The position numbers and the translations under genes were made by a program. The notes under the pieces were generated by a model. The model did no database searches. It worked only from the letters and a program-made list of their open reading frames with translations, and was not told the origin of the DNA. Shown here in pieces: positions 1 to 64,000 of a stretch of 64,000 bases of DNA. The stretch lies in IMG/VR virus record IMGVR_UViG_3300023179_000019. One strand, 5' to 3'. Position 1 is the stretch's first letter. Every line of letters begins with the position of its first letter. This DNA comes from a virus.

Positions 1-1
1 T

Positions 2-796
2 GCTGGTGTAGGCAAGACTACAATTGCCAAAGCACTATGCGAAGAAGTTGGTTGTGACTATATTGTTATCAATGGTTCGGATGAGAATGGTGTTGATACC
101 ATTCGTATCAAAATTAAAAACTATGCTTCATCAGTAAGCTTGATGGGTGGCCGCAAGGTCATTATTCTTGATGAAGCAGATTATCTAACGCCTAATGCAC
201 AGGCTATTCTACGTGCTTCTATTGAAGAATTTGCAAGTAATTGTTCTTTTATCTTTACTTGTAACTTCAAAAATCGCATTATTGATCCAATACATTCTCG
301 TTGCACCGTCATTGACTTTCGAGTTAACGGTCAGAAAGCTAAATTGGCTGCACAGTTTTTCAAACGTGTAGAATGGATACTTGGTGAAGAAAACATCACT
401 TATGATAAAGAAGTGGTTGCTGCTGTTATCACCAAACACTTTCCCGATAATCGTAGAATTCTAAACGAACTTCAACGATATGCGGTATCTGGCACTATCG
501 ACAAAGGTATTCTTGCAGCAGTAAGTGATATTCAATTAAATGAACTCACTAAAGCCTTGAAAGAAAAAGACTTTGCATCATGTCGTAAATGGGTCACCAA
601 CAACTTAGACAACGATCCTGCACGAATCTTCCGTAAACTATATGATGGTCTGTATGAACTATTGAAACCAGACACCGTACCCGCACTGGTTCTTATTCTC
701 GCTAAGTATCAGTATCAAGTGGCTTTTGTTGCTGATTCTGAAATCAACTTGATTGCTTGTTTGACAGAAATTATGGTGGACTGTGAGTTTAAATGA
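2..796 (+). CDS. gp44: Clamp loader large subunit (RFC/AAA+), 5'-truncated by the window
   Basis: Frame is open from base 2 (AGVGKTT Walker A); DEAD Walker B and SRC motif; lies before gp62-regA. Confidence 0.95.
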   Translation, partial: AGVGKTTIAKALCEEVGCDYIVINGSDENGVDTIRIKIKNYASSVSLMGGRKVIILDEADYLTPNAQAILRASIEEFASNCSFIFTCNFKNRIIDPIHSRCTVIDFRVNGQKAKLAAQFFKRVEWILGEENITYDKEVVAAVITKHFPDNRRILNELQRYAVSGTIDKGILAAVSDIQLNELTKALKEKDFASCRKWVTNNLDNDPARIFRKLYDGLYELLKPDTVPALVLILAKYQYQVAFVADSEINLIACLTEIMVDCEFK

Positions 797-1395
797 TTTA
801 TACAAACGAAAATATGAATCTCTTTTGGACAACAAAAGAAAAAGTTTATGATTACACAAAAAACTTGACAAGTGTTGTATATGCTTTTTCTTGGTTGGAT
901 TCTATGCCACCACAGAACCAATGGCCTTTCATGTTAGAGGAAACTTTTTATTTTGGTATGGCTGGGGGTCTAAAAGATAACTATACAGCAGATAGGAAAG
1001 AAGCACACAGAGAGCCTTCTTTGACTACTGCACCACACGCAAGAATGAAACAACATCTACCTAGGTTCAGTAATCCCAATGGTAATTTTGGTTCTGAAAA
1101 GAGAAAGTATGAACTATATCACAGTTTGTATAGTGAGGACACTACCTCAGAAAAGACTTTTTATATTGCACTTCTAATACCAAAAAGTCATGTTCCAGCA
1201 GTTGGTATGAGAAATTTACTATCATTGGTTGAGAGTGAACAAATTTATCAATATCAAAAAATGTTTGGTCGTTTACCTTATTTAAATCTTGCAGAAGCCG
1301 ATGATTTTAGTGATTCTAGAAAAAAAGAAGATTCTATTTCTCAGAAGTATATAAAGAGAATTAACAAACAAGATATAACGCAATGGATGAATTAA
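793..1395 (+). CDS. Putative divergent GIY-YIG nuclease between gp44 and gp62
   Basis: VVY...FYFG...ARMKQH...VESEQI...PYLN matches the GIY/YIG/R/E/N motif order. Confidence 0.55.
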   Translation: MIYTNENMNLFWTTKEKVYDYTKNLTSVVYAFSWLDSMPPQNQWPFMLEETFYFGMAGGLKDNYTADRKEAHREPSLTTAPHARMKQHLPRFSNPNGNFGSEKRKYELYHSLYSEDTTSEKTFYIALLIPKSHVPAVGMRNLLSLVESEQIYQYQKMFGRLPYLNLAEADDFSDSRKKEDSISQKYIKRINKQDITQWMN

Positions 1396-1396
1396 T

Positions 1397-1783
1397 ATGC
1401 CTGACCTGTTCAAAGAAATTATTCCATCCATACTCACAACTAAAAAATCTGTAATCTATGATGAGTTAGATTTAAAGGACTATCATCCTTTCTTGGTTAA
1501 CCGTGCCTTGTCTTATCACATGGATTGTGTTTTGTATGCAAATGAAATTAATCTTCATCCGCATCTAGACAAGGATCTACAATATCACTATCTTCTAAAT
1601 ACTATAAGGTCGATGAAACGGAAATTTCAACCGTGGCAGAAATCATCAACCGATAAAGACATAGAATCCGTTAAGACTTATTTTGGTTACTCAAATGAGA
1701 AGGCCAAAGAAGCTCTGCGTATTCTTAATGAAGAACAACTCGCTGAAATAAGAAAAAAAACAGATAAAGGCGGAACAAAGTGA
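1397..1783 (+). CDS. gp62: Clamp loader small subunit
   Basis: YHPFLVNRALS, YFGYSNEKAKEAL; synteny. Confidence 0.93.
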   Translation: MPDLFKEIIPSILTTKKSVIYDELDLKDYHPFLVNRALSYHMDCVLYANEINLHPHLDKDLQYHYLLNTIRSMKRKFQPWQKSSTDKDIESVKTYFGYSNEKAKEALRILNEEQLAEIRKKTDKGGTK

Positions 1784-2190
1784 TGATTAATATTACAGAC
1801 TTAGTTGAAGTGACTTTAAAAGAAAAAGACGATTTTCTCAAAGTTCGTGAAACGTTAACACGAATTGGTATCGCATCAAAAAAAGAAAACATACTATACC
1901 AATCCTGTCATATTTTACACAAACAAGGTAAGTACTACATCGTACATTTTAAAGAATTGTTTGCTTTAGATGGTAAACCAACAGACATTTCCGAAAATGA
2001 TTTGTCACGCAGAAATGCAATTGTTAAACTACTACAGGATTGGGGTCTTGTGGGTATTGTGAATGTATCGAAAATTGAAAACCCACCTCCAATTTTCTTA
2101 TCACAAATAAAAATTATTCCACACAAAGAAAAAGACAAGTGGGAATTGGTACCAAAATACCAAATCGGAGCTAAGATTAAGAAGGAATAG
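1780..2190 (+). CDS. regA: Translational repressor RegA
   Basis: DDFLKVRETLTRIGIAS, LYQSCHILHKQGKYYIVHFKELF. Confidence 0.97.
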   Translation: MMINITDLVEVTLKEKDDFLKVRETLTRIGIASKKENILYQSCHILHKQGKYYIVHFKELFALDGKPTDISENDLSRRNAIVKLLQDWGLVGIVNVSKIENPPPIFLSQIKIIPHKEKDKWELVPKYQIGAKIKKE

Positions 2191-2197
2191 GTGTAAA

Positions 2198-2610
2198 ATG
2201 TTAAAGACTTTCAAACAATATTTGTTCACCATAACGGTAAACATGTAGGAACAATAGAAAGTTATCATGGTACACATAAAGGTGACACTGAACCTAATGT
2301 TTTACATGTTAATAGAACAGCATTGCATCAAAAACACCAAGGAAAACATGTTATGAGTGATGTTTATAAACACTTAATTAAGCATCATGGAATAAATTTA
2401 AGGTCCGACCACCAATTATCAGGAGCTGGCGCTAAAATGTGGCATAATGTATATAAGGATCCTGAAATTAAAGTCACCAGAGCTCACCGATTGACACCAG
2501 AAAATAAAATGAAAGTAACAGACGACCCTAATGATTATGAAAAAAATCATTTTCATCCATTTGCTGGGGATTATGGTACACATTTTGATGCAAGAGCAAA
2601 AAAATCATAA
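2198..2610 (+). pseudogene. His-rich GNAT-like protein, apparently frameshifted near its 5' end
   Basis: ATG 2198 gives MLKTFKQYL and then stops; the -1 frame is open 2197-2610 with LHQKHQGKHVMSDVY and SDHQLSGAGAKMW. Confidence 0.45.
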
Positions 2611-2615
2611 AATGC

Positions 2616-2645
2616 TTGACACATTAGTATAAATACTAATATAAT
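2616..2645 (+). promoter_or_regulatory. sigma70 promoter (TTGACA-18-TATAAT) with nested T4 late promoter TATAAATA (2628-2635) and palindrome ATTAGTAT-AA-ATACTAAT
   Basis: Motifs read directly upstream of hsp20. Confidence 0.75.
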
Positions 2646-2683
2646 TATGGTGCCGTGCTCATCGAGGCGGCAATTTTTTAAAA

Positions 2684-2700
2684 CTCGCTTAACTAAGGAG
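2684..2700 (+). promoter_or_regulatory. ROSE-like RNA thermometer hairpin
   Basis: CUC(G)CUU-AACU-AAGGAG: the SD is paired, with a bulged G, upstream of a small heat shock gene. Confidence 0.65.
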
Positions 2701-2706
2701 AAAGCA

Positions 2707-3156
2707 ATGACTTACATTAAAGATGTATTTGGTAAGGACCTTTTTGGTCAATTTCAACCATTCACGGTCGGTTTCGATCACACTCTAGACACACTCAAAC
2801 AAATTGCGGAACAATCTGCAAAGGTTGCTGGGTATCCTCCGTACAATATCAAACAAGTCAAAGATAACAAATATGTTATTGAAATGGCTGTTGCTGGATT
2901 TGGAAAATCTGATATTGAAATGACGCTAGATGGCAACAAACTAGTCATCAAAGGTGCAACAAAGGATGATCCGGAAACTGATTATCTATACAAAGGTATT
3001 GCAAATCGTTCTTTTGAACGCACTTTTACTTTAGCTGATAAAGTTGAAATTAAAGATGCAGAATTGGTAAACGGCATGCTTAAGGTTTGGTTAGAGAATA
3101 TGATCAAAGCTCAAGACGCAATTAAGAAAATTACAATTAAAGAAAAGAACGAATAA
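2707..3156 (+). CDS. hsp20: Small heat shock protein Hsp20 (IbpA-like)
   Basis: YPPYNI, EMAVAGF, YKGIANRSFERTFTLAD, AELVNGML; SD AAGGAG. Confidence 0.95.
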   Translation: MTYIKDVFGKDLFGQFQPFTVGFDHTLDTLKQIAEQSAKVAGYPPYNIKQVKDNKYVIEMAVAGFGKSDIEMTLDGNKLVIKGATKDDPETDYLYKGIANRSFERTFTLADKVEIKDAELVNGMLKVWLENMIKAQDAIKKITIKEKNE

Positions 3157-3245
3157 TGAAAAACTTTCTTAAAAATTTTTATCATACTTGGTTAGAAGTT
3201 CGTAAGATGCAAACTGAATACGCTTATCGCACCCGTGGGGTCTAA
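3156..3245 (+). CDS. 29-aa small ORF (MKNFLKNFYHTWLEVRKMQTEYAYRTRGV)
   Basis: TAATG coupling to the hsp20 stop. Confidence 0.5.
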   Translation: MKNFLKNFYHTWLEVRKMQTEYAYRTRGV

Positions 3246-3246
3246 T

Positions 3247-3312
3247 ATGTGTAATTGGTGGCCCGTATCTGACGAAGAATGGGAAAATCTAAATTTTCCT
3301 AAAAACAAATAA
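3247..3312 (+). CDS. 21-aa small ORF (MCNWWPVSDEEWENLNFPKNK)
   Basis: Starts 1 nt after the previous stop and ends before a terminator. Confidence 0.4.
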   Translation: MCNWWPVSDEEWENLNFPKNK

Positions 3313-3321
3313 GTGGTAAAT

Positions 3322-3363
3322 AAATAGGGGATTGTTGACAATTCCCTATTTTTTTGTTATACT
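3322..3363 (+). terminator. Intrinsic terminator overlapping a sigma70 promoter (TTGACA 3335, 17 nt, TATACT 3358)
   Basis: AAATAGGGGATTG/CAATTCCCTATTT stem plus T-run. Confidence 0.75.
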
Positions 3364-3366
3364 CCA

Positions 3367-3576
3367 GTGATTATGAAAAAATTGACCCAAAATCCCAAAG
3401 AAGTCCTAAAAAAAGTTCGTTCTCGCACGAACTTGGATACCTTTTATACATACTCCCACTGGCCATCTAAAGAAATTGATGGTGTCACTTTTGTTCCTGT
3501 AGTAAAAAACTTACCAGGGGTCCAAACCCAAACGCTACACTATATGCGTAAAGATAATTTGGAATATGTCAGATGA
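3367..3576 (+). CDS. Hypothetical protein
   Basis: ORF after promoter, ATGA-coupled to the next gene. Confidence 0.7.
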   Translation: MIMKKLTQNPKEVLKKVRSRTNLDTFYTYSHWPSKEIDGVTFVPVVKNLPGVQTQTLHYMRKDNLEYVR

Positions 3577-4496
3577 AAATTTTGGGAATCAACACCTCAC
3601 ATAACGCTTCGATTTGCCAAATTACAGACGGCAAAATTGATTTCTATCTAGAGGAAGATAGGTTCAATAAGATAAAAAATTATTGTCCACATCATTCTCA
3701 AAAAACAGAATATCTATCGATTAAACCTCATGCAAACACCTTTTATGATAAGGTAATCATTTCATCTTTTGATAGATTTTTACCCTTCAAAGAAAACTCC
3801 CAAAATTGGGATGATATTATTAATGAAGATTTATTGAAACAATTAAATAACTTTAATTCGTCTTACTTTAGTCTTAGACATCATCACTTATATCACGCTT
3901 ATTGTGGTTTCTATTTTTCCAAATTTGATGAAGCTTTATGTATCGTTATGGATGGTGGCGGAACACAACCATATAAACCAGGTTTCCAAGAAATTGAAAG
4001 CGTTTACTTTCTGACAAAAAAAACAAATACTTGTCATTATAAACACATGACAAATTCTCGATTCGTCAATAGACCATTTGAACCTATTGAACCAGAATAT
4101 GATAATGTTGATGGAGTTGACTTACAATTTTCTTCCAAACACAGTTCAGGCCAACAATTTAGTATTTTAACTTCTCAGTTAGGATTTGGATCGGGTTCAG
4201 AAGCTGGAAAAACTATGGGACTAGCTAGTTACGGTAATAAATCTGGTAATAAACCAGAAGATGAAGCCAAACGATTGCAAATCTCAACAAAAAAAGATAC
4301 AATTAAATTAATTAAAAAGGCAATGTCATACAACAAATGCAAAAACATTGTGTTGTCTGGTGGTTATTCTTTAAATTGTGTAAACAATTATGAATATGTT
4401 AAAGAATTTCCTAATTATAATTTCTTTGTAGATCCTGTTGCACATGATGGTGGTACTGCTATTGGAGCAGCTCTTTGGGCCTATCAAAATGGTTAA
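3573..4496 (+). CDS. Carbamoyltransferase N-terminal (Kae1-like) domain, NodU/CmcH family
   Basis: ILGINTSHNAS, EEDRF, HHLYHA, MDGGG, GKTMGLASYG, LSGGYSLNCVNN, DGGTAIGAA. Confidence 0.9.
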   Translation: MKILGINTSHNASICQITDGKIDFYLEEDRFNKIKNYCPHHSQKTEYLSIKPHANTFYDKVIISSFDRFLPFKENSQNWDDIINEDLLKQLNNFNSSYFSLRHHHLYHAYCGFYFSKFDEALCIVMDGGGTQPYKPGFQEIESVYFLTKKTNTCHYKHMTNSRFVNRPFEPIEPEYDNVDGVDLQFSSKHSSGQQFSILTSQLGFGSGSEAGKTMGLASYGNKSGNKPEDEAKRLQISTKKDTIKLIKKAMSYNKCKNIVLSGGYSLNCVNNYEYVKEFPNYNFFVDPVAHDGGTAIGAALWAYQNG

Positions 4497-5019
4497 TATA
4501 ACAAACAAAACTGTAGCGGTTGATCATTTGATTGATCAAAAAGTAGTTGCAATATTTCAAGGACACTCCGAATGGGGTCCTAGAGCTCTAGGTAATCGTT
4601 CAATTCTTTTTGATCCTAGAAATCCAAAAGGCAAAGATATTATTAATGGTATAAAGAAACGTGAATGGTTTAGGCCTTTTGCTGGAACAATTATGTTGGA
4701 ACACGTACATGATTACTTTGAAATGTTGACCATAAAAGAATCTCCCTACATGACGTTTGCTGTTCAAGCAAAAGAAAAAGCAATCAAAGAAGTACCATCA
4801 ATTATTCACGTTGACAATACTTGCAGAATACAAACAGTCACTAGAGAACAAAATAAACACTTCTATGAATTGATTGAAGAATTTTACAAAAGAACAGGAA
4901 CACCGATTCTATTCAATACTTCATTCAATTTGGCTGGAGAACCTTTGGTTGAAACACTTGAAGATGCGGTTAGTACCGTGAATAGGTCGAGAATCGATTA
5001 CTTGTATTTACCGGAATAA
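4489..5019 (+). CDS. Carbamoyltransferase C-terminal (YrdC-like) domain
   Basis: SEWGPRALGNRSIL, KKREWFRPFA, HVDNTCRIQTV, NTSFNLAGEPLV. Confidence 0.92.
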   Translation: MVNITNKTVAVDHLIDQKVVAIFQGHSEWGPRALGNRSILFDPRNPKGKDIINGIKKREWFRPFAGTIMLEHVHDYFEMLTIKESPYMTFAVQAKEKAIKEVPSIIHVDNTCRIQTVTREQNKHFYELIEEFYKRTGTPILFNTSFNLAGEPLVETLEDAVSTVNRSRIDYLYLPE

Positions 5020-5023
5020 AAAA

Positions 5024-5209
5024 ATGTTACAAACTATTTACAATTGGATAAGATATTCTGGAGCGAATATTACAATTAAATTAAATCCACTTCATTGGAG
5101 AATTAATTGTGGTTTTAAATCAACAAACGAAATTTGGGAAGTCGATTATTTTATTTTAGAATTTTTACCTATAACTATACGTGTGTGGTTTGACAATGGC
5201 GATTGGTAA
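5024..5209 (+). CDS. Hypothetical protein
   Basis: ORF within the operon. Confidence 0.6.
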   Translation: MLQTIYNWIRYSGANITIKLNPLHWRINCGFKSTNEIWEVDYFILEFLPITIRVWFDNGDW

Positions 5210-5603
5210 AAAAATAATTGTCAATGGTACGTTCGATATACTTCATGTCGGACATATTGCACTTTTAGAATATGCTAGAAGTCTCGGTGACCAGTTGTTG
5301 GTCTGTATAGATAGTGATAGGCGAGTAAAAGAATTAAAGGGTGAGTCTAGACCAATCAATAATCAATATGACAGAATAAGAATGTTGTGTGCATTAAGAT
5401 GTGTTGATATGGTTTGGATGTTTGATAGTGAACAAAATTTAATTGATCAGATTAAATTATATGAACCAGATATTATGGTTAAAGGTTCCGATTACATAGA
5501 AAAACCAATAATCGGACAATCGATGTGTAAGGAGATATTATTTTATGACAAAACAGAACATTCAACAACAAAAACCATTCAGAATATTATTGATAGGCGA
5601 TGA
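5196..5603 (+). CDS. Heptose-1-phosphate adenylyltransferase-like (HldE domain II/HldC)
   Basis: NGTFDILHVGH, DSDRRVKELKGESRPIN, VKGSDY, STT. Confidence 0.85.
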   Translation: MAIGKKIIVNGTFDILHVGHIALLEYARSLGDQLLVCIDSDRRVKELKGESRPINNQYDRIRMLCALRCVDMVWMFDSEQNLIDQIKLYEPDIMVKGSDYIEKPIIGQSMCKEILFYDKTEHSTTKTIQNIIDRR

Positions 5604-6306
5604 TTGCCTTGATGAGTATCAATACGGTGTCGTAGAGAGATTAAGTCCTGAAGCACCAGTTCCGGTTTTTAAGTTTCAACGAAAAGAGCAAAAGCCAGGA
5701 ATGGCGGCTAACGTATATCAGAATCTTGTGAATCTAGGTTGTAAAGTTAATAGAATTTTTGGTAACCAATCTAAAAAAACAAGACTGATTGATTTAAAAT
5801 CCAAACAACACATCGTTCGTATTGATGAAGATTTAATAAGTAAATCATTAGTTATTGAACCTGATATATTACAAGATTATGACGCAATTGTTGTGAGCGA
5901 CTATAACAAAGGTACAGTTTCTTATGAAACGCTAGAGAATTTGCAAAACGTTTTTTCTGGTCCAATTTTTGTTGATACGAAAAAAACTGAACTTGATAGA
6001 ATGAACAAATGTATTGTAAAAATTAATACCCCTGAGTTCATGGCATCAAAAAGTAAGTGTGAAGAATTAATTGTAACTGCCGGAGAACAAGGCGCTTACT
6101 ACAAAGGAACAAGATATCCTGCAATGCCGGTAGAAGTTGCTGATGTCTGTGGTGCAGGCGATACATTTCTGGCAGCACTTACATACAAATATTTGCAAAC
6201 AAATAGTATTGAACAATCTATTCCTTTTGCAATTCAAGCAGCTTCTATAACTGTGCAACACTTAGGTGTTTACGCACCAGATTTAGGAGAAATAAATGCG
6301 TCTTGA
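5545..6306 (+). CDS. PfkB sugar kinase, heptose-7-phosphate kinase-like (HldE domain I/HldA)
   Basis: ERLSPEAPVPV, GMAANV, SDYNKG, DVCGAGDTF. Confidence 0.88.
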   Translation: MTKQNIQQQKPFRILLIGDDCLDEYQYGVVERLSPEAPVPVFKFQRKEQKPGMAANVYQNLVNLGCKVNRIFGNQSKKTRLIDLKSKQHIVRIDEDLISKSLVIEPDILQDYDAIVVSDYNKGTVSYETLENLQNVFSGPIFVDTKKTELDRMNKCIVKINTPEFMASKSKCEELIVTAGEQGAYYKGTRYPAMPVEVADVCGAGDTFLAALTYKYLQTNSIEQSIPFAIQAASITVQHLGVYAPDLGEINAS

Positions 6307-6652
6307 AGGCTTTGTTGAAAAAGGTTGGGGTCATGAATTTATTTTTGCAACCAACGACAAGTATTGCGGCAAATTATTAAAGTTTAATAAAGATGCCAAA
6401 TTCAGTATGCACTTTCATAGTGTCAAAGATGAAACTTGGTATGTGATGGATGGCAAGTTTAAAGTCGTTTGTATCAACACCGCCAACGCCACACAATATG
6501 AACATGAATTAAATCCTGGTGATACATGGCACAATCCGCCTTTACTTCCACATCAAGTTATTTGTCTCGAAGAAGGCACTTTAATTGAAGTAAGTACCCC
6601 CGATTCAGTAGAGGACAATTATCGTGTAATGAAAGGCGATAGTCAAAAGTGA
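6296..6652 (+). CDS. Cupin, mannose-6-phosphate-isomerase-like
   Basis: VEKGWGHE, SMHFHSVKDETW, PHQV, EVST. Confidence 0.8.
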   Translation: MRLEGFVEKGWGHEFIFATNDKYCGKLLKFNKDAKFSMHFHSVKDETWYVMDGKFKVVCINTANATQYEHELNPGDTWHNPPLLPHQVICLEEGTLIEVSTPDSVEDNYRVMKGDSQK

Positions 6653-7440
6653 ATATCTTATTAACAGGTCACCGTGGATTTATCGGTTCACATTTACTCA
6701 AAGCGTTAGAAGAAAAAGGACATAATGTATCGACCTATGAATGGGGCGATGGCAATATGCCTAGCGTTATCGAACAAGATTGGGTAATGCATGTTGGCGC
6801 AATTAGTTCTACAACCGAAAGAGATGTTGAAAAAGTGATGCGACAAAATGTTGACTTTACTGAACAGTTGTATAATGCATGTAGGACATACGGAGTTAAC
6901 TTTCAATTCTCTAGCTCAGCATCAGTCTATGGGTTAATTAGTACGTTTAGGGAAGATGATCCTGTTGATCCAAAGACACCTTATGCTTGGTCGAAGTATC
7001 TAAGTGAAAGATACATCAATAGACACATGGGTGGTAACATCACTCAGATGTTTAGATATTTTAATGTGTATGGTCCGGAAGGCGAAGAACACAAGGGTGA
7101 CCAAGCAAGTCCATATTTTAAATTCACTAAACAAGCCAAAGAAAAAAGAAGAATTAAACTTTTTGATGGCAGCAATAATTATCATAGAGATTTTATTCAT
7201 GTTAGTAAAATAGTTGATACACACCTTAAATTTTTAAATATCAAAGAATCTGGTACTTGGAATGTTGGTACCGGAACAACCAAAAGTTTTATGCATGTTG
7301 CATCAGAAGTATCAAAAACATGGCCTTCTATTGTTGAATTCATTTCAATGCCAAAAGAATTAGAACAATCTTATCAAAAATATACTTGTGCTGATATGAC
7401 AAAGATGAACAAGACATTAGAAGCTTTGCAAAGTGAGTGA
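6649..7440 (+). CDS. hldD: ADP-L-glycero-D-manno-heptose 6-epimerase-like SDR
   Basis: TGHRGFIGS, GAISSTTE, SSASVYG, YAWSK, RYFNVYGP..EHKGDQAS, YQKYTCAD. Confidence 0.85.
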   Translation: MNILLTGHRGFIGSHLLKALEEKGHNVSTYEWGDGNMPSVIEQDWVMHVGAISSTTERDVEKVMRQNVDFTEQLYNACRTYGVNFQFSSSASVYGLISTFREDDPVDPKTPYAWSKYLSERYINRHMGGNITQMFRYFNVYGPEGEEHKGDQASPYFKFTKQAKEKRRIKLFDGSNNYHRDFIHVSKIVDTHLKFLNIKESGTWNVGTGTTKSFMHVASEVSKTWPSIVEFISMPKELEQSYQKYTCADMTKMNKTLEALQSE

Positions 7441-7897
7441 TGAATCAAATTTATTAAAGGGTCGTAATAGTTACGATAGTAATATTGGCGGCAGTTTGGT
7501 GGCGTTTTTAAACAGAAATGTGACGCCTTACCCTACAGAATCTAGTGGTCCAAAATTTGATCTAGTTCCTGTTACTGAGCAAAAAGATTTGATGCTGAAT
7601 GTGGCTCGTATGCACGCTCAGCAAGAATATGATAGAATCATGGACTTGGTACAGGTGTTACAAAAACAAGCTGAACAAATCAAACGCAGATTATACATTA
7701 CTGATGCAGTACATGCCGCCAAATATGATTTTAAAACTTATCCTGGTCAATGTTATTGGTTGATCTATGATACAGAAAAAAATATAACTAGACTAGTTAG
7801 AAATGGTCCAAATGATTGGAGTTCATCGGCTCCAGAAAATTATGATTATGTTTGCCAAGTTAAATGGTTGGGTGATTTTACGTGGATTGAAGTTTGA
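7433..7897 (+). CDS. Hypothetical protein (DUF2452-like)
   Basis: PYPTE..GPKF, HAQQEYDRI; recalled family resemblance. Confidence 0.6.
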   Translation: MSDESNLLKGRNSYDSNIGGSLVAFLNRNVTPYPTESSGPKFDLVPVTEQKDLMLNVARMHAQQEYDRIMDLVQVLQKQAEQIKRRLYITDAVHAAKYDFKTYPGQCYWLIYDTEKNITRLVRNGPNDWSSSAPENYDYVCQVKWLGDFTWIEV

Positions 7898-8433
7898 TGA
7901 AACAGAAATTTATTGATGCTTATATGGATGTGGCACATCGATTTGCACAGTTATCAAGCGCAAAGCGTTTAAAGGTCGGTGCTATAATTGTCAAAGATGA
8001 CCGAATTATTTCAATTGGTTATAATGGTATGCCATCTGGTTGGACAAATGAATGTGAAACTAAAGAATACATGAGTGACGATGCTGGTGGTTGGTTAAGT
8101 CCGGATGAAATTGAACAACGATGGCCATTTAAAGAAAAACTAGAACTAGTAGATGCCAACGAAGGTTCCGTTATGATCACTAGGCGTTATGCACTTAAAA
8201 CCAAAGATGAAGTCATTCATGCCGAAGCCAATGCAATCGCCAAACTTGCTAAATGTACCGAATCTGGTGATGGATCCACCATGTTTTTAACCCATGCACC
8301 ATGCATACATTGTGCCAAACAAATCTATACCGCAGGCATTAAAACGGTATATTTTGATTCGGCATATAGGGACGATGTGGGCTTGACATTCTTAAAAAAA
8401 TGTGATATACTAGTGAATCAGGTGGGTAAGTAA
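7894..8433 (+). CDS. cd: dCMP deaminase
   Basis: VGAIIVK, GYNG, HAEANA, PCIHC. Confidence 0.93.
   Translation: MMKQKFIDAYMDVAHRFAQLSSAKRLKVGAIIVKDDRIISIGYNGMPSGWTNECETKEYMSDDAGGWLSPDEIEQRWPFKEKLELVDANEGSVMITRRYALKTKDEVIHAEANAIAKLAKCTESGDGSTMFLTHAPCIHCAKQIYTAGIKTVYFDSAYRDDVGLTFLKKCDILVNQVGK
8383..8411 (+). promoter_or_regulatory. sigma70 promoter TTGACA-17-TATACT
   Basis: Consensus match inside the 3' end of cd. Confidence 0.6.
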
Positions 8434-8519
8434 TTTCACCTGATGAAATTGGTTTTTTTTCCTAAATATTGGGAAACATACTATCTCGTAAGTTTTTGAA
8501 TTGTGCATAAAGGTCTAAA

Positions 8520-9068
8520 ATGAAACTGAGCATAATCGGATGTCCTGAAAAGAAAAAATTTCGTCCCTATGTTAAAAGGGCGGCATTATTCTATGCCGAT
8601 CTTTTGTTTACGTCAAAAATGACGGAAAATCTTTTTTTACAAATTAAATTTAATAAAAAAGTTGATGTGTTCGGATATGCATCAATTACTGGTTATAATG
8701 ATAGTGGTAAACCTAGAGATTTTTTAATTGAACTAAATCCAAATGTTGCCGCTTATGATATATTGAAAACGTTAGCCCATGAAATGGTTCACGTAAAACA
8801 ATATGCATATTCAGAAATGGATGAAAAAGGAACAAGATGGAAAGGATCACATATTGATCCTTCAAAAACAGATTATTGGACTGAACCGTGGGAAGTAGAA
8901 GCTTATGGTTTAGAACCTGGAATGTTTACAAAGTTCGCAGTTAAAGAAAAATTGTGGACAGTATTTAAAAATGTTACTAATCCAAATGATGCAATAAAGT
9001 TGGAACCTCTAGGATGGTCTGATGAAACCGATGTTGCAGAAATACAACAAATAGAAAATAATGCTTGA
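8520..9068 (+). CDS. HExxH zinc metallopeptidase-like protein
   Basis: TLAHEMVHVKQY ... PWEVEAY. Confidence 0.75.
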   Translation: MKLSIIGCPEKKKFRPYVKRAALFYADLLFTSKMTENLFLQIKFNKKVDVFGYASITGYNDSGKPRDFLIELNPNVAAYDILKTLAHEMVHVKQYAYSEMDEKGTRWKGSHIDPSKTDYWTEPWEVEAYGLEPGMFTKFAVKEKLWTVFKNVTNPNDAIKLEPLGWSDETDVAEIQQIENNA

Positions 9069-9100
9069 TAATTTTGTTGGTTTGTGTAGAATAGATATAT

Positions 9101-9188
9101 GGAAGTGTGGATGAGTGGTTTAAATCAGCAGTCTTGAAAACTGCCGGCTGTAAAAGGTCCGTGAGTTCGAATCTCACCGCTTCCGCCA
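9101..9188 (+). tRNA. tRNA-Ser(TGA)
   Basis: Cloverleaf, long variable arm, CCA. Confidence 0.95.
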
Positions 9189-9194
9189 GATTTT

Positions 9195-9282
9195 GGAGAG
9201 TTGGTAGAGTGGTTAATACAACGGATTGCTAATCCGTCATCCAGAAATGGGTGCATAGGTTCGATTCCTATACTCTCCGCCA
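9195..9282 (+). tRNA. tRNA-Ser(GCT)
   Basis: Cloverleaf, long variable arm, CCA. Confidence 0.95.
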
Positions 9283-9288
9283 AATTTC

Positions 9289-9363
9289 CTCGCTTTCGTA
9301 TAATGGATAATACAGTAGGCTTCTACCCTACGAATATGGGTTCGATTCCTGTAGGCGAGGCCA
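9289..9363 (+). tRNA. tRNA-Arg(TCT)
   Basis: gtagg-cttctac-cctac anticodon arm, CCA. Confidence 0.92.
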
Positions 9364-9371
9364 GAGTTTAT

Positions 9372-9448
9372 GTGGGTGTGCAGCTGAATGGTTAGGCACC
9401 GGATTGCAAATCCGTATTATGCAGGTTCGAGTCCTGTCACCCACTCCA
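9372..9448 (+). tRNA. tRNA-Cys(GCA)
   Basis: Cloverleaf, U73, CCA. Confidence 0.93.
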
Positions 9449-9452
9449 AGTT

Positions 9453-9513
9453 TGTTGTTTAAATACAACACCCAGTAAAAAGTGCTTGACAATTTTACTG
9501 GTTCGTGTAGAAT
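9453..9513 (+). promoter_or_regulatory. sigma70 promoter (TTGACA 9486, TAGAAT 9508) with upstream TGTTG-N8-CAACA palindrome (9453-9470)
   Basis: Direct motif match; same architecture at 54983, 56004 and 62927. Confidence 0.75.
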
Positions 9514-9523
9514 ACGTACTATC

Positions 9524-9553
9524 GATTGAGAAATCAATCATTGTTCTTTAAAA
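9524..9553 (+). promoter_or_regulatory. rrn-like boxB (GATTGA-GAAA-TCAATC) plus boxA (TGTTCTTTAAAA) antitermination leader
   Basis: GNRA hairpin followed by a 10/12 match to boxA TGCTCTTTAACA. Confidence 0.6.
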
Positions 9554-9569
9554 GTTTGATGCAGTATGT

Positions 9570-9645
9570 GCTCGGTTCATCTAGTGGCCTAGGATAGTGC
9601 CCTTTCACGGCATTCACACCGGTTCGAATCCGGTACCGAGTACCA
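9570..9645 (+). tRNA. tRNA-Glu(TTC)
   Basis: Cloverleaf, CCA. Confidence 0.94.
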
Positions 9646-9838
9646 TATTAAAGTTTATTGCGTTGACAAGTCCATTAGGGGATTGTTCAAGATAACGGGA
9701 CGGCGGTCACCGGTCTATGAACACTCATGATAGCCGTTACGAAGGTGATGGGTTGCTTGTTTGTAATGACCGCATACAGCGCAGGATCGCAGCCTGTGAA
9801 AAAGAAGTATGCAAGGTTCGCAATAAATTTTAATATGG
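9643..9838 (+). ncRNA. Unknown structured RNA closed by a 20-bp stem
   Basis: CCATATTAAAGTTTATTGCG / CGCAATAAATTTTAATATGG; internal GCGGTCA/TGACCGC and GCATAC/GTATGC helices. Confidence 0.6.
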
Positions 9839-9859
9839 TATAATAATGCTTCATAAATT

Positions 9860-9936
9860 GCCTCGGTGACGGAATTGGTATACGTGTTGGTCTTAGAAGC
9901 CAAATTTTGAGAGTTCGAGTCTCTCCTGAGGCACCA
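9860..9936 (+). tRNA. tRNA-Leu(TAG), short variable loop
   Basis: Cloverleaf, CCA, 5-nt variable region. Confidence 0.88.
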
Positions 9937-9945
9937 AATTTAGAT

Positions 9946-10028
9946 GCGACTGTGGTGAAATAGGTAAACACAGCAGACTTAAAATCTGCCGCTTCGGCTT
10001 GCCGGTTCGATTCTGGCCAGTCGCACCA
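9946..10028 (+). tRNA. tRNA-Leu(TAA)
   Basis: Cloverleaf, variable arm, CCA. Confidence 0.94.
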
Positions 10029-10044
10029 AATTGGAAAAGTTTTT

Positions 10045-10125
10045 GGTTGTTCTAAAGGCCAGACCGCGCTGAAATATGCTCAAGGGCGAGGCGGAGAACA
10101 TTAAATGGGGACGACCGCCTCAGCC
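10045..10125 (+). ncRNA. Candidate pseudoknotted RNA
   Basis: TGTTCT/AGAACA interleaved with GAGGCGG/CCGCCTC; GC-rich spacer. Confidence 0.35.
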
Positions 10126-10130
10126 ACCCT

Positions 10131-10285
10131 ATTTTATAGTTAAGTGTTATCAGGGTAACGTGTATGGACGCATACACTATACGGGCCTAACTGTGCGAGG
10201 AACAGGTCCTGAGATAACCGTTATTCGCTTGTCAGATTTAGCTAATTTGTTGACAAATAGACACGATAACACTTAACTATAAAAT
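10131..10285 (+). ncRNA. Unknown structured RNA closed by a perfect 21-bp stem
   Basis: ATTTTATAGTTAAGTGTTATC / GATAACACTTAACTATAAAAT; internal GTGTATG-GACG-CATACAC hairpin. Confidence 0.6.
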
Positions 10286-10287
10286 TT

Positions 10288-10362
10288 GGTCCCATAGTAT
10301 ATCGGTTAGTATAGCGGCTTGTCACGCCGTTGAGGCGAGTTCGACTCTCGCTGGGACCGCCA
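10288..10362 (+). tRNA. tRNA-Asp(GTC)
   Basis: Cloverleaf, CCA. Confidence 0.94.
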
Positions 10363-10369
10363 AGTTTAT

Positions 10370-10445
10370 TCCTCGATAGCTCAGTTGGTAGAGCACCGGA
10401 CTGTTAATCCGTAGGTCCCTGGTTCGAGCCCAGGTCGGGGAGCCA
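10370..10445 (+). tRNA. tRNA-Asn(GTT)
   Basis: Cloverleaf, CCA. Confidence 0.95.
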
Positions 10446-10449
10446 AATT

Positions 10450-10533
10450 GGAGATGTGGCAGAGTGGTCGATTGCAGCAGACTGTAAATCTGTTCTTAAC
10501 AGCACGGTGGTTCGAATCCATCCGTCTCCACCA
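10450..10533 (+). tRNA. tRNA-Tyr(GTA)
   Basis: Cloverleaf, variable arm, CCA. Confidence 0.94.
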
Positions 10534-10543
10534 TTTATTATTT

Positions 10544-10617
10544 GCCTCCTTAGTTTAATGGTAGAACTCCGTCTTTACACGGCGGTTACGGCAGTTCGAT
10601 TCTGTCAGGAGGTACCA
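10544..10617 (+). tRNA. tRNA-Val(TAC)
   Basis: Cloverleaf, CCA. Confidence 0.93.
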
Positions 10618-10623
10618 AGTTTC

Positions 10624-10698
10624 GCCCGATTAGCTCAGTGGTAGAGCAACCGCCTTGTAAGCGGTAGGTCGTCTGTTCAATCCAGACATTGGGCACCA
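10624..10698 (+). tRNA. tRNA-Thr(TGT)
   Basis: Cloverleaf, CCA. Confidence 0.94.
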
Positions 10699-10704
10699 TT
10701 TCAT

Positions 10705-10781
<77 letters not shown>

Positions 10782-10786
10782 ACTAT

Positions 10787-10862
10787 GGGGGATTAGCTCA
10801 GCTGGGAGAGCAGTAGCTTTGCAAGCTAAAGGTCAACGGTTCGATCCCGTTATCCTCCACCA
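10787..10862 (+). tRNA. tRNA-Ala(TGC)
   Basis: Cloverleaf, G3:U70, CCA. Confidence 0.95.
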
Positions 10863-10865
10863 ATC

Positions 10866-10942
10866 GCCTCAATAGCTCATTCGGTTAGAGCACCGTCTTG
10901 ATAAGGCGGGGGTGCCTAGTTCGAATCTAGGTTGAGGCACCA
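10866..10942 (+). tRNA. tRNA-Ile(GAT)
   Basis: Cloverleaf, CCA. Confidence 0.94.
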
Positions 10943-10946
10943 ATAT

Positions 10947-11020
10947 ATCTCGATAGTGTAACGGCAGCATACCGGTCTCCAAAACCGTTGGTCGGGGTTC
11001 AAATCCCTGTCGGGATGCCA
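10947..11020 (+). tRNA. tRNA-Trp(CCA)
   Basis: Cloverleaf, G73, CCA. Confidence 0.92.
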
Positions 11021-11023
11021 AAT

Positions 11024-11097
11024 GCGGGGTTAGTTTAATGGTAAAACTGTAGATTTCCAATCTTCCGTTGAGAGTTCGATTCTCTCACTCCGCTCCA
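11024..11097 (+). tRNA. tRNA-Gly(TCC)
   Basis: Cloverleaf, U73, CCA. Confidence 0.92.
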
Positions 11098-11117
11098 ATT
11101 ATAAGAAGGACATTATC

Positions 11118-11588
11118 ATGCGTAAATTAAATCTAGACAACGTTATTTCTTTCATTGAACAGCAATCACCTGAAACCAAAGTTTATATTGGATGTGATTC
11201 TGAGAGAGTAATGGTTGATGGAACACCTTACGCAGATTATGTTCTTGCTATCGTAGTACATATTAATGGAAATAATGGATGCAAAATTTTTGGTGAAGTT
11301 ATTCGTGAAAGAGATTTTGACCAGAAACGAAGTAAACCTAGATACAGATTAATGAATGAAGTTTACAAAGTTTCAGAGTTGTATTTGAAACTTGCAAATG
11401 TTCTAGTTGATCGTGATATTGAAGTGCATTTGGACATTAATCCAAATGAAATGCACGAATCATCTTGTGTCATTAATGAAGCTGTTGGATATATAAAAGG
11501 AACATGCAATATTATTCCTTTGGTTAAACCCGAAGCCTTTGCTGCTACGTATGCAGCAGACAGATTTAAGACACTAAAAGCAGCATAA
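11118..11588 (+). CDS. RNase H-like YkuK/DUF458 family protein
   Basis: VYIGCDS, RLMNEV, EVHLDIN, KPEAFAATYAAD. Confidence 0.8.
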   Translation: MRKLNLDNVISFIEQQSPETKVYIGCDSERVMVDGTPYADYVLAIVVHINGNNGCKIFGEVIRERDFDQKRSKPRYRLMNEVYKVSELYLKLANVLVDRDIEVHLDINPNEMHESSCVINEAVGYIKGTCNIIPLVKPEAFAATYAADRFKTLKAA

Positions 11589-11593
11589 CAAAT

Positions 11594-11669
11594 GCGGGAA
11601 TAGCTCAGTTGGTAGAGCACTTCCTTGCCAAGGAAGATGTCGAGAGTTCGAACCTCTTTTCCCGCTCCA
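11594..11669 (+). tRNA. tRNA-Gly(GCC)
   Basis: Cloverleaf, CCA. Confidence 0.95.
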
Positions 11670-11687
11670 AATTAAAAAATCCAAATT

Positions 11688-11765
<78 letters not shown>

Positions 11766-11782
11766 AATTTACCAAAAATAAC

Positions 11783-11811
11783 TTGACAAAGCGATATAAG
11801 TATAGTAGAAT
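11783..11811 (+). promoter_or_regulatory. sigma70 promoter TTGACA-17-TAGAAT
   Basis: Consensus match just before the tRNA-like RNA and groES. Confidence 0.75.
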
Positions 11812-11820
11812 GATATAAAT

Positions 11821-11887
11821 GCGGTGTGTAATAGTACGGCGTAGGATTCCCTCTTACGTTACCTGAGCAAAGCAGAACACCGCTCCA
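11821..11887 (+). ncRNA. Non-canonical tRNA-Gly-like RNA (67 nt)
   Basis: GCGGTGT/ACACCGC-T-CCA acceptor, 7-bp arm with ATTCCCT loop, degenerate D and T arms. Confidence 0.6.
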
Positions 11888-11908
11888 TTTCTATTAAAGG
11901 CCTTCATC

Positions 11909-12154
11909 ATGAATTTAAAACCAACTGCATCAAACGTATATATTACCAGAATCGCTTCAGAAAAGCAAACATCTTCTGGTATTATTTTAAAAAGTTCCGA
12001 AGAGCCAGATAAAGCAAGAGTCGAATCTATCGGCAAAGATGTAACCGACCTTTCTATCGGCGATATCATTCTTGTTAATTGGAACAAAGCAATCAAAATT
12101 GAAAAAGACTCATACATCATCCCATCAGAAGATGTGGTTTTGGTGTTCGAATAA
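11909..12154 (+). CDS. groES: Co-chaperonin GroES-like
   Basis: LKPT, EKQTSSGIIL, VESIGKDV..LSIGD. Confidence 0.85.
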   Translation: MNLKPTASNVYITRIASEKQTSSGIILKSSEEPDKARVESIGKDVTDLSIGDIILVNWNKAIKIEKDSYIIPSEDVVLVFE

Positions 12155-12159
12155 AATAT

Positions 12160-12234
12160 AGCGGGGTAGCGCAGTAGTAGAGCACCGGGCTCATAATCCG
12201 GAGGTCGGTGGTGCGATTCCACCTCCCGCAACCA
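12160..12234 (+). tRNA. tRNA-Met(CAT), initiator-like
   Basis: 1:72 mismatch, GGG in the anticodon stem, CCA; atypical T-loop TGCGATT. Confidence 0.85.
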
Positions 12235-12254
12235 AATAAAGAAAGAGATATAAA

Positions 12255-12566
12255 ATGGAAATCTTGGCACTCAAATTAATTACTGGCGAAGATGTTTTGG
12301 GTGAAGTTGAATCTCAATCCGAAACTGAATTTGTAATTTGTAATCCTGTTGGAATCTCTATCGTTCGAGGTAAAGATGGCCAACCTAACGTAGGGTTCTC
12401 ACCTTTTCCACTACACGCTGAACAAAAAACAGGCACAACTATTGCCTTGGCGAAGAAAAATGTAGTATACTCATACACTCCTGCGGAAGATTTTATTTCA
12501 AATTACAATCAAATTTTTGGTTCAGGTATTATTCTTCCGCAAACTAAATCATTGATTACGGGATAA
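12255..12566 (+). CDS. T4-like hypothetical protein (Sm-like fold suspected)
   Basis: LKLITGEDVLGEV ... YNQIFGSGIILP; directly upstream of gp43. Confidence 0.75.
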   Translation: MEILALKLITGEDVLGEVESQSETEFVICNPVGISIVRGKDGQPNVGFSPFPLHAEQKTGTTIALAKKNVVYSYTPAEDFISNYNQIFGSGIILPQTKSLITG

Positions 12567-12569
12567 CAG

Positions 12570-13865
12570 TTGAGTTCTAATTTTTATACTAATGTACAAT
12601 GCTTCGGTAATCATATACTTTATCGTGGCATTAAAGATGGAAAAAGAGTCAAAGAGAAGGTAGATTATTCACCTTCTCTTTATATTCCATCCAGACGTAT
12701 AACAAACTTCACCTCACTTGAAGGTGATTATCTGGAACAAAAAACTTTTGAAACAATACGTGAGTCCCGTGATTACATTAAACAATTTGAAAGTGTTCAA
12801 AATGCTCCAAAGATTTATGGTCAAACTCGATTCGAATATGCGTTCATTGCGGATCAACATCGAGGTATGGTTGATTATGAACAAGATAAAATATCGATTG
12901 CGGTAGTCGATATTGAAGTTGGTTCTGAAAATGGATTTCCTGATCCATACGAAGCGAATGAACCAATCACAGCTATTTGTATTAAGTACATCAATGGCGA
13001 CACATATGTTTTTGGTTGCGGAATATATGAAACAAAAGGCAAAGAAATTTATGTAAAGTGTAGGGACGAATACTCACTTTGCAAACAGTTCATGGCTTTG
13101 TGGACTAAAAAGTGTCCTGATATTCTCACTGGTTGGAATACAAAGTTCTTTGATGAACCTTACATTATCAATCGTTTCCGTAAAATTCTTGGTGAAGATG
13201 AAACCAAAAAATTGTCTCCATGGAATTACATCGGAGAAAGAAACACCTTTGTAAACAATCGTTCAATGATTGCTTATAATTTGATGGGTGTCGAATCACT
13301 CGACTACATCGAACTATACAAATGGTATGCGCCAGGTGGCAAATCGCAAGAATCATATCGTCTAGATGCTATTGCTCAAGTTGAATTGGGTGAAGGTAAA
13401 ATTTCTTATGATGAATACGATAATCTACATTCACTCTATCGTTTGAACTTTCAAAAGTTTATTGAGTATAACATCAAAGACGTTGAACTGATTATCAAGC
13501 TAGAAGAAAAACTTAAACTCATCGAATTGGCAGTTACACTTGCGTATGATACCAAGACAAACTATCAAGATGTGTTCGCACAAACCCGTATGTGGGATTC
13601 AATGACATATGCCTATCTATTTGAGAAAGGCATTATTGTTCCTCCACGTATCGTCAAAGAAAAAGATTCCGCATTTGAAGGTGCATATGTTAAGATACCT
13701 CAGGTAGGATTGCATGATTGGGTGGCATCGTTTGACTTAAACAGTCTATATCCTCATTTGATGATGCAATATTCAATTTCACCAGAAAACCTTGTGGAAA
13801 GAAGTTACATTAAAGATAGAAAGCAAAAACTAATTGAGGAGTTAAAGTTGAGAAATACTAAATAA
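12570..13865 (+). CDS. gp43: Family B DNA polymerase, N-terminal fragment (exonuclease plus motif A)
   Basis: DIEV, GWNTKFFD, YNIKDV, SFDLNSLYP; ends at TAA shortly after motif A. Confidence 0.95.
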   Translation: MSSNFYTNVQCFGNHILYRGIKDGKRVKEKVDYSPSLYIPSRRITNFTSLEGDYLEQKTFETIRESRDYIKQFESVQNAPKIYGQTRFEYAFIADQHRGMVDYEQDKISIAVVDIEVGSENGFPDPYEANEPITAICIKYINGDTYVFGCGIYETKGKEIYVKCRDEYSLCKQFMALWTKKCPDILTGWNTKFFDEPYIINRFRKILGEDETKKLSPWNYIGERNTFVNNRSMIAYNLMGVESLDYIELYKWYAPGGKSQESYRLDAIAQVELGEGKISYDEYDNLHSLYRLNFQKFIEYNIKDVELIIKLEEKLKLIELAVTLAYDTKTNYQDVFAQTRMWDSMTYAYLFEKGIIVPPRIVKEKDSAFEGAYVKIPQVGLHDWVASFDLNSLYPHLMMQYSISPENLVERSYIKDRKQKLIEELKLRNTK

Positions 13866-13890
13866 GTAGATGTGGTTACTTATTAGGAGA
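13858..13890 (+). promoter_or_regulatory. Late-promoter-like CTAAATA plus RBS-occluding hairpin for the HNH gene
   Basis: CTA(A)ATAAGTA/TACTTATTAG stem reaches into the AGGAG SD. Confidence 0.6.
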
Positions 13891-13894
13891 ATCA

Positions 13895-14428
13895 ATGAAA
13901 TACAATATTACCAAAGATAAACTCTATGAATTGTTTATTACCAATAATATGAGAAGGAGTGAGGTTGCTGAATACTTTGGTTGTTCAGATGCCAATATTA
14001 AAAAATACCTACAAAAATTTGACATTAAGAAGCCTTTTGATTTAGAATGTAAGAATAAAGAACGAAAGGCTTTGTTAAATTGTTTGCATTGTGGTAATGA
14101 ATATGAAACACAAAAGTTCCGTACCGAAAGTGAGAAATATGATTCAAAATATTGTAGTTATTCGTGTGCTCAAAAAAGTAGGTATTTGGGTGAAGAACAC
14201 AAACGTAGAATCAGAAATGAAATTGCAGCAAGGCGTAGAGCAAGAATACGTAATCAAACTCCAAAATTAAGTAAAGAAGAAAAGAAAAAGTTACAGGAAT
14301 ATTATTTGATTTGTCCCAAAGGACATGAAGTGGACCACATACAATCAATTGCCAAAGGTGGTTTACATCATCCTGATAATTTACAGATATTGACTAAAAC
14401 TGAAAACAGAAAGAAGTGGATGAAATGA
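13895..14428 (+). mobile_element. Free-standing HNH homing endonuclease inside gp43
   Basis: N-terminal HTH, CLHC/YCSYSC zinc motifs, HEVDHIQSIAKGGLHHPDNLQIL...N. Confidence 0.88.
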
Positions 14429-14622
14429 TGAAAACTCCAACCATATTTTCTGCCGACCAGATTAAATCTTGGGATGTTCAATCCGCAGGAAAAAATGGTT
14501 TGTGGACTCAAGCAAGGCCAATGTCTTATCCGGGTTTTAATCTTTGGAAAAGATTATCTGCAGCATGGATGGTATTCACCGGCAAAGCTGATGTGTTAAT
14601 TTGGTTTTCGGAGAATGATTGA
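14425..14622 (+). CDS. Small hypothetical passenger gene between HNH and the gp43 C-fragment
   Basis: Translationally coupled overlaps at both ends. Confidence 0.6.
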   Translation: MMKTPTIFSADQIKSWDVQSAGKNGLWTQARPMSYPGFNLWKRLSAAWMVFTGKADVLIWFSEND

Positions 14623-15977
14623 TGTTTAGTAATGTAAAAGAATTAACGACTGAAGAACTACAAAAAGAACTTCAGGCCATAGAATTGTTCGAACAAGAAA
14701 TCGGTAAAGTCAATGTGAATAATTTATTGGCCAAATCAGTTGATACTTCTTTTCTAGTTCCAATGAAATGCACCATCACACCTAATGGCCAGCTATTTAG
14801 AACCGACCATCAAGGCTTCTTGCCTAAGATGATGGAAGAAATGTACGAAGATCGGAAAAAGTTTAAAAAGTTGATGCTTCAGGCTAAACAGGAATATGAA
14901 AATGAATCTGACGGATCCAAAAAATATGAAATTGAAAAACGAATTGCCAAGTATAACAATATACAACTTGCAAAGAAGGTTTCTCTCAATTCTGCTTATG
15001 GCGCTCTTGGTAGCCAGTATTTCCGCTTTTATGATTTGCGAATGGCTCTTGGGGTCACTACTGCTGGTCAGTTGTCTATTCGGTGGATTGAAAACAAAAT
15101 AAATGAATACATGAACAAATTGCTCAGTACAGATAAAGATTATGTAATCGCTTCTGATACTGATTCGATTTATCTACGCATGGGTGAATTGGTGAATAAG
15201 TTCATCAAAGATACTTCTGACAAACAGAAGGTGATTTCTCTCATGGATAAAATCTGTGAAGAAAAATTACAACCATATATCGACAAATCATATAAAGAGT
15301 TGGCGGATTACGTACACGCTTATCAGCAAAAGATGGAGATGAAACGTGAAGGTTTATCTGACAAAGGTATCTGGACAGCCAAGAAGCGTTATATCCTAAA
15401 CGTGTATAATAACGAAGGCGTTCAGTATAAAGAACCACAGATGAAAGTTATGGGTTTGGAGATGATCAAATCTTCAACTCCTTCTTCTATTCGTGAGAAG
15501 ATGAAAGAAGCAATCGAACTCATGGTAAATGGCACACAAGAAGATATACACACATTTATTGCCAGTTTCAGAAAAGATTTCAAAAAGTTACCAGCTGAAG
15601 AAATTTCTTTCCCTAGAGGTCTGAACGGACTAAACACTTACTCGGATGCTGTCACACTATATAAAAAGGGAACACCGATTCACGTTAAAGGTGCTATACT
15701 ATATAATCATTACCTTAAACAAAAAGATTTAACTAAAAAATATCCGCTTATTCAAGAAGGTGAAAAACTAAAATTTACTTATCTAAAAATGCCTAACCCA
15801 TTTAAAGATACTGTCATATCATACCCTTCACGTTTACCTAAAGAGTTCGAATTACAGGAATACATTGATTATGATATGCAATTTGATAAGGCCTTTTTAG
15901 AACCGATTAAAGTGATTCTAGATTGTATGGGTTGGTCGACCGAAAAAACAAGTTCCATCGAGGATTTTTTTGTATGA
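14622..15977 (+). CDS. gp43: Family B DNA polymerase, C-terminal fragment (motifs B and C, thumb, clamp-binding tail)
   Basis: KKVSLNSAYG, SDTDS, KKRY, C-terminal SSIEDFF. Confidence 0.95.
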   Translation: MFSNVKELTTEELQKELQAIELFEQEIGKVNVNNLLAKSVDTSFLVPMKCTITPNGQLFRTDHQGFLPKMMEEMYEDRKKFKKLMLQAKQEYENESDGSKKYEIEKRIAKYNNIQLAKKVSLNSAYGALGSQYFRFYDLRMALGVTTAGQLSIRWIENKINEYMNKLLSTDKDYVIASDTDSIYLRMGELVNKFIKDTSDKQKVISLMDKICEEKLQPYIDKSYKELADYVHAYQQKMEMKREGLSDKGIWTAKKRYILNVYNNEGVQYKEPQMKVMGLEMIKSSTPSSIREKMKEAIELMVNGTQEDIHTFIASFRKDFKKLPAEEISFPRGLNGLNTYSDAVTLYKKGTPIHVKGAILYNHYLKQKDLTKKYPLIQEGEKLKFTYLKMPNPFKDTVISYPSRLPKEFELQEYIDYDMQFDKAFLEPIKVILDCMGWSTEKTSSIEDFFV

Positions 15978-17080
15978 TATACATAACACTACTTTCAGCA
16001 ATACTGTTATCCGGCATCGCAGCATATTATTCCGTTATCGGCCTCGCTGCTATTTTTACCGGCGCCTTTTGGCCTATTGTTTTTATGGGTTCCGTACTTG
16101 AACTCAGTAAACTAGTTACAACTTCTTGGTTGTATAGGAATTGGAAAACTTGTCCAATTCTACTTAAAACATATTTGACTGCTGCTGTAGTTATATTGAT
16201 GTTGATTACCAGTATGGGTATTTTTGGTTTCTTGTCTAAATCACATATCGATTCCACATTGGATGCTGGTGCCAATTCAGTTGAAATTAAAACACTGACA
16301 CAACAAGAAAAAATCACTAAAGAAAGATTGGAATATTTGCTTGCTCGTGCTAAAGATCCATCAACCGCAAGTAATAGATTAGATAAACAAATCCAAGAAA
16401 CTCAAAAAGAATTAAAAGACATTGCAAATAGAAAATTACCACTTTTACGTGAAGAAAATAAATTAATTGCGGAAGTTGGGCCAATCAAATATGTTGGTGA
16501 ACTGGTGTATGGCAGCAATGATGATAATGCCATCGATAAAGCAGTTCGTCTGGTAATCATGTTGATCATGGTTGTATTTGACCCTCTAGCTGTGTTATTA
16601 TTAATAGCAGCAAATATGTCCATGAAAAAACCAGAAGTTGAAAAAGAGTTAGAAGAAGAAACACCAGATCCATATGTTGCTGATGTGGGAGAAAAACCAA
16701 CCGAAGAAGAAAAACAAATTGAAGAAGATACACCTAGTGAAGTAGTTTTGACTGAAGAAAAAATAATTGAAATGGCAAATGAGATAAACGATAAAATACA
16801 AGAACTCAATAATAATATTGCCAAGATGAATGAAAATAAAGATGAATCGACTATCAATGTTGATAAAGAAAACGTAACAACAATAGAAGAAAATAAACCA
16901 GAACCATTTGCACATGATCCTGTAACAGATGAAGAAATTGTTTTAGAACCGGTTCGTAGAGAAGAACATCATGCTCCTGGCGTATATACCGAACACCATG
17001 AGGTTGTTGAGGTAAAAAAAAAGTTGGAACCAAAATATGATTATACTGCTGAGTACGCTTTTAAAGAAAAAGAAAAATAA
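15974..17080 (+). CDS. Membrane protein with coiled coil and acidic tail
   Basis: Three N-terminal TM segments, EVGPIKY, VFDPLAVLLLIAAN. Confidence 0.8.
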   Translation: MIYITLLSAILLSGIAAYYSVIGLAAIFTGAFWPIVFMGSVLELSKLVTTSWLYRNWKTCPILLKTYLTAAVVILMLITSMGIFGFLSKSHIDSTLDAGANSVEIKTLTQQEKITKERLEYLLARAKDPSTASNRLDKQIQETQKELKDIANRKLPLLREENKLIAEVGPIKYVGELVYGSNDDNAIDKAVRLVIMLIMVVFDPLAVLLLIAANMSMKKPEVEKELEEETPDPYVADVGEKPTEEEKQIEEDTPSEVVLTEEKIIEMANEINDKIQELNNNIAKMNENKDESTINVDKENVTTIEENKPEPFAHDPVTDEEIVLEPVRREEHHAPGVYTEHHEVVEVKKKLEPKYDYTAEYAFKEKEK

Positions 17081-17085
17081 TTATA

Positions 17086-17688
17086 ATGTCTAACATAGAA
17101 AAATATGGTTTTCATGTTGTTCCTAATATTGTAGGAAAAGAGACTTGTGAATTAATTTCCAGGTCTTTATTGCTTTTGAGGTCGAATTATAACCATGAAA
17201 ATAACTTGAGTGATGATTCTTTTAAAGGTGATGGCTTAGTTGAAAAATCTTTTAGTAAGTATGGAGTAAATTGTTTGGAAGCATTGTCTGAGATGTTGTT
17301 ACCAAAAGTCGAAGAAGTTGTAGGTAAACGACTAGTGCCCACATACACATACACTAGAATATATTTCAATGGTGCCGAAATGCAAGAGCATACGGATCGA
17401 CCGAGTTGTCAATATTCAGCAACACTAACGCTATCAATTTCCGACAAACCTTGGGAGATTCATTTTAGGGACATTACAAAAAAAGAAAGATCAATAAGTT
17501 TGGACGTAGGTTCAATGTGTGTTTATAGAGGTATGGATGTTCCTCATTGGCGAAATAGATATGAAGGCAAAGAACAAATTCAAGCCTTCATTCATTATGT
17601 TGATATTGATGGTCCATATGCAAAATTTAAGTATGACGGTCGACCAATGTTGGGACTACATCCCAGCACAAGGCGTAAAGACATTTAA
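17086..17688 (+). CDS. 2OG-Fe(II) oxygenase
   Basis: HTDRPSCQYS, YRGMDVPHWR. Confidence 0.8.
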   Translation: MSNIEKYGFHVVPNIVGKETCELISRSLLLLRSNYNHENNLSDDSFKGDGLVEKSFSKYGVNCLEALSEMLLPKVEEVVGKRLVPTYTYTRIYFNGAEMQEHTDRPSCQYSATLTLSISDKPWEIHFRDITKKERSISLDVGSMCVYRGMDVPHWRNRYEGKEQIQAFIHYVDIDGPYAKFKYDGRPMLGLHPSTRRKDI

Positions 17689-17700
17689 TAAGGTGATTAC

Positions 17701-18774
17701 ATGAGCATTTTAGACAAAATTAAAAAGAATAGCAGCATCAAAGAATCTGCAATTTTATCCAAGTCGAAGTTCTTCACGGACAAAGACATGATTCCCACAG
17801 CGATTCCAATTATCAATGTGGCACTTTCTGGTAAGTTAGATGGTGGCTTAACTCCTGGTCTTACAATGTGGGCAGGTCCATCAAAACATTTTAAAACCGC
17901 ATTTAGTCTGTTGATGGCTAAATCTTATTTGGAGAAATATCCCGATGCTGCTCTTTTATTTTACGATTCTGAGTTTGGCACTCCTCAATCTTACTTTGAT
18001 TCATTCGGTATTGATACCAATAGGGTGTTCCATACTCCTCTTACTGATATCGAGCAATTAAAGCACGATGTTATGCAACAATTAACTCAAATTGAACGTA
18101 GTGATAAGTTAATTATTATTATTGATTCAATTGGAAATTTAGCATCCAAGAAAGAAGTTGATGATGCTGTTGAGGGAAAAACTGTTGCAGATATGAGTCG
18201 TGCAAAACAAATCAAATCATTGTTCAGAATGGTCACACCACATCTAACAATGAAAGATATTCCCATGGTTGTTGTGAACCATACATATAAAGAAATTGGT
18301 ATGTTCCCGAAAGATATTGTTGGTGGTGGCACAGGAAGTTATTATTCGGCTGATAATATCTTTATTCTTGGTCGTCAACAAGAAAAAGAAGGAACAGAAG
18401 TTGTTGGTTACAATTTTATAATTAATGTTGAGAAGTCTAGATATGTTAAAGAAAAATCTAAAATACCCGTTACTGTATCTTTTGATGGTGGTATCAGCAA
18501 GTGGTCTGGTCTACTTGATATCGCACTCGAATCAGGACATGTTGTTAAACCCAGTAATGGTTGGTATTCTATAAGAAACAGAGATACTGGTGAAATAGAA
18601 GATAAAAAATACCGAATCAAAGAAACAGATACAAAAGATTTTTGGTTACCTATCATAAAACAAAAAACTTTCCGAGAATACGTTGAAGGAAAATATAGGA
18701 TCGCTACAGGTAATATTATGAAATCAGAAGATGTAGAAGAAGCGTTTGATGTAGAAACTATTAACGGTGCCTAA
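17701..18774 (+). CDS. uvsX: RecA-like recombinase UvsX
   Basis: AGPSKHFKT, YDSEFG, IDSIGNLASKKE, VGGGTG. Confidence 0.96.
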   Translation: MSILDKIKKNSSIKESAILSKSKFFTDKDMIPTAIPIINVALSGKLDGGLTPGLTMWAGPSKHFKTAFSLLMAKSYLEKYPDAALLFYDSEFGTPQSYFDSFGIDTNRVFHTPLTDIEQLKHDVMQQLTQIERSDKLIIIIDSIGNLASKKEVDDAVEGKTVADMSRAKQIKSLFRMVTPHLTMKDIPMVVVNHTYKEIGMFPKDIVGGGTGSYYSADNIFILGRQQEKEGTEVVGYNFIINVEKSRYVKEKSKIPVTVSFDGGISKWSGLLDIALESGHVVKPSNGWYSIRNRDTGEIEDKKYRIKETDTKDFWLPIIKQKTFREYVEGKYRIATGNIMKSEDVEEAFDVETINGA

Positions 18775-19396
18775 AATGGATATTCAATATCTGGAAAATC
18801 CTCCTCATGTTTTTGTTATTGAAAATTTTTATACAGAAGATGAATTGAATAAGATATGGGAAGAATTGGATGACTTTTATGATAAAAACTTTTTAGATAA
18901 TTCTTCTAATGTGGGTCCAGCAAGAACTATTGATGGCATACCATTAAAAAGAGCCAATGGTATTTTTTTATATAAAAGCAAATTTCCAAATTCCAATATA
19001 ATAAAAATTAATAATAAAGTAAAAGAACATTCTATAATATTTTCTAAGCACGATGAGAAATATGAAAAACTTGATGAATGTGTTTATAATACATTAATGT
19101 CATATTATGACAATGATCATTATTATAAACCTCATTCAGACCAATCAGTCTTTACTGCTTGCAGTTATTTTTTCAAAGAACCTAAAAAATTCTCTGGTGG
19201 AAATTTTATTTTAAATGATTTCAATAAAGAATTTGAAATAAAAAATAATATGTTGATTATTTTTCCTGGAAATTATAGGCATCAAGTTAGAAAAGTTAAA
19301 TTAGATAAAAATTTTCCTGGTCATGGAAGATATTGTATATCACAATTTTTTAATATTCCTGTACCAGAAGAATCCGAGGAGAAAAAAAATGATTGA
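18767..19396 (+). CDS. 2OG-Fe(II) oxygenase
   Basis: YYKPHSD, FSGG, IFPGNYRHQV, GRY. Confidence 0.82.
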   Translation: MPKMDIQYLENPPHVFVIENFYTEDELNKIWEELDDFYDKNFLDNSSNVGPARTIDGIPLKRANGIFLYKSKFPNSNIIKINNKVKEHSIIFSKHDEKYEKLDECVYNTLMSYYDNDHYYKPHSDQSVFTACSYFFKEPKKFSGGNFILNDFNKEFEIKNNMLIIFPGNYRHQVRKVKLDKNFPGHGRYCISQFFNIPVPEESEEKKND

Positions 19397-19712
19397 AGGA
19401 ATAGACTATTGTTTCATCTATCCAAAAGATGATGCGGCCTCAGTACACATTAGATTGCTTGACGGACCATACAAAAATACCATATTCAAATATGGCAAAG
19501 TAAAGTTTGAGGAAAAGAATGAGCAAATGTATTTACTTTTTGGTTACGATGTGTTAGAATCTGATGTCAGCACACCGAAAAAGTTAGAAAAGAGTGGTGA
19601 TTTCAAGAACCATATTGGTGACCTTTTGGTACAAATAATGTCATCTAACATTGAACAGGAAATTATTGATGAAGTTGGAACAGACGATTCTCAAGAATCT
19701 ATTTTACAATGA
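19389..19712 (+). CDS. Hypothetical protein at the gp40 position
   Basis: Between uvsX and gp41; FKYGKVKF; SD GAGGAG. Confidence 0.7.
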   Translation: MIEGIDYCFIYPKDDAASVHIRLLDGPYKNTIFKYGKVKFEEKNEQMYLLFGYDVLESDVSTPKKLEKSGDFKNHIGDLLVQIMSSNIEQEIIDEVGTDDSQESILQ

Positions 19713-21057
19713 AGATTACCTCAGAAAAGTATTGCCATTTTTAAAACCGGAATATTTTACCTCGAATACTGAAAAAGTTTTATTCGATGAAATTACATCA
19801 TTCACACAGACTTACAATAATACACCAACGATTGAAGCAGTTGCATTGGCCGTCAAAGAAAGGCGCAATCTCACAGATGACGAAGTGGAAAAGTGTTCGT
19901 CTTATCTTAAAGAAATTGAATCTACTAAAAGCGAAGAATCCAAAATTCAATGGCTTGTTGATAAAACCGAACAATTTTGCCAAGAGAAAGCCATATACAA
20001 TGCAGTATTGGGGTCTATTTCTATTCTCGATGGAAAAGACAAAACACATGAAAAAGGTCAGATTCCCAAGATATTATCGGACGCCTTGGCGGTAAGTTTC
20101 GATAACTCGGTTGGTCATGATTATTTGGAGAATTCGGATGAGCGTTATGAATTCTACCACCGAAAAGAAGAACGTATTCCTTTTGATCTGGAATACTTCA
20201 ACAAAATCACAAAAGGCGGCCTGCCTGCCAAGACACTCAATATCGCTCTAGCAGGTACTGGTGTCGGCAAATCATTATTCATGTGCCACGTTGCTTCATC
20301 TTGCATGACACTAGGTAAAAATGTATTGTACATCACACTTGAAATGGCAGAAGAAAAAATTGCTGAACGTATTGATGCAAATTTATTAAACGTGACGATT
20401 GATGATTTGATGCAACTGCCTAAAGACATGTATGACAAGAAAGTTGCTCGGGTCCGTGAAAAGACTACAGGTAAACTTATCATCAAAGAATATCCAACCG
20501 CATCAGCTTCAACAATTCATTTTAGGACATTATTAAATGAACTTAATCTTAAGCGCTCTTTCGTTCCTGATATTATCTTTGTGGATTATCTTAATATATG
20601 TTGTAGTTCTCGGATTAAGGCTGGTGCGAATATTAACTCATACACATACGTTAAGTCCATCGCAGAAGAGCTTCGAGGCCTTGCCGTTGAACATAATGTT
20701 CCTATTGTATCTGCGACTCAAACTACCAGAAGCGGATTTACATCGTCTGATCCGGGATTGGAAGATACGAGTGAATCGTTCGGGTTACCTGCTACCGCCG
20801 ACTTGATGTTTGCTTTGATTTCTTCCGAAGAATTGGAAGAACTTGGCCAACTTATGGTCAAACAATTGAAAAATCGTTACAATGATCCAACATATTACAA
20901 AAGATTCACGGTTGGTATTGACAGGTCTAAAATGAAGTTGTATGATATCGAACAGTCTGCTCAAATTGGAATCGCAGATGCTGGCCACGATAAACCAATA
21001 AACACATTTGGTGACCGTGAAAGACAACCTAAAAAGTTTAGTGGATTTAAAGTATGA
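19669..21057 (+). CDS. gp41: Replicative DNA helicase
   Basis: LAGTGVGKS, TLEMAEE, DYLN, SATQTTR, SESFGLPATAD, LKNRY. Confidence 0.96.
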   Translation: MKLEQTILKNLFYNEDYLRKVLPFLKPEYFTSNTEKVLFDEITSFTQTYNNTPTIEAVALAVKERRNLTDDEVEKCSSYLKEIESTKSEESKIQWLVDKTEQFCQEKAIYNAVLGSISILDGKDKTHEKGQIPKILSDALAVSFDNSVGHDYLENSDERYEFYHRKEERIPFDLEYFNKITKGGLPAKTLNIALAGTGVGKSLFMCHVASSCMTLGKNVLYITLEMAEEKIAERIDANLLNVTIDDLMQLPKDMYDKKVARVREKTTGKLIIKEYPTASASTIHFRTLLNELNLKRSFVPDIIFVDYLNICCSSRIKAGANINSYTYVKSIAEELRGLAVEHNVPIVSATQTTRSGFTSSDPGLEDTSESFGLPATADLMFALISSEELEELGQLMVKQLKNRYNDPTYYKRFTVGIDRSKMKLYDIEQSAQIGIADAGHDKPINTFGDRERQPKKFSGFKV

Positions 21058-22160
21058 CGTTGACCTTTGAAGATGCAGTACATTGTGCCAAAGTATTCGA
21101 AGATTATTTTGGGAATTTTGATCGCATCGATGAGTATATGAGAGATCAGAAATTAAATTCTCTGGCCGAACTTCCATCCAATCCTTTATTTCCAATTGAA
21201 GATGACTTGTTTCAAAATTTTACGATGCATCCAAAAGATATGGATTTTGAAGTCGTTGAAATAGATAATGAAACATGGACTAATCTTCTTAACATCACCT
21301 CATCACACGTAAACATTCCACCAGTTGGTCGTAATGTCAAGTTGGCCGTGCGTGAGAAGAATACAGGAAAGTACGTAGGATTCATCCGACTTGGTTCACC
21401 AGTCATCAACTGTAAACCCCGTAATGACATGCTTGGACAAGTGTTTACACAAAATCCTGACTGGGGTAAACGATTCAACGACTCTGCAATGATGGGTTTT
21501 GTTATTGTGCCAGCACAACCATTTGGTTATAATTATCTTGGTGGTAAACTTCTAGCTGCAATCTGTACCTCACATGAAGTACGTCAAATTGTCAACAAGA
21601 AATACGGAATGAATTTGTGTCTTTTTGAGACTACTAGTTTATATGGTAGTTCAAAAACAGTATCACAATATGACGGTATGAAACCCTATATCAGATATAA
21701 AGGCCTTACCGATTCCGATTTTTTACCCATGATGCACGGCAAACCATACTCTGATTTACGTGACTTTGTGGAAAGTAAAGTTGGTAAACTTGTCGATGAA
21801 GATGCGTCTAGTAAGAAACTAAAAATCTCTATGAAGATTATATCACTTACTAAAGCAGCACTTAAAGGTACATCTGAGGGCGGCACATTCCAAGCAACGA
21901 TTGAGAAGGCTAAAGGGTTGACAGAACAGAAAAGATATTATATAAGCGACTATGGTTTTAAGAACATGGTTGATTATGTAAACTGTAAGACGGACGTACT
22001 TGTTCCTGGTGAAAACTATGAAAAACATAAAATGGTAAACTTGATTGAATGGTGGCGAAATAAAGCTTGCAATCGATATGAAACACTATACAATGAAAAC
22101 AGGTTAAGAAACGAACTTGAAATTTGGACATCCGGAAAAGATATTCAGATTATCAGATAA
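21054..22160 (+). CDS. DUF4338/DruA-like protein
   Basis: PFGYNYLGGKLLA, ETTSLYG; recalled family resemblance. Confidence 0.6.
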   Translation: MTLTFEDAVHCAKVFEDYFGNFDRIDEYMRDQKLNSLAELPSNPLFPIEDDLFQNFTMHPKDMDFEVVEIDNETWTNLLNITSSHVNIPPVGRNVKLAVREKNTGKYVGFIRLGSPVINCKPRNDMLGQVFTQNPDWGKRFNDSAMMGFVIVPAQPFGYNYLGGKLLAAICTSHEVRQIVNKKYGMNLCLFETTSLYGSSKTVSQYDGMKPYIRYKGLTDSDFLPMMHGKPYSDLRDFVESKVGKLVDEDASSKKLKISMKIISLTKAALKGTSEGGTFQATIEKAKGLTEQKRYYISDYGFKNMVDYVNCKTDVLVPGENYEKHKMVNLIEWWRNKACNRYETLYNENRLRNELEIWTSGKDIQIIR

Positions 22161-22183
22161 ATATTTTGATTTAAGGTAATATA

Positions 22184-23476
22184 ATGGCGTATGAAGCTTC
22201 TGAAATCATGATGGCTGCAGCATTAATGTATCCAACAGGTGAGTTATTGGAATATGCAAAAGGCGCTGATGGATTACGCAAACTTATGATAGATGCTCGC
22301 ACAAAAATTTCTAAACATCTAGATAAAACAATTCATTTCGGTAACGCATCAATACAAAAAGGATTTACTGATTTAATGGATGAAAACAATCCAGAGATGT
22401 TAAAGGATATGGCTGGCGGAATATCTGCTGCATTAGGTGTAAGAGATTATTTACAGAAAGAAGGCGAGTCTGGTGGTAGAAATCTATCACCAAATGTCTA
22501 CATGACGGGTAATGTTTGGCCTAAAGAAGTTGAAAAATTTAGAGTTAGTGCTTTTGGTTTTGAAGATTATAATTCAGCTGACGTTATTGCTACTGCCGAT
22601 AAAGAGACTTTTTATGGAATATCACTCAAAAAGAAAAGACAAGCAAATGCGGGTGAACCAACATTAATCAATAAAGCTTTCGACTCTGTTTTGGATGGAA
22701 AACAATTTGATGATATTAAAGATGAATTGGCTAAAATTCGTGCTGAATATTTTTCTGGATTAGTAATTGAAGCTGTTGAAAGAGGAATAATTCTCAAAGA
22801 ACATATTGCAAATTTTGATCAGTTAAAGAGAACAGAACAAGGCCGAAAGGAATTATTTGAAGCTAAAAGGCGAGATAAAAAATTATTTGATCGTTCATAC
22901 ATCGACACAAAAGGTTCTGCTCGTGCTTTAAAAGGTTATAAAGATGACAATACAAAGGATGTAAATTCTATGCGTTACTTTGTCAATAAAAAATTGGCAG
23001 AGAAAGATAATCCTCTTTGGAAAGAATTTGTAAAGGTCATGAACAAATACTCCGATTTATTTGCTGATTCTTTAATTAATATTATTCTCAAAACTCAACT
23101 ATTCAAACAGTTGGATGCAAAAGACTTAGGTAAATATAAATTTAATTTCTTTTTGGTTACCGGTGTCGGTGATGTTAATAAAAAAGGTGATGTAACTATA
23201 GGAAAAGCTACTGTTCTTCCATTAAAAACTACGTTATGTGGTTTAACTAGAATACAAGAAAAAAATAAACAAAAAAAATATGAAATTGTTTTGGATGAAA
23301 CAAAAAAAGAAGGTGCGGATGCAGCCAAAATATTTTTACAATTGAAGAAAGGAAATATCATTTTATTGGACTTAGAAATTCGTTATAAAGGTGCTTTTAC
23401 ACCGCAACCACAATTTCAAGGAACATTAAATGATGGTTTCAAAAAATTACTAAAAGAAGAATGTGGATTACAATAA
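22184..23476 (+). CDS. Hypothetical protein, possible PD-(D/E)xK nuclease
   Basis: NSADV...YGISLKK; late-like GATAAATA upstream. Confidence 0.55.
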   Translation: MAYEASEIMMAAALMYPTGELLEYAKGADGLRKLMIDARTKISKHLDKTIHFGNASIQKGFTDLMDENNPEMLKDMAGGISAALGVRDYLQKEGESGGRNLSPNVYMTGNVWPKEVEKFRVSAFGFEDYNSADVIATADKETFYGISLKKKRQANAGEPTLINKAFDSVLDGKQFDDIKDELAKIRAEYFSGLVIEAVERGIILKEHIANFDQLKRTEQGRKELFEAKRRDKKLFDRSYIDTKGSARALKGYKDDNTKDVNSMRYFVNKKLAEKDNPLWKEFVKVMNKYSDLFADSLINIILKTQLFKQLDAKDLGKYKFNFFLVTGVGDVNKKGDVTIGKATVLPLKTTLCGLTRIQEKNKQKKYEIVLDETKKEGADAAKIFLQLKKGNIILLDLEIRYKGAFTPQPQFQGTLNDGFKKLLKEECGLQ

Positions 23477-23758
23477 ATGGCATTAATAGACTTTGATAAA
23501 CTTGCAAAAGAGTTTGAAACTAACGATAATGATTTTGGTTTTTCTGCTGTATCTGAAGAAGAATATAATTCAATTATCAATAAGACAGCACAAACTGCTG
23601 ATGATTATAAAGCAAGATTAACTGAATTAGAAAAAATTATTGTTCCTTTTCTCACCAAATTACATTCGACCGGAGATAAAGAATACATATACTGGCCGAA
23701 TAGAAAACCACTAATCGAAAAGCAGATAGAAAAAATACTTAAATTGACAAGGAATTAA
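23477..23758 (+). CDS. Hypothetical protein
   Basis: DFGFSAV...YIYWPNR. Confidence 0.7.
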   Translation: MALIDFDKLAKEFETNDNDFGFSAVSEEEYNSIINKTAQTADDYKARLTELEKIIVPFLTKLHSTGDKEYIYWPNRKPLIEKQIEKILKLTRN

Positions 23759-23760
23759 TT

Positions 23761-24474
23761 ATGAAAGCAACGGTGATTATACCCACCACGGGTGCATTTG
23801 AAGTACGTGATGCAATCAATTCTGTACTTGACCAAACAATAGAGACACAAGTTTATCTTGTTTGTGACGGTGATAACTTTAAAGGTAAAGTTAAAGTTAT
23901 TTCTGATGATTATGCAGGAAATCCATTCGTAAAAGTTTGTTATCTACCTATCAACGTTGGTGGTAATGGTTTTTACGGACACCGTATATATGCTTCCTTC
24001 ACACATTTGATTAACACCGATTATGTTTTTTATTTGGACCAAGATTGTTGGTTTGAAAATAATCACGTAGAAGAATGTATCAAAACAATAGAAGAAAATG
24101 ATCTGAGTTGGTCTTATTCTTTGCGTAAAGTTACAAATAAAGAAGGCGAATACATTTGTAATGATGATTGTGAATCTTTAGGCAAATGGAAAACATATCA
24201 CGGCATCAATCATATAGATACAAATTCGTATTGCCTTAAAACTGATGTTGCGATAAAATTGGCTAGTGTATGGCATGGTGGTTGGGGTCAAGACCGTGTT
24301 TTCTTTGGCACCCTTGCTCAACACTTTGCAAGATTTCATTGCACAGGACAATATACAGTAAATTATCGTGTAGATGGGAATCCAGGTTCAGTTAACGCCG
24401 AATTCTTTTTGAATGGTAATAAAGTAATGAATGAAAAATATAATGGAGAATTCCCATGGCGCAAAAAAATCTAA
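23761..24474 (+). CDS. GT2 glycosyltransferase
   Basis: TVIIPT, AINSVLDQT, YLDQD. Confidence 0.85.
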   Translation: MKATVIIPTTGAFEVRDAINSVLDQTIETQVYLVCDGDNFKGKVKVISDDYAGNPFVKVCYLPINVGGNGFYGHRIYASFTHLINTDYVFYLDQDCWFENNHVEECIKTIEENDLSWSYSLRKVTNKEGEYICNDDCESLGKWKTYHGINHIDTNSYCLKTDVAIKLASVWHGGWGQDRVFFGTLAQHFARFHCTGQYTVNYRVDGNPGSVNAEFFLNGNKVMNEKYNGEFPWRKKI

Positions 24475-25313
24475 TTATCGGTGGTTACACAAACTACGGC
24501 ATCAATCAACTTAAACCTTGGGTATTATCTGCAAAAGAAGTTTCGGGTGAAAACGATGTTGTTTTAGTCGCTGGTAAAACATCAAAAGAAACGGTGGAGT
24601 GGTTACAGGAACAAGGTGTGATTGTTGTTCCGATGATATCGGTCAACAATGTTCCTGTCCACGTATTGCGTTTTCTTTCCATTTATGATTACTTAGACAA
24701 TCATTGGAAAAATTATGAATATGTTGTCACAACAGATGTGAAAGACGTTTACTTTCAAACAGACCCATTTTATCCAATGACACGTTATCTTAAAGATGAA
24801 TATAAACTTATTGTTGCTTCTGAAGGATTGAAATACAAAGATGAATCTTGGGGTAATGAGAATTTAATGCAGTCTTATGGACCATATGTCTATGAGAGAT
24901 TCAAAGATAACGAAATATTTAATGTTGGAACATTCGGTGGTGTCTCTGAGTATGTGAAAGATATGGTGTTCAACATCTTCACTAATGCAATCAATAGGCC
25001 AATTCCTATCTGCGACCAAGCGGTCTTTAACGTACTAATAAATACACAACCATTTAAGAATATCGTTTTCAAGACATCAACTTGGGCATGTGAAGCGGGT
25101 ACGGTTGCTGATCCATCAAAGATCGATAACTTTAGACCAAATCTATTATTTAAAGAACCTATTGTAAAAAATGGTATTGTTTTAAGTGATGATGACTGCG
25201 AAATACCTTTTCCAATTGTTCACCAATATGATCGTGTACCTGATTGGAAAAAATTTGTCCAAGAAAAATATGGACAAGAAGATGAATCGGAATATTTTAT
25301 TTACAGGGCTTAA
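24456..25313 (+). CDS. GT-A fold glycosyltransferase-like protein
   Basis: TTDVKDVYFQ, NVG, DQAVFN, VHQYDR. Confidence 0.7.
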   Translation: MAQKNLIIGGYTNYGINQLKPWVLSAKEVSGENDVVLVAGKTSKETVEWLQEQGVIVVPMISVNNVPVHVLRFLSIYDYLDNHWKNYEYVVTTDVKDVYFQTDPFYPMTRYLKDEYKLIVASEGLKYKDESWGNENLMQSYGPYVYERFKDNEIFNVGTFGGVSEYVKDMVFNIFTNAINRPIPICDQAVFNVLINTQPFKNIVFKTSTWACEAGTVADPSKIDNFRPNLLFKEPIVKNGIVLSDDDCEIPFPIVHQYDRVPDWKKFVQEKYGQEDESEYFIYRA

Positions 25314-25315
25314 TT

Positions 25316-25879
25316 ATGAAAACTTTAGTTGATATCATGGTCGAAAAAAATTTAAGAAACGACACACACTATGAATTTGGAACGGACAAAGAATTTAATC
25401 ACAGATATTGCACCGCTTTTTATGATAAAGAGTTTCCGAAATATCGTGACAAGAGAATTCGTTTATTGGAGATTGGAGTACACCGTGGCGGTGGTCTCGC
25501 AGTATTCCACGAATATTTTTCCGATGCTGACATCTATGGTGTAGATCCTTTTGAGTTTGGTGCTGCAAAGAATTGTTTGCCTTATCCTAGAGTTAGAGTA
25601 TTTACTGCTGACGGATATAGTAAAGAATTTGCAGACACACTTCCAAAATTTGATATCATTATTGATGATGGTCCACATACAAAAGAGAGTCATCTAAAGT
25701 CATTACAAATTTACCTCAACAAATTGAATGATGGTGGTGTTTTTATTATTGAAGATATTTCAGAAATGGAATGGACAGAAGAATATAAAGCTTTAGTTCC
25801 TCCTTGGATGACATATGAAATTATTGATGCTCGAGAAATCTCTGGCATGTCGGATTCTATTATGTTCGTAGTAAGATAA
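25316..25879 (+). CDS. Class I SAM methyltransferase (sugar O-methyltransferase-like)
   Basis: LLEIGV..GG, IIIDDGPH, GGVFIIED. Confidence 0.85.
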   Translation: MKTLVDIMVEKNLRNDTHYEFGTDKEFNHRYCTAFYDKEFPKYRDKRIRLLEIGVHRGGGLAVFHEYFSDADIYGVDPFEFGAAKNCLPYPRVRVFTADGYSKEFADTLPKFDIIIDDGPHTKESHLKSLQIYLNKLNDGGVFIIEDISEMEWTEEYKALVPPWMTYEIIDAREISGMSDSIMFVVR

Positions 25880-25880
25880 A

Positions 25881-26609
25881 ATGGCATCACTATCTTTTTT
25901 GCATTTAGCTTCTGCAAATAAAAAAATATCAACAGGACATATTGTATCAAACATAAGAAAATATCATCCTGATGCATACTACTTTTTAGGTTCTGATGCA
26001 GCTGATGATTTATCTGAAATTGCTGCAGCCAATAATTGTGACTATGTTTATTACACAAATAAAATAGGATATCCAAGTTACAAAATCGAAAAGGTTATTT
26101 CGTGGTTAGAGAGATTTCGTTATGCTTGCGAAAAATCAAATACTACACATATTATGATGGTCGAAGATGATGTGTGGATCAAAAAGACAGTAACAGTACT
26201 CGATGAATGGGAAATGTCCTGTCATCACATCACACACGGTAATGAAATGCCGCCTCAGGTAATTGATTTGATCGAAAACTTTTCCGGTAAAAGACCTCTC
26301 ACGAATTATTATGGTGGCGGTGGAGGTTCAATATATAAAGTAGACACGTTTCTAAACAACTATGAACGTGTATTGGATTGGTTTAAGACTCATCATAACG
26401 ACATTCAAAGTTATTATGAACCGTTTGGTTTTATGGACTGCTATATGGTAGCATACTACATGCTGTGTGGAAAAGATTACAATGTTAATCCATATATGAC
26501 AGATACACACCATCACAGAAATAATGGTTTTGATTGGGATGAATTTGTTGAAACTAGAAAAGAAAATATTGAAATTGTAAATAACTATAAGAAATATTAT
26601 TGGGTATGA
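25881..26609 (+). CDS. Glycosyltransferase-like protein
   Basis: HIMMVEDDV DxD-like motif; island context. Confidence 0.6.
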   Translation: MASLSFLHLASANKKISTGHIVSNIRKYHPDAYYFLGSDAADDLSEIAAANNCDYVYYTNKIGYPSYKIEKVISWLERFRYACEKSNTTHIMMVEDDVWIKKTVTVLDEWEMSCHHITHGNEMPPQVIDLIENFSGKRPLTNYYGGGGGSIYKVDTFLNNYERVLDWFKTHHNDIQSYYEPFGFMDCYMVAYYMLCGKDYNVNPYMTDTHHHRNNGFDWDEFVETRKENIEIVNNYKKYYWV

Positions 26610-27400
26610 ATAACATAAGTATCGTTACGGCTTTCTTTGACATTGGTAGAGGTGATTGGACTCCAGACAAAGGATTACCACACTATCTACAAAGAAGCAC
26701 AGACACCTATTTTGAAAGATTTGCACACTTAGCCAAATTAGAAAATCACATGGTAGTCTTTACCTCTGAAGAATTTGTTGACAAAATCAAAGAACTACGT
26801 GGCAGTAGGCCGACACAAATACTTCCTTTAGATTTCAAAAATTCTTTTGATAAACTACGTGAAGAAATTTCTAGGGTACAAAAGTTACCGCAGTATCAAT
26901 CAAAAATCAATCCAAGTCAGGTTAAAAATCCAGAGTATTGGAATGCCGATTACGTGCTTGTAAATTTATTAAAATCATCTTTTGTAACTAAGGCAATGGA
27001 GTTAGGTTACGTACCAACTGAATTGGTTGCATGGATCGATTTTGGTTATTGCAGAAAACCTCTAAAAACTATAGAATGGTCTTACGACTTTAATCCAGAA
27101 AAGATACATTTCTTCAATATCAAAGATTGGGTTGAGGGTACATACATTCAAGATGTGATTGCAAATAATGATGTTCACATTACAGGACCTTGTATTGTAG
27201 GAGGTAAAAAGTGTTGGCCAATATTAGAACATCTTGTACACCACTCTGTAAATGAATTATTGAAAAATGATTTAATTGATGATGATCAAACACTACTTTT
27301 AATGTCGTATCTATATAAACCACAGATGTTTGATTTACATAAAGTTTCGCCTGATAATTGGTTTGTTGCATTTGAGGATTATAATGAAAGTATATCTTAG
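26606..27400 (+). CDS. HtrL/YibB (WlaTC) family glycosyltransferase
   Basis: IVTAFFDIGRG, NPEYWNADY, AWIDFGY, DDDQ. Confidence 0.85.
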   Translation: MNNISIVTAFFDIGRGDWTPDKGLPHYLQRSTDTYFERFAHLAKLENHMVVFTSEEFVDKIKELRGSRPTQILPLDFKNSFDKLREEISRVQKLPQYQSKINPSQVKNPEYWNADYVLVNLLKSSFVTKAMELGYVPTELVAWIDFGYCRKPLKTIEWSYDFNPEKIHFFNIKDWVEGTYIQDVIANNDVHITGPCIVGGKKCWPILEHLVHHSVNELLKNDLIDDDQTLLLMSYLYKPQMFDLHKVSPDNWFVAFEDYNESIS

Positions 27401-28124
27401 TTCTACCGCTAATCTTGGTGACTTCATCAATGGCATGCCTGTACTTTCGGGTTTACACAAATCTTATGGAAAATTTGAACTTGTCATTAAAGGTGAAATG
27501 AAAAAATTTAATGGTATAAAAGAATTTCTTATGTACCAAGATTTGTTTACTGAAGTTAATTTTGATTCTGATATATGGATGTATGGTTCAATCATCAACC
27601 TTAGTTCTTGGACCAGAGAAGATAAAAGACATCCTGATAGACCAATCGAGACATGCCGGTATGAGAATTGGTTGAAAGAACAATATGGAATGAAATTTGA
27701 TGTTGATGATGGTTTTATTGTAAAAACTCCAGAGTTTGACATTGAAATAAAAGATGATTATTACGTTGGTGATCGTTGGAATGTAGGCAACATCGATGAT
27801 CGTAGAGAAACACACATTCTATCACATCTTGACAAATACGAATTTATTGATTACAATAAAACGATGTTGGAGAACGCATACATCATTAAGAATCTAAAGA
27901 AACCTTTCATCACAAACTTTACTGGTGTTGGTATGCTTGCTGATATGTGTAATGTTCCTTTGTATTGTGTTTGGAAGGCAGAGGATTGGAAACCTGAATT
28001 CCGTAGAGGTGAGGATGTGTCTTGGGATGATGGTAAAAATATCAACAAAGTCTTTGAGAAACATTTCTATTTAAATCGTCAAGCAAAACTGGTTCATGCC
28101 AAAGACTTAGAAAAATTATTATGA
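27384..28124 (+). CDS. GT9 (heptosyltransferase)-like protein
   Basis: NLGDFINGMPVL and FITNFTGVGMLA resemble GT9 motifs. Confidence 0.5.
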   Translation: MKVYLSSTANLGDFINGMPVLSGLHKSYGKFELVIKGEMKKFNGIKEFLMYQDLFTEVNFDSDIWMYGSIINLSSWTREDKRHPDRPIETCRYENWLKEQYGMKFDVDDGFIVKTPEFDIEIKDDYYVGDRWNVGNIDDRRETHILSHLDKYEFIDYNKTMLENAYIIKNLKKPFITNFTGVGMLADMCNVPLYCVWKAEDWKPEFRRGEDVSWDDGKNINKVFEKHFYLNRQAKLVHAKDLEKLL

Positions 28125-28810
28125 TTATTAATATTCAGCCAGATACATTTGGTACAATTAGAAATGGTGATATGATTGCTGCAGCGAATGCTGTTGCTTA
28201 TCTAAGAAAACAACGACAAAAAGATATCAAATTTTATTTTGAACCAGGATCAATCAGCCCAGCAAAACATTGCCAAGAATTTCACTCTTGGTTGATTGAA
28301 CACACCGACTATTTTTCTGCAAACCAAGGCACCGATAGATTGCTATGGAAAAAAGTTAATCTTTGGGATTTCAGAGATATATCTGGTGATCTGGTGAAAA
28401 TACCAAATCCACATGCAAGAGAAAAAAAGATTGTTATATGTCCAATTTTTGATGCACCATACAACAAATATCGCAATTGGCCAACAGATTTATTTTTAGA
28501 AATAATTAAAAAGTATGATAAATTTGATGGCCAAAAAATTATAGTGAGTGAAAAGAATTTCAATATTGAAGGATGGACCGACAGTACAAATCTCATAGAG
28601 AGTCTGAAACATATTATGACTGCTGAACTATATGTCGGTGGTGATACAGGACTTTCACATTTTGTTGGTGCTTTAGAAGGCGGTCCTGTTCCGATCTATT
28701 ATATGTCTAGCCGAGGACTCCTACATACTACTCCATTTTATTGGATGACAGAAAAAAAAGGTATAATGAAAACATATTGGTTAGATTTTGAAGGAACAAG
28801 ATGGCAATGA
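28121..28810 (+). CDS. GT9 (heptosyltransferase)-like protein
   Basis: RNGDMI, RNWP, YVGGDTGLSHF. Confidence 0.65.
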   Translation: MIINIQPDTFGTIRNGDMIAAANAVAYLRKQRQKDIKFYFEPGSISPAKHCQEFHSWLIEHTDYFSANQGTDRLLWKKVNLWDFRDISGDLVKIPNPHAREKKIVICPIFDAPYNKYRNWPTDLFLEIIKKYDKFDGQKIIVSEKNFNIEGWTDSTNLIESLKHIMTAELYVGGDTGLSHFVGALEGGPVPIYYMSSRGLLHTTPFYWMTEKKGIMKTYWLDFEGTRWQ

Positions 28811-29814
28811 AAAAAGTATTCATAACAGGAGTTGCAGGATTTTTAGGTAGTCATTTAGCTGATGCTTTTTTAGCTAAGGGATATAGTGTTGCTGGTATTG
28901 ATAATTTATTGGGGGGTTACCGTGATAATGTGCCTGATAGCGTTGAATTTTATGATTGCGATCTATTGCATTTCGACAAACTAAAAGAAATGATGAAAGG
29001 TTGTGATGTTGTATATCACACAGCCTGTACCGCCTATGAAGGCCTATCTGTATTCTCACCTTCACTTATTGTTCAGAATACAACTCAAATTGCTGTTAAT
29101 GCTATGACAGCGGCCATCCAAGCGGGCGTACCAAAGTTTGTACATTGCTCATCGATGGCAAGATATGGTACACAAGAAATTGTTCCGTTTACAGAAGATA
29201 TGACTCCGAAACCGCAAGACCCTTATGGTATTGCCAAGTGGGGTACAGAACTTCTTTTAAAGAATCTGGCAGAAATTCACGGTGTTGAATTAGTAATTGC
29301 AGTACCACATAACATCATCGGTCCCCGTCAAAAGTATGATGACCCGTTCCGAAATGTTGCTAGTATTATGGTCAACCTGATGTTACAAGGCAGACAACCA
29401 ATCATTTATGCTGACGGATCACAGACTAGGTGCTTCTCCGATATATCAGATGACGTAGATTGTCTTGTTGAATTTGCAGAGAATCCTAAGGCGGTTGGAG
29501 AGATTTTTAACATCGGTCCTGATGAGAATCCAGTAACTATTTTGGAACTTGCACAAGTAATTTCTGGTTTACTGAACTTCAAGTTGGATCCAGTATTCAT
29601 GCCAGGACGACCACAAGAAGTCAAACATGCTAATTGTTCTGCCAATAAAATCAGAGAATTTTTTGGTTACGAAACAAAAACCACTTTGGAACAGTCATTA
29701 CAAAAGCAAATTGACTACATCCAAACACGGGGTACCAAACCTTTTCAGTACCACTTAGACATAGAAATCGTTTCCGATAAGACACCGAAAACTTGGACAC
29801 AGAGATTGTTCTAA
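28801..29814 (+). CDS. NAD-dependent nucleotide-sugar epimerase/dehydratase
   Basis: TGVAGFLGSH, SSMARYG, YGIAK. Confidence 0.92.
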   Translation: MAMKKVFITGVAGFLGSHLADAFLAKGYSVAGIDNLLGGYRDNVPDSVEFYDCDLLHFDKLKEMMKGCDVVYHTACTAYEGLSVFSPSLIVQNTTQIAVNAMTAAIQAGVPKFVHCSSMARYGTQEIVPFTEDMTPKPQDPYGIAKWGTELLLKNLAEIHGVELVIAVPHNIIGPRQKYDDPFRNVASIMVNLMLQGRQPIIYADGSQTRCFSDISDDVDCLVEFAENPKAVGEIFNIGPDENPVTILELAQVISGLLNFKLDPVFMPGRPQEVKHANCSANKIREFFGYETKTTLEQSLQKQIDYIQTRGTKPFQYHLDIEIVSDKTPKTWTQRLF

Positions 29815-29886
29815 AAACCCAACAATCGTGAGACTATGTATCTAACCCAATTTTTACACTTTTTGGGTGTGAAAATATGGATGTTG

Positions 29887-29894
29887 TATAAATA
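29887..29894 (+). promoter_or_regulatory. T4 late promoter TATAAATA
   Basis: Perfect consensus upstream of the internal-protein block. Confidence 0.8.
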
Positions 29895-29952
29895 GTATGT
29901 CCATATAACATTTTGGTAACCATAGTGTGATACCAATTCAGTAAGGAAACCC

Positions 29953-31143
29953 ATGCTAACATTCAAACTCTATTTAACGGAAGAAGCCGAAGAAGCTTCC
30001 CAACTTAAACACATTCATCATGCAGAAGATAGACCTTTGATGCATGGCCATGCTGGTTTTGAACACGCATACGGTGCTTTACAAAAAGCTCACGAACACA
30101 TTAAGGCTGGTCAAAAAAGTTCCAACCTGACGATGAAATATGATGGTTCTCCATCAATCGTTTTTGGTCATCATCCAAAAACCGGTAAATTCTTTGTTGC
30201 AACCAAATCAGCGTTCAATAAAAACCCAAAAATTAATTATACAGAAAAAGATGTTGAAAAGAATCACGGACATGCTCCTGGTCTTGCCAAAACTCTTAAA
30301 CATGCTCTCAAACACTTACCAAAAGTGTCACCCAAATCTGGTGTTTATCAGGGTGATTTGATGCATCACGCAGAAACAAAAACGCTTCACGAAGAATATA
30401 TTGCGGAAGCAAAAGGTGATGTTTCGTTTACACCAAATACAATCACCTATACTGCTAAAGGTGAAAATGCAAAAAAAATTAAAAGATCAAAAGTTGGTGT
30501 TGTCGTACATCACAAGTATGATGATGAATTAAAACATGCTTCACCTCATGTTGACCACCAAAATTTCAAAGAACATCCAGATGTTCATATTCATGGTGCA
30601 GAACACGACACAAGTAAAGTTAAACACTCTAAAGAAAATGAATCTGGTTTTAATAAACACATGGCTGCAGCCAAAGAGATTCATGACACTCATGGACATA
30701 AGATGTATGATGCCGTTCACCCAAAACACTCCGGTGAACATGGACACTTATCTACCTATATCAACAAGACTGTAAGAACCGATGAAGTTCCTTCTGTTAA
30801 AGGATTCAAAGAACATCTGAAATCTGAACACGATAAACAAGCTGCAAAAGTTAAAACTGAAAAATCTAAAGCTGAAAAAACAAAAGAAGGTGAATCACAG
30901 ATTGCTCATGTTGAAAAACACAAAGCGCAGTATGGTAATTTGTTGAGTATGCATCACCATCTACACCAAGCAAAGAATCATTTGGTTAAATCATTAGAAA
31001 CACATGAAGGTGATTATGAGCACCACATCGAAGGTAAGAAATCCAAACCAGAAGGTTTTGTTGTACACCACGATAATGAACCAACTAAACTAGTTAATCG
31101 TGCAGAATTTGCCAAACAAAATCTGTTAAAGGTTAGGAAATGA
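29953..31143 (+). CDS. His-rich DUF6267-like protein with ATP-dependent ligase motifs
   Basis: KYDG, YQGDL, EGFVV, KLV; N-terminus MLTFKLYLTEE. Confidence 0.7.
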   Translation: MLTFKLYLTEEAEEASQLKHIHHAEDRPLMHGHAGFEHAYGALQKAHEHIKAGQKSSNLTMKYDGSPSIVFGHHPKTGKFFVATKSAFNKNPKINYTEKDVEKNHGHAPGLAKTLKHALKHLPKVSPKSGVYQGDLMHHAETKTLHEEYIAEAKGDVSFTPNTITYTAKGENAKKIKRSKVGVVVHHKYDDELKHASPHVDHQNFKEHPDVHIHGAEHDTSKVKHSKENESGFNKHMAAAKEIHDTHGHKMYDAVHPKHSGEHGHLSTYINKTVRTDEVPSVKGFKEHLKSEHDKQAAKVKTEKSKAEKTKEGESQIAHVEKHKAQYGNLLSMHHHLHQAKNHLVKSLETHEGDYEHHIEGKKSKPEGFVVHHDNEPTKLVNRAEFAKQNLLKVRK

Positions 31144-32969
31144 AATCTTTTTTAGATTTAATTAAAGAACAAGAAGAACATGAGAAGCATCATGTGATAA
31201 CCTTTGGTCGCATGAATCCGCCTACGACCGGTCATTTAAAATTAATTAATAAAGTTAAAGAGATTGCCAAAAAACACAAGGCATCATATGAAATTATCGT
31301 TTCTCACTCACAAGATAGTAAGAAAAATCCATTAAGTTCTGAACAAAAAATCAAGCATCTAACTAGATACATGGCTTCACCTAATAAAATAGAAGAAGCT
31401 GTTTCTATCAAATCGTCAGTACATAAAATTGCATCTAAACCAAAAATTACTGCTGCATCAAAAGAAAAACCAACTATATTGCATCATGCCGTATCCGCAT
31501 ATAAGAACGGGGTAACTCATCTTCATGTTGTAGTTGGATCGGACCGTGTTAAAGAAATGCACGATCTATTACATAAGTATAATGGCGTTAAAGCTGGCCA
31601 TGGAGAATACCACTTTAAAAGTATAAAAATTCATTCAGCAGGTCATCGTGATCCTGATGCTGAAGGTACCGAGGGTATGTCCGGAAGTAAGATGCGTGAA
31701 CATGCCAAAAATAAAGACTTTAAAGAATTTAGAAAAGGCGTTCCTTCGCATGTGTCGGATGAACATGCCAAAGAATTAATGCATGATACACGCAAAGGTA
31801 TGGGTTTACATGAGAGTCATTATCATGGAATGTTCAAAGCTGTTTTTGTAACTGGTGGTCCTGGTTCTGGAAAAGATGTTGTTATTCGTGAATCTATTCC
31901 ACTATCAAACGCAGTTGAAATAAATTCAGTACAGGCTTTTGAATATCTTGCAGACAAACATGCTTTGTCACAAAGAACCTCTGATTTCCGTAGAGAATCG
32001 ATTCGTAACCGTGGTCCATTAATTATCAACGGACCAGCAGATGATATCGAAAGAATTTCTCACATTAAAGAAGAACTGGAAGATTTAGGTTACGATACAC
32101 TTATGGTGTTTGTTAACACAACGGATGAAGCCAGTAAAGAAAGAAATTCTAGACTAAAAAGAATGATGAGTGAGTCGATTAGACATGATAAATGGATAAA
32201 ATCTCAAGAAAACAAAAACTTCTTCTTAGAGAAATTCTCATTCTTCAAAGAAATCCATAATAACCAATCAATACAAAAGATTGAAGAAGATATTACAGAC
32301 ACATATCAATTTATAAATAGGTTCATAAATGATCAATTCTATAGTGATATAGCTACAGATTGGTTTACAAGACGCAATAAATCAAATATATTTGAGGATA
32401 AAAATGTTAAAAGCTATAGTCAATTTTCTAAAATTAAAACCTCGGGTAACCGAGCAGAAGGACCTAGTGATATCCCAGCCGACAATCGTGCCGGAGCCAC
32501 AGACACCGGTGACGACATCCGTGGAAACACCTTCCCAAGAAAAAACACAAACAAAACCTACACGTTCAAAACCTACAGCGAAGAAAACAATCCCAAGCTC
32601 ACCATCAACCCGAGCCCCAAGGAAACAAACTTCTCCAAGGACAAAGAAAAAAGTAGATTAAAGAATAAAAGATTCTCTGATTCTCCTACACAAAATCAGA
32701 GAATGAGAAATGTAACAGGTATAGGTCCAGAATTTGATACTCGCCAACAGGGAACAGTATATCCCATGTCCGGTCTAGGCGATGTGACTTACCGAGAGCA
32801 AAAAGAAATTATTAGTTTTAGGAAATTTAGAGAAGCGATTGATGATCCAGGAGCTGTTGACATGGGAGTTGGTGGAACACTTAATGGATCAACAAATAAA
32901 GAACCTATGCAAACTTATAAAGACTCGGATAGAAATATTAACATTCAAATCAAAAAGAAAAAGAAATAA
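31140..32969 (+). CDS. HIGH-family nucleotidyltransferase fused to a P-loop kinase and a disordered tail
   Basis: FGRMNPPTTGH, VVGSDR, MSGSKMR; VTGGPGSGKD. Confidence 0.8.
   Translation: MKSFLDLIKEQEEHEKHHVITFGRMNPPTTGHLKLINKVKEIAKKHKASYEIIVSHSQDSKKNPLSSEQKIKHLTRYMASPNKIEEAVSIKSSVHKIASKPKITAASKEKPTILHHAVSAYKNGVTHLHVVVGSDRVKEMHDLLHKYNGVKAGHGEYHFKSIKIHSAGHRDPDAEGTEGMSGSKMREHAKNKDFKEFRKGVPSHVSDEHAKELMHDTRKGMGLHESHYHGMFKAVFVTGGPGSGKDVVIRESIPLSNAVEINSVQAFEYLADKHALSQRTSDFRRESIRNRGPLIINGPADDIERISHIKEELEDLGYDTLMVFVNTTDEASKERNSRLKRMMSESIRHDKWIKSQENKNFFLEKFSFFKEIHNNQSIQKIEEDITDTYQFINRFINDQFYSDIATDWFTRRNKSNIFEDKNVKSYSQFSKIKTSGNRAEGPSDIPADNRAGATDTGDDIRGNTFPRKNTNKTYTFKTYSEENNPKLTINPSPKETNFSKDKEKSRLKNKRFSDSPTQNQRMRNVTGIGPEFDTRQQGTVYPMSGLGDVTYREQKEIISFRKFREAIDDPGAVDMGVGGTLNGSTNKEPMQTYKDSDRNINIQIKKKKK
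32404..32661 (+). CDS. Probable overprinted small basic Pro/Thr/Lys-rich protein nested in 31140-32969
   Basis: GAGG SD plus ATG; amphipathic MLKAIVNFLKLK N-terminus; local GC rise. Confidence 0.5.
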   Translation: MLKAIVNFLKLKPRVTEQKDLVISQPTIVPEPQTPVTTSVETPSQEKTQTKPTRSKPTAKKTIPSSPSTRAPRKQTSPRTKKKVD

Positions 32970-32981
32970 CAGGAGAAAATT

Positions 32982-34085
32982 ATGTTTGTCAAAAACACCA
33001 AAATCGAATCTATAGCTGACGCAGTTAAACAAGTTGTTGAAGCTTCACCTGTAAAAATTCCCACTTCAACAGGAACGAGAGTTCTTGGTACAAGTTATGG
33101 AAATTCTGCAAAGACCCATCGTGATCAAATATCTGATCCGTTTGCTGCTGTTAAAGGTCCAGGCAAAAAAGATTTGGAAAATATTGAGAAACCAAAGAAA
33201 AAACAAGAGAGTTTTTCTGCCTTCACAAACAAATTGCTCAATAGTTTAGAAGAAGATAAACAAATTCAGAAACAGATTGATGAAGTTCTTAAAAAAGATG
33301 CATCAGCTGGTGAATGGATTCATGATTTTGTACATTCAGACAATCCTAAATTTGCAGGTAAATCTAAAGCCGAGCGCAAGAAAATGGCTCTTGGTGCCTA
33401 CTATGCAAAACAAAATGAAGAAGTTGAGCAGATCGATGAGGTTGGTAATACACCAGCCGGTCAGGCAGCACTTAGAGCAGTGTCAGCCAGAGGCGACAAA
33501 GGAATGTCTGATTGGAATAAAAAACCAGAAAGTGGTTATAGTTCTGCACCTAAAAAAACCATACGACAATTTGCTGGTGCAATGAATGCTGACCGTAGAC
33601 TTAAAGGTCAAGGAATCACCAAAGGCAAAGAAGGTCAAGCTCAACGACAGATTGATTATGCAAAGAAAATGCGTGGAGAAGAAGTTGAGCAATTTGACGA
33701 AGCTTTGATTGGTAACCAGAAAAAAATTGATAAGAATCACAATGGTAAAATTGATGCACAAGATTTTAAGATTCTTCGTGGCAAAAAAGTTGATGAAGTT
33801 TTAAACCCTTCAAATAAAACTATCGACACATTAGCAGGTCGTAGTAAAAAAGTTCCTGCTGAAGCCAAGTTGGATAATAGCCACACTTCAGCAAAAACTC
33901 AATTAAAATCTGAAGCAAAAACTCCAGAACATGATGATGTGCCTTTTGATCCTCCATACAGAAGATCATCCGATGTTGACACAGTAACAGACAAGTCTGG
34001 TGCAAAGCATACACCAATGTCCCGTGCTAAACACTTGGCTCAAACAGCATTACAACGTGTAAAGAGTGACCTAAAGGCAAAATAA
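32982..34085 (+). CDS. Putative internal head polyprotein
   Basis: Basic modules separated by QIDE, EEVEQIDE, EEVEQFDE, KVDE; EF-hand-like DKNHNGKIDAQD. Confidence 0.65.
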   Translation: MFVKNTKIESIADAVKQVVEASPVKIPTSTGTRVLGTSYGNSAKTHRDQISDPFAAVKGPGKKDLENIEKPKKKQESFSAFTNKLLNSLEEDKQIQKQIDEVLKKDASAGEWIHDFVHSDNPKFAGKSKAERKKMALGAYYAKQNEEVEQIDEVGNTPAGQAALRAVSARGDKGMSDWNKKPESGYSSAPKKTIRQFAGAMNADRRLKGQGITKGKEGQAQRQIDYAKKMRGEEVEQFDEALIGNQKKIDKNHNGKIDAQDFKILRGKKVDEVLNPSNKTIDTLAGRSKKVPAEAKLDNSHTSAKTQLKSEAKTPEHDDVPFDPPYRRSSDVDTVTDKSGAKHTPMSRAKHLAQTALQRVKSDLKAK

Positions 34086-35257
34086 TGTATAATACTGCCA
34101 AAAAACTTAAAGAGATTGTCAAGGGACCTGCACCAAAATCAACTTTTGGTACAGACCCTAGAGATCCTTGGTCAGCTAAAGCCGGTATTACTGAAGGTGC
34201 CTTAGAACAATATTTGATGTCAAGAGGAATTAATCCAAACTTTGTTTCTAAAGAGACTAAAATCTCTCATGCAAAATCATCATCTTTCCTGAAATGGAAA
34301 CGTGATCATATGGTGGAAGAAACTGATAAAAAAGATACAGTAGTTTTGGATATTCCTCTTTTAATTCGTGTTCTAGAATTGGCCAGAGAAGATATTAAAA
34401 CTGACATGGACTTACACCGTGTAGTTGAGAAACTAATCTCAATACGTACCAAGGGTGTGTTGACCATGGATGATTACAATACTATTGCTAGCATCAAAGA
34501 GAATCACATCGCAATCGCTATGGGTAAGATGTTAGATGATGAAGGAAGTATGGTTCTTGATCAGATGGATCAATTGGAGCGTGCTATCACAATGATTCGC
34601 AACCATATTGGCAAAGACTATGAGAAACAACTTCCAGCATGGGTTCAGTCCAAGATAACACTTGCAACAGATTATGTTGATACTGTTGGTAACTATTTGT
34701 CTACCAAAAATGAAGAAGTGGTTTCAGAAGTTAGTTCTGAACTATTGGATCGTTACAAAGAGAAAGCCAAGAAGTCTGCTGATGAGTTGACAGCTAAAGG
34801 CCAACATAAAAAGTCCACAGACCGTTGGATGAACGTTATGAAGGCAACTGGTAAACAAATTGAAAAAACTACCGGAAACATTAGAAAAGCTTTAAACAAA
34901 GAAGATAAGTTTCAAGATACCTATGCAGCTACACAGACAGTAGGTCCAGAAGTCGAAAGTGCTGATAATAATTCAAATAAAATGTCCAAATCAGCAAAAA
35001 TTATCAAATCTTTATATAAAAATAAAGGTATGGCAGAAGATATGTATGATACCGAAAAGGAAAATAAGTCGGTTGCATCGTATGGTAGACCACCAAAAAT
35101 GTCATCGGTAAATCCAAATAAAAATATTGGTGACAAAGCTCAGGCTGCAGCAGTTTTAACTGGTGGAAAAACTTTGACAGGAAAAAACAGAGATACGTTA
35201 GAGATTGATCCTATAATGCGAAAAGCAGGACCTTTGGATCAGAATAAAAAAATATAA
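34085..35257 (+). CDS. Putative internal head polyprotein
   Basis: Modules separated by ITE, VEE, IKE, EEVVSE; LPAWVQSKIT module. Confidence 0.6.
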   Translation: MYNTAKKLKEIVKGPAPKSTFGTDPRDPWSAKAGITEGALEQYLMSRGINPNFVSKETKISHAKSSSFLKWKRDHMVEETDKKDTVVLDIPLLIRVLELAREDIKTDMDLHRVVEKLISIRTKGVLTMDDYNTIASIKENHIAIAMGKMLDDEGSMVLDQMDQLERAITMIRNHIGKDYEKQLPAWVQSKITLATDYVDTVGNYLSTKNEEVVSEVSSELLDRYKEKAKKSADELTAKGQHKKSTDRWMNVMKATGKQIEKTTGNIRKALNKEDKFQDTYAATQTVGPEVESADNNSNKMSKSAKIIKSLYKNKGMAEDMYDTEKENKSVASYGRPPKMSSVNPNKNIGDKAQAAAVLTGGKTLTGKNRDTLEIDPIMRKAGPLDQNKKI

Positions 35258-35299
35258 ACATAAATAGTACCATAACCAGAGGTTAACAAGGAGATTAAA

Positions 35300-35956
35300 A
35301 TGCCATTATGGGGAAATACAGATTCAGCGAATAACAAACCACATTTCTCATCATTGAGAGAAGTTGTTCCTGTTACATCGCTAGTAACAGCAAACGCAAC
35401 GACTGGTGGTAACACAATCGTGTTCACTTCCAATGCAAACTTTTCAGTATTAACAACTGGAATGTTTGTTTACTCAGCCGATGCCAACAATGCAGTTTCA
35501 CGTAACCAAAAAGATTTATCTATTTTGCATGGAAACGAAGCAGCATTTTGGAAATCAAATAACACAATCGCTAGAATTGATACTGCAAACTCATTAATTC
35601 AGATTAGAAACGTTGTAATGGGAACACTTGCAACCGGTTCAACTGTTTGGGTTGCTAATAATATCGCTTATCAAGCCACTTCAGATGAAGCTGGTTTTGG
35701 TGCTGCAAACGATGTTATTTTAGTTACAGCAACTCGGATGGCCAACACACAAGGCACAACTGGTGCTGGTGGTTCAAATGTATCAAACACCAAACTAGGT
35801 AGTGTAAATGCAGGTTGGAACCGTATCACTCAGAAAATTAACAATGACGGTACAGTTCGTTTCTTAAAAGAAACATTGGTTGCTCTTGCTAATCCAGTAG
35901 CTTCCAATACAAGTTCTGCTAATACTAGTGCTAACGCTATTTTTGGTGGTCTATAA
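35300..35956 (+). CDS. Putative virion structural protein
   Basis: MPLWG start, A/N/T-rich; CATAAATA late-like promoter at 35259 and a strong SD. Confidence 0.7.
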   Translation: MPLWGNTDSANNKPHFSSLREVVPVTSLVTANATTGGNTIVFTSNANFSVLTTGMFVYSADANNAVSRNQKDLSILHGNEAAFWKSNNTIARIDTANSLIQIRNVVMGTLATGSTVWVANNIAYQATSDEAGFGAANDVILVTATRMANTQGTTGAGGSNVSNTKLGSVNAGWNRITQKINNDGTVRFLKETLVALANPVASNTSSANTSANAIFGGL

Positions 35957-35969
35957 TTCACTATAAAGT

Positions 35970-36002
35970 AACCTTGCGGATTAAACTCCGCAAGGTTTTT
36001 TT
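35970..36002 (+). terminator. Intrinsic terminator
   Basis: AACCTTGCGGA/TCCGCAAGGTT plus T-run. Confidence 0.88.
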
Positions 36003-36022
36003 GAAACATAATAATAAAAATA

Positions 36023-36409
36023 ATGATTGATGATTTGAATGAAGAAAATTTCATGATATATGCAATGAAGTGTTATAATTCACCTCATTGTATTATGTCT
36101 GAATTTGAAGGTGATATCAAAAGAACAAAATATTTAAAGAGATTGTTCCGTAGATATAAAATCACCAAATCTCTAAAAGAGAGATTAATACTTAATCACA
36201 TTATTTTATTGAATAATGTTTTTGGTCCGTTGGCGACAGCAAGAATATTATTCTATAAGACCGATGAAAGAGACTACGATATACTTAAAACGTTTTTGTC
36301 GTACCTTGATATTATGCCGGAAGAAATTAAGGGTATTAGAGGTATGAATTTTCATACATCCAGTATTCCTTTAGAACCTAATGTTGTAGAAATATTAAGA
36401 CGCATATGA
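36023..36409 (+). CDS. T4-like hypothetical protein
   Basis: YAMKCY, KYLKRLF, LKERLILNHII. Confidence 0.8.
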   Translation: MIDDLNEENFMIYAMKCYNSPHCIMSEFEGDIKRTKYLKRLFRRYKITKSLKERLILNHIILLNNVFGPLATARILFYKTDERDYDILKTFLSYLDIMPEEIKGIRGMNFHTSSIPLEPNVVEILRRI

Positions 36410-36807
36410 AAACTTTTAAAAATTTTTTAGGTGAAGATTTAAGAAAGTGGTTCAAACAAAAGTGGGTTCGCATGGACACCAAAGGCAACATTAAAGGACA
36501 ATGTGCTAGAGATCCAGGAGAAGGAAAACCAAAATGTTTACCACAAGCTCGAGCTCATGCTTTAGGTAAAGAGGGTCGTGCAGCTGCAGCAAGAAGAAAA
36601 CGCAGAGAAGATCCAAATCCAGAACGTCATGGCGCACCAATTAATGTAAGAACAGAAAGTGCAGCAGCTGCAATTGCCGCAGCAACAGCTATAGCAAAGA
36701 AAAAATCTGGCAATTACGATTCTGAAGGATTCAGAAAAACTCCATATAAAAATCCAAATCATCCTTTAAGAAAAAGTAATGCAGAAAGAGAAAGAGAAAA
36801 AGAATGA
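36406..36807 (+). CDS. Basic putative internal head protein
   Basis: CTS-like start MKTFKNFLGE. Confidence 0.7.
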   Translation: MKTFKNFLGEDLRKWFKQKWVRMDTKGNIKGQCARDPGEGKPKCLPQARAHALGKEGRAAAARRKRREDPNPERHGAPINVRTESAAAAIAAATAIAKKKSGNYDSEGFRKTPYKNPNHPLRKSNAEREREKE

Positions 36808-37403
36808 AAACTTTTAAAGAATTCCAAGATTATATTTTTGAAAAAAATGTTCCTACTAGTCCAGAAAAATGGGCTGCTGCAAAAGCCGCAGCTAAATCTA
36901 AATTTGCTGTTTATCCTTCCGCTTATGCAAATGGATGGGCTTCGAAGAAATACAAGTCCATGGGCGGCGGTTGGAAAAGTGTTAGTGAAGAATTTGAACA
37001 ATCAGTATTAATGGATTTAGAAGAATTATTTGATTCTATTGAAGATATTGTTGAACATGTTGCTGAGAGACATGGAATGGATTCAGAAATGTTGTGGGAA
37101 GAACTCGAATCTATAACTGACGAAGAATTAATAGAAGCTACCGCAGCATGGCAAAGATCAGCAGGTAAAGACCCTAAGGGTGGATTGAACCGTAAAGGAA
37201 TTGCTTCTTATCGTAGAGAACATCCAGGTTCTAAGTTATCTATGGCTGTTACAACAAAACCATCAAAATTAAAGCCTGGATCGAAAGCTGCTAAACGCAG
37301 AAAATCTTTCTGTGCTCGCATGGGTGGAATGCAAGGTCCAATGAAAAAACCAAATGGCAAACCAACCCGCAAAGCATTGGCTTTGAGGAAATGGAACTGT
37401 TAA
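36804..37403 (+). CDS. Basic two-module putative internal head protein
   Basis: MKTFKEF start, acidic linker ending LIEA, RRKSFCARM module. Confidence 0.7.
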   Translation: MKTFKEFQDYIFEKNVPTSPEKWAAAKAAAKSKFAVYPSAYANGWASKKYKSMGGGWKSVSEEFEQSVLMDLEELFDSIEDIVEHVAERHGMDSEMLWEELESITDEELIEATAAWQRSAGKDPKGGLNRKGIASYRREHPGSKLSMAVTTKPSKLKPGSKAAKRRKSFCARMGGMQGPMKKPNGKPTRKALALRKWNC

Positions 37404-37645
37404 TGAAAACATTAAAACAATTTCGTGAAGCTTGTTGGTCAGGTTTCAAGCGAAAAAAAGGTACACAAGAATACGAAAAAGGCAGCTGCGTCAGAGAAGA
37501 TGGTGTTGCTGTTGCTGGACCAACTAACGCAGTAAGTTCCGGTGCTATTGCTGGTTCTGGTGGTGCTGGCGGTGAACCTGGTGTTCATCTAAAGAAAAAG
37601 AATCCTATTATTTTGCCTATGGGTAAAAGAAAGTTGCCTGTCTAA
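37403..37645 (+). CDS. Small putative internal head protein
   Basis: MKTLKQFREA start. Confidence 0.6.
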   Translation: MKTLKQFREACWSGFKRKKGTQEYEKGSCVREDGVAVAGPTNAVSSGAIAGSGGAGGEPGVHLKKKNPIILPMGKRKLPV

Positions 37646-38091
37646 TGTGGTTATTATCTTGGTTGCCTGATTGGATATTCTATACAATATTTTTTGTTGG
37701 ACTATTAGGTCTTTTGGTGACTTATGTTGTAAAATTTATACCTTTTATAAACACATTTCAAGAACCTATAAGATTAGTTTCGATGGTTGCAATTATTTTT
37801 GCAACATACATGATTGGTGGGATATCAAATCAAGCTTCATGGAAAGAAAAAGTTGCTGAAATGGAAAAGAAAGCATCTATCGCACAAGTAGAATCATCAA
37901 AGCAAAATGTAAAAATTATTGAAAAAGTAGTTAAGAAAACAGAATATATTACACGCAGAGGTCAAGATATTGTTACATATGTCGATAGAGAAGTAACAAA
38001 ATATGATGCAAAATTTGCACCAGGTGGTATATGTGAGATACCAAAAGAATTTATTAAAGCACATAATGATGCAGCTGAGGCACCAAAATGA
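37645..38091 (+). CDS. i-spanin (Rz-like)
   Basis: N-terminal TMs plus coiled region, followed by a lipoprotein and an endolysin. Confidence 0.7.
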   Translation: MWLLSWLPDWIFYTIFFVGLLGLLVTYVVKFIPFINTFQEPIRLVSMVAIIFATYMIGGISNQASWKEKVAEMEKKASIAQVESSKQNVKIIEKVVKKTEYITRRGQDIVTYVDREVTKYDAKFAPGGICEIPKEFIKAHNDAAEAPK

Positions 38092-38351
38092 AATACATTG
38101 CCTGTTTGTTTATTGTTCTGTTATCAGGTTGTTCCACAGTTGTTCCCGTTTCGATGAAATTTCCTGATGTACCCGAAAGGTTGTTACAAAAGTGTTCTAC
38201 ACTTGAGAAATTGGAAAACGAATCAAAACTTAGTGATGTATCGAAAACGATTACAAATAACTATACAACATATTATGAATGTGCAGTAAAAACTGACGCA
38301 TGGATTGAATGGTATAATATACAAAAAAACATATTCAATGGAGTAAAATAA
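38088..38351 (+). CDS. o-spanin (Rz1-like lipoprotein)
   Basis: Lipobox LLSGC, Pro-containing segment, ATGA overlap. Confidence 0.75.
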   Translation: MKYIACLFIVLLSGCSTVVPVSMKFPDVPERLLQKCSTLEKLENESKLSDVSKTITNNYTTYYECAVKTDAWIEWYNIQKNIFNGVK

Positions 38352-38965
38352 TGGAATTAACATTAGACAAACTAAAAAAAATTATGGGTAATAACCAGTA
38401 TGTTGAATATTGGTATCAAGCTTTTGATAAAATATTACCAGAATATGAAATCGATTCTGTTGCACGAATAGCAGCTTTCTTAGCGCAATGTGGCCACGAA
38501 TCCGGTAATTTTACAGCACTCCAAGAAAATTTAAATTACAAAGCAGAATCTTTGATGCGTGTTTGGCCTAAATATTTCCATGATATTGATACTGCAAATC
38601 ATTATGCACATAAACCAGAAATGATTGCAAACAGAGCATATGCAAATCGTATGGGCAATGGACCAGAAGAAACTGGTGATGGTTGGAAATTTTGCGGTAG
38701 AGGTTTAATTCAATTAACAGGAAAATCAAATTATCAAGCTTTTGCTGAAAGTTTGGAGATGGATTTGGAAGAAGTTCCTGCATATCTTGGAACTTTTGAA
38801 GGTGCGACACAATCCGCCTGTTGGTTTTGGGAAGTCAATAACCTAAATAAATTTGCAGACGTAGGTGATATTAAAGGTATGACAAAGGTCATCAACGGCG
38901 GATATCTAGGTCTGGAAGATCGTGAGAAACACTATCATCATGCAATCGAAATACTAAGTTCTTAA
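38351..38965 (+). CDS. GH19 endolysin
   Basis: FLAQCGHES, ENLNY, GRGLIQLTGKSNY, INGG. Confidence 0.92.
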   Translation: MELTLDKLKKIMGNNQYVEYWYQAFDKILPEYEIDSVARIAAFLAQCGHESGNFTALQENLNYKAESLMRVWPKYFHDIDTANHYAHKPEMIANRAYANRMGNGPEETGDGWKFCGRGLIQLTGKSNYQAFAESLEMDLEEVPAYLGTFEGATQSACWFWEVNNLNKFADVGDIKGMTKVINGGYLGLEDREKHYHHAIEILSS

Positions 38966-39042
38966 ATAAATTTTTTGCGAATTTTATAAATGGCACCTTT
39001 GGAGTATGTTATGAACAATCTTACTAAGGGAAATTATAAAAA

Positions 39043-39537
39043 ATGCAATCAAAAAAGTACGGTAAAATATTCGCTGCCGCATTATTACTATTCTCAACAT
39101 TCACATATGCTGATGCAATCGTAACAGATTCCACATCAAGAAGTTATAGTGATTCAAATTCAACAACAACGGTAAAATCTCCGCCTCCAACAGCCGTTGC
39201 ACCAACAATTACATCCATCAATAACGATTTATGTGTTGTTGGCGCTTCTGGTGCAGTTCAGACACAAATCTTGGGTATGTCGTTTGGTTCGACCACAAGA
39301 GATATGAATTGTGAAAGAATCAAGCTATCTAAAAATCTATATGATATGGGGATGAAGGTTGCCGCAGTTGCAACTTTGTGTCAAGACGAAAGAGTTTTCA
39401 TTGCAATGATGAACGCAGGAACACCTTGCCCAATCGATGGTAAGATTGGTACTGAAGCGAGAGAATTGTGGGAACAAAATCCTTCTCGTCAACCAAAAAA
39501 TTCAGAAGAAAAATCTGTAGTAACAAATCGTAAATAA
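39043..39537 (+). CDS. Secreted Cys-containing hypothetical protein
   Basis: Signal peptide, SPPPTAVAP, four Cys. Confidence 0.75.
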   Translation: MQSKKYGKIFAAALLLFSTFTYADAIVTDSTSRSYSDSNSTTTVKSPPPTAVAPTITSINNDLCVVGASGAVQTQILGMSFGSTTRDMNCERIKLSKNLYDMGMKVAAVATLCQDERVFIAMMNAGTPCPIDGKIGTEARELWEQNPSRQPKNSEEKSVVTNRK

Positions 39538-41315
39538 TGAAAAACTTTTTGTTATGTCTGGCATTTTTTTGTGTTGGTGCTAATGCTCAGATAATTTCAT
39601 TACCAATTCCTGGTAGCCCACTTTCTTTAAGTGTGATGGCTAATCCTCAACCATTACAAGAAATAAAGAATAATCCAGCAGCAACGTTGCACAACCTAGG
39701 CGATGATGGTTGGGCCAATGTGCCCTTGCCATTCACATTTCCATTTTATGGACAATCATTTACTGATTCCACCATGTACAGTAACGGAGCTGTACAGTTT
39801 GGTGCAAATCGTTCCGCTTCCAACAATAGTTTTTGTTGTCAGGGTCTGCCATTATCTCTAACAACATTGGGTTCACAATACAACTATTCTATTATGCCTC
39901 TTTGGACTGATTTGATTGGTGCTGAAGGAAATAATCACTATAGCTTAGGAACATCCAATACTATGACATATGGTTGGTATGGTATTCAACAGTTCGGTAG
40001 ACCCAACAATAGGAGCAGTTTTGAATTAAAGATTGATTCAACGGGTGGTATAGATATGCGTTGGTCGGGTGCTATGGTAACTGCAAATCCTGTGACCATC
40101 GGTACGATAGGCGATTCATCTAAAGGCGAATTTACTCAAAACTACTTCAGCACATCAGGAATTAATATTACTGGTCTCACTCAATTGAGTACGGGTATTG
40201 GTGCAATTGATATGTGTATGATTAATCCTTTATCGTCACCTACATGTCCAAATTATACGACCGCATATACATCACAACAATGTTTAATAAATGTATTGTA
40301 TGATCCTACGTGTCCAGGATATAGTCAAGCATATTTTAATCAACAATGTGGATTAAATGCGTTATATAACGAATCTTGTCCGGGTTACGCAACTGCCTAT
40401 TTAAATCAACAATGCAGTCAGAATCCATTATATTCTACTACATGTAGTGGCTATGCACAAGCATATAGAACACAACAATGTAGTTTAAATCCATTATATG
40501 CAACTGATTGTCCTGGTTATGCACAAGCATATTTAAACGACCAATGTATCAAAGATTCTTTATATAGCAAAGAATGTGCAGGATATAATACTGCATATGC
40601 TATAAAATATTTGGTGCCATTAAACTCATCAGTTACTTCAGCGGTGAATTCCTCACTTTCCAGTACTGCTGCAACAAGAGCAAACGATCCTTCGAATATC
40701 GTAGTTTCAACGACAGTACCTACAACTACAATTAATAATGATGGTTCAGTATCAACAGGTGTATCACCAACGGGTAATAGTAATGTTGATTCTGTTATAC
40801 AAAATAGAACAACTTCAGCAACAGGATCATCTCCCGCAGCAGTAGTACAATTATCTCCACAACCTCCACAAAATACTCCCACCGCTCAAAAACAAGACGA
40901 TAAGAAGCAAGATCAAAAACCTGAAGGTGGTCAACAAAATGCTCAAGGCGGATCTCAACAAGATAAAAAAGATCAACCTAAAAGTGCGAGACAAGAATTA
41001 CAAGAACGTAGAGAGGCTGCAGCTAAAAAAGAAGCTGTTGAAAAATCGAAAGACTTAGCTAATCAAATGTCTCAAGCCGAAAGTATGCAACAACAGGTCG
41101 CTGTTCAAAATATTGTAATACAGGCAATGGGTTTTACTCCAGGTTTTGACGTATACAACAGAACAATTGTTCCTGATGGAAAAATGTATCGACCATTTAC
41201 AGTTTACAATAATCAACAAAACGTTGATAATCGTAGAGCAAACATCGGTTTATTTGGAACAACAAATTCAAAATATGAAGAATTGTTAAATTCACAATAT
41301 GAGGTAAGAAAATAA
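39537..41315 (+). CDS. Secreted protein with NIDO-like domain, Cys repeats and Q-rich linker
   Basis: Signal peptide; LPFTFPFYG..SNG..IMPLWTDL. Confidence 0.75.
   Translation: MKNFLLCLAFFCVGANAQIISLPIPGSPLSLSVMANPQPLQEIKNNPAATLHNLGDDGWANVPLPFTFPFYGQSFTDSTMYSNGAVQFGANRSASNNSFCCQGLPLSLTTLGSQYNYSIMPLWTDLIGAEGNNHYSLGTSNTMTYGWYGIQQFGRPNNRSSFELKIDSTGGIDMRWSGAMVTANPVTIGTIGDSSKGEFTQNYFSTSGINITGLTQLSTGIGAIDMCMINPLSSPTCPNYTTAYTSQQCLINVLYDPTCPGYSQAYFNQQCGLNALYNESCPGYATAYLNQQCSQNPLYSTTCSGYAQAYRTQQCSLNPLYATDCPGYAQAYLNDQCIKDSLYSKECAGYNTAYAIKYLVPLNSSVTSAVNSSLSSTAATRANDPSNIVVSTTVPTTTINNDGSVSTGVSPTGNSNVDSVIQNRTTSATGSSPAAVVQLSPQPPQNTPTAQKQDDKKQDQKPEGGQQNAQGGSQQDKKDQPKSARQELQERREAAAKKEAVEKSKDLANQMSQAESMQQQVAVQNIVIQAMGFTPGFDVYNRTIVPDGKMYRPFTVYNNQQNVDNRRANIGLFGTTNSKYEELLNSQYEVRK
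40209..40599 (+). repeat. Six 22-aa tandem repeats (QQCxxNPLYxxxCPGYxxAYxx)
   Basis: Visible in the translation; 66-nt period. Confidence 0.85.
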
Positions 41316-41316
41316 A

Positions 41317-41442
41317 ATGGCAGCAACAGCTTTTGTTATTGGTTTTTTTACAGCATTGGGTTGGTGGTCTGCTGGAAAAATAACCAAAACGATTGACACT
41401 CCACCAACAATAACACAACAAGAAAATCAAAAGGAAAAATAA
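41317..41442 (+). CDS. 41-aa membrane peptide
   Basis: MAATAFVIGFFTALGWWSAG...; fills the intergenic gap. Confidence 0.55.
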   Translation: MAATAFVIGFFTALGWWSAGKITKTIDTPPTITQQENQKEK

Positions 41443-41443
41443 A

Positions 41444-42043
41444 ATGTCAGAAGAAATCAAAGACGTTAATGCAAAAATTGATGAATTGGAAGCTGCAACT
41501 AAAAAGTATGCTAGCAAAGATACAGTCATCAGCATTGGTGGCTATGAATTTACCCCTGCAAAATTAATGGTTGCATTTACTATTGTATCATCAACACTTG
41601 GCGGTCTCTATGGCGCATTTGAAGTTTATAAAGATTATCAGAGTATGAAAAAGAAAATTGCTGAATATGTTTCTCCAGATTTAACAGAAATCTACAAAAA
41701 GATGGAAGTATTGGATGCAAACACAAGCAAAATGACTGAATATACTAATAACATTAAGAACGATCTTAAACAAGATGTTCGTAGAGTTGAATCTGTAGTT
41801 GAAAACATCGAGAGATCCACAAAATCTAATCAAAGAGATACAGATCAAGCAATCAAAGAAATAAAAAAAGAATCTGATACAACATTAAAAGAAGTTAGAA
41901 GATATAGTGATCAGAGTGTTAAAGAGGTTACACAAGAATTGGTTAAGAATCAAAAAGAACACCAAGCGGAAATTCGTGCTTTGAGAAATGAAGTTGATAC
42001 GAAGATTAAAAGGGCTCTGGACAATCCACTTTCAAAAGACTGA
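41444..42043 (+). CDS. Single-TM coiled-coil protein
   Basis: TM then heptad region; ends ALDNPL. Confidence 0.75.
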   Translation: MSEEIKDVNAKIDELEAATKKYASKDTVISIGGYEFTPAKLMVAFTIVSSTLGGLYGAFEVYKDYQSMKKKIAEYVSPDLTEIYKKMEVLDANTSKMTEYTNNIKNDLKQDVRRVESVVENIERSTKSNQRDTDQAIKEIKKESDTTLKEVRRYSDQSVKEVTQELVKNQKEHQAEIRALRNEVDTKIKRALDNPLSKD

Positions 42044-42151
42044 AGTATTACTTCAAATAAATAATGTATAGTCCATACATTTTTTTCGATATGTGGATAC
42101 AGTATTCACTAGAAATATATTTTTTACCATATAAAATAATTGGAATTCAAA

Positions 42152-42691
42152 ATGGCAGATAATAAACCATTATCCCGCTCAGAGCGGGAAGCACTAATAA
42201 AAGATAAAGCTGGTTGGGTTATTACAATACTAGCAGCATTACTTGCTATCAACACCCTAATGGGTGGAAGTAATTCAAGTAAGGTATTGAATAACACCAT
42301 TGAAGCAAACAACACTTGGGCATTTTACCAGGCAAAATCTATCAAACAAACCCTTGCCGAAATGGCATATGATGATGCTATTAGAGCCAAAGATACAAAA
42401 AAGGCAGAATTTCTAAAGGCTAAGATTGATCGTTACGATAATGAGCCGAATGAAGGCAAAAAAGATTTAATGGCAAAAGCCAGAAAATTAGAGTCCGAAA
42501 GAGCTGTTGCCAAATCACGTAGTCCGTGGTATACTTATGCGGGCAGCTTATTTCAAATCGCTATCGTGTTACTTACCGCTAGTATTTTGGCAGTTAATAA
42601 TAGATTATACCATGCAAGTATTGGTGTTGGTATTTTGGGTGCAGTATTAATGAGTCAAGCCGTTTGGCTTTGGATACCTATCGTAATATAA
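42152..42691 (+). CDS. DUF4337-like membrane protein
   Basis: WAFYQAKSIKQ, FQIAIVL. Confidence 0.7.
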   Translation: MADNKPLSRSEREALIKDKAGWVITILAALLAINTLMGGSNSSKVLNNTIEANNTWAFYQAKSIKQTLAEMAYDDAIRAKDTKKAEFLKAKIDRYDNEPNEGKKDLMAKARKLESERAVAKSRSPWYTYAGSLFQIAIVLLTASILAVNNRLYHASIGVGILGAVLMSQAVWLWIPIVI

Positions 42692-42707
42692 AAAAAGGAA
42701 TTTTATT

Positions 42708-43388
42708 ATGGAAAGAAGATTGATTTTTTTTAGTGGGGGAGTTGAAAGTACTGCTTTATTAACACTATCTACACCTGATGATATCATAGTTACAATCATA
42801 GATCCCCCATATCAACAATATAATTGGTTTTCAGATGTTGACAAGAAAAAAGTTTTAAAAATAGCTAAATATTTTAATCGACACATTCATTTTAATCCGA
42901 TGCATGTTCCGGCTATGGAAATTGAAAAGGGAGTTGGAGTTCATCAGATAAATCACATTTATGAAATTGCTAATCATTGGGCTAGAATTAAATCTGAAAG
43001 TTTAAAAGAAGTCTGGGACGGTCAAACTGATGAGGAATACGCTTTAAATTGGCCAAATAGAAAATTGAGAGATGATTGGAATAAATGTTTTGAAATATTA
43101 CATCCAAACATTAAATTTCATAATCCGTTGGGTCACTTAACAAAAAGAGAATCCTGGAATTTGATTCCTGACGAAATTAAACCTCTAATTAATTATTGTA
43201 GAGAATTTAATCGTCCAGGTGGTCCAGGTCAACCTGATTGTGAATGTCAAAAATGTATCAGACACAAACAAATGCTTAACGGTGGTTATGATGGTCCTTG
43301 GAAAAGAATAGTTGATGATGAAGGTAAAATGTGGCTTGTTGATCCCACAGACAAAGAACAAAAATACAAATATTCTATAAAGGGTTAA
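42708..43388 (+). CDS. QueC-like PP-loop ATPase
   Basis: FFSGGVEST, NPLGHLTK, C..CECQKC. Confidence 0.6.
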   Translation: MERRLIFFSGGVESTALLTLSTPDDIIVTIIDPPYQQYNWFSDVDKKKVLKIAKYFNRHIHFNPMHVPAMEIEKGVGVHQINHIYEIANHWARIKSESLKEVWDGQTDEEYALNWPNRKLRDDWNKCFEILHPNIKFHNPLGHLTKRESWNLIPDEIKPLINYCREFNRPGGPGQPDCECQKCIRHKQMLNGGYDGPWKRIVDDEGKMWLVDPTDKEQKYKYSIKG

Positions 43389-43398
43389 GGAGAAAAAA

Positions 43399-43776
43399 AT
43401 GTCTGAAGTAAAAAAAGAAGAAGATTGGATGCAAAAGAAGTGGCGTCCAGCCATGGGTTGGATGTACATGATTATTTGTACTTTGGACATGGGTGTATTT
43501 CCAATATTGTGGAGTTTGTTGCAGGTGTTTACACATCAATCCATCACACAATGGAGTCCACTAACATTACAAGGTGCTGGACTGTTTCACCTTGCTATGG
43601 GTGCTGTTCTTGGTATTGCTGCTTGGGGTAGAACCCAAGAAAAATTAGGTGGTGCAACAACTGTTTCGACTGCTGTATCTGAATCAATACCGGCACCGGC
43701 ACCAAAGCCAATCAGTATGCCAATGAGTTCACCTACACCACTAGGACCAACTCCATCAAATCAACCTGCTATCTGA
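43399..43776 (+). CDS. Holin-like protein (3TM holin family)
   Basis: KWRPAMGW, GAVLGIAAWGRTQEK. Confidence 0.7.
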   Translation: MSEVKKEEDWMQKKWRPAMGWMYMIICTLDMGVFPILWSLLQVFTHQSITQWSPLTLQGAGLFHLAMGAVLGIAAWGRTQEKLGGATTVSTAVSESIPAPAPKPISMPMSSPTPLGPTPSNQPAI

Positions 43777-43786
43777 AAGTAGAACA

Positions 43787-43978
43787 ATGAAAAAAATCTT
43801 AATCGTTTTAAACATCTTAATCTGGTCTTTAGTTGGTTACCAAACATCCGTTTATGCTGCCGAAACAAAAAAGGTATGTAAGACTAATGCAAAAGGTAAA
43901 GAAGTTTGCAAAAATGTAAAAATCCACAAGAAATTTGATGGTACCAAAGTACCCGATAAAAAAGACAAGAAGAAATAA
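43787..43978 (+). CDS. Small secreted basic protein
   Basis: Signal peptide, two Cys. Confidence 0.65.
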   Translation: MKKILIVLNILIWSLVGYQTSVYAAETKKVCKTNAKGKEVCKNVKIHKKFDGTKVPDKKDKKK

Positions 43979-43979
43979 A

Positions 43980-44387
43980 ATGGCAGACGAAGATGTTAAA
44001 GTGGACATTGGTGTTTTAAAGACTCAAGTGTTGACATTATCAGCATTATGTAATAAAATGGATCAAGTTATCGAAAAACTTGTGGATCAACACGACAGAC
44101 ACATATCGAAAGTATATACCGACATGGACATCAGAAGAAGGGAAACGGACGCAGATATCAAAGAACTGCACAGCAGAATTGATATTGTTCTCGATAAATT
44201 GTCCGAACAAAATGAAAAAATTATGGAAGAATTTAAATTTCTTAGAAAAGAAATGTCTAACCATAACTCGCAAGAAAAAGAACAACTAGATAAACTTCTA
44301 CAATGGAAGTGGATGATTGCCGGTGGTGTACTTGTTCTGTCTTGGTTGGTTTCCCATATAAAATTGGACACAGTATTTTTTAAATAA
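43980..44387 (+). CDS. Coiled-coil protein with C-terminal TM
   Basis: LLQWKWMIAGG; upstream of primase. Confidence 0.7.
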   Translation: MADEDVKVDIGVLKTQVLTLSALCNKMDQVIEKLVDQHDRHISKVYTDMDIRRRETDADIKELHSRIDIVLDKLSEQNEKIMEEFKFLRKEMSNHNSQEKEQLDKLLQWKWMIAGGVLVLSWLVSHIKLDTVFFK

Positions 44388-44412
44388 TTTTCTCCGTTTG
44401 AATTGATGTGTT

Positions 44413-45429
44413 ATGAGTGTTTTCATCGACAGGAATTTCCTGTTACAACTTTCGCCCAAATTGCCGAGATTTTCCCAAAAAAAGGATGATCTCTACAATT
44501 TCAGGTGTCCGCTCTGTGGCGACTCACAGAAAAATAAAACCAAATGCCGTGGATACGTGTATCGCAAAAAGAATGACTATTTCTATATGTGTCATAATTG
44601 CGGCGTGTCTACCACATTCTTCAATTTTCTGAAGCAAGTGGATCCTTCCCTTGTGCAAGAATATCAACTAGAGAGATACAAAAACGGGGAATCTGGCCAT
44701 AGTAACTTTGAGAAGCCTGAATTCGAAGAAGTTAAAACATCCAAACCAGTATTCAAAGAATCTTTACAGCTTCCGTCAATTGATTCTCTACCAGAAGCAC
44801 ATTTTGCCAAGGTCTATGTGCAACAAAGAAAGATTCCTCAAAACTTACAAACACAGTTATACTACGCAGAAGATTTTGCAGACTTTGTGCAGAGTTTGGG
44901 AATTGAAAAAGACAACCTACATAAAAATGATAAACGTCTTGTAATACCATTCTACGATAAAGACAAAAAACTTATAGCGATTCAAGGTAGATCATTGGGT
45001 GAATCCAAACTCAGATATATAACAATTAAATTACATGATGATAACAAAAAGATTTATGGATTAGACAGACTGAATCCAGAAATTTCTAGAATTTATGTAG
45101 TTGAAGGTCCTATCGATTCTATGTTTTTGGAAAACGCCGTTGCAACAGCAGACTCTAATTTGGAATCGATTGCGGACACACTGGATAAGTCTAAGGTAGT
45201 TTTAATCTTTGATAACGAACCCCGCAACAAGGAAATAGTGAAACAGATGGAACATGCCATCGACAATCATTTTAATGTTGTTATTTGGCCAGAAATGATT
45301 GTTGAAAAAGATATTAATGATATGGTATTGAATGGATTCTCACCTGACGAAATTCAAGATATTATAGATAAAAATACCTTCATTAATTTGAGAGCAAAAT
45401 TTGAATTTATTAATTGGAAGAAGGTGTAA
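44413..45429 (+). CDS. gp61: DNA primase
   Basis: CPLCGDS...CHNC, EGPIDS, DNEPRN, KDIND. Confidence 0.95.
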   Translation: MSVFIDRNFLLQLSPKLPRFSQKKDDLYNFRCPLCGDSQKNKTKCRGYVYRKKNDYFYMCHNCGVSTTFFNFLKQVDPSLVQEYQLERYKNGESGHSNFEKPEFEEVKTSKPVFKESLQLPSIDSLPEAHFAKVYVQQRKIPQNLQTQLYYAEDFADFVQSLGIEKDNLHKNDKRLVIPFYDKDKKLIAIQGRSLGESKLRYITIKLHDDNKKIYGLDRLNPEISRIYVVEGPIDSMFLENAVATADSNLESIADTLDKSKVVLIFDNEPRNKEIVKQMEHAIDNHFNVVIWPEMIVEKDINDMVLNGFSPDEIQDIIDKNTFINLRAKFEFINWKKV

Positions 45430-45430
45430 T

Positions 45431-46357
45431 ATGGAAACTACAGTATATGATCTACCGGAGTTAGAATACTTGGTTAGAGAATTTGATAGAAAATATGTTG
45501 AGAGTGGATTGACTTATGGTTGGAAATCCGAAACAAAAAAACAATATGACTTTGGTCATTGGAATAAAGTTGTATTAAAATCCAATAAACAATTTGTATT
45601 TGATAATGCAAAATTGCCTTTTATTAAAAAACATCCTGAGGTTGAAACAATTTGGAATATTGTCCAGTCAAAAATTGGTCGTAGAAAATTATTAAGAGCC
45701 TACGTCAACGGTTACACTTATGGAACTGATGCCTATTTTCATAGGGATGATGGATGGATTTCAGAAAGATATGGTCAAGGAGTTTTGACAGAAACAGTTA
45801 TAGTTTATTTGAATGATAAATGGGATGCTGATTGGGCAGGAGAGACTGTTATACTAGATGAATCTGGAGAAATCGAAAAATCTGTATTGCCTAAGAAGAA
45901 TAGAGTATTGATTTTTGATTCGAATAAACTTCATGCTGCAAGACCACTCACAAGAGCTTGTGCTGAATTAAGAAAGGTTTTAGTGTTTAAAACTATCGAT
46001 TATAATATTCAAACTAAAGAAGTTGATTTTATTCATAAGTTGACATTAAATGATCCTAGACTATTTTATGTTTCATTTAAAATGTCTATTGCTTTGGATG
46101 AAAGATTACAGAGTAAAGATGTGTGTCTAGCTGCACTATATCATGCTGTGTACACTTATCCAAATATTGAGCGACAAACTGTTAAAGATTTAATTGGTGA
46201 ATCTGCTGAACAATTAGTATATGATTATCACAACAAATTAAATATGGAAAATAAAGATTTAATGTATATTGAATTTGCAAAACTTATGCGTACAAATAAA
46301 GATGGTGTTCACAATGAGACTTTGAATACACTATGGAGAAAACTAAATGAAAGTTGA
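45431..46357 (+). CDS. 2OG-Fe(II) oxygenase with C-terminal HD-like (DUF6817-like) extension
   Basis: YFHRDD, WAGET, LHAAR; CLAALYHAVY. Confidence 0.75.
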   Translation: METTVYDLPELEYLVREFDRKYVESGLTYGWKSETKKQYDFGHWNKVVLKSNKQFVFDNAKLPFIKKHPEVETIWNIVQSKIGRRKLLRAYVNGYTYGTDAYFHRDDGWISERYGQGVLTETVIVYLNDKWDADWAGETVILDESGEIEKSVLPKKNRVLIFDSNKLHAARPLTRACAELRKVLVFKTIDYNIQTKEVDFIHKLTLNDPRLFYVSFKMSIALDERLQSKDVCLAALYHAVYTYPNIERQTVKDLIGESAEQLVYDYHNKLNMENKDLMYIEFAKLMRTNKDGVHNETLNTLWRKLNES

Positions 46358-47009
46358 ACTGTTTAGTTATTCAAATACACAAAACGGAATGACCGTATTG
46401 GAACAAATTGCCTATGCAGCTCGAGTTTCAAATCCATCAAATCAAAATAACAATGACACAGCTGAAAAGTTGGTGCGTTATTTGATTAAACATGAACATT
46501 GGTCACCACTTGAAATGGTGAACGTGTGTTTAGAGATAGAAACTACCCGTGATATTGCAAGACAAATTTTAAGACACCGTTCTTTTTCTTTTCAGGAATT
46601 TTCACAACGTTATGCTGATCCGACATCCGAACTTTCTTTTGTGATGAGAGAAGCACGTTTGCAAGATACCAAAAATAGACAAAATTCTATTGAAATTCCT
46701 GGTACTACAATGAAAGAACAAACATTGTTAGAAGAATGGAAATGGCATCAACAAGATGTACTTAGAACAATAGATCATGTTTATAATTGGGCAATATCAA
46801 ATGGCATTGCTAAGGAACAAGCGAGAGCTGTATTGCCAGAGGGCATGACAGTATCTAGAATGTATATGAACGGAACGCTTCGGTCGTGGGTTCACTATAT
46901 ACAACTACGGAGTGGAATTGAAACACAAAAAGAACATCGTAAAGTGGCTCTTGCCTGCGCTGATGCGATTGAGCCAATTTTTCCGATGATCAAAGAATTT
47001 TTAAAATAA
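46347..47009 (+). CDS. thyX: Flavin-dependent thymidylate synthase
   Basis: HWSPLE, RHRSFSFQEFSQRY. Confidence 0.96.
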   Translation: MKVELFSYSNTQNGMTVLEQIAYAARVSNPSNQNNNDTAEKLVRYLIKHEHWSPLEMVNVCLEIETTRDIARQILRHRSFSFQEFSQRYADPTSELSFVMREARLQDTKNRQNSIEIPGTTMKEQTLLEEWKWHQQDVLRTIDHVYNWAISNGIAKEQARAVLPEGMTVSRMYMNGTLRSWVHYIQLRSGIETQKEHRKVALACADAIEPIFPMIKEFLK

Positions 47010-47027
47010 CAATAAGGCAAAAAAAGT

Positions 47028-48842
47028 ATGATGGAATATCTAGGTATAAAAATCGATTTGGAAAGAGACAAACTCTTTGACGATCTGGGAATTAAAAGAT
47101 TAAAAGAAAGTTACATGAGAGATGATGAACAAAGTCCACAACACAGATTTGCATATGTATCAAAGGCCTTTTCAACAGATGAACAACACGCACAAAGATT
47201 ATACGAATATTCTAGTAAGCATTGGTTATCTTACAGCACTCCCATTCTTTCTTTTGGTCGCTCTAAGCGTGGTATGCCTATATCATGTTTCCTTAATTAT
47301 ATCGAAGATACTGCTGAAGGACTAGTCGATAACCTATCAGAAACAAATTGGCTTAGTATGTTGGGTGGCGGTGTTGGTATCGGCTTTGGCATTCGTTCAG
47401 CTGACGATAAATCTACTGGCGTTATGCCTCACCTCAAAATTTATGATGCTTCCAGTTTGGCATATCGTCAAGGCCGAACCCGCCGTGGTAGTTATGCTGC
47501 TTATCTCGATATTGATCATCCAGACATCATATCTTTTCTAGAAATGCGTAAACCCACTGGAGATCCAAATGTTCGTTGTCTGAACCTTCACCACGGTATC
47601 AACATCACCGACGATTTTATGAAAATCATTGAAAATTGCATGTTGGAACCGGAAGCAAATGATGATTGGCAATTAAAAGATCCTCACTCCGGAGAACTTA
47701 GAGAAGTTGTCTCAGCCAAACGTTTGTGGCAAGAAATTCTAGAATTGCGTATGCACACTGGAGAACCATATATACATTACATCGATACAAGTAATAAAAA
47801 ACTTCCGTATTGGTTAAAAGAAAAAGGATTAAAGGTCAATCAATCAAACCTCTGTTCGGAAATAATTTTACCGACAAATGAAGAAAGAACAGCTGTCTGT
47901 TGCCTATCCTCATTAAATTTGGAGAAATATGATGAATGGGAGTCTAACAATTTATTTCTTAAAGACGTTGCCGAAATGCTTGATAATGTCCTTAATTACT
48001 TCATTGCTAATGCTCCTGATGTTATTAGTCGTGCAAAGTATAGTGCCGAAAAAGAACGTTCTATTGGTGTCGGTGCTCTTGGGTTCCATGCTTATTTACA
48101 GCGTAACAATATTCCTTTTGAGGGTGTTATGGCCAAGGTCGTCAACAATAGAATTTTTAAACATATAAGAAAAGGTTTAGATGATGCAAATAAAATATTG
48201 GGGATGGAACGAGGCGAAGCGCCTGATGCAATTGGCACTGGTTTCCGGTTTAGTCATCTTATGGCTATTGCTCCCAATGCTTCTTCTTCCATTATCATGG
48301 GCAATACTTCTCCTAGCGTTGAACCTTATCGTGCCAATGCTTATCGCCAAGATACTTTATCGGGTTCTCACCTAAACAAGAATCGTTGGTTGGATAAAGT
48401 TATTAGGAATCATCTTTCACCCGATGGATCACCACTAACACCAAAAGGAGAACAAGAATATGATGATATATGGCGTAGTATTATTGCTAATGATGGATCT
48501 GTACAACACTTAGACTGGATGGATGAAACCACAAAAGCCGTGTTTAAAACATCTATGGAAATTGATCAACGTTGGGTAATTGATTTGGCTGCAGATAGAC
48601 AAGAATATATTGATCAAGCACAATCATTGAACTTGTTTTTCAGACCAGATTCAAATATTAAATACATACATGCAATTCATTTTATGGCATGGAAAAAAGG
48701 ATTAAAAACTTTATACTATTGCCGTAGTGAAAAATTAGCTAAAGCTGATAAAGTATCTAAGAGAGTTGAAAGAGAAATTATTAAAGAATTAGATATGATT
48801 CAAATTGCTCAAGGAAATGACTGTATAGCTTGCGAAGGATAA
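47028..48842 (+). CDS. nrdA: Ribonucleotide reductase class I alpha
   Basis: ISCF, SNLCSEI, APNASSS, TLYY, CIACEG. Confidence 0.96.
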   Translation: MMEYLGIKIDLERDKLFDDLGIKRLKESYMRDDEQSPQHRFAYVSKAFSTDEQHAQRLYEYSSKHWLSYSTPILSFGRSKRGMPISCFLNYIEDTAEGLVDNLSETNWLSMLGGGVGIGFGIRSADDKSTGVMPHLKIYDASSLAYRQGRTRRGSYAAYLDIDHPDIISFLEMRKPTGDPNVRCLNLHHGINITDDFMKIIENCMLEPEANDDWQLKDPHSGELREVVSAKRLWQEILELRMHTGEPYIHYIDTSNKKLPYWLKEKGLKVNQSNLCSEIILPTNEERTAVCCLSSLNLEKYDEWESNNLFLKDVAEMLDNVLNYFIANAPDVISRAKYSAEKERSIGVGALGFHAYLQRNNIPFEGVMAKVVNNRIFKHIRKGLDDANKILGMERGEAPDAIGTGFRFSHLMAIAPNASSSIIMGNTSPSVEPYRANAYRQDTLSGSHLNKNRWLDKVIRNHLSPDGSPLTPKGEQEYDDIWRSIIANDGSVQHLDWMDETTKAVFKTSMEIDQRWVIDLAADRQEYIDQAQSLNLFFRPDSNIKYIHAIHFMAWKKGLKTLYYCRSEKLAKADKVSKRVEREIIKELDMIQIAQGNDCIACEG

Positions 48843-48844
48843 AA

Positions 48845-49477
48845 ATGTTTAAAGAAATTATAGAAACGTTAAGACAACAAAGATGGGACGATCATCGATA
48901 TTATCACCACAGTAGAATCAACCAGTTATTACATTTAATTAGTGCATCATCATTTTTGATTGCATATGTTTATTTGTTTATTGATCCTATTGTAAGTGCT
49001 TATATTGCTTGGTTAATATCAATGACATCACGACAAATCGGTCATTTTATTTTTGAACCTAAAAGTTATGATGAATATAATAAAGTTACACAAGAATACA
49101 AAGAAGAAATTAAAATAGGTTACAATTTAAATCGTAAACGGGTTTTGATGGGTCTGTTTGTTTTGATACCTATTCTTGCATATTTTGATTTTGCATTTAT
49201 GAATTACATGGTTCCGGATCAAAATACAGAAACATTTTTAAATCGACTTGGTATTGGTTGGTTCTGGTTGGGAATTTCTGCCATTCTATTCAGAATGATT
49301 CAATTAACGATGAATCAAAGTTTTAAAGTTGCATTTGTTTGGTGTTTGAAAATTGTTACGGATCCAATACACGATTTATGGATCTATAGAAAATCTCCAT
49401 ATTATTTGATGCGTGGAGAATTAATAGATAAAGATTTAAAACGAGATTATGAATTAGATATAGGAATTAAAAAATGA
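48845..49477 (+). CDS. Mpo1/DUF962-like membrane protein
   Basis: YYHHSRINQLLH, RQIGHFIFE. Confidence 0.6.
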   Translation: MFKEIIETLRQQRWDDHRYYHHSRINQLLHLISASSFLIAYVYLFIDPIVSAYIAWLISMTSRQIGHFIFEPKSYDEYNKVTQEYKEEIKIGYNLNRKRVLMGLFVLIPILAYFDFAFMNYMVPDQNTETFLNRLGIGWFWLGISAILFRMIQLTMNQSFKVAFVWCLKIVTDPIHDLWIYRKSPYYLMRGELIDKDLKRDYELDIGIKK

Positions 49478-49719
49478 AACAATTACTAAAATTTTCAGCA
49501 ACATGGTGTGGTCCTTGCAAATCATTGGCTAACAATTTTAAACATGTCGATCTTGGTGATGTTGAACTAATCAATATTGATATTGAAGAAGATAGTGCAA
49601 AAACGATTAGTTATGATGTACGTGGAGTACCTACTATGATTTTATTAGAAGATGGTGTAGAAATCAAACGTAAAACTGGTGTACTTATGGCCGATCAAAT
49701 AGAGGAATTCATTAAATGA
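49474..49719 (+). CDS. Thioredoxin
   Basis: WCGPC, VRGVPT. Confidence 0.93.
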   Translation: MKQLLKFSATWCGPCKSLANNFKHVDLGDVELINIDIEEDSAKTISYDVRGVPTMILLEDGVEIKRKTGVLMADQIEEFIK

Positions 49720-50708
49720 TCAGTAAAAAAAAGTTAACTTTAACAGACGAACGCACATACTTTAAACCTTTCAACTATCCATGGGCATACGATGCTTGGT
49801 TAAAACATGAACAATCACATTGGCTTCATACAGAAGTTCCAATGGCTGAAGATGTTAAAGATTGGAAAAAGAAATTAACAAATGAAGAAAAACAATTTTT
49901 AACAAACATCTTTCGTTTCTTTACACAAGGCGATATTGATGTTGCTGGTGGTTACGTCAATAATTATTTGCCTTATTTTCCTCAACCAGAAATACGGATG
50001 ATGTTGGCTGGTTTTGCTGCTCGTGAAGCTTTGCATATTGCTGCTTATTCACATTTGATTGAAACACTTGGTTTACCCGAAACAACATACAATGAATTCA
50101 TGGAGTATGCTGAAATGAAGGAGAAACATGATTATGTTATGGACATTGCCAGCAAAAATACAACGAAAGAAAATACCGCAGCACACATTGCTGTATTCTC
50201 AGCATTTACGGAAGGTATGCAATTATTCTCATCATTCATTATGTTATTAAACTTTCCACGCACAGGAAAAATGAAAGGCATGGGCCAAATTGTTACATGG
50301 TCTATTGTAGATGAAACTCAACACGCTGAGGCAATGATTAAATTGTTCAGGACATACATAGAAGAAAATAAAGAAATTTGGAACGATGAACTAAAAAGTA
50401 AGATATACACAATAGCTGAAAAAATGGTTCAACTAGAAGATAAATTTATTGATCTAGCTTTCGGTATGGGTGAAATGGAAGGTTTGAGTTCTGCTGATGT
50501 TAAACAATACATTCGTTATATTGCTGACCGCCGACTGATTAGCCTTGGGTTAAAAGGTATCAATAAAGTAAAACGCAACCCGTTACCTTGGGTTGAAGAA
50601 ATGATTAATGCACCAACACATACCAATTTCTTTGAGAATAGAGCAACCGACTATGCGAAAGGTGCTTTAACCGGAAATTGGGGTGAAGTTTGGGGTAAAG
50701 CTGCGTAA
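49716..50708 (+). CDS. nrdB: Ribonucleotide reductase class I beta
   Basis: FFTQGD, EALHIAAY, EGMQLF, DETQH, NFFE. Confidence 0.96.
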   Translation: MISKKKLTLTDERTYFKPFNYPWAYDAWLKHEQSHWLHTEVPMAEDVKDWKKKLTNEEKQFLTNIFRFFTQGDIDVAGGYVNNYLPYFPQPEIRMMLAGFAAREALHIAAYSHLIETLGLPETTYNEFMEYAEMKEKHDYVMDIASKNTTKENTAAHIAVFSAFTEGMQLFSSFIMLLNFPRTGKMKGMGQIVTWSIVDETQHAEAMIKLFRTYIEENKEIWNDELKSKIYTIAEKMVQLEDKFIDLAFGMGEMEGLSSADVKQYIRYIADRRLISLGLKGINKVKRNPLPWVEEMINAPTHTNFFENRATDYAKGALTGNWGEVWGKAA

Positions 50709-50713
50709 ATAAT

Positions 50714-51298
50714 ATGAATGTGTTGCCTCAAATTGGCGATAAGGATATATTTGATAAAATCAATTCAAATGATCTTTGGTGCTTTGACAAATTAATTTTA
50801 TCGAAAAAGTTAGGTTATATTTGTGGTCCTGCTGGAATAGCTCCGCCAATTCCTGAATATTATATAGTAAGACCTATAATAAATTTAAAGATGATGTCTG
50901 TAGGTGCAAAAATTGAATATCTGGATTCAGATTCAATTCCAGATGGTTATTTTTGGTGTGAATTATTTTCTGGTCGTCATTTTAGTTTTGATTATTATTG
51001 GGGTAAACAAGTTTTATCTGTTGAAGGATTTAGAGATAATCCGACAAAATTGAATAAATTTAATCGTTGGACAAAAATAGATTATGAGTTTAAATTGCCT
51101 AAAATATTACAAGATGTTGCAGATAAATATGAGTGGTTCAATGCAGAAGTCATAGGTGATAAAGTAATAGAAGTTCACTTTAGATATAATGATGATTTCG
51201 CTAACCACAATGCCAACACTATTATACCGATTTGGCAAGACGAGTTTTATTCTAGTCCAGCTGGAAACAGAATAGGATTTTTATTAAAAGATTTTTAA
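50714..51298 (+). CDS. Hypothetical protein (ATP-grasp-like)
   Basis: YIVRPIIN, WCELFSG, IEVHFR. Confidence 0.6.
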   Translation: MNVLPQIGDKDIFDKINSNDLWCFDKLILSKKLGYICGPAGIAPPIPEYYIVRPIINLKMMSVGAKIEYLDSDSIPDGYFWCELFSGRHFSFDYYWGKQVLSVEGFRDNPTKLNKFNRWTKIDYEFKLPKILQDVADKYEWFNAEVIGDKVIEVHFRYNDDFANHNANTIIPIWQDEFYSSPAGNRIGFLLKDF

Positions 51299-51330
51299 TG
51301 TGACAAATTTAGTACACAAGAAAGAAAAAA

Positions 51331-51519
51331 ATGACAAACAAATCTATGACTGGAGACTGTTCGAATTGTGAATCAACGTATAGTATAGAATTCATGGAAG
51401 AATTGGTGTCCGAAGAATTTCCGGAATATTGTCCATTTTGTGGTGAGACCATCGATGAATTATCAGAAGAATATGTAGAAGAAGATGATGATCCAGAAGA
51501 TGAAAACCGATGGGATTAA
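51331..51519 (+). CDS. Zinc-ribbon acidic protein
   Basis: CSNC...CPFC. Confidence 0.75.
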   Translation: MTNKSMTGDCSNCESTYSIEFMEELVSEEFPEYCPFCGETIDELSEEYVEEDDDPEDENRWD

Positions 51520-51947
51520 ACTGGACATATAACGATAAAGAATTTACGGAAGACTTGATTGGTGATAATTTAGGATTTGTATATGAAATAACAAATCTTG
51601 AAAATAATAGAAAATACATTGGTAAAAAACTATTTCATTCATCTAAAACAAAACAAGTAAAAGGTAAAAAGAAGCGTATTAAAGTTCCAAGTGATTGGCA
51701 AACTTATTACGGAAGTAGTGCCGATCTTGCTAAAGATGTGTTATCATTAGGACAAGAAAAGTTCCAAAGAAAAATAATACACCTTTGTAAATCTAGAGGT
51801 GAGTGTAGTTATCTCGAAGCCAAAGAACAATTTTTAAATTGTGTTATGGAAAGAGAAGATTACTACAATACGTGGATTATGGTTAGAGTTAGAAAATCGC
51901 ATATTAAGGATTATAATGCTAGACTTCTTAGTGAAACTAAAGAATGA
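51510..51947 (+). CDS. GIY-YIG nuclease (Seg-like)
   Basis: GFVY..TN..YIGKK, YYGSS, E, YYN. Confidence 0.82.
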   Translation: MGLNWTYNDKEFTEDLIGDNLGFVYEITNLENNRKYIGKKLFHSSKTKQVKGKKKRIKVPSDWQTYYGSSADLAKDVLSLGQEKFQRKIIHLCKSRGECSYLEAKEQFLNCVMEREDYYNTWIMVRVRKSHIKDYNARLLSETKE

Positions 51948-52272
51948 TAATCAGGATTTTGATTTCCTGAGTTTCACTTCAAACGATAATGGTGAGTCAT
52001 TATCTATTACAGGTGAAAAATATAAAGATCCGGGAACACCAGTCGGAGGCAGCGCTATTGGTCCACAGTATCATATAGTCTTGTATAAGGATCATCCAAC
52101 AGATAAGAAAAAATTCTGTGATGTGGATTGTTTTAATGGTATACTTGCTGATCCTTGGGAATACATCTCCGGACTAATTCCTGTAGGTTTTTATGGCGTA
52201 ATCGCAAGAACAACTACCACTTCCGAACCAATCATACAAAGGCTGGTTGACACCATCAAAAAAGTGTGTTAG
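51916..52272 (+). CDS. Hypothetical protein
   Basis: AAGGA SD plus ATG. Confidence 0.65.
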   Translation: MLDFLVKLKNDNQDFDFLSFTSNDNGESLSITGEKYKDPGTPVGGSAIGPQYHIVLYKDHPTDKKKFCDVDCFNGILADPWEYISGLIPVGFYGVIARTTTTSEPIIQRLVDTIKKVC

Positions 52273-52275
52273 AAT
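52247..52275 (+). promoter_or_regulatory. sigma70 promoter TTGACA-17-TAGAAT
   Basis: Consensus match upstream of rnh. Confidence 0.7.
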
Positions 52276-52305
52276 TGAATCTTTAGAAACTATTGAAAGT
52301 TTGTT

Positions 52306-53157
52306 ATGATTCTGGTAGATTTAAATCAGGTACTATTATCTGGCCTGATGGCACAGATTTCGAATCAAAAGGGTGTGAAGCTTGAAGAAAGCTTAGTTCG
52401 CCATATGATTCTAAACATTATCCGGATGCACGTTAGAAATTTCCGCAAGGACTATGGTGATATAGTTCTTTGTTGTGACAACAGGAAATACTGGCGCAAA
52501 GAATTCTTTCCTTTCTATAAAGCAAGCCGAAAGAAGAACCGTGAAAAATCCGACCTAGATTGGCATATGATTTTTGATATGTTAGCAAAATTCAAGTTGG
52601 AACTGAAAGAAAATTTTCCCTACAAGGTTATCGATGTTGAAGGTGCAGAAGCTGACGATATCATTGGTACATTAGTACCAATCTATGCGCCACACGAAAA
52701 GATTTTAATTCTTTCTAGTGACGGTGACTTCCTACAACTACAGATGTATGGTGAAAATGTTAAACAATACAATCCATCACAGAAGAAGTACATTAAGTCT
52801 ATCGAGCCTCTTTTAGAATTAAAAGAGAAGATTATTCGTGGTGATAAAGGTGACGGTATACCAAACATTTTTTCACCGTCAGATTGTTTTGTGCGTGAAC
52901 TTAGACAAAAACCAATCACACAAAAAATAATTGAAAAATACCTAAATGAGTCAACCGACAAATGGGGCGATGAATCAGCAATCACAGGATTCTCACGAAA
53001 CGAAACCTTAATTGATCTAAGGATGATTCCATCTGAAATTAAACAGAAAATTATAAATAACTATAATGAAGTTAAACCTGCATCTAAACAACGGATGTTA
53101 AATTACTTTATCGAAAACAAACTAAAAAACCTAATGGAAGTGATTGAGGAATTCTAA
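52306..53157 (+). CDS. rnh: T4 RNase H (5'-3' exonuclease)
   Basis: ILVDLNQ, YKASR, EADD, SSDGDF, GDKGDGIPN. Confidence 0.94.
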   Translation: MILVDLNQVLLSGLMAQISNQKGVKLEESLVRHMILNIIRMHVRNFRKDYGDIVLCCDNRKYWRKEFFPFYKASRKKNREKSDLDWHMIFDMLAKFKLELKENFPYKVIDVEGAEADDIIGTLVPIYAPHEKILILSSDGDFLQLQMYGENVKQYNPSQKKYIKSIEPLLELKEKIIRGDKGDGIPNIFSPSDCFVRELRQKPITQKIIEKYLNESTDKWGDESAITGFSRNETLIDLRMIPSEIKQKIINNYNEVKPASKQRMLNYFIENKLKNLMEVIEEF

Positions 53158-53582
53158 TGAAAAATATCTATGAAGTGTTTGATGAATTTGAAGAAGCAAA
53201 AAATAAAAAAGAAAGATTGACAGTAATTGAAAAAAACCTGTCAAAAACTTTAGTTGAAGTACTACAATACACATTTCATCCAGATTACAAATGGAAAATA
53301 AATGAAATGCCGGAAAACTATAAGATTCCTATGGACGTAGCTCCTGGGTTATCACGCTGCCAACTATCCACAGAAATTAGGAAACTATATTTGTTTCAAA
53401 GTGGAAACGAAGTTGCAGAATCTTTATCTCCCAAGAAACAAAATGAGTTATTAATACAACTATTGGAATCAATCGAACCTAGAGAAGCTGAAGTGATTAT
53501 TGGTATCTTCAAAAAAGACCAAAGTGTTAAAGGTCTGGATTATAAATTTGTCAAAGAGGCCTTTCCAAATCTTTTACCTTAA
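53157..53582 (+). CDS. T4-like hypothetical protein (DUF6433-like)
   Basis: IQLLESIEPREA, VKEAFP. Confidence 0.7.
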   Translation: MKNIYEVFDEFEEAKNKKERLTVIEKNLSKTLVEVLQYTFHPDYKWKINEMPENYKIPMDVAPGLSRCQLSTEIRKLYLFQSGNEVAESLSPKKQNELLIQLLESIEPREAEVIIGIFKKDQSVKGLDYKFVKEAFPNLLP

Positions 53583-53953
53583 TGGCTAACAAAGATAAAT
53601 TAATAGTAACAAGTGGTGAATTTGATCCTTTAACATATGATGAATTACGTTATCTACAAAGATGCCGTGAGAAAGGCAATTGGTTAATTGTGGGCATACA
53701 TTCAAATTGGTGGATGACCTATGCCCGTGGTGGATTCACTCAAAACTATTTTGAACGTAGTCAAATAGTCAGTAATTTAAAATGTGTCGATGAAGTATTC
53801 CAATTCAATGATTCTGATGGAACGGTCTGTCAGTTACTCAAATTAGTAAAATTCTGTTATCCGAATGCTGATATAACTTATATATCGCAAGACGATATGT
53901 TCAATATGCCCGAAACAAAAATACGTGGCATCAATTTCGAAACCATGAAGTAG
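53582..53953 (+). CDS. Cytidylyltransferase-like protein with degenerate HxGH
   Basis: SGEFDPLTYDE, LIVGIHS, ER, LKCVDEV. Confidence 0.7.
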   Translation: MANKDKLIVTSGEFDPLTYDELRYLQRCREKGNWLIVGIHSNWWMTYARGGFTQNYFERSQIVSNLKCVDEVFQFNDSDGTVCQLLKLVKFCYPNADITYISQDDMFNMPETKIRGINFETMK

Positions 53954-53964
53954 GAGAAAAGAAA

Positions 53965-54159
53965 GTGACGAAGTTTGTCGGTAAATTCCGTAAACAAAAA
54001 GATTACAACGATGATTACGAATTTAGTAGGAATGCGTTGAATAACCGTAAACGCAAAGGTGAGCACGCCGAAGTTAAAAAACTATTAAAAATGTATGAAG
54101 AAGAAGAATTCATGTATGGATCTTCTTATGAAACAAAATCCAAAAAAAGAAGTCATTAA
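53965..54159 (+). CDS. Hypothetical basic protein
   Basis: AGGAG SD plus GTG. Confidence 0.65.
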   Translation: MTKFVGKFRKQKDYNDDYEFSRNALNNRKRKGEHAEVKKLLKMYEEEEFMYGSSYETKSKKRSH

Positions 54160-54172
54160 AAAAGATTAAATC

Positions 54173-54898
54173 ATGTTTGATATTTTTATAAAACCAACTA
54201 CCTTACATTTAGATTGTCTCACTTCAAGTAAAAAGGTATATGACTTTGCTCCTATTCAATATTCAAATAAATTTTTTCCGGAATGGTGGAAAAAATTACC
54301 TAAAGAATTGTTTTTGGAAAACAATCATGTACCTTTACCAACAATGAAAACCTGCACCGGACTTATATCATTATATAAAAATTCAATTATAATTCCATGT
54401 TGGGAAGATATTTTGTTTAATGTAACCGAAACAGAAATAAAATGTGGATCCGCAAGTAAGTCTGTTAAATTTGATTCTCATTCTTATAAACAAAGGGAGG
54501 GTTTTTTAAAAAATTTCCATCACACAAAAATAGGTTCTCCTTGGATGTTTAAATGTAAACATGACATTAATTTTTCTTGGCAAAAACCAATGTACAATTT
54601 TGAAAATCCCATAGATTTTATTCTTATGGATGGTGTTGTTTCTTACAAATATCAAAACTCAACAAATATAAATTTATTATTTCGAAAATCACCAAAAACG
54701 GTCATGATCGAATTTCTTCAACCTTTGGTGTTAATAACACCACATACTGAAAAAAGATTAGTAATTAAAAATCATTTGGTATCTGAACAAGAGATAGAAC
54801 AAATGTCTGATAGAATGATAAAATATATTAATATATACAGTACAATAAAAAAATTGACTGATGAAAAAGATCGTAAAAAATGTCCTTTTCATTTTTAA
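54173..54898 (+). CDS. Hypothetical protein
   Basis: PEWWKK, TMKTC, SPW, ends CPF. Confidence 0.7.
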   Translation: MFDIFIKPTTLHLDCLTSSKKVYDFAPIQYSNKFFPEWWKKLPKELFLENNHVPLPTMKTCTGLISLYKNSIIIPCWEDILFNVTETEIKCGSASKSVKFDSHSYKQREGFLKNFHHTKIGSPWMFKCKHDINFSWQKPMYNFENPIDFILMDGVVSYKYQNSTNINLLFRKSPKTVMIEFLQPLVLITPHTEKRLVIKNHLVSEQEIEQMSDRMIKYINIYSTIKKLTDEKDRKKCPFHF

Positions 54899-54917
54899 TT
54901 TAATTTTTCAAAAAAAT

Positions 54918-54950
54918 GACGCACCAGGATCAACGGTGGTGCGTTTTTTT
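54918..54950 (+). terminator. Intrinsic terminator
   Basis: GACGCACCA/TGGTGCGTT plus T-run. Confidence 0.75.
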
Positions 54951-54982
54951 CAACTAGTCAATAGTCCGATATGGTACGAATT

Positions 54983-55044
54983 TGTTGTTTTTTCGCAACA
55001 AATACCAAAATCCGCTTGACAAAGCTCAAAATGTGTGTCATAAT
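54983..55044 (+). promoter_or_regulatory. TGTTG-N8-CAACA plus sigma70 promoter TTGACA-17-CATAAT
   Basis: Palindrome ends 15 nt before the -35. Confidence 0.75.
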
Positions 55045-55071
55045 GATATCTCTTGACTGGAGAATCAAAAT

Positions 55072-55458
55072 ATGATTGTTTATGGACACATTCAAAAATC
55101 CAAAAAACGTAAAGTTCCAAAAGCTGTTAAAAAACAGCACGATGAGTGGTTGGCTTCTGTTATGAACATGTCTACCAACTTTTCAAAAACTAAACCTAAA
55201 GCAAATTCCAAAGTAATTCCTTCACCTAGTACGTTTGTACGCCGTGAAACGCCTCATTATCCGTCTTTGGATACAGGATATACAGGAACACTAACGAAAG
55301 TTGGAATTATGAAGGATTATCACAAAATGTCAAAGGAAGAAAGAGCGAAAATTGATGAAATTAACGCTTGTGTAGCGCCTTTACATAAAAGTAATTATGT
55401 TTATGTTTCTCCTGGTATGAATCCTGCCGGTTTTGGCAGAAAAAATGAAATTATTTGA
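55072..55458 (+). CDS. Hypothetical basic protein
   Basis: GGAG SD; RRETPHYPS, APLHKSNYV. Confidence 0.75.
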   Translation: MIVYGHIQKSKKRKVPKAVKKQHDEWLASVMNMSTNFSKTKPKANSKVIPSPSTFVRRETPHYPSLDTGYTGTLTKVGIMKDYHKMSKEERAKIDEINACVAPLHKSNYVYVSPGMNPAGFGRKNEII

Positions 55459-55473
55459 AAGGAATATTTAAAA

Positions 55474-55662
55474 ATGTACGCTCCGCACGAAGAAACGCAA
55501 ATTCTACGTGGTATTGATGAAATTATGTTCAATTTACGTCATGTTCCAGTTGATGATGTTGCTCATTTCCTAGTAAAATTTAACCCCAAGCTTGCCAGTG
55601 AGTTGGCAAATTCAATTTCTTTTCATTTTTTCGATAAAACAGAAGGTCAAACACATGAATAA
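55474..55662 (+). CDS. Hypothetical protein
   Basis: SD plus ORF. Confidence 0.65.
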   Translation: MYAPHEETQILRGIDEIMFNLRHVPVDDVAHFLVKFNPKLASELANSISFHFFDKTEGQTHE

Positions 55663-55837
55663 TCAACAAACTAACACAAAAGTAGAAAAATATAATCTTT
55701 GGTTGAATGCCAAATCTGACGATAGTGAAATTCCTGATTGGAAACGCCTAGATATCGTTATGAGACAATGGGCAGTTATGTCACAATTTGAAAGTGATCA
55801 GTCCGAATACTTAAAAATGAAAGAAATGTACCAATGA
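55655..55837 (+). CDS. Hypothetical protein
   Basis: Coupled ORF. Confidence 0.6.
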   Translation: MNNQQTNTKVEKYNLWLNAKSDDSEIPDWKRLDIVMRQWAVMSQFESDQSEYLKMKEMYQ

Positions 55838-56028
55838 CAGAACAAATTTTTTATGCAAAAATAGAAGATGCTGATGACGGAAGCGGAGACGGCATTTTAA
55901 CGATACCTCCAGAAATTTTAGAAATTTATGGATGGAAAGAAGGCACAAAACTGGATATTTCCGTTATGGAAAATGGCAGCATTTTAATTAAAGAAGTTCT
56001 GGATGTTGTAGAAAAACAACAGCCTTAA
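55834..56028 (+). CDS. AbrB/MazE-like DNA-binding protein
   Basis: ILTIPPEILEIYGWKEGTKLDI...GSILIK. Confidence 0.75.
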   Translation: MTEQIFYAKIEDADDGSGDGILTIPPEILEIYGWKEGTKLDISVMENGSILIKEVLDVVEKQQP

Positions 56029-56065
56029 AAAAACACTTGACCTTGATCTGGAACTATGAGATAAT
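56004..56065 (+). promoter_or_regulatory. TGTTG-N8-CAACA plus promoter TTGACC-17-GATAAT
   Basis: Palindrome ends 15 nt before the -35. Confidence 0.7.
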
Positions 56066-56088
56066 ACTTGTATTACCTCGGAGAAAAC

Positions 56089-58200
56089 ATGGAAATTATT
56101 CAATCTAAATCGCTTCTTGCAAAATTAATGGCAACCGAAAATCTGGTTGTAGAACAAAGAAAAGTAAATACAGCTTCATTTGATGTTGTAAAGCGTGTTT
56201 TGACTGTTCCGATCTTAGATAAAAATATTTCAGGTTATTTGTACGACCTGTTCATGGGTCACGAAGTTGGCCACGCCCTAGAAACTCCTGCCGAAGGCAT
56301 GAAAAGGGCTTGGGAAATGAAAATCCCAATGTCAATTATGAACGTTCTAGAAGATGTTCGTATTGAGAGAAAAATAAAAAACAAATATCCTGGACTCCGA
56401 CTATCGTTTGTCAAAGGTTATCGTGAATTGATTGAAAAAGATTTCTTTGGTACAAAAGATATCGACTTAAATGATCTGAATTTCCTTGACCGCATAAACC
56501 TCTATACTAAAGGTGGTGCTGCACAAGGTATTAAATTCAACGAAGAAGAAAAAGTTCTTCTTGAAAAAATCGAGTCAACAGAAACATATGATGATGTGAT
56601 CGATTTGGCTAAAGAAATCATGGACTACATGAAGAAAGAAAAAGAAGAAAAAAAGAAAAACACTTCTAATGATCCAGATGAAGATTATGATGAAATAGAT
56701 GATGGTGATGATGACTGGTCGCCGCAGGATTCCGATACTGATATGTTTGATGATTTAGATGAAATGGACGAAACCGAAGATGATAGCAATCATCCAGATG
56801 AGGCTAAAGGATCTAAACAGAAAGATCAGGAAAAATCTCAAAACGATGATTATGTATCACATACCGATGAAGCTTATCGTAAAAACGAAACCAAATTATT
56901 TGCTAGCGATCCTGTAAATTATTATTACGGAAATATTCCAGATATGAATCTGGATAAATTGATCGTTAATCATAAAACTATTTGGAAAAAATATCGTTTG
57001 TGGGTTGAAGGACAAGGACTTGACCACAAAGGCATAGATACAAAAGAATTTTTAAAAATTCGTAATGATGCAAAAAAAGTTGTTGGTTATTTGGCCAAAG
57101 AATTTGAATTACGCAAAAATGCCGAACAACTAAAACGTGCTTCAGAATCCAAAACCGGTGAGTTGAACATGAATAAAATCTATTCATATAAATTTGCTGA
57201 AGATATCTTTAAAAAGATGACGATTGTTCCTGATGGTAAATCACATGGACTGATTATGTTCCTTGATTGGTCAGGTTCCATGCACGACCATATGGGAAAC
57301 ACAATTAAACAATTAATCAATTTAGTTATGTTCTGTAAAAAAGTAAATATTCCTTTCGAAGTATATGCTTTTAGTTCAGACTATGATGATGTATACCGAC
57401 CAAATGAAATTGCTGGCGACTTACAAGTTTGTGCTTTTAATTTGATGAATCTTTTTTCAAGTAAAATGAGTGCTTCAGAATTCACTTATGCTGGTTCAGC
57501 ATTGGTTCGGATGTTTATATCTCACCGAGGTTACAGACCATTTTGGTTAAATTTGGGCGGAACTCCATTGAATGAAGCAATCATTGCCGCTTTGAAGATT
57601 GTTCCTGCTTTTCAGAAACAATATAAATTGCAGATTGTAAACACAGTTTTCTTAACTGATGGTGATGGACATTCAGTATCACAGGTTTGGATAAAAAATC
57701 CAAATAATCCAAGCCGGATGATAGCGACATGGGGTGATGAATATTCGGAAGTTACAAGTAACTATAGAAGTACCAAAAAATTAGTTATTGTTGATCCTGT
57801 AACTAAGCAACAAGAATTCTGTACACATGATACGGGACGGCCTTTAACATCACACTATATCAAAATGTTAAAAGCCAGAACAGGATGTAATGTTGTTGGA
57901 TTCTATATCATGTCCGGTCGTGAATTTGGTAGAGAATCTAGAAACTTTTTTCCAAACGTTTTTGATATGTCTAGGTTAAAACAAACATTTCGAAAAGAAA
58001 AGTGTATGGTAGTTACTTCTGCTGGATATGATGAGTACTATTTGCTCCGTGCAGATGGCCTAGATACAGAAGATGAGGTTGCTTTTGAAGTGAAAGAAAA
58101 TGCAACAACTAGAGGTCTTGTGTCGGCCTTCAGTAAATATACAGAAGGTCGCTTGGCCAATCGTACAGTTTTGAATAGATTTATAGGAATGATAGCATGA
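56089..58200 (+). CDS. Metallopeptidase-like (HExxH) plus vWA domain protein (CobT-like)
   Basis: HEVGHA, EDVRIE, acidic linker, MIDAS DWSGS, GTP, LTDG. Confidence 0.82.
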   Translation: MEIIQSKSLLAKLMATENLVVEQRKVNTASFDVVKRVLTVPILDKNISGYLYDLFMGHEVGHALETPAEGMKRAWEMKIPMSIMNVLEDVRIERKIKNKYPGLRLSFVKGYRELIEKDFFGTKDIDLNDLNFLDRINLYTKGGAAQGIKFNEEEKVLLEKIESTETYDDVIDLAKEIMDYMKKEKEEKKKNTSNDPDEDYDEIDDGDDDWSPQDSDTDMFDDLDEMDETEDDSNHPDEAKGSKQKDQEKSQNDDYVSHTDEAYRKNETKLFASDPVNYYYGNIPDMNLDKLIVNHKTIWKKYRLWVEGQGLDHKGIDTKEFLKIRNDAKKVVGYLAKEFELRKNAEQLKRASESKTGELNMNKIYSYKFAEDIFKKMTIVPDGKSHGLIMFLDWSGSMHDHMGNTIKQLINLVMFCKKVNIPFEVYAFSSDYDDVYRPNEIAGDLQVCAFNLMNLFSSKMSASEFTYAGSALVRMFISHRGYRPFWLNLGGTPLNEAIIAALKIVPAFQKQYKLQIVNTVFLTDGDGHSVSQVWIKNPNNPSRMIATWGDEYSEVTSNYRSTKKLVIVDPVTKQQEFCTHDTGRPLTSHYIKMLKARTGCNVVGFYIMSGREFGRESRNFFPNVFDMSRLKQTFRKEKCMVVTSAGYDEYYLLRADGLDTEDEVAFEVKENATTRGLVSAFSKYTEGRLANRTVLNRFIGMIA

Positions 58201-58394
58201 AAGAGTTAGCAACTTTTTTTGGTAATGGTGGAGAAACCGTAGCTTTTCTTTTTGAAGGTGACAATATTTGGAAAGTAAACTATGGTGAAGTCAAAGTAAT
58301 TCCCAATCTTCCGGGAATTCCTTTATCAACCAAAACTTTTGCAACAGAACAAGAAGCAACAGAATTTATTTCTGATTTTATAAACGGAGAATAA
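58197..58394 (+). CDS. Hypothetical protein
   Basis: Coupled ORF. Confidence 0.6.
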   Translation: MKELATFFGNGGETVAFLFEGDNIWKVNYGEVKVIPNLPGIPLSTKTFATEQEATEFISDFINGE

Positions 58395-58395
58395 A

Positions 58396-58617
58396 ATGGA
58401 AATTTCGAAATTTATGAACGGCGATAAAGAAGCCGTTGTGATGCGTAATTTTAATATCATGCGAGAAAATTACACATATACTGTTCATTACTATCTAGAT
58501 AAAAAATTATTGGGTAAAGAGTCCGTATCAGTATATGAAGAAGCAGCAGTCTTGGCAGAAAAATATATTTTCGAAGGCAAAGATTCAGGTCCAACTCTAC
58601 TGATGGAAAATGTCTGA
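58396..58617 (+). CDS. Hypothetical protein
   Basis: GGAG SD. Confidence 0.65.
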   Translation: MEISKFMNGDKEAVVMRNFNIMRENYTYTVHYYLDKKLLGKESVSVYEEAAVLAEKYIFEGKDSGPTLLMENV

Positions 58618-58876
58618 TACATTTGACGAATTTTTAGATCCCAAAAAGATTTTTGATAACTTGATGAAAAGTTGTCGTGAATTAAAATTTTGGAATATAA
58701 GATGTGTCGTTGATGAATCTTGTTGCATTGCTCTAGGAGAACTTCCTTTTAAAGTTATCATTATAGATGGAATTTACTATTGTACGGTTATTTCAGAAAA
58801 GAGAACCGAAGCAATGAAAAAGATTTGTGATCATTTACCCGTTATTCAATTTTTAGACAATGAACAAGAAGATTAA
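58610..58876 (+). CDS. Hypothetical protein
   Basis: Overlapping ORF in the operon. Confidence 0.6.
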   Translation: MSDTFDEFLDPKKIFDNLMKSCRELKFWNIRCVVDESCCIALGELPFKVIIIDGIYYCTVISEKRTEAMKKICDHLPVIQFLDNEQED

Positions 58877-59249
58877 TGAAATACTTTTGATTACTCAAGA
58901 GGAGTGTGCAGAAGTTACACAAGCCATCAGTAAAGTTTTTAGGTTTGGCATGGACGATTCACATAAAGGTGAAACGAACCGTGAACGACTAGAAGAAGAA
59001 GTTGGTGACTTAATGTGTATGATTGACCTTTTGATAGAATCTGGTATCGTTAGTGAGTCTGCTGTAATGGCTGCCAAAAACGAAAAAATGATGAAATTGA
59101 AAACATGGTCAAACATCTTTAAAGAAGAAGGTGAACAAGTTGTTGTTCCTAGGTGTTCAACTTATCCAGCCTGTTTACTTAAAGGTGCAGAAGGACAACT
59201 TACCATAATTAACAGACCGGAGATTCCATATCCAAATGACGAATTCTGA
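58860..59249 (+). CDS. MazG-like NTP pyrophosphohydrolase
   Basis: EECAEVTQAISK...EEEVGDL. Confidence 0.8.
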   Translation: MNKKINEILLITQEECAEVTQAISKVFRFGMDDSHKGETNRERLEEEVGDLMCMIDLLIESGIVSESAVMAAKNEKMMKLKTWSNIFKEEGEQVVVPRCSTYPACLLKGAEGQLTIINRPEIPYPNDEF

Positions 59250-59823
59250 TAAAAACCAACACATAGACAAAATTAATGAAATGTTGCCAAAACTTGGCAA
59301 GAGAGTGCCATCATTTCTGATGATGTTGCAACACATCGGTCAAATTGACAATCCTTTGATTGTTGAAACTGGTTGTGCTAGAATGGAGAACAACTTTGAA
59401 GGTGATGGTATGTCATCACTCATCTTTAATGAATTCTCAAAGATCAAAGGTGAGTTCTGGTCCGTTGACATCAATCCGGACAATATTGAATTTGCTAAGA
59501 AGTACTGTGATAACTCAAACCTGGTTTGTTCCGATTCTGTGGCCTTTCTACACCAGAAGAACAAAGAATGGACAGAAACAGGACGAAAAATTGATTTGTT
59601 GTATCTAGATTCTTATGACTTTGATATGAACGATCCACATCCTTCTTCACTACACCATATCCTAGAATTGACTGCCATCATGCCATCGCTCCGAGAAGGC
59701 ACCATGATTTGTGTTGATGACAACTTTGGTGATATCGGTAAAGGTGGTTATGTACACCAATTTATGCTTGCTCTAGGCAAAGAACGTGTGTATAATGGAT
59801 ATCAATGGGTATGGGTTCTATGA
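59236..59823 (+). CDS. Class I SAM methyltransferase-like protein
   Basis: IVETGC, SVDI, DSVAFL, IDLLYLDS, VDD. Confidence 0.78.
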   Translation: MTNSDKNQHIDKINEMLPKLGKRVPSFLMMLQHIGQIDNPLIVETGCARMENNFEGDGMSSLIFNEFSKIKGEFWSVDINPDNIEFAKKYCDNSNLVCSDSVAFLHQKNKEWTETGRKIDLLYLDSYDFDMNDPHPSSLHHILELTAIMPSLREGTMICVDDNFGDIGKGGYVHQFMLALGKERVYNGYQWVWVL

Positions 59824-60008
59824 AGCTGATAATCGATGAAAAGAAAGGTTCATATTACTATGTGGACGAACTTGATGAATCGATTATGTTGTCACCAGGA
59901 TTTGACTATCTTGAGGACGCCGAGCAATGGAAATCCCGTATGACCTATCTTATGAACAAACTACTTGATGAGGACAAATATCATGAACGACCAAAACCAA
60001 ATCTCTAA
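59820..60008 (+). CDS. Hypothetical protein
   Basis: ATGA overlap. Confidence 0.55.
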   Translation: MKLIIDEKKGSYYYVDELDESIMLSPGFDYLEDAEQWKSRMTYLMNKLLDEDKYHERPKPNL

Positions 60009-60168
60009 TATTATTGAAGTACTAGAGAACGAACGAAACGTACTACTTACCGAGTTCTACAGACCCGAAACAGAAGGCACCGGTCATTTCAACACCGCAG
60101 CTTCGGTTCTCGAAATGCGTATCAACGAGTACAAAACTAAAGCTTCCTTTTCTTCTCAGTTAAGCTAA
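59983..60168 (+). CDS. Hypothetical protein
   Basis: GAGG SD; EGTGHFNTAASVL. Confidence 0.6.
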   Translation: MNDQNQISNIIEVLENERNVLLTEFYRPETEGTGHFNTAASVLEMRINEYKTKASFSSQLS

Positions 60169-60205
60169 GGCGTTTTCAGCGATTTCCGGCGCTTCCTAGC
60201 ACACC

Positions 60206-60574
60206 ATGGATACTTCAAACATACTCAACGAATCCAGTATATTTCCGGTTTGGCCAGAGCAATCAAGAGCAGATCCAAAGCAAATCGAAATAGAATTCTT
60301 TTGGCCTCTAACCGAGCAACTTAAATTGGATTTAGACTTCACGCCTTGCGGGCCTTGCGAGAAACCTAAGATTTATCATTATGGTGTCGGTACCACCGGA
60401 TCGATAACATACACACCTAATGCCTTACACACAACCAATTTTGGAAATCTCACAAATACGGTAGAGTTTAACTTAAACTTAGACCGTACAAATATTGTGA
60501 TTTCAGGAAAGCCACCCCTGATTCGTAGGTGGTTATACAAACTCTTAGGGTTTAAAATTAAAAATGGGAATTAA
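60206..60574 (+). CDS. Hypothetical protein
   Basis: ORF. Confidence 0.6.
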   Translation: MDTSNILNESSIFPVWPEQSRADPKQIEIEFFWPLTEQLKLDLDFTPCGPCEKPKIYHYGVGTTGSITYTPNALHTTNFGNLTNTVEFNLNLDRTNIVISGKPPLIRRWLYKLLGFKIKNGN

Positions 60575-60818
60575 AATAATGGACATGGACGCAGCAGCAT
60601 ACTTTCTATCTGGCTCAATTTTAGTTATGTTAGGATTTATCATCATTGCAATGGGTATTGTTGCGATCAATAACATCTTTGCACACTACTGGCAACCTGT
60701 AAAATTCTTTCTGTATGGCAATTACAATCCAACGTTTGTCACAGAAGAAGAATACAAAAAGACTATCGAACCCACTATGGGACCTGTCGAGAAACCTACT
60801 AAAAGTGATACCAAGTAA
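60564..60818 (+). CDS. Small membrane protein
   Basis: One TM helix. Confidence 0.6.
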   Translation: MGIKIMDMDAAAYFLSGSILVMLGFIIIAMGIVAINNIFAHYWQPVKFFLYGNYNPTFVTEEEYKKTIEPTMGPVEKPTKSDTK

Positions 60819-60883
60819 TTACTGTAGATAGTACTGTATATGGAATATCAGAGCCCTCGAACGATACTCTCTAAGGTTACAAC

Positions 60884-61084
60884 ATGAGTTACGTTATATT
60901 CAAATACAACACAGAATATACTGCACGTAAGGGTCTAGAAGGACCCTTTCACTATCCTAACGGACAGGTTCTCTACTATGACCCTGTTGCCGGTGAGTAT
61001 TGGGATCCACGCACAGACTTCTATGTGCCTAGTGAAGATGTTCATCGCCTTCAGAATTCGATCTTTGGTACCATCAAAGACTGA
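60884..61084 (+). CDS. Hypothetical protein
   Basis: GLEGPF...LYYDP..GEYWDP..DFY. Confidence 0.7.
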   Translation: MSYVIFKYNTEYTARKGLEGPFHYPNGQVLYYDPVAGEYWDPRTDFYVPSEDVHRLQNSIFGTIKD

Positions 61085-61295
61085 GATACGTTCCATATAC
61101 AGAAAAAGTCTTTTCCACTAAAACCGGTCCAGAAAAAATTTTTAGGACCTCGAAAAGCAAAAATTCGAAATCCTCTGGTGGGGCTGGAAAAATAAATTTT
61201 GCGATTAATCAGTTTGGGCCACCATAGTTTTTTTTAATATATACTGCTCGGCCCATAAATTTCCCCTATCCCTCAGAGCAGCTCCCCAGCAATAC

Positions 61296-61388
61296 TTGAC
61301 CATTCCGGTCAAGCAATATCCCCAATAAAATCAACAGCTTACCGGCGTAAAACCTAACGCTTGCCACTTTGGCAAAAAAGTGTATAAT
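61296..61388 (+). promoter_or_regulatory. TTGACC-N5-GGTCAA palindrome, IHF consensus site (61329-61341) and promoter TTGCCA-16-TATAAT
   Basis: AATCAACAGCTTA fits WATCAANNNNTTR. Confidence 0.65.
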
Positions 61389-61428
61389 TGGCAACATGAA
61401 AACAAAAAACGGTGCAAAATTTACAAAG

Positions 61429-61488
61429 TTGACCGGATTGGTCAAGTATTCATTTAATGCTTGCCATTTCCACCAGCTCCTGTATCCT
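61429..61488 (+). promoter_or_regulatory. TTGACC-N5-GGTCAA plus promoter TTGCCA-16-TATCCT
   Basis: Palindrome ends 15 nt before the -35. Confidence 0.6.
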
Positions 61489-61532
61489 TTCACTATTGTT
61501 TGAAATTTAAACGTCATTTTATAGGAGATTAT

Positions 61533-61913
61533 ATGACAACCAACTATACCTTTCCCTGCGGTTCCGTTAACGGACTGACCCTTAACCAAAAGCGTGAAGC
61601 ACTTGCTGCATTGCGTGATTCCATTAAAGCAGAGCAAGCACAAAAAGCTGCTGACCGTATTGCAGCTAAGGTTGCTAAGGTTGCAGCTGCTAATGCTAAA
61701 GCCGATGCTCTTGCTCAGAAGCGTGCTGCTGCTATTGCTAAAGCTCAGGCTCGCTTGCAAAAGCTGCTGGATAAGCAGAGCGCTCCAGTAGGCGTGAAAG
61801 CGATCAAAGCTGCACGGAAACCTGGCCCCGTCACCGTGACTAAATTCCAGTCCGAAGCTCGTGTTGCTAACGATATCGCAGCTGCACTGGTTGCAAAGCG
61901 TAAGAACGCTTAA
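61533..61913 (+). CDS. Ala/Lys-rich helical early protein
   Basis: AGGAG SD; AAKVAKVAAA; GCT/CGT/CTG-rich codons. Confidence 0.8.
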   Translation: MTTNYTFPCGSVNGLTLNQKREALAALRDSIKAEQAQKAADRIAAKVAKVAAANAKADALAQKRAAAIAKAQARLQKLLDKQSAPVGVKAIKAARKPGPVTVTKFQSEARVANDIAAALVAKRKNA

Positions 61914-61924
61914 TCCAATAATAG

Positions 61925-61984
61925 TTGACCTTCACGGTCAGCTATTATCTCAAAACTTGCCATTTTGGTTGGTTTTGAGATAAT
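61925..61984 (+). promoter_or_regulatory. TTGACC-N5-GGTCAG plus promoter TTGCCA-16-GATAAT
   Basis: Palindrome ends 15 nt before the -35. Confidence 0.6.
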
Positions 61985-62006
61985 GGTTGAAATGAAAGGA
62001 TATAAA

Positions 62007-62102
62007 ATGTTAAGTAAATGCGAAAGTATTGTTTTTCCTATAGTGTACGCTATAGCTCTGGTTGTGATTGTGCTTGATTTGATGGTCTGGAGGCCTTACT
62101 AA
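62007..62102 (+). CDS. 31-aa membrane peptide
   Basis: AAGGA SD; TM then WRP; TAATG coupling. Confidence 0.55.
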   Translation: MLSKCESIVFPIVYAIALVVIVLDLMVWRPY

Positions 62103-62851
62103 TGAAATTGCTATCTACAGGTAACCCGAAAGTGCTCAAAGGCCTTTCACAAGGTTATAACACTTATATTCTACATTTGGCACCTGCTAATATTTCAGGT
62201 TACGAGGTTTGCCCAAAACGTACTAAAGGTTGCACCGATGCTTGCTTGAATTTAGCTGGTCGAGGTGGAATGTTTAAGCGTGGTGAGGTTACCAATGTAA
62301 TTCAAGAAGCACGTAAGCGTAAAACCAAAATGTTTTTCGAAAATCGTGCCGAATTCATGAGGTTGCTAGTTGCTGATATTGAGTTAGGTATTAAACAAAG
62401 CAAGAGGTTAGGTCTTACGCCAGTTTTTCGCCTGAACGGTACTAGCGATTTGTCATGGGAAAAGTATTCCGTGATTCGCAACGGTCAGGAATTCTCCAAC
62501 ATTTTCGAAGCTTTCTCTGAGGTACAATTTTATGACTATACTAAAATTCTTGGTCGCCGTGTTACTAGTATTGATAATTATTCACTTACTTTTTCCGCTG
62601 CTGATGGTAATGAGCTTGACGTTTATCGTGCTATTAGCCAAGGTTATAATGTTGCCGTTGTTTTTGGTATAAAGAAAACCCAACCGATGCCAGAATATTA
62701 TCTCGGTCGCCCCGTGTTTAATGGTGATGAAAGCGACCTGAGATTCCTGGATCCTAAAGGCGTGGTTGTCGGGTTGTATGCTAAAGGTAAAGCTAAAAAA
62801 GATACCACCGGCTTTGTGAAATATCCTAATATTACATTAAAGGTTGCTTAA
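62102..62851 (+). CDS. Gp88-like protein (Cys cluster, radical-SAM-like)
   Basis: CPKRTKGCTDACL, RLNGTSD, FYDYTK, GDESDLRFLD. Confidence 0.75.
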   Translation: MKLLSTGNPKVLKGLSQGYNTYILHLAPANISGYEVCPKRTKGCTDACLNLAGRGGMFKRGEVTNVIQEARKRKTKMFFENRAEFMRLLVADIELGIKQSKRLGLTPVFRLNGTSDLSWEKYSVIRNGQEFSNIFEAFSEVQFYDYTKILGRRVTSIDNYSLTFSAADGNELDVYRAISQGYNVAVVFGIKKTQPMPEYYLGRPVFNGDESDLRFLDPKGVVVGLYAKGKAKKDTTGFVKYPNITLKVA

Positions 62852-62926
62852 GATGGATATACTATCTAAAATGTTGCTTTGTATTGTTGTGATAGCTTTT
62901 CTGATGATCACATAATATTAAATTGA

Positions 62927-62989
62927 TGTTGCGAAAAAACAACATCATTCTAAAGGTTGCTTGCCATTTTGTTGAGTCTCCTTTAGAAT
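62927..62989 (+). promoter_or_regulatory. TGTTG-N8-CAACA plus promoter TTGCCA-17-TAGAAT
   Basis: Palindrome ends 16 nt before the -35. Confidence 0.7.
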
Positions 62990-63015
62990 GGTAGTTTAAA
63001 TCGTGAAAGGTAATT

Positions 63016-63252
63016 ATGACAGAATTTGAAAAACGTTGTTATGGTATGACCGAACAGGAAATTCGGGAAGAATATATGCAAAGTATCACCGCAAAATTCT
63101 CAGGTCTCGAAATGGTCGTGATGAGTATTTTGTCAGATTGTCAACACCTGATGGAATTAGGTGATAATCGTGAAATGATCCGTAAAAATCTGAATGTCGC
63201 CAAGTTTATTCTGGGTGAAATGATGGAAGAAAAACGTGAGGTAGAAATTTGA
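63016..63252 (+). CDS. Hypothetical protein
   Basis: AAGG SD after the promoter. Confidence 0.7.
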   Translation: MTEFEKRCYGMTEQEIREEYMQSITAKFSGLEMVVMSILSDCQHLMELGDNREMIRKNLNVAKFILGEMMEEKREVEI

Positions 63253-63491
63253 TAGTATTCAATGATAGTTTCAGTAAGTATTCTAAGAGAGGTGCGAGAG
63301 CTATCTTTACTAGAATACCAATAAGCGAGTTAGAATGCTTTAAGAAATGGATAGGAGTGAGAGGTGTCGTTAAGATAAGGTACAGAGGTCCAAGATTCAA
63401 TGTGCCGTCCGCTAGAAGTCGCTCAGGTCTCTCAAAGCAGTCAACGTGCTTAAAACAGGATGCGACACACTTCTCAGTTTATCGGATATAG
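63249..63491 (+). CDS. Hypothetical basic protein
   Basis: GAGG SD plus TTG overlap; IRYRGPR. Confidence 0.5.
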   Translation: MIVFNDSFSKYSKRGARAIFTRIPISELECFKKWIGVRGVVKIRYRGPRFNVPSARSRSGLSKQSTCLKQDATHFSVYRI

Positions 63492-63646
63492 CTTTGAGGT
63501 TGCTCTGGAATGACTAGGAGAAGGTAGGAAAACGTTTTTGGATCGCATCCACAAACTAAGAGCCGCTAAGCAGCACCAGATTGCGACATATCCAGCGACA
63601 CTTTTTTGCACTTTTTGACACTTTTTGACACTATAAGGTAAATATT

Positions 63647-63850
63647 ATGATTTTAAATGAACAACAGCGTGAGGTAGCAGTTTCTGCTCTGGTAGATAAC
63701 GATTTTGATACTATTATGAGTGGTGATGCATTAGAATTATTGAATTCATACTTAATGTATGGTCACAAAGGTTATAATGACTACACCAATGATGAATTGG
63801 TATCGGAATTATGTGAACGTGATATGCTTAACATATTCGAATCGGTGTAG
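63647..63850 (+). CDS. Hypothetical acidic protein
   Basis: AAGG SD. Confidence 0.65.
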   Translation: MILNEQQREVAVSALVDNDFDTIMSGDALELLNSYLMYGHKGYNDYTNDELVSELCERDMLNIFESV

Positions 63851-64000
63851 TTGATTGAGTTAGTTATGTTCGTGGAGGTATTATATTATGACTGTAATTG
63901 CTAAAGTTAATAATAGGGTAGTTGAGATTGTAAAGACTGCTGGTAATGTACCTTTTTCGAATCGTTTTGGTTGGGTTATGATCTGTATGGACTTCCATCA

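Follow-up and report, generated by a model that had tools for sequence, protein, structure and literature searches.

Homing endonucleases usually enter essential genes concealed in introns or inteins. In the DNA analysed here, a 64,000-nucleotide stretch of a virus (IMG/VR record IMGVR_UViG_3300023179_000019, referred to as the window), a free-standing HNH endonuclease gene instead sits openly within gp43, the replicative DNA polymerase gene of this T4-like phage.

Organization of the gp43 Locus

An earlier note on this DNA had described gp43 as two open reading frames with an HNH gene and a small ORF between them, leaving motifs A and C on separate polypeptides. The ORF calls (12570–13865 and 14622–15977) and the positions of the two motifs bear out this description. 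The front part of the polymerase, gp43A (12570..13865; this and all other features of the locus lie on the + strand), is a product of 431 aa. It matches the DNA_pol_B_exo1 and DNA_pol_B families of Pfam and includes motif A as well as the exonuclease domain. The C-terminal half, gp43B (14619/14622..15977), possesses the remaining palm, the fingers, motif C and the thumb, and also matches DNA_pol_B. The two ORFs are 753 nt apart and share one common reading frame in the window. The end of gp43A lies 21 residues past the last residue that it has in common with unsplit relatives, and these residues (411–431; 13800..13862) form a C-terminal extension (C-tail) with a net charge of +4 to +5.

Downstream of gp43A there is an intercistronic spacer of 29 nt (13866..13894) with a hairpin whose 3′ arm reaches an AGGAG ahead of the HNH start. 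This is followed by the HNH homing-endonuclease gene (13895..14428; 177 aa) and by a small passenger ORF (14416/14425..14622; 65 aa counted from its ATG), the start of which overlaps the HNH stop and the stop of which overlaps the start of gp43B. The ATG at 14622 is conserved in relatives, is preceded by GGAGA 8 nt upstream and is the codon that overlaps the small-ORF stop; judged on sequence, it is the likely start of gp43B, the TTG at 14619 being less so. From this ATG, gp43B begins with an N-terminal extension (head) of 29 aa (14622..14708) with a net charge of −4. Residue 52 of gp43B aligns with residue 452 of T4 gp43. The break, at about T4 residues 425–450, falls in the part of the palm that separates motif A from the fingers. 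It is upstream of the fingers helices, before T4 residue 452, and not in the finger tip. The segment holding the break is at the surface of the protein and is variable in length among T4-like phages.

Lateral Acquisition of the Cassette

The nearest relative of this phage (L003/G001) is collinear with the window, with 94–98% DNA identity over 14 kb, and its gp43 is unsplit, being an open frame of 846 aa with no HNH gene on the contig. The sole large difference between the two is that 106 nt of the L003 gene have given way to 977 nt in the window. At the amino acid level, gp43A is 94.6% identical to the front of the unsplit gene and gp43B is 96% identical to its rear. At the DNA level, the identity to L003 is 97–100% up to about position 13769 and again from about 14811, and between these two points the window matches other split alleles at 85–93%. 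The block in question (13770..14810) comprises donor-type polymerase flanks, both extensions, the HNH gene and the small ORF. As both extensions are inside the 977-nt block, they arrived together with the endonuclease. A tree of the cores of 78 alleles requires at least seven changes of the split state and pairs the window, as sister, with an unsplit allele to which it is 99% identical in the core. The presence of the HNH gene is polymorphic among alleles, with co-converted flanks. The cassette has been acquired laterally. A megablast comparison with named phages gave no match.

The same arrangement was identified in other gp43 lineages. Cyanophage-like gp43 genes are broken at the same site by a homologous HNH gene and have a homologous head on their C-terminal half, and such lineages are only 42–53% identical to the gp43 of the window. 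The head is homologous across three clades, the HNH genes of which are only about 50% identical to one another. There are also alleles (L162 and L034) with the same split but a different endonuclease-like ORF. It might be supposed that gp43 no longer functions in its split form and that another polymerase carries out replication, but the probability of this is close to negligible given that both halves are complete, retain every motif and are nearly identical in the core to the unsplit allele. Split alleles are also many and diverged, occur in all three clades and have a core dN/dS of 0.07–0.10.

The Endonuclease, the Small ORF and the Spacer

The HNH ORF has the HNH catalytic motif and was assigned by its match to an HNH endonuclease of the PHROG database (E 3.7e-13), with its score for the Pfam HNH family (20.3 bits) falling just below the cut-off of 21.4. 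Its homologs in clades II and III pass this cut-off (34.9 and 30.1 bits, respectively). The gene has a dN/dS of 0.07 (24 alleles). Relatives of it in other phages occupy an intergenic place between gp55 and gp47. In a tblastn search with the HNH protein, the only matches were short, confined to the C-terminal part and located in seven records of Synechococcus phages.

The small ORF belongs to PHROG 21988, in the category of unknown function. It is carried by only some of the cassettes, and its homologs are also found elsewhere, within arrays of small phage genes. The 29-nt spacer is nearly invariant in 15 distinct alleles despite saturation of the neighboring synonymous sites. The hairpin fold is not significant by itself (z = −1.0), and the arms of the hairpin 3′ of the gp43A stop are invariant, hence there is no covariation signal to score.

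Search for Splicing or Rejoining of the Two Halves

Inteins and introns are frequent in phage polymerase genes and the two halves are in frame with each other in the window, so a rejoining of the two ORFs into one polypeptide by a cryptic intron, a degenerate split intein or ribosomal bypass was considered. The computational evidence makes this very improbable and agrees with the claim of the earlier note that the split involves neither an intron nor an intein. No intron was found with Rfam over positions 9500–17500, tRNAs upstream being the sole matches, and with Pfam no Hint/intein domain was found in either half, only PolB domains. At 21 and 29 aa, the extensions are too short to be intein halves and they possess no junction nucleophile and no terminal His-Asn. 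Furthermore, the halves are out of frame in many alleles, including HNH-less ones in which the spacer is only ~20–26 nt, and the conserved ATG and Shine–Dalgarno sequence of gp43B, as well as extensions that evolve like coding sequence, also argue against a single product.

The Terminal Extensions

Alignment to unsplit relatives supports the earlier view of the extensions as additions. They are absent at the junction of all 118 of the unsplit relatives compared, with the 66 loci of clade I having a different segment of 15 aa at the position of the gp43A extension and the 52 loci of clade II having merely a 5-aa loop at the junction. Searches with the head of gp43B recovered C-terminal halves of PolB only, with no match in other protein families and none in proteins of more than 790 aa. 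The C-tail of clade I has no significant similarity to the C-tails found in clades II and III. Homology of the extensions to the native 15-aa segment of unsplit clade I alleles, as expected from a target duplication, was not supported for either of them (profile permutation, p about 0.2 for both).

The extensions are under purifying selection, with a dN/dS of 0.21 for the C-tail of gp43A and 0.24 for the head of gp43B, which indicates constraint at the protein level. Split alleles that lack the HNH gene (L009 and L021) retain both extensions, and among the split alleles seen there was none without them. For structure prediction with AlphaFold2, the gene of the window was read through (with stops as Gly) and folded so as to mimic the complex, with gp43B alone as a control. 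Helices were predicted at residues 411–429 of gp43A and 10–29 of gp43B. The head was predicted with equal confidence without gp43A (pLDDT 86–90 vs. 79–91), and the models consequently show no sign that the two parts depend on each other.

The earlier note had read the extensions as a zipper of charge-complementary helices, and this reading stands in part. A recount gave the same charges (8 K/R vs. 3 D/E in the C-tail, 7 E vs. 3 K in the head), and the extensions are indeed derived from the insertion, selected, predicted to be helical and of opposite charge in clade I, where the net charge is +2.9 for the C-tail and −3.2 for the head. Charge complementarity does not extend to the other clades, as in clade II the corresponding values are about −1.2 and 0 and in clade III the two extensions are not of opposite net charge. 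The amphipathicity of the C-tail also fails to support a zipper, its hydrophobic moment being no better than that of shuffled sequences (p 0.52), with that of the head borderline (p 0.056).

These weaknesses, namely the poor amphipathicity, the charge pattern of clades II and III and the indifference of the predicted head to gp43A, are what would be expected if the extensions were passive baggage of the donor and the halves assembled through the polymerase's own extensive interface. In keeping with such a view, a tail-free engineered split of Pfu PolB works seamlessly (PMC3061061) and the NrdA heterodimer of phage Aeh1 forms without its tails (PMC3045599). It is nevertheless an unlikely explanation, since it does not sit well with the protein-level constraint described above, with the retention of the head across three clades whose HNH genes have diverged so far, with the persistence of both extensions after loss of the HNH gene or with the failure to see any allele that is split and yet free of extensions.

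A Model for the Split Polymerase

Taking these observations together, we consider it likely that an HNH cassette fractures gp43 into two chains which assemble unspliced, with the extensions stabilizing the cut palm. The unit in this model would be a free-standing HNH cassette seated in the palm of gp43, past motif A and ahead of the fingers. On its two sides it would carry donor-type polymerase flanks of about 30 and about 100 nt. It would further comprise the C-terminal extension of 21 codons, which ends in a stop, the 29-nt spacer, which is conserved and contains a ribosome-binding site, the HNH gene, optionally the small ORF, and the N-terminal extension of 29 codons, which has a start codon of its own. 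Recombination would carry the cassette into unsplit alleles, presumably as homing that follows their cleavage by the HNH enzyme. Translation of gp43B may depend on coupling to the upstream ORF as well as on its own Shine–Dalgarno sequence. The two products would then associate without splicing to give a working enzyme in which motifs A and C are contributed by different chains. The helical, selected extensions most likely stabilize the cut palm, by packing either on each other or on the neighboring surface, a role that would parallel that of the tails of NrdA-a and NrdA-b of Aeh1.

A further possibility, which we put forward tentatively and at slightly less than an even chance, is that the extensions, and chiefly the conserved head of gp43B with its 29 aa, serve as a portable antidote at the protein level that the endonuclease cassette carries with it. 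Equipped with a stop, a start and peptides for assembly, the cassette could home into essential gp43 genes that are only about 45% identical. If this is so, neither an intron nor an intein would be needed for homing into an essential polymerase, and the split would remain as a landing pad once the endonuclease had been lost or replaced.

So far, experiments have demonstrated for one phage enzyme that tails assist the assembly of a fractured gene product. The locus described here offers a second enzyme on which to pose the question, a replicative polymerase that has its motifs A and C divided between two chains. Matched natural controls come with it. They include the unsplit allele that shares 99% identity with the window in the core, split alleles that either carry or lack the endonuclease, alleles in which a substitute endonuclease occupies the break, and homologous cassettes in three deep clades. 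With these controls, the need for the peptides, their mode of action and their travel with the endonuclease are directly testable. The split also bears on how environmental T4-like phages are annotated and placed in phylogenies, as gp43 is a marker gene and its pieces are easily called as fragments.

Comparison with Known Split Enzymes

Replicative polymerases with split inteins are known, namely the cyanobacterial DnaE and the PolB of Nanoarchaeum. As proposed for gp43 here, these are two-gene polymerases whose products meet through short, electrostatically complementary appended segments. However, split inteins remove themselves by splicing, whereas the window has no Hint domain or splice-junction residues and its extensions are far shorter.

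The natural split of Methanothermobacter PolB and the engineered split of Pfu PolB show that two non-covalent chains can work (PMC3061061), although these splits are at other positions and have neither an endonuclease nor added tails. Among T4-like phages, gp43 is split in 44RR, 25, 31, 65, and 133 (Petrov et al., 2006, 2010, as cited in PMC3061061 and PMC2988022), and according to these two reviews, the 43A and 43B products of the 44RR/25/133 type function as a two-subunit PolB. They also describe a gene which, like that of the window, exists as two cistrons, is a hotspot for insertion and has its cistrons parted by a short untranslated spacer or a homing endonuclease gene depending on the allele. 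As described there, however, those splits lie in the finger tip, unlike the palm split of the window, and the endonuclease of phage 25 is seg-like and intron-coupled, unlike the HNH type found here. Neither of the two reviews (PMC3061061 and PMC2988022) mentions extensions at those splits.

The topoisomerase genes 39 and 60 of T4, which are parted by mobA, have tail-like extensions with a similar distribution of charge (Crona et al., PMC3045599). As here, a homing endonuclease gene lies between the halves of an enzyme gene, but the enzyme is a different one and the role of the tails is putative in that case too.

The closest parallel is nrdA of Aeromonas phage Aeh1, which Friedrich et al. in 2007 reportedly found to be split by mobE, an endonuclease gene of the HNH family. 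In both cases, a free-standing homing endonuclease breaks the gene of an essential enzyme near its active site with no splicing involved, the unique C- and N-terminal tails derive from the insertion and are missing from unsplit homologs, and relatives of the endonuclease are intergenic in other phages (between gp55 and gp47 for the gene described here). For Aeh1, it has been shown by experiment that the function of NrdA depends on the tails even though they are dispensable for the heterodimer itself, and further tail-assisted split genes were predicted (Crona et al., 2011; PMC3045599). The novelty that the earlier note attached to tail-assisted assembly was thus overstated, as Aeh1 NrdA provides a precedent with the same polarity of a basic C-tail and an acidic N-tail (PMC3045599), seen here in clade I. 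The present locus differs in that the target is a PolB polymerase and not a ribonucleotide reductase, with the role of the tails proposed by analogy, and in that it is represented by dozens of split and unsplit alleles in three deep clades as opposed to the one genome cited for Aeh1, with endonuclease-less alleles and endonuclease replacement also present. The idea of a tail-assisted split gene is already known, and what gp43 adds to it is natural comparative material of unusual richness.

Organization of the split gp43 locus

ORF calling and Pfam analysis confirmed that gp43, the family B (PolB) DNA polymerase of T4-like phages, is encoded in the window by two ORFs with an HNH endonuclease gene and a small ORF between them, as described in an earlier note whose coordinates, motif assignments and charge counts are also correct. 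The four ORFs, all on the plus strand, are gp43A (12570–13865, 431 aa), the HNH endonuclease (13895–14428, 177 aa), the small ORF (14425–14622, 65 aa counted from ATG) and gp43B (14622–15977, 451 aa counted from ATG). The PolB exonuclease domain and the beginning of the polymerase domain are carried by gp43A (Pfam), with the remaining polymerase domain on gp43B. No intein domain was detected by Pfam in either half, in keeping with the earlier reading, and Rfam at a permissive threshold identified no intron, its only matches being to the tRNA array upstream. Between the gp43A stop and the HNH start are 29 nt that include AGGAG. The small ORF overlaps the HNH stop with its start and the gp43B ATG with its stop, and GGAGA is located 8 nt upstream of this ATG.

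The spacer following the gp43A stop (13866–13894) is nearly unchanged in 15 alleles, while adjacent synonymous sites are saturated. It could form a 9–10 bp A/U-rich hairpin overlapping the HNH ribosome-binding site, which by analogy may act as a translational brake on HNH, as reported for mobE, the homing endonuclease gene that fractures the NrdA gene of phage Aeh1.

The tRNA genes immediately upstream of gp43 (9570–12231) number at least 16 and form an array; here the window has ~160 nt more (10126–10285) and ~130 nt less (11678–11688) than L003, the nearest related locus. Directly upstream of gp43A are a gene for a Cpn10/GroES-like co-chaperonin of 81 aa (11909–12154) and a conserved 103-aa ORF (12255–12566; PHROG 527, unknown function).

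Lateral gain of the split cassette

Close relatives are numerous in IMG/VR, and the junction was read in 66 unsplit and 13 split loci. The unsplit loci have a uniform layout, with a native segment of 15 aa flanked by conserved sequence, and in the 13 split loci this segment is replaced by a 21-aa C-terminal extension of gp43A (C-tail) and a 29-aa N-terminal extension of gp43B (N-head). Neither extension occurs in the 66 unsplit loci, which bears out the proposal that the tails are additions, and similarity of either one to the native segment was not significant (permutation p about 0.2).

The best relative, L003 (contig G001), is unsplit with an open gp43 frame of 846 aa, its protein being 94.6% identical to gp43A and 96% to gp43B, and no HNH homologue was found on its contig. 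The two genomes are collinear over 14 kb at 94–98% identity, and the sole large difference near gp43 is a region of 977 nt in the window vs 106 nt in L003. DNA identity to L003 is 97–100% on either side of an interval running from about 13769 to about 14811, within which the window instead resembles other split alleles (85–93%). On a polymerase-core tree of 78 alleles, from which the junction was left out, the window is positioned within an otherwise unsplit group, and at least seven changes of the split state are required, of which well-supported branches force five. Judged from sequence, this pattern is the signature of gene conversion of the homing type in which only short flanks were co-converted, and it shows that HNH travels together with the stop, the start and both extensions. 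Support is good for the mechanism by which gp43 was split and the split spread.

Distribution and variants of the cassette

An HNH-based search identified 32 further split loci of clade I, the gp43 group of the window, as well as a second group (clade II) with gp43 42–53% and HNH 47–51% identical to those of the window and with exactly the same split site. The unsplit relatives of clade II are cyanophage-like; in one sample, 52 unsplit junctions have five residues where the 12 split junctions have a 14–16-aa tail and a 29-aa head. L135 and L136 stand for a third type (clade III). Homology of the N-heads across the three groups is clear (scores 48–58 vs 18 ± 3.5 for shuffles), and the C-tails of clades II and III are related to each other (p 0.002); the clade I C-tail has no significant similarity to the tails of either.

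Some split alleles are without any endonuclease. In L009 the C-tail continues directly into the final nine HNH codons, which points to an internal deletion in this allele, and in L021 the endonuclease is gone through another deletion. A different endonuclease-like ORF of 171 aa is found at the same break in L162 and L034.

The slot between HNH and gp43B contains small ORFs that differ by allele (L083, L086, L094, L096, L128), with sizes of 64, 74 or 100 aa; L094 has four ORFs, and L128 has one of 151 aa that is putatively Dam-methylase-like. The 65-aa ORF of the window is one such passenger and is also present elsewhere among small phage genes (L164–L169). More distant HNH relatives (L138–L161) occur as free-standing genes, flanked by gp55 (sigma factor) and a gp47-like ORF of 345 aa in the gene order uvsW, gp55, HNH, gp47, gp46; one is located between terminase and portal genes.

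Position of the break in the enzyme

By alignment, gp43B residue 52 corresponds to T4 gp43 residue 452, and motif A lies ~40 residues upstream of the gp43A C-terminus, which places the break within the palm, past motif A and ahead of the fingers. Since cyanophage gp43 has a loop of only five residues at this site and the unsplit genes of the window's clade have a 15-residue segment, the break site is a variable surface element. The natural gp43 splits on record to date, in phages 44RR, 25, 31, 65 and 133, are at the finger tip (PMC3061061, PMC2988022), whereas that of the window is at a different site, in the palm.

In one related locus (L107:4034–6251) gp43 is in three pieces, the HNH split being joined by a second cut at residue ~95–115 of the C-half, made by a 258-aa ORF at the finger tip, a split site already known in Aeromonas phages; the ends of the pieces are altered once more. 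In another (L110:1155–3471) a 275-aa ORF interrupts the N-half directly downstream of the Exo I motif. In this phage group gp43 seems to be an insertion hotspot.

Constraint, structure and charge of the extensions

Computed over 24 distinct alleles of clade I, dN/dS was 0.21 in the C-tail and 0.24 in the N-head, with 0.10 and 0.07 for the adjoining polymerase core; that of HNH was 0.07. These values indicate that C-tail, N-head and HNH are all under purifying selection as proteins. Searches with the N-head gave matches in PolB C-halves only (56 matches) and none in proteins longer than 790 aa, the latter being weak evidence. AlphaFold2, run with an alignment on a read-through of the split gene, predicted a helix at 411–429 of gp43A (pLDDT dropping from 85 to 66) and another at about residues 11–30 of gp43B (pLDDT 79–91); the N-head was equally confident when gp43B was folded alone (pLDDT 86–90). 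Both extensions are thus predicted to be helical, and the models say nothing on pairing. The similar helix lengths are as would be expected if one helix left the palm and the other returned.

The earlier note had also proposed that the tails pair as a charge zipper. Clade I tails carry a mean net charge of +2.9 and clade I heads one of −3.2, the opposite signs holding in all 21 pairs, and the native segment of unsplit genes averages −2.3. In clade II, however, the means are −1.2 and 0.0, with one allele at −2 and +3, and counts from the clade III sequences gave a tail near 0 and a head near −2. Tail and head charges are anticorrelated over all pairs (rho −0.66), a correlation that comes down to essentially one evolutionary contrast and is no more than suggestive of compensation between them. 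The helical hydrophobic moment of the clade I tail is ordinary (p 0.52) and that of the head borderline (p 0.056). The observation made in the earlier note stands and its interpretation is partly supported; a simple conserved charge zipper is unsupported. The extensions would most likely be arranged as a pair of helices, or as a small bundle formed together with the surface of the palm, and electrostatics may help in clade I. A role for the extensions is plausible.

Comparison with known systems

The closest precedent is the NrdA of Aeh1, in which unique tails, a basic C-tail and an acidic N-tail, originated with the mobE insertion, are essential to activity and act in higher-order complex assembly, not in heterodimer assembly; the same was predicted of further fractured genes, T4 genes 39 and 60 among them (Crona et al., PMC3045599). 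As mobE is intergenic in most phages, so are the distant relatives of the window HNH in other phage contigs. Split gp43 enzymes function as two subunits (PMC3061061, PMC2988022), and an engineered Pfu split needed no tails (PMC3061061). None of the searched records of named phages has the enzyme-site combination of the window. At the level of sequence, the population evidence argues strongly that the tails belong to the mobile unit. The split gp43 with tails is a new combination of enzyme and site, of a concept already published for another enzyme.
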